DNA of 12,232 bases from Fibrobacterota bacterium (GCA_043753995.1 JAYUVP010000013.1:1-12232); one strand, 5' to 3'. Positions 1 to 12,232 are shown, counted from the stretch's first letter. The notes: a model not told the origin generated them from the letters alone. Program-made: numbers and translations.

Positions 1-1840
1 CTTCTTTGGCGACATAAACCAAGCCTTGGCCAGACCGAAGCGATTTGCCCTTCATCTGATTCCAGCGAATCAAATCCTTTTGGTCAACCCCCAGGGTACG
101 GCTCAAGCCAAATAGGGTCTCCCCTTTTTGCACCACGTGATATCGCTTTTGGCCTGGCGGAAGGGTTTCATCGTCTTCACGTTCTGCGGCCACTCGACTC
201 TTGGGTGGGGATTGGGATAGACGAAGGATTTGACCCGCAAAAATTTTGTCTTTGCGGGAAAGGCTATTTAAAGCCCGCAGTTTATCCATGGTGGTGCCGA
301 AGCGTCGGGCAATATCGAAAAGGTTGTCTCCTCGTCGCACTCGATAAGTCATTTCCAGATGCCGCTTCGGCGGGGTTTGCGCTTCACGCAAGACTTCCGC
401 TTCCAACTCCCCCGTTCCGCCAGCAGCGGGTACAGGAATGATTAAGGTCTGACCGATATGCAGGCGATGGCTTTTCAGGCGATTCACGGATTTCAAAGCT
501 TCCAGGGAAACACCATAGCGACCCGCAATACCACCCAAGTTGTCGCCCCGAGCCACCTGATGCTGTTTCCAGGACATCAATTTTTTTTTGTCCATAGCGG
601 CATACGCGGAGACAAAAGCTTCGCGCGTGCCGACAGGTAAATAGAGCACATGGCTTTTTCGATTAGGCGGCGTGCACCATCGACGCAAGGATGGATTCAA
701 ATCCATGATGTCTTCGTCACTGGCTTTAACCGCCTGGGCAATGTCTTTCAGGGGAAGGCAATCCGAAATAGTGATGGTATCGAAGGCCAAGGGAGCTTGC
801 GGGTCGTCCAGGACAAAGCCAAAGCGCTCGGGCTCATGCCCAAGAATCATGGCTGCCAAGATTTTAGGCACATAAAAACGGGTTTCACTTGGCAAATTCA
901 TTTGCCAATAGGTGAGGCTTGAGTCCCGCCTCAATTCTCGGCGCACACGATTTTCACCGCAATTGTAGGAGGCCATGGCCATTTGCCAATCGCCGAATTC
1001 CTTAAACAAGGTTTGTAAATAGGAAAGGGCGGCATCCGTTGAAGCCACGATATCGCGACGGGGGTCTATCCAGTAATCGTCCATTAAACCATAACGGCGT
1101 CCGGTGCCGCTGATGAATTGCCACATACCGGCCGCCCGCGCATGCGAATAGGCCCGCGGATTGAGGCCGCTTTCCACCATGGCGAGATAGAATAGGTCCT
1201 TTGGCATGCCCCGCGCGTCAAGACGCTCGCGTACAAAGGCTTCATAGCGAGACTTGCGATTGAGCCAGCGGTTAAAAACCTTACGACCAGGACCCGTGAA
1301 ATAAGCCATGGCCTGTTGCACCCTGCCAGGTATGGGTTTGGGCAAAGGCAAATCATAGAGCGAATAGTCGAGGCTATTGGACAGGGAGTCGAAGGCATGG
1401 GAGGACGAATCGCTCGATTCCCCCATATCCGCATCGGTCAAATCCGTGACTGGATTCAGCTCTTCGACCTCGCCGCTGACCCCCGCCACCTGGAGCATGA
1501 GCACCTGTACAGTGTCTTTGAGCGCCTTGGTAGCAATGCGCGAAGCGGCATCCAAGGTGTCGGCGGAATCCAAAACCATCAATTGCGACATGGCGCTATC
1601 GAGGTTTTCTCCGGCTTCAAACCAGAGGGAGTCGTTGAGGCAGTCCATGCCCGCATTGAGGTAATCGGCGGCGCGTTGCAAAGCCGCACGCTCCCAGCCC
1701 GGAGGCATGGCATTGGCTTTTTGGGCCGCGCCATCGGATTTCGGGGCATGGCCAGCACAACCGCCAACAATACACAAAGCGCCGATTCCGATAAGAATCA
1801 GCGCAAGTGTGAGTGGTTTTAGGTGCTCGCGCAAAACCAT
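1..1840 (-). CDS. mltD: MltD-like membrane-bound lytic murein transglycosylase (SLT domain plus at least 3 LysM repeats), probable lipoprotein; 3' end lies outside the window
   Basis: Translated by hand (not in the ORF track); open from ATG 1840 to the window edge. N-terminus MVLREHLKPLTLALILIGIGALCIVGGC has a lipobox-like Cys28. SLT motifs: YLAMVESGLNPRAYSHARAAGMWQFISGTGRRYGL (catalytic Glu codon 1172-1174), AMASYNCGE, LPSETRFYVPKILA. LysM repeats: HQVARGDNLGGIAGRYGVS, YRVRRGDNLFDIARRFGTT, HVVQKGETLFGLSRTLGVD. Confidence 0.93.
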   Translation of the reverse strand, partial: MVLREHLKPLTLALILIGIGALCIVGGCAGHAPKSDGAAQKANAMPPGWERAALQRAADYLNAGMDCLNDSLWFEAGENLDSAMSQLMVLDSADTLDAASRIATKALKDTVQVLMLQVAGVSGEVEELNPVTDLTDADMGESSDSSSHAFDSLSNSLDYSLYDLPLPKPIPGRVQQAMAYFTGPGRKVFNRWLNRKSRYEAFVRERLDARGMPKDLFYLAMVESGLNPRAYSHARAAGMWQFISGTGRRYGLMDDYWIDPRRDIVASTDAALSYLQTLFKEFGDWQMAMASYNCGENRVRRELRRDSSLTYWQMNLPSETRFYVPKILAAMILGHEPERFGFVLDDPQAPLAFDTITISDCLPLKDIAQAVKASDEDIMDLNPSLRRWCTPPNRKSHVLYLPVGTREAFVSAYAAMDKKKLMSWKQHQVARGDNLGGIAGRYGVSLEALKSVNRLKSHRLHIGQTLIIPVPAAGGTGELEAEVLREAQTPPKRHLEMTYRVRRGDNLFDIARRFGTTMDKLRALNSLSRKDKIFAGQILRLSQSPPKSRVAAEREDDETLPPGQKRYHVVQKGETLFGLSRTLGVDQKDLIRWNQMKGKSLRSGQGLVYVAKE

Positions 1841-1874
1841 CACTGGCCCGCGAGCCAAGGACTCAAACCGGCCA

Positions 1875-2087
1875 TTATTCCTCGAAATCGAGGTCCTCGG
1901 CATAATCATTCCACATATCCGACTTTTTGAACTTGGGATTGTCGAAATCGACTTCCTCATTCTCATCGTCATTGGCATCGTCGTCTTCGGCATTCTCATC
2001 TTCCGATTCGAATGGTTCCAAATCGTCGAAATCATCCTGTTTAGGACGCCGTCCACAATACCATGTCTTGTCTTGCTTAGAAGCCAT
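1875..2087 (-). CDS. Small, highly acidic hypothetical protein (70 aa)
   Basis: ATG at 2087 is preceded by a perfect AGGAGG (2093-2098, 5-nt spacer) and a promoter. Sequence MASKQDKTWYCGRRPKQDDFDDLEPFESEDENAEDDDANDDENEEVDFDNPKFKKSDMWNDYAEDLDFEE, 28/70 residues D/E. The longer 2285 start in the ORF track overlaps the upstream gene and promoter and is unlikely. Confidence 0.75.
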   Translation of the reverse strand: MASKQDKTWYCGRRPKQDDFDDLEPFESEDENAEDDDANDDENEEVDFDNPKFKKSDMWNDYAEDLDFEE

Positions 2088-2106
2088 CGGGCCCTCCTGG
2101 ACCTTC

Positions 2107-2122
2107 GCAGAAGTCGAGCCAA
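2107..2122 (-). promoter_or_regulatory. Candidate sigma-54 -24/-12 element
   Basis: Minus strand TTGGCTCGACTTCTGC: GG (2120-2119) N10 GC (2108-2107), close to consensus YTGGCACG-N4-TTGC. The predicted start (~2095) would fall inside the Shine-Dalgarno, which weakens the call. Confidence 0.35.
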
Positions 2123-2149
2123 ATATATCTTGGACCTCCCCATTGTCAA
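2122..2149 (-). promoter_or_regulatory. Sigma-70-type promoter for the acidic protein / mltD unit
   Basis: Minus strand TTGACA (2149-2144, perfect -35), 16-nt spacer, TATATT (2127-2122, 5/6 match to -10); intergenic and correctly placed upstream of the RBS. Confidence 0.7.
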
Positions 2150-2183
2150 GCATTTCCGCCCAATTAGGCAAGGTCTTTTCACG

Positions 2184-2213
2184 AAGAAAAGAGATTGGGG
2201 CTGAAATAACCCC
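2184..2213 (-). terminator. Weak candidate intrinsic terminator of the upstream operon
   Basis: Just after the stop at 2221: GGGGTT-ATTTC-AGCCCC hairpin (one G-U pair) followed by AATCTCTTTTCTT; the U-tract is not adjacent to the stem. Confidence 0.3.
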
Positions 2214-2220
2214 GCCGAAA

Positions 2221-3765
2221 TCAGTCGCGGCTCTTAAAATCCAATGGAAAAGAAACCGGAATATCGGCAGTTTCTCCTGGATCACCGCGGAAACGCCACC
2301 GTTTCACATTCTGTAGAACGTCCGCAACAAAGGCAGGATGCTCGATGCTGCTTTTTTCGGAAACCGTTTTGGCGTCCCGCACCGCGCCGTCGGGACCAAT
2401 CACCAGGCGTACCATCAGCCGGCCATCGAAGGGCTCCCCTTTACGCAACCATTTCTGAAAAAGAAATTCCAATTCGCCTCGATTGCTTTCTAGGGTGGCA
2501 ATGATGGCTTCCCGACGCAGGGGATCGGCCTTGATACGCGTGGCCATACGCCTCTGCTCAGGAATTTTTCGCAGAGCCGCCTTTAAGCTTCCAGCTTGAT
2601 CTTGAGCGCTGTCGGCGCGCTTGAGAGCGGCCAATGGAACGGTGCCGTCCGGCGATTTCTCCAAACTGTCCGAAGTCATGACGATTCGCCCTGAATCGGC
2701 TCGCAGGGCCTGACGTCTTTGCATTCCGGAGACACGGGATTTGGTTTGTTCGGTCGATTTCAAGGCATTGATGAATTGAAAATCCTGATACTTCTGCAAC
2801 TGTAGCAGCGCCGCTTTTTCCAAATCCGCGTCATTCTGGTAAAATTTGCCAAGAACATAGAGGCGACGATTGGCTTGCTTGGCTGAATTGGAATTGGGCG
2901 CCTCACCGACGATAGAGCGATAGGTCGCCACGGCATCGCTGTCTTGTCCCATTTCCTCTTGTGCCCGGCCAAACCAATACCGCACTTCCAACTTTTGTGC
3001 CGACGTGGTTTTGCCGTCGCTGAGGACTTGATTGAAAAGATTCATGGCTTCGATGGTACTGCCCAGTCGAAAGAGGCGCTTGCCCTGCTCCAAAGGCCCC
3101 AAGGATTGTTGATGGGCCAAGCGCAACTCGGTTTCCATCCCCTTGAGTATGTCTATCATGCGCAGGGCGACGCGATTTTCGTCGGTGCCAGAAATCAAAT
3201 TGGAAATCGATTGAAAATCCTTTCGGGCACCCGCCAAGTCGCCCAGCAGGCTGAGGCAAAAGCCGCGATGTAAACGCATGGTCGCCGCGGTTTGACTGGA
3301 GAGCTCGCCGCCATCCAGGGCATGGGAATAAATTCCGACGGCTTGGGTGTATTTGCGCCCTCGCTCATAGAAATACCCGAGCTCCAAGTCGCGGCGAGTG
3401 CCGTCGGGAATATCGTAGATATGTTCTGACTTGCCTAATATGAAGCGAACGCCCTTGAGGAGCCAGATTATGACCTTCTCCTGCAGGGTCGGCGCCTGAA
3501 TGCTTTCGGTTTGCCCCTTGGCCTCCGGAGCATTAACCATGGCTTGGAGCCGCAATTCCAAGGCCGTTTCATCCTCTTCGGGCATAGACCCACGCTGGCG
3601 AATCATTTCATAGCGGGCCAGCATGCTCAGAGCTGACGTATTGTTATAACTCTGCGAAAGCGCCGCCATGGCACGCGCCATTTCCTTCATTCGGAATTCG
3701 ATAACGGCTTGATTGGTCCAAATGGAAAAGGAAAGCAAGGCACCAATGATGATGAGTGGGCGCAC
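2221..3765 (-). CDS. Membrane-anchored or exported TPR protein with C-terminal TonB_C-like (AgmX/PglI-type) domain
   Basis: 514-aa ORF. Hydrophobic N-terminus (PLIIIGALLSFSIW); TPR-like helices (LELGYFYERGRKYTQAVGIYSHAL, LHRGFCLSLLGDLAGARKDF, RYWFGRAQEEMGQDSDAVATYRSIV); C-terminal GRLMVRLVIGPDGAVRDAKTV...VLQNVKRWRF...VSFPLDF typical of the TonB C-terminal fold (~2224-2520). The GTG start has a weak RBS and is uncertain. Confidence 0.8.
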   Translation of the reverse strand: MRPLIIIGALLSFSIWTNQAVIEFRMKEMARAMAALSQSYNNTSALSMLARYEMIRQRGSMPEEDETALELRLQAMVNAPEAKGQTESIQAPTLQEKVIIWLLKGVRFILGKSEHIYDIPDGTRRDLELGYFYERGRKYTQAVGIYSHALDGGELSSQTAATMRLHRGFCLSLLGDLAGARKDFQSISNLISGTDENRVALRMIDILKGMETELRLAHQQSLGPLEQGKRLFRLGSTIEAMNLFNQVLSDGKTTSAQKLEVRYWFGRAQEEMGQDSDAVATYRSIVGEAPNSNSAKQANRRLYVLGKFYQNDADLEKAALLQLQKYQDFQFINALKSTEQTKSRVSGMQRRQALRADSGRIVMTSDSLEKSPDGTVPLAALKRADSAQDQAGSLKAALRKIPEQRRMATRIKADPLRREAIIATLESNRGELEFLFQKWLRKGEPFDGRLMVRLVIGPDGAVRDAKTVSEKSSIEHPAFVADVLQNVKRWRFRGDPGETADIPVSFPLDFKSRD

Positions 3766-3823
3766 CGCGTAAAAAAACTCGGAGGCGCCGCCGCGGCTGG
3801 GAACGTTTGCGTTCAGCCGTTCT

Positions 3824-5125
3824 TCAATTGGTGCGCTTGTCGATTCCGTAGCAGCTGCCCTCGGTTTTCTTGACCTTTTTCTTCATTTCCGCAGCGATTT
3901 GAACAATCATGCGATGATCCGTGATTGGCTTATAGTGATTGCTCGCTACAGCCAAAGAAATGGACATGAGCGGGAAACGCATGCGTCGCCCCTGGCGATC
4001 AATAGAATCGATGAAGCCTTGCTTAGCGTCGGCCTCATTGTAAAACTGCTTGACCCCAGCGTCGAAACTCGAAATGATGCCCTTGCAAAGGCCTTCCCAA
4101 TTATCGAAAGGCGTGACAATGACGAAATCATCGCCGCCTTCATGGCCCACAAAGGTGTCCGCATTACCGAATTTCCGGGCGGAATCGAGAAAGGCGTCGC
4201 GAGTATAAAGAATGGCATCATCCCCTTTAGTGAAGCCGTATTTGTCGTTATAAGCCTTGAAATTATCCAAGTCACCGTAGATCACTGCGAACTCACGCTG
4301 CGCAGATATCATGTCATCGATATGCCGAATAATGACATTGTTTCCCGGCAATCCAGACAGGGGATTACTCCCTTTGGCCTCTTCGCGAATGCGCACCAGG
4401 TTGAGCAACATTTCATTGAATGAATTTGCCAATAGGCCGATTTCATCATCTTGCTTGATGTCTATGGTTTGATTGAATTCGCCCACGGAAATACGATGGG
4501 TGGCATCTTCTAACTTGGCCAAGGGATTGATGATAATGCCCCGCAAGAAAAGCACGAAGGCAATTTGCAAAGCAATGATGACCGCAGTCACGAAAAGGCA
4601 GAGTCGCAATAGCACGCGGCGATCAGCCTCCAGGGTCGCAATGGAAAGCCTCACGCGCGCGATAACCACTTCCCCTGAGGCTAGGGCCTGTGGCAAATAC
4701 AGATCGATGCGATGGTCTTCAAAACGCAAATCATGGAAAAAAGGTTTGCCTTCCAATTCCAGTTTGGCCACAGCGCGATTGAGCAAAAGCTTTTCGTCGT
4801 CTTTCAGGGGGCTGCCTTGGCCAAAAAGCCTTTTCCCCCCTTCCAAAAAAACCTCAGCGCCGGGCAATCCCTCTTTTTTCACCAGGGAGTCCAGTTTTTT
4901 CCAAGGGCCCTGCGAGCCTTCCGCCCCCACGGTGCCCGCCAATAGGGACATGGTGCGCGACAACTTGACGCTTTGATTTTCAGCTATCAACTGCTGATTG
5001 CGAATGATGAGGTCGCTTTGATTTTCCCAAATGATGAAATTGAAAACCGAGGCCAGCACCACCGTCAATATGATGCTGAGAACGGCGGTCTTGTAGGAAA
5101 GTGAGTTGCGGCGTATGCGTAGCAA
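3824..5125 (-). CDS. Membrane-bound HAMP + GGDEF-domain protein (GGDDF-type diguanylate cyclase)
   Basis: Two TM helices (AVLSIILTVVLASVFNFIIW; LCLFVTAVIIALQIAFVLFL), HAMP (NPLAKLEDATHRISVGEF...DDEIGLLANSFNEM), GGDEF motifs NPLSGLPGN, YGDLDNFKAYNDKYGFTKGD, GHEGGDDFV, SISLAV. TTG start just after GAGGT. Confidence 0.92.
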   Translation of the reverse strand: MLRIRRNSLSYKTAVLSIILTVVLASVFNFIIWENQSDLIIRNQQLIAENQSVKLSRTMSLLAGTVGAEGSQGPWKKLDSLVKKEGLPGAEVFLEGGKRLFGQGSPLKDDEKLLLNRAVAKLELEGKPFFHDLRFEDHRIDLYLPQALASGEVVIARVRLSIATLEADRRVLLRLCLFVTAVIIALQIAFVLFLRGIIINPLAKLEDATHRISVGEFNQTIDIKQDDEIGLLANSFNEMLLNLVRIREEAKGSNPLSGLPGNNVIIRHIDDMISAQREFAVIYGDLDNFKAYNDKYGFTKGDDAILYTRDAFLDSARKFGNADTFVGHEGGDDFVIVTPFDNWEGLCKGIISSFDAGVKQFYNEADAKQGFIDSIDRQGRRMRFPLMSISLAVASNHYKPITDHRMIVQIAAEMKKKVKKTEGSCYGIDKRTN

Positions 5126-5131
5126 GCGACC

Positions 5132-6712
5132 TCAAGCGGATCTTTGTTGCCGACGGTCCTGGCCAAAGATTGCCTGAAGTGTATGGAACAAATCGTTGAG
5201 ATTGCAAGGCTTTTCCAAAAGGGTATAGCCTAGAAGCTTTCGGGTTTCCTTTTCCGCTGGTTTCATGTCCTGATGCACCAAAATGGCCGAACGCCTCTCG
5301 GTGCTCATGCTCCCCAGGGCCAGGAGGTGATAATCGTGTCCAAGGGCGCCCAGATGGGACGGCTCATTGATAAGGATCAAATCCGAGGGCGGCAAAGCAA
5401 TGGAATTCCATGTCTCGGGAGTCGAAGCCAGGAATTGGAAATCAAGGTCGCTTCCTTCTTCCAGGCCCAGGCTGGATAAATCAGGAATGTCATGAGCCAA
5501 ATCCAAAATCAGGACTTTACGTCGAACTTGCCTTAAAGCCCCCGAGCGGCGTTTTTCAATGGGCAAATGCACGACGAAAACCGAACCACGATGTCGCGTC
5601 GATTCGACGAAAATCCGTCCGCCATGCAATTCCACGAAGGACTTGCTGATGGCAAGGCCCAGGCCATGTCCCTTGCCTGACATCACACTACCCGAGGCGG
5701 TATTGAAGCGATCGAAAATCGAGTCCAAGTCTTGAGGGGAAATGCCAGGACCCGTGTCTTGAATGGAAAACACCAGAGTATTGTTTTGCTTCAGGGTGCG
5801 CAAACTGATGCGCCCCCCATTGCGGGTGAATTTGATGGCATTGCCCAGGAGATTGCTGAGAATGCGGCTCACTTTTTGAATGTCGAGATACATGTCCGGG
5901 ATGGGCTCGAATACCGATTCGACGGAGATGTTTTTGCTGTCGGCCAATCCCTTAAGCGATGCCGCGGTGGTTTCAACTTCACGTTGAAAGCTCGCCTTTT
6001 CCAATTTCAGGGACAATTTGCCAGCTTCAATTTTTGCTGAGTCAAGCAAATCGGTGACCATGTCGATCATGAATTGGCAACTGCGGTGTATGGTGCGAAT
6101 CGGCTCCAGCTGGGTTTGCTGCAAATTGCCTAAGACGCCTTCCATCAATAATTCGGCATAGCAAATCATGGCCGAAAGGGGTCCACGCAAATCATGGACA
6201 GCCATATACAGGAAGTTTTGCTGATTCTCGATATGGCCATTGAGGCTTGCTAGGCGGGCGCGAAGCCGGTGGTTCAGGATTTGTTCGGTGAGCACCCGGG
6301 AACGGGTGCGGAGCATGGACCACAACCGGTTTTGCAAAACATCCAGGGCGTCTTCGCCAGCATGAACGAAGGCGAAGCCTCGTTCATAAAGCTGGACTCT
6401 TTCACGATCGGAAATATCCGCCGCGGATACGATGACCGAACTTTGCAATAAGAACTGGGCGTCAGGGTCAGTGGCTAAGGCCGATGCCGCGAAGTCCTCT
6501 GCGCGCTGCTTAGGAATGATCCAGACATGCAAAGCATCCTTAGGCAAGTCGAAAGTCGGCGGAATCTCTTCTTCGAGTGCGGGAAAATCGGCTAAGGCGG
6601 TGCGGAGGCGCCCCGCCAAGGCGGCATCACCGGCAATGAAGCGCAGGCGTGGTGGTGCCAGCGCGCCAATTCCTTGGCCTTCAGGGCCGACATTTCCACT
6701 CGGGGTGATCAC
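5132..6712 (-). CDS. Cytoplasmic sensor histidine kinase (HisKA + HATPase_c) with degenerate receiver-like domains at both ends
   Basis: H-box MAVHDLRGPL, N-box NLLGNAIKFT, G1 DTGPGIS, F-box IFDRF, G2 GHGLGLAISK. Start placed at GTG 6712 because it forms a GTGA overlap with the upstream stop (6709-6711); the 6805 start would overlap that gene by 97 nt. Confidence 0.9.
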   Translation of the reverse strand: MITPSGNVGPEGQGIGALAPPRLRFIAGDAALAGRLRTALADFPALEEEIPPTFDLPKDALHVWIIPKQRAEDFAASALATDPDAQFLLQSSVIVSAADISDRERVQLYERGFAFVHAGEDALDVLQNRLWSMLRTRSRVLTEQILNHRLRARLASLNGHIENQQNFLYMAVHDLRGPLSAMICYAELLMEGVLGNLQQTQLEPIRTIHRSCQFMIDMVTDLLDSAKIEAGKLSLKLEKASFQREVETTAASLKGLADSKNISVESVFEPIPDMYLDIQKVSRILSNLLGNAIKFTRNGGRISLRTLKQNNTLVFSIQDTGPGISPQDLDSIFDRFNTASGSVMSGKGHGLGLAISKSFVELHGGRIFVESTRHRGSVFVVHLPIEKRRSGALRQVRRKVLILDLAHDIPDLSSLGLEEGSDLDFQFLASTPETWNSIALPPSDLILINEPSHLGALGHDYHLLALGSMSTERRSAILVHQDMKPAEKETRKLLGYTLLEKPCNLNDLFHTLQAIFGQDRRQQRSA

Positions 6713-8052
6713 GTTTCTTGCAGCTTGTACTCGTTGAGTTTGTTTCGCAAGGTACGGATGCTGATATTCAGCATTTCGGCAGCCTGGGTGCGATTGTCTT
6801 CGCAAGACTCCAAGGTTTTCATAATAAGAAGTTTTTCGGCTTCGGCCACGGTCATGCCTGCGAACAATCCCACCTCACGGGGATTCTCTCCCGGCACGGG
6901 AGCATCAAGCCTTAAATCCTGCGGTCCGATTTCTCGATTCTTCGCGAAGACCACGGCGCGCTGAATCACGTTTTCTAATTCGCGGACATTGCCCGGCCAG
7001 CCATGCTGGAGCAAGCGTTGCATAGCGGTGGCGCCGAAACCTGGCACAGTGAATCCATTATCGCCATTGTATTTGCCAACGAAGAATAAGGCTAAGGCCT
7101 CGATATCCGCGGTGCGATCGCGCAGCGGAGGCACCCGCACGGGAATCACATTGAGGCGATAAAACAGGTCTTCGCGAAAAGTCCCTTTGCGGACTTCTTC
7201 TTCCAAATTGCGGTTGGTGACAGCCACGATGCGCACATCTACGGGAATCTCCTCGCTGCCACCCACCTTGGTGATTTCCCGCTCCTGGAGGACGCGCAAG
7301 AGCTTGCTTTGGGCAAAGAGCGGCATTTCCCCGACTTCATCCAGCATCAGAGTCCCGCCATGGGCCTGCTCGAATTTGCCGACGCGGGTGCGAATGGCGC
7401 CGGTATAAGCGCCTTTCTCATGGCCGAAGAGTTCACTTTCGATCAGGGATTCGGGAATGGCCGCGCAATTGATTTTCACGAAGGGCTTGTCCGCGCGGCG
7501 ACTCTTGAGATGAATGGCTTGCGCCAGCAATTCCTTGCCGGTCCCCGATTCGCCAGTGATTAGCACGGTCGAATTCGAAGCGGCCACTTCTTCGACGGTG
7601 CGCATGAGTTCTTGCACCGGGGCGGCCTCGCCCACGAAGCGGTAGCGATCGGCCAAAGACTCACGCAAGCGGCGATTCTCGCCTTCGAGGCTGCGCAGTC
7701 GCAAAACCTGGGCAACCGTATGCTCAAGCATTTCAATTTGAAAGGGTTTTTCGACGAAGTCACGCACGCCAAGCTTCATGGCCTTCACGGCATTCTCTAT
7801 GGTGCCGAAGGCCGTCATGAGAATGATGCTGGCCGAAGGATCGCGGTGAATGATTTTCTCCGCCATTTCCAGACCGGTCATGCCAGGCATTTTGAAATCG
7901 GAAATCACCAGCTCAAAACGGCCCGACTCATAAGCTTCCAAGGCTTCCTGACCATGGCGCTTGACCCGCACGCGATGCCCCAGCCTCGAAAGGCTGGCGG
8001 AGATCAAATCGCGCATTAACTCTTCATCATCCACGACTAGGATGTCAGCCAT
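6709..8052 (-). CDS. Sigma-54-dependent response regulator, NtrC family (REC + AAA+ + Fis HTH), FleR/FlrC-like by context
   Basis: REC ILVVDDE...VISDFKMPGMTG...EKPF; Walker A GESGTGKE; ESELFGHEKGAYTGA; Walker B LMLDEVGEM; FREDLFYRLNV; WPGNVRELEN; HTH NRTQAAEMLNISIRTLRNKL. Confidence 0.96.
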   Translation of the reverse strand: MADILVVDDEELMRDLISASLSRLGHRVRVKRHGQEALEAYESGRFELVISDFKMPGMTGLEMAEKIIHRDPSASIILMTAFGTIENAVKAMKLGVRDFVEKPFQIEMLEHTVAQVLRLRSLEGENRRLRESLADRYRFVGEAAPVQELMRTVEEVAASNSTVLITGESGTGKELLAQAIHLKSRRADKPFVKINCAAIPESLIESELFGHEKGAYTGAIRTRVGKFEQAHGGTLMLDEVGEMPLFAQSKLLRVLQEREITKVGGSEEIPVDVRIVAVTNRNLEEEVRKGTFREDLFYRLNVIPVRVPPLRDRTADIEALALFFVGKYNGDNGFTVPGFGATAMQRLLQHGWPGNVRELENVIQRAVVFAKNREIGPQDLRLDAPVPGENPREVGLFAGMTVAEAEKLLIMKTLESCEDNRTQAAEMLNISIRTLRNKLNEYKLQET

Positions 8053-9307
8053 TTCCCGTTCCCTTCGCGTCGATGCGCACTTGAAATTCCGTTCCCTTAC
8101 CCACTTCGCTGGTCACGCTCAATTGGCCGCCATGCAAGGCCACAATGCGTTGCACTATGGCCAAGCCGAGGCCGGTGCCCTGTTCCTTGGTGGTGAAGAA
8201 GGGGTTGAAGATCTTGTCCAAATTGGCCGGGACTATGCCGAGGCCAGTATCGCAAACGCCGATGCGCAGCCAACCGTCCTCGTCCATGGCCGCCTTCAAG
8301 GTGAGGACACCTTGGCCGGGCATGGCTTGAATGGCATTGAAAATCAAATTGAGAAAAACCTGCTGAAATTTTTCCGTATCCAAACGAATAGGCAGGGAGG
8401 CGAAAGCCCATTCGCGTACGATTTCGATGGGCTTATTTTCCTTGGCGATTTCGACTTCGGCATAGCGCAGAATCTCATCCATCCAGTGGGTGAACTCGAC
8501 GCGATGCAAATTCAATTCCATGGGGCGCGTGTAGACTAAAAGGTTGCTGACGATTTTATTCAGGCTCGACACGCCCTGCACGATTTTGCGCACCAAGAGG
8601 CGTCTGGGATCGTCGATTTCGAGATCGCGCTCCAGCAAACCCGCGAAGCCGCCAATGCCGGCCAGGGGATTGCGTATTTCATGGGCCACCGTGGCCGCCA
8701 TTTCGCCCATAGCCGCCAGGGTTTGGGCATGTTGCATGCGCTGTTGCATGCGCTTGATTTCGGTAAGATCGCTAGCCACCTCGACGGCTCCCAAGACCTG
8801 TCCTTGGGGATCCCTAACCAAAGACGTTGTGAAGCCAATCGGCTTATAGGTGTCCCCCACTTTCCAGTATCGCTCGCCTCCGGTCTTGGCATTCCCGTCT
8901 TTCAAGGTTTGCAATAAGGGCAAGTCCCCGTCGGTCATATCTGCAAAGAGGTCGGCATAGCTCGCTCCCCTTGCATGTATGGCAGGAACGGCGAACATTT
9001 TCTCGGCAGCCGCATTGTAAAGGTTGATGCGACCATCGGTATTCACCATGACCGCGGCCGAGTCCATGCTTTCCAATACGGATCGGAGTTGATTACGTAC
9101 CTGTTCATTCTCGCTCAGCGCAGCGGTCAATTCACGATTCTTGTCTTCGAGTTCGCGGCTAATGCGATCGAAGCGCGACATGAGAATGCGATAGGCCTCT
9201 TCCAGGCGTTCGACATGGCCGCGAAACCAATCGAAAAGCCCGGTCATTTTGGCTTGGGTTTCGGGAGGCAACCCGGCAATCATGTCCGCTGGCGAGGCCG
9301 ATGTCAT
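8045..9307 (-). CDS. Soluble PAS-domain histidine kinase, NtrB family, FleS/FlrB-like
   Basis: N-terminal coiled coil (LFDWFRGHVERLEEAYRILMSRFDRISREL) resembling the FleS/FlrB N-terminus; PAS (VLESMDSAAVMVNTDGRINLYNAAAEKMF); H-box GEMAATVAHEIRNPL; NLIFNAIQAM; DTGLGI; IFNPFFTTKEQGTGLGLAIV. Overlaps the response regulator start by 8 nt. Confidence 0.94.
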   Translation of the reverse strand: MTSASPADMIAGLPPETQAKMTGLFDWFRGHVERLEEAYRILMSRFDRISRELEDKNRELTAALSENEQVRNQLRSVLESMDSAAVMVNTDGRINLYNAAAEKMFAVPAIHARGASYADLFADMTDGDLPLLQTLKDGNAKTGGERYWKVGDTYKPIGFTTSLVRDPQGQVLGAVEVASDLTEIKRMQQRMQHAQTLAAMGEMAATVAHEIRNPLAGIGGFAGLLERDLEIDDPRRLLVRKIVQGVSSLNKIVSNLLVYTRPMELNLHRVEFTHWMDEILRYAEVEIAKENKPIEIVREWAFASLPIRLDTEKFQQVFLNLIFNAIQAMPGQGVLTLKAAMDEDGWLRIGVCDTGLGIVPANLDKIFNPFFTTKEQGTGLGLAIVQRIVALHGGQLSVTSEVGKGTEFQVRIDAKGTGNG

Positions 9308-9312
9308 GGGGT

Positions 9313-9798
9313 CTAAGCCGAGCCGCGAAAAATGGCCAGGCGCGCCTGCAATTCCTCGTCCGGATTGCGCGTGGTCAGAGCCGAGGTAGTCGTGCCCTCC
9401 GACCCGGCGGCGGAGGCAGATCCGGACACCTCTTTGCCAGCCAGATCCGACTCGGGAAAGGCTCCTTGATGGCGACCATGAATGGCATTCGCCACGGTTT
9501 CGATTTCGCTAAGCACTTGGGCCACCCCCTGCTCGCGAAGGCTGACCTTTTCGGCCTCAGGCAAGCCTCCGAATTGCTTTACCAAAGGAGCCAATTCAGC
9601 GCGTGTGGTTAAAACCCGTTCTTGCACTGCGGTTTGCTTTTGCACCAAATCCATGAGCCCCGAAAAAGCGCCTTGATTCAAACAGGCCAATGCCTCGGCC
9701 TGTAAGCCTTCCAGCTCACGCAATGCCTGCAACTCTTGCCGTAGCAAGGTCAGGAATCGTGTCAGGAAATTGGCGTCTTTAATCGAGAACCTCCGCAT
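9313..9798 (-). CDS. Helical coiled-coil protein, FlgN-like flagellar export chaperone candidate
   Basis: 161-aa ORF filling the gap in the operon. The pattern LTLLRQELQALRELEGLQAEALACLNQGAFSGLMDLVQKQTAVQERV resembles the FlgN/FliT helical bundle. CDS is likely; the family call is by eye only. Confidence 0.65.
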   Translation of the reverse strand: MRRFSIKDANFLTRFLTLLRQELQALRELEGLQAEALACLNQGAFSGLMDLVQKQTAVQERVLTTRAELAPLVKQFGGLPEAEKVSLREQGVAQVLSEIETVANAIHGRHQGAFPESDLAGKEVSGSASAAGSEGTTTSALTTRNPDEELQARLAIFRGSA

Positions 9799-10918
9799 AT
9801 TCCTTTTGCCAAATGGCGTCTTCGCGTTGCCACTTGGCCTGAGCGGCCCAATAGCTATCGGAGAAATTATCGATCACGCGTTGATAGGCATTCAAGGCCA
9901 AGTCATAGCGGCCTTGTGCTTTATGCACATTGCCGATTTGATACCAGGCCCAGGGTAAATCCGCGGCGTCGGAATGGGCTTTGACAAAGGCCTGATAGCG
10001 ATCCATGGCGCCTTTCCAATCCTTTTGGCGAAAACTCATGTCGGCTGACCGAACCTGGGCCTCTAGGCAAAGTGACTTGGCTTCGGGCACATTCGCAGCT
10101 TGACAGGTTTTCTGCGCCGCTTCGAAATGGGCCATGGCCCGCGCCGGTTTACCGAATTGGGCTTCATGCAATCCCGAACGCAATTGCAAATAAATATTTC
10201 GATACCCGCTCTTATTCGTCGTCAGGGCTTGGGTGAAATAAGCCGCGCGTTTTTGCATGTCGGGCATTTTCTCGCCGCATAATGCCAATTGCCAATCGCG
10301 TTCCGCCGCCGAGGGACCGAAAATTTGATCGGGCTGCAATTTCAGAAAATAGCGTTCGGCCTTGACCGCACTTTCCACATTGTCTTCGAGACCATGAGCA
10401 CGTCCATACAGGTAATAGGCTAGACTAAAATATTTGCGGTTGCGTTCAGGCGACGCCCCAGAGAAGGCTTCCAATTGGTTCAAGGCCTCCTTGCCTAATT
10501 GCATGCGCAAATAGACGGCGGCCAAATTCAGTCGGGCGATGTCGGCATTTTCCGTGCCTGGAAAATCGCGCACGATTTCTTTCAGGGTCTGTACCGTGGG
10601 CTCTAGTCGCTCACGACGAAAATAAGCATGGGCTTGCGCCATTTGCTTTCCCGAGGGCGAAAGGCTATCGGCAATCAAAAACAGAAAACCATCTTCCATC
10701 GGCAAACCCGAAACCGAGGAGACTACGGGCGCCGCTTCGTGGCTTTCGGCCTTTGCCTCTACCTTTTCGGTGTCACTCGGAGACGCCACCGTATGGGCTT
10801 CGTGAGAAGGGTCAACCGCCGCTTTGTGAGGCGCTTCTATGGCAGCCTTGTCAGCTGCTTCTACGGCAGGCTTGTCATGCGCCTCTGGCGTTTCTTTCTC
10901 CAGAGCTGGATTTTCCAT
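9779..10918 (-). CDS. C-terminal fragment of the frameshifted TPR protein, as read
   Basis: TPRs such as ARLNLAAVYLRMQLGKEALNQLE and AWYQIGNVHKAQGRYDLALNAYQRVIDNFSDS; the frame is open upstream of the ATG as far as 11188. Confidence 0.55.
   Translation of the reverse strand: MENPALEKETPEAHDKPAVEAADKAAIEAPHKAAVDPSHEAHTVASPSDTEKVEAKAESHEAAPVVSSVSGLPMEDGFLFLIADSLSPSGKQMAQAHAYFRRERLEPTVQTLKEIVRDFPGTENADIARLNLAAVYLRMQLGKEALNQLEAFSGASPERNRKYFSLAYYLYGRAHGLEDNVESAVKAERYFLKLQPDQIFGPSAAERDWQLALCGEKMPDMQKRAAYFTQALTTNKSGYRNIYLQLRSGLHEAQFGKPARAMAHFEAAQKTCQAANVPEAKSLCLEAQVRSADMSFRQKDWKGAMDRYQAFVKAHSDAADLPWAWYQIGNVHKAQGRYDLALNAYQRVIDNFSDSYWAAQAKWQREDAIWQKEYAEVLD
10790..10885 (-). repeat. Degenerate 24-bp (8-aa) tandem repeat, 3-4 copies, in the TPR protein linker
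   Basis: Units gaggcgcatgacaagcctgccgta / gaagcagctgacaaggctgccata / gaagcgcctcacaaagcggcggtt / gacccttctcacgaagcccatacg encode EAHDKPAV / EAADKAAI / EAPHKAAV / DPSHEAHT. Confidence 0.65.
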
Positions 10919-10977
10919 GGCCTTTTCTACCTCGGCGATGGCTTTCCCTTCTTCCTTGGCTGCAGTGGCCTTAGCGC

Positions 10978-11829
10978 TTACGCCTTTGGCTGGAAGCGTA
11001 CGCAGCTCCTCAATCCATTTTTGGGCCTTCTCCTTACCGTCCGAGGACGGCGTCGCCTTAGCATAAGCCTCGAATTCGCTGATGGCCTCACCAGTGCGTC
11101 CGGCTTTTTGATAATGCGTCCGAGATAATAATGAGCATTGTATCCCCGGTCGGGATAAGCAAAGCTGCGCTTGAAATTGTAAGCGGCTTTATTCCATTCG
11201 CCGGCCTCATAGCGCATTACGCCGCCCAGATAATAAGCGCCGGGATGGCCGGGATATTGTCCTAAAACGCGCCGTAATTTTTCTTGTGCTTTTTCTTTTT
11301 TGCCTTCGCGATAAAGGTCGATGGCAGCCTGGAATTCCTTGTTTTCGTATTTGGGATCAAGGGACTTTCCAGGGGCTTCTTTTTTTGCAACCTCGCTAGG
11401 GATGACCTCGTCTTTAACCGGTTCCGCTTTCGCGGCTGGCTTGGCCTTGACGATAGGCTCGTGATTCGAGGCGTCTTCAGGATGGGCCGTGGCGGAGGTG
11501 GTTTTTGCCATTTTCCCCGAGGCTGTCATCACGCCTTGTTGCGCTTCCTTGTCCTGAGGATCTTTGGCTAATGCCTTGCGATAACTTTCCGCGGCCTCTT
11601 CCTTCTTCCCCATTTTCAAAAGAAGTTCGCCGCCCAAGCGATAGGCCGCCCCCGATTCCGGGTGCTCGGCCAAATGCAAATTCACTTCTTGCAGGGCTTG
11701 AGCCAATTGGCCTTGACCGGCCAATTTTCGGGCAATGCGCAGCCTTAATTCGCCATCCTCCGCCTGAACCCAAGCCACCGATAGGCTTAAGGCTAAGCAA
11801 AAAATCGAACGGAATCCGGCAAACAACAT
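10978..11829 (-). CDS. N-terminal fragment of the frameshifted TPR protein, as read
   Basis: Signal peptide plus TPRs (AYRLGGELLLKMGKKEEAAESYRKALAKDP; AYYLGGVMRYEAGEWNKAAYNFKRS); the Arg-rich tail after LGRI looks out of frame. Confidence 0.5.
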   Translation of the reverse strand: MLFAGFRSIFCLALSLSVAWVQAEDGELRLRIARKLAGQGQLAQALQEVNLHLAEHPESGAAYRLGGELLLKMGKKEEAAESYRKALAKDPQDKEAQQGVMTASGKMAKTTSATAHPEDASNHEPIVKAKPAAKAEPVKDEVIPSEVAKKEAPGKSLDPKYENKEFQAAIDLYREGKKEKAQEKLRRVLGQYPGHPGAYYLGGVMRYEAGEWNKAAYNFKRSFAYPDRGYNAHYYLGRIIKKPDALVRPSANSRLMLRRRRPRTVRRRPKNGLRSCVRFQPKA

Positions 11830-11873
11830 CCTCACCTCTTCATCAGGGCTTTAGCATGGCTCTATGTCAGGCC

Positions 11874-11903
11874 ATTATAAGAAAGGTGATGGACACTCTG
11901 CCA
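11874..11903 (-). promoter_or_regulatory. Candidate sigma-70 promoter for the TPR / two-component operon
   Basis: Perfect TATAAT at 11879-11874, 45 nt before ATG 11829 and downstream of the serA terminator; the -35 is poor (TGGCAG at 18-nt spacing). Confidence 0.5.
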
Positions 11904-11940
11904 TAGTGCATGACATAAGATTTAAGGGGGCCGGAGCCCC

Positions 11941-11974
11941 AAAGGAAGACCCAGCCTGAATATCAGGCCGGGCC
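11941..11974 (-). terminator. Intrinsic terminator after serA
   Basis: GGCCCGGCCTGA-TAT-TCAGGCTGGGTC, a 12-bp stem whose two non-Watson-Crick pairs are G-U only on the minus strand, followed by TTCCTTT; begins 20 nt after the stop. Confidence 0.75.
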
Positions 11975-11994
11975 GATTCGAAACTAGAAAAGGC

Positions 11995-12232
11995 TTATTT
12001 CGATTTGAAACGCAGTAGGCGCACGCGAATGACGCCGGGCAGCTTGCGAATGGCTTCGGCCAAAGAGTCGGGAACCGATGCCTCAATGTCGATGAGGTTA
12101 TAGCCGATTTTGCCATTGCTCTCATTGGTCAAGGATTGAATATTGACGCCGGCGCCGCCCAAAACCTTGGTGATGTCGGAAATCATATTCGGCACGTCTT
12201 TATTGATCACAATGAGGCGCGTGCTGGTGTTT
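11995..12232 (-). CDS. serA: C-terminal ACT domain of D-3-phosphoglycerate dehydrogenase (5' part outside the window)
   Basis: Frame open to the window edge: NTSTRLIVINKDVPNMISDITKVLGGAGVNIQSLTNESNGKIGYNLIDIEASVPDSLAEAIRKLPGVIRVRLL matches the SerA-type ACT pattern. Confidence 0.85.
   Translation of the reverse strand, partial: NTSTRLIVINKDVPNMISDITKVLGGAGVNIQSLTNESNGKIGYNLIDIEASVPDSLAEAIRKLPGVIRVRLLRFKSK

Follow-up and report, generated by a model that had tools for sequence, protein, structure and literature searches.

Two proteins encoded side by side in the DNA analyzed here, a membrane GGDDF cyclase and a periplasmic protein with TPR and TonB_C domains, are likely to be a pair in which the second is a candidate co-sensor for the first. 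The linkage between them, proposed in a preliminary description of this DNA, holds up: the two genes are adjacent in all 20 loci retrieved from ten other Fibrobacterota families. The histidine kinase HK2, which the same description counted as part of the unit, drops out of it, being absent from those 20 loci and having orthologues in only 9 of 151 genomes of the phylum (all within the order of the source genome), where 55 of the same 151 have one of the TPR-TonB_C protein. This distribution suggests that HK2 is a later, order-specific addition to the cluster.

Organization of the gene cluster

An uncultured member of the Fibrobacterota (Fibrobacteria) is the source of the window, meaning the whole 12,232-nucleotide stretch analyzed. 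ORF calls place eight co-oriented genes on the window's minus strand between 11835 and 2221, nowhere separated or overlapping by more than 59 nt. They encode a pair of TPR proteins, a small FlgN-like protein, a kinase with a PAS domain, a sigma-54 regulator, HK2, the membrane cyclase, and the TPR-TonB_C protein. The array opens with a TPR protein whose N-terminus carries a signal-like segment (10978..11835). Next come a second TPR protein, with BamD/YbgF-like TPR_6 repeats (9779..10918), which is an upstream member of the conserved cluster, and, still inside the packed array, a 161-aa protein whose resemblance to FlgN is weak (9313..9798). HK1, a cytoplasmic AtoS-like PAS histidine kinase (8045..9307; PAS, HisKA, and HATPase_c), is the partner of the NtrC/AtoC-type sigma-54 response regulator (6709..8052; REC, AAA+ sigma-54 activator, and Fis-type HTH, HTH_8). 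The last three genes encode HK2, a cytoplasmic histidine kinase of 526 aa with a GTG start (5132..6712; HisKA and HATPase_c), the cyclase, 433 aa with a TTG start (3824..5125; HAMP and GGDEF-type domain), and the TPR-TonB_C protein, 514 aa with a GTG start and an AgmX/PglI-type tail (2221..3765; TPR_6 and TonB_C). An MltD-like lytic transglycosylase lipoprotein with SLT and three LysM domains is encoded on the same strand at 2..1840, where it runs off the window; next to it are a hairpin at 2213-2197 and, at 2149-2122, a sigma-70-like site with 11 matches out of 12. Sigma-54 promoter matches were at chance level (7 found, 7.5 expected).

The sequence shows 6 nt between the TGA stop codon of HK2 (5134-5132) and the TTG that starts the cyclase gene, and 58 nt between the cyclase stop (3826-3824) and the GTG of the TPR-TonB_C gene; the regulator gene ends in ACG TGA, overlapping the GTG of HK2 as GTGA. 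The three co-oriented genes, their spacing, and their overlap with the sigma-54 regulator were thus correctly described. As a module the three genes do adjoin, but the natural unit is larger and they form the 3' part of the eight packed genes. Likewise the GTGA coupling, though present here, is peculiar to this genome, relatives having gaps of about 19 to 234 nt between the NtrC-type gene and HK2.

Conservation across the Fibrobacterota

Fifteen of 16 loci fetched from the family and order of the source genome show the order HK2–cyclase–TPR/TonB_C, a recurrence that places the arrangement beyond chance; the contig of the 16th locus begins 343 nt before the cyclase gene. The nine-gene order is kept in all 16 as far as the contigs reach. 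The 20 loci from other families carry TPRa/TPRb–HK1–NtrC–cyclase–TPR-TonB_C without HK2, with NtrC directly upstream of the cyclase in every case and a TPR-TonB_C protein of 24-29% identity. A gene-neighborhood search for the three homologues, suggested earlier as a check on the module, gave a split answer: cyclase and TPR-TonB_C protein co-occur, whereas HK2 is confined to one order. TPR-TonB_C orthologues are single-copy and full-length in the genomes that have them. An MltD-like gene 3' of the cluster is a feature of the window's order alone, and none of the 20 loci from other families showed one downstream in the same orientation; relatives of the FlgN-like ORF occupy the equivalent position in several loci of the order. 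Within one phylum, shared gene order may reflect inheritance rather than selection.

The cyclase

The cyclase comprises TM1, a periplasmic domain (residues ~30-178), TM2, a HAMP domain (193-244; 51.7 bits in Pfam), and a GGDEF-type domain (253-431). The periplasmic domain is predicted to be PAS/Cache-like: the top Foldseek matches of its AF2 model (pLDDT 80.3) were the extracytoplasmic PAS/Cache-type domains of WalK, PctD, DvhD, PctC, DcuS, and KinD. Such folds often bind small ligands, and this sensor could bind one without a partner.

The protein was previously called a GGDEF enzyme, which fits its passing the Pfam threshold (PF00990; 38.7 bits against 23.8, aligned over profile positions 6-89 of 161 only, and the weakest of the genome's nine GGDEF matches) but not its motif, which reads GGDDF and so departs from the active-site definition [G/A/S]G[D/E]E[F/Y] given in an excerpt of PMC8835794. 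GGDDF is invariant in the 16 cyclase orthologues and present in 80 of 80 clade loci, which were found with patterns leaving that motif out; the GGDDF domain has more than 7,654 database relatives. The guanine-contacting residues N293 and D302, placed by alignment with the solved cyclase 4urs, are invariant in orthologues, and we take them to be equivalent to PleD N335 and D344. Upstream of the motif, where we presume an RxxD product-inhibition site to lie, no such site was seen in the orthologue alignment (consensus G-D/N-x-x-T-F-V-G-H-E-GGDDF); these sites are common, not universal, in GGDEF enzymes.

Excerpts of PMC8835794 give the nucleobase-specifying position of GGDEF domains a determining role in the product. 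This position is Asp in the window cyclase (K-G-D-D) and in 62 of the 80 clade loci, including all those from Fibrobacterota; it is Ser in 17 and Asn in one, all 18 Geobacteraceae-type. Assignment as a Hypr enzyme (GacA/GSU1937-type cGAMP synthase) was rejected on this ground, Ser being the residue of that class. Because the guanine-specifying Asp is retained, c-di-GMP is the likely product, and by analogy the window cyclase probably synthesizes it. The clade's sole member with activity data is GSU1937. According to the same excerpts of PMC8835794, a fusion of its domain produced both cGAMP and c-di-GMP, a GADDF mutant was dead, the wild-type full-length protein was inactive in E. coli, and one of four fusions was active; a P. 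aeruginosa GGDDF/EAL protein is cited there as inactive. The genome's other c-di-GMP network parts are nine GGDEF, two EAL, and two PilZ matches, and no effectors such as PilZ were found within the window.

The TPR-TonB_C protein

By inspection, a hydrophobic anchor lies near the N-terminus of this protein (residues ~3-22); the chain also includes a conserved juxtamembrane region, TPRs at ~124-320 (TPR_6, 35.5 bits), a variable linker, and TonB_C at ~415-514 (PF03544, 27.6 against a cut-off of 24.6; TIGR01352, 28.5 against 27.1). The tail also passes NF033768, the AgmX/PglI-type model (48.2 against 40). Matches of the TPR region to YbgF/CpoB are sub-threshold (TIGR02795, 29.3 bits against 90.1), and the source annotations say only 'TonB family protein', hypothetical, or TPR protein. 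TonB/TolA-type transducers work with an ExbBD/TolQR-type motor, often encoded nearby; no such motor genes were found among the window's ORFs.

HK2 and its pseudo-receiver

HK2 has intact H, N, and G boxes in its HisKA (164-231; 47.5 bits) and HATPase_c (277-386; 101.8 bits) domains, and its DHp sequence is unlike that of HK1. The pseudo-receiver ascribed to it, at ~395-526, agrees with our models: residues 390-526 (AF2 pLDDT 83, pTM 0.78) matched mostly receivers, such as CpxR, RR468, DesR, and PhoB, among the Foldseek matches listed (10 of the 12 at E ≤ 0.001), with TM 0.55-0.65 and E from 1e-4 to 2e-3 for the receiver matches. Pfam Response_reg did not match the domain, and its profile reached just E 0.14 against the PDB. 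Among HK2 orthologues N449, E450, K501, and P502 are invariant, and Asn449, which sequence pattern and model strand order put where the third strand ends (LLINE), replaces the phospho-accepting Asp. The C-terminal domain is thus predicted to fold as a receiver lacking that Asp. An invariant D-R-R follows, loosely recalling the DDR linker motif of ShkA; no ShkA chain was found among the profile matches of the pseudo-receiver to solved structures at E ≤ 1. HK2 also has a degenerate N-terminal domain with insignificant profile matches in the PDB (HP1043 receiver, E 0.14; FrzS, E 1.5).

GGDDF cyclases and TPR neighbors outside the phylum

Outside the Fibrobacterota, a TPR or TPR-like protein is encoded beside the membrane GGDDF cyclase in 24 of 27 loci, and these periplasm-facing neighbors span at least four other lineages, the Geobacteraceae loci being close kin that count as one. 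Six loci (L038, L039, L041, L042, L061, and L073) encode large membrane-anchored TPR proteins. That of L038, a Spirochaetia MAG, is 31% identical to the TPR core of the window protein (E 3e-22); for the other out-of-phylum partners, orthology to it was undetectable. All 18 Geobacteraceae-type loci have a small lipoprotein family directly 3' of the cyclase, and in 14 of them the lipoprotein start and the cyclase stop share 4 nt. The lipoprotein profile aligned with the window TPR core at an hhalign probability of 91.7% (E 7.9e-7), over a generic YbgF/BamD-type TPR unit. Two membrane-type loci, L064 and L082, have no TPR neighbor, and a third, L040, ends at the cyclase. As controls, one of roughly 50 upstream neighbors had a TPR match, and among the 144 neighbors of 41 cytoplasmic REC-GGDDF loci each TPR family matched two at most. 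The recurrence may be analogy, or reflect the abundance of TPR proteins in envelope operons. PilZ genes adjoin the cyclase loci L041, L042, and L061, the last of which, from Omnitrophota, also has a TonB_C gene beside the cyclase (TonB_C and PilZ by Pfam). Separately, a putative ExbB/ExbD-like pair, assigned by reading of N-termini, flanks the homologous cyclase in L061.

The upstream sigma-54 pair and flagellar context

The regulator is well matched by Sigma54_activat (246.9 bits), Response_reg (94.9), and HTH_8 (46.9). Its scores against FlbD (406 bits) and FlgR (358 bits) are both below cut-off, and the AtoC (483 bits) and PEP-CTERM regulator models give higher ones. For Pfam FlgN the 161-aa ORF reaches E 0.0022 and 18.9 bits, short of the 30.5-bit cut-off, and the MltD-like protein matches the flagellar lytic transglycosylase NF047373 at 32.7 bits against a cut-off of 234. 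Apart from the sub-threshold FlgN-like match, the window contains no motility genes. In the 151-genome sample, flagellin was present in all 55 genomes with a TPR-TonB_C orthologue and in 29 of the 96 without one, related genomes here being non-independent observations. Both flagellin and the TPR-TonB_C protein are missing in G003, G007, G010, and G014 (family f1), in G025 (f2), and in four of eight genomes of f8. Flagellar rod genes were distant from the cluster in the five genomes checked (>300 kb in G012, 21 kb in G001, 47 kb in G142).

Comparison with known systems

In YfiBNR/TpbB (E. coli DgcN, P. aeruginosa YfiN), too, the cyclase sits in the inner membrane and combines a PAS-like sensor in the periplasm with HAMP and a GGDEF-type domain, and its output is proposed to hinge on accessory proteins of the periplasm or outer envelope whose genes lie next to its own; YfiN is controlled by its partners YfiR and YfiB. 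The HAMP-cyclase region of the window partially matches NF007423 (YfiN/DgcN), but at 45.7 bits against an equivalog cut-off of 325, and none of the nine window proteins matches YfiR or YfiB models, which speaks against identity with YfiN, the enzyme invoked earlier as a precedent. The locus has neither a YfiR-like repressor nor an OmpA/Pal-like YfiB, so that a single bitopic TPR-TonB_C protein would fill both roles, and the cyclase differs from YfiN in having GGDDF and no RxxD site.

GSU1937 of Geobacter sulfurreducens shares the transmembrane N-terminus, HAMP, GGDDF domain, and absence of EAL or HD-GYP. The Geobacteraceae relatives, which we infer to be GSU1937 orthologues although G. sulfurreducens itself is not among them, are 35-40% identical to the window cyclase over residues ~140-431. 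They differ in having Ser at the specificity site (17 of 18 Geobacteraceae-type loci, against Asp), in their unrelated sensor regions, and in their neighbor, which in place of the TPR-TonB_C protein is a lipoprotein of ~162-188 aa that combines a single TPR-like unit with a coiled coil.

ShkA of Caulobacter crescentus is, like HK2, a cytoplasmic kinase with a pseudo-receiver after its catalytic domain; c-di-GMP binds the ShkA pseudo-receiver, relieving autoinhibition and activating the kinase, according to excerpts of PMC7010744 and bioRxiv 10.1101/675454. A true second receiver follows in ShkA, whereas HK2 ends at its pseudo-receiver, and the two pseudo-receivers have no detectable sequence likeness. 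Myxococcus GltG/GltJ (PglI/AgmX) share the AgmX/PglI tail and the design of a single-pass inner-membrane protein reaching across the periplasm. Unlike GltG, for which it scores 19.4 against an equivalog cut-off of 650, the window protein is TPR in its remainder, and the window has neither Agl/Glt genes nor a TolQR/ExbBD-type motor. In line with the preliminary description, which did not recognize the combination, no account of it as a system was found in the literature searched.

Proposed mechanism and alternatives

The account we favor, and hold at about even strength with its negation, is of a cyclase making c-di-GMP with a TPR-TonB_C co-sensor, under sigma-54 control, with HK2 as an order-specific add-on. 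The cyclase would be active with c-di-GMP as its product, and the TPR-TonB_C protein would be an accessory co-sensor anchored beside it in the inner membrane. The TonB_C end would contact an outer-membrane or peptidoglycan-associated partner, and the TPR or juxtamembrane part would modulate the sensor or transmembrane region of the cyclase, so that envelope state would set output, by a logic analogous to that of YfiB/YfiR acting on YfiN. The upstream sigma-54 pair would control or coordinate expression of the cluster. HK2 would have been inserted between regulator and cyclase, and its pseudo-receiver would serve for input or docking; that it responds to c-di-GMP as ShkA does is possible, and is the weakest step of the proposal.

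Cyclase and TPR-TonB_C protein might instead be co-expressed but independent, a Cache-like sensor of a small periplasmic ligand and a TolA/CpoB-like structural protein in one sigma-54-driven envelope regulon. We regard this as possible though distinctly less probable. The ligand-binding habit of PAS/Cache-like folds, the YbgF/CpoB matches, and the lack of orthology among TPR partners in other phyla are in keeping with independence, as are the other cluster genes, which encode envelope-facing TPR proteins and are followed in this order by a murein transglycosylase. It sits less well with the recurrence of the membrane cyclase–TPR adjacency where the remaining neighbors are unrelated, with the 4-nt overlaps of the 14 Geobacteraceae-type loci, and with the cytoplasmic clade members, which do not have TPR neighbors. 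A reading compatible with the favored account, and naming its signal, makes the module flagellum-linked, with a FlgS/FlgR- or FlbD-like pair, TPR proteins as periplasmic flagellar parts or sensors, and a cyclase reporting motor or envelope load. The flagellin distribution, including joint absence in three families, speaks for it, as do the FlgN-like ORF, the FlbD and FlgR scores, and the weak NF047373 match. We nevertheless consider it unlikely: rod genes are not adjacent, the regulator is closer to the AtoC and PEP-CTERM models, 29 flagellin-positive genomes have no cluster, kinship makes the genomes compared non-independent, and the genomes without both are small, so that joint loss may be genome reduction.

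The full three-gene circuit of the preliminary description, in which the TPR-TonB_C protein senses surface or envelope and controls the cyclase while HK2 binds c-di-GMP and feeds back on motility genes, seems to us improbable. The 6-nt spacing of HK2 and cyclase, the receiver-fold domain without its phospho-Asp, the ShkA precedent for binding by such a domain, and the D-R-R motif would suit it. Against these stand the restriction of HK2 to one order, its unlikeness in sequence to ShkA REC1, its lack of a second, true receiver, and the failure to identify either a partner regulator or a motility target. A still smaller chance attaches to a catalytically dead GGDDF domain serving as a nucleotide receptor or scaffold. 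Asp rather than Glu as fourth motif residue and the partial Pfam match are what one would expect of it, but GGDDF, the metal-binding Asp, and the guanine contacts are invariant over 80 of 80 loci in many phyla, which suggests that selection maintains a functional active site; moreover the GSU1937 domain is active, and the cyclase has neither another catalytic domain fused to it nor an RxxD site to bind product.

More tentatively, and with doubt outweighing belief, we suggest that a membrane GGDDF cyclase and a periplasm-facing TPR protein may form a widespread, undescribed two-protein sensor that gained TonB_C in the Fibrobacterota and there couples envelope or flagellar state to c-di-GMP in flagellated lineages only. 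If true, this sensor would span Fibrobacterota, Omnitrophota, a Spirochaetia MAG, a Planctomycetales-labelled MAG, and Geobacteraceae, the cases in the last including the neighborhood of the cGAMP synthase GSU1937.

Organization of the gene array

Every long open reading frame of the window is encoded on the minus strand. The preliminary description had set apart three genes, for a second kinase (HK2), a membrane cyclase and a TPR-TonB_C protein, as an envelope-sensing c-di-GMP circuit; these make up the 3' portion of a longer, compact array, since among the first eight genes in transcription order neighbors either overlap or have no more than 59 nt between them. Based on Pfam and NCBIfam matches, the array consists of a TPR protein (10978-11835), a second TPR protein (9779-10918), a 161-aa FlgN-like protein (9313-9798), a cytoplasmic PAS histidine kinase (HK1, 8045-9307), an NtrC/AtoC-type sigma-54 response regulator (6709-8052), HK2 (5132-6712), a membrane protein with HAMP and GGDEF-type domains (the cyclase, 3824-5125), and the TPR-TonB_C protein (2221-3765). 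The junctions originally described proved exact: the regulator gene and HK2 overlap at GTGA, and intervals of 6 nt and 58 nt separate the cyclase from HK2 and from the TPR-TonB_C gene, respectively. The FlgN match of the 161-aa protein (E = 0.0022, 18.9 bits) is below the cut-off of 30.5; its reading frame overlaps the TPR gene by 20 nt and ends 5 nt before HK1, and relatives occupy the same position in several loci of the order.

About 380 nt after the TPR-TonB_C gene, an MltD-like lytic transglycosylase with three LysM domains runs from approximately 1840 to beyond base 2 on the minus strand; the long open reading frame here spans 2..2182, and its start is probably near 1840, at a lipoprotein signal. 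A weak hairpin directly after the TPR-TonB_C stop codon (2213-2197, minus strand) and a strong sigma-70-like site 5' of the MltD-like gene (TTGACA-16-TATATT, 2149-2122, minus strand) suggest that the transglycosylase is a separate transcription unit. A scan of the window for the sigma-54 promoter consensus gave 7 matches with at most two mismatches against 7.5 expected, none of them well placed, and counts from a generic promoter and terminator scan of the window were at background.

The conserved unit within Fibrobacterota

Using the TPR-TonB_C protein as query in 41 related genomes (a tally that includes G021, a genome left out afterwards), we examined 16 loci belonging to the window's own family and order. 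The arrangement TPR–TPR–(FlgN-like)–HK1–NtrC–HK2–cyclase–TPR-TonB_C–MltD is kept wherever the contig is long enough, and the triple of HK2, cyclase and TPR-TonB_C protein is present in 15 of the 16 loci, the contig of the 16th beginning just before the cyclase. At one locus (L020, genome G015, 3686-5419) the cyclase reading frame is 577 aa long and its match to the window protein stops at residue 420, which may reflect a frameshift, a fusion or an assembly error; this cyclase was excluded from alignment A1.

Of 151 sampled genomes of the phylum, 55 gave one full-length orthologue each with a profile of the TPR-TonB_C protein; they represent 34 of 54 genera and include none of the 56 genomes of one family (f5). 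At 20 loci from ten other families, the neighborhood check that had been proposed for the three genes gave a split result: the cyclase lies directly 5' of the TPR-TonB_C gene in all 20, with an NtrC-type regulator directly 5' of the cyclase (gaps of 17-804 nt), but HK2 is absent from all 20, where the only matches to it are weak, paralogous ones over HK1. Full-length HK2 orthologues were found by profile in only 9 of the 151 genomes, each in the window's order, and a same-strand MltD-like gene downstream is likewise missing from the 20 loci, so the linkage of both HK2 and MltD is specific to the order. The three genes are thus not a natural unit. What is conserved comprises the sigma-54 pair together with the genes for the cyclase and the TPR-TonB_C protein, and the two TPR genes that lie upstream of them.

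The cyclase belongs to a GGDDF clade

The signature motif of the cyclase, initially read as GGDEF, is GGDDF. The string GHEGGDDFV is unchanged in 16/16 orthologues, and GGDDF is present in all 80 loci retrieved from a species-level genome collection with scan patterns (FNFIIWE and Y[GA]DLDNFK) that do not include the motif itself. Databases contain more than 7,654 relatives of the domain, none with more than a generic annotation. Many of those in Bacillota, Actinomycetota and other phyla are REC-GGDDF response regulators, and the membrane HAMP-GGDDF form occurs in Geobacteraceae, Omnitrophota, a Spirochaetia MAG and a Planctomycetales-labelled MAG.

One member, GSU1937 of Geobacter sulfurreducens, has been characterized. 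GSU1937 is described as a transmembrane HAMP protein with GGDDF and the serine that defines Hypr enzymes, and it is reported to add to in vivo cGAMP levels while Geobacter is reducing Fe(III) (PMC8835794). In E. coli, a fusion with its GGDDF domain reportedly yields both cGAMP and c-di-GMP, a GADDF mutant yields none, and the wild-type protein and three other fusions are inactive (PMC8835794).

At the specificity position, the window enzyme and 62 of the 80 loci carry Asp, 17 carry Ser and one carries Asn; all 18 Ser/Asn loci belong to the Geobacteraceae type. Cyclase orthologues without exception retain the Asn of the N-D pair and the first metal-binding Asp, and no RxxD site occurs ahead of the GGDDF motif. 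Given the Asp at the specificity position, these invariant residues and the precedent of GSU1937, the window cyclase is probably a c-di-GMP synthase, and we consider a dead enzyme very improbable. A Cas10-like oligoadenylate cyclase, a reading that the GGDDF motif might suggest, was rejected, the guanine-contact residues and the GSU1937 data pointing to a GGDEF-type dinucleotide cyclase. The genome carries 8 further GGDEF, 2 EAL and 2 PilZ matches.

The TPR-TonB_C protein and the predicted sensor region of the cyclase

By inspection, the 514-aa TPR-TonB_C protein has a single hydrophobic segment at its N-terminus, followed by a juxtamembrane region that is strongly conserved; TPR repeats come next, and a linker of low complexity, itself variable, leads to the C-terminal domain. 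This domain scores above threshold in the TonB_C, TonB C-terminal and AgmX/PglI-tail models; the protein fails the GltG equivalog. Public annotations call it only "TonB family protein", "TPR protein" or "hypothetical", and a protein-atlas look-up placed its own Fibrobacterota cluster first, followed by clusters of shorter TonB_C or TonB_C+TPR proteins from Acidobacteriota and others. The window contains no ExbBD/TolQR-type gene. Ser14 (Thr in 1 of 17 sequences) and an invariant Asn18 (encoded within 3700-3765, minus strand) have a spacing that may resemble that of the S-x-x-x-H pair of TonB/TolA anchors, but both are in the outer half of the hydrophobic segment.

Residues 30-178 of the cyclase, between its two hydrophobic segments, were folded with 43 homologues (pLDDT 80.3); in the resulting model, a long helix at the N-terminus leads into an alpha/beta sandwich. 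The top structural matches of this model are extracytoplasmic PAS/Cache-type sensor domains (WalK, PctD, DvhD, PctC, DcuS and KinD; E from 3e-4, TM 0.4-0.6). Where TM1 exits the membrane, an E-N-Q motif is at least 90% conserved across phyla.

Cyclase-TPR pairing outside the phylum

We examined 27 membrane-type GGDDF loci from outside Fibrobacterota for TPR neighbors. Six have a large membrane-anchored TPR protein within two reading frames of the cyclase: four in Omnitrophota (L041, L042, L061 and L073), one in the Planctomycetales-labelled MAG, where the TPR gene is upstream and divergent (L039), and one in the Spirochaetia MAG (L038). In the last, the TPR protein begins 2 nt after the cyclase and is 31% identical to the window TPR core (E = 3e-22), but it carries a C-terminal PEGA domain where the window protein has TonB_C.

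All 18 Geobacteraceae-type loci (including L043, L049, L052, L060 and L069) have a small lipoprotein directly downstream of the cyclase, its start overlapping the cyclase stop by 4 nt in 14 of them. These lipoproteins, of approximately 162-188 aa, share an invariant Cys17, a GVTDEALFRL motif and a C-terminal coiled coil, and adjoin the Ser-type cyclase. Seven match a Pfam TPR family singly (E ≤ 0.001), and their profile aligns to the window TPR core with an hhalign probability of 91.7% (E = 7.9e-7) over what is a generic YbgF/BamD-type unit. The lipoprotein may be an unrecognized partner of GSU1937-like cGAMP synthases.

No TPR neighbor was found at L064 or L082, and the contig of L040 ends at the cyclase. 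L082 (Omnitrophota MAG, 2279-5240) has tandem HAMP-GGDDF genes preceded by a stand-alone receiver gene, and no TPR gene within two reading frames. PilZ genes adjoin the cyclase in L041, L042 and L061. At L061 (6521-13888) the genes appear to be arranged in the order ExbB-like, ExbD-like, TonB_C, PilZ, HAMP-GGDDF cyclase, a 269-aa protein and an 899-aa TPR protein, with TonB_C and TPR as separate genes on either side of the same cyclase type; the ExbB- and ExbD-like labels rely on N-terminal sequences.

Two controls were applied. Of 104 neighboring reading frames at membrane loci, 13 have TPR matches, 12 on the downstream side and 1 upstream. For 144 neighboring reading frames of 41 cytoplasmic REC-GGDDF loci, TPR is missing from the listing of families with at least two to three matching members, so any TPR family matches at most 2. 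Since the Geobacteraceae loci are one lineage and the Omnitrophota another, the pairing amounts to about five independent lineages, in which the TPR partners are mostly not orthologous.

The order-specific kinase HK2

The H, N and G boxes of HK2 are intact, which makes an active kinase probable. A model of the last 137 residues, built with 15 orthologues (pLDDT 83, pTM 0.78), has a five-strand alpha/beta order and matches the receiver domains of CpxR, RR468, DrrD, DesR and PhoB (E = 1e-4 to 2e-3, TM 0.55-0.65), and an invariant Asn449 replaces the phospho-accepting Asp, with K501-P502 retained. The earlier assignment of a pseudo-receiver is supported by this model for the C-terminal domain, which has no significant match in Pfam or in a profile search against solved structures. 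The N-terminal 150 residues are receiver-like by pattern, with insignificant profile matches to solved structures, and the DHp sequences of HK2 and HK1 differ.

In ShkA of Caulobacter crescentus, c-di-GMP is reported to act on the kinase through a pseudo-receiver (PMC7010744; bioRxiv 10.1101/675454). Unlike ShkA, HK2 has no second receiver, and it shows no likeness to ShkA outside the kinase core. After the last pseudo-receiver helix, HK2 has an invariant G-x-D-R-R-Q at residues 517-522 (encoded within 5132-5200, minus strand), with D519, R520 and R521 in 15/15 orthologues. The D-R-R loosely resembles the DDR linker motif that occupies the c-di-GMP site of ShkA, a likeness that is no more than a lead; that HK2 reads c-di-GMP seems to us improbable.

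Interpretation of the cyclase and TPR-TonB_C pair

The proposed role of the TPR-TonB_C protein is that of an envelope-spanning co-sensor, which would set c-di-GMP synthesis by the cyclase. We regard the case for a functional pair of this kind as evenly balanced. Direct physical control of one protein by the other is a more doubtful proposition. When residues 1-200 of the cyclase and 1-330 of the TPR-TonB_C protein were modelled as a complex without control runs, the score was 0.10 against a mark of 0.32, which has no bearing on binding in either direction. That the two genes are merely co-expressed we consider unlikely.

The structure sensed might be the flagellum. Flagellin is found in 84 of the 151 phylum genomes, comprising all 55 with a TPR-TonB_C orthologue and 29 of the 96 without one, and this co-occurrence is consistent with the FlgN-like reading frame and with the likeness of the regulator to FlbD/FlgR, which is sub-threshold in NCBIfam. 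The two traits also vary together within families: the four positives of one family (f8) coincide, one genome of another (f2) lacks both, and four small genomes of a third (f1) have neither. However, joint loss is expected for many systems in reduced genomes, the genomes of a phylum are related and so are not independent observations, and no flagellar rod genes adjoin the cluster in the five genomes checked. We consider a flagellar target distinctly unlikely.

The components taken singly are all familiar: a membrane cyclase under accessory control, a TonB_C anchor, a pseudo-receiver kinase. The recurrence of periplasmic TPR proteins beside membrane cyclases of the GGDDF clade, the fusion of TPR with TonB_C and the phylum-wide cluster appear to be undescribed in the literature searched, and no TPR-controlled HAMP cyclase was found there, judged by title and abstract. 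For most membrane diguanylate cyclases, to our knowledge, it has yet to be established which signals they respond to. Control by an accessory protein is understood for very few of them, YfiBNR being the textbook case.

The corrected unit of study, and the starting point for experiments, is the pair of cyclase and TPR-TonB_C protein instead of the three genes. If true, a conserved pair of cyclase and TPR co-sensor would give a clade with over 7,600 database proteins and one characterized member an input route that can be put to the test, and would hint at what controls GSU1937. Environmental, flagellated Fibrobacterota are known nearly exclusively from metagenomes, and the pair would give a first functional handle on their signaling.
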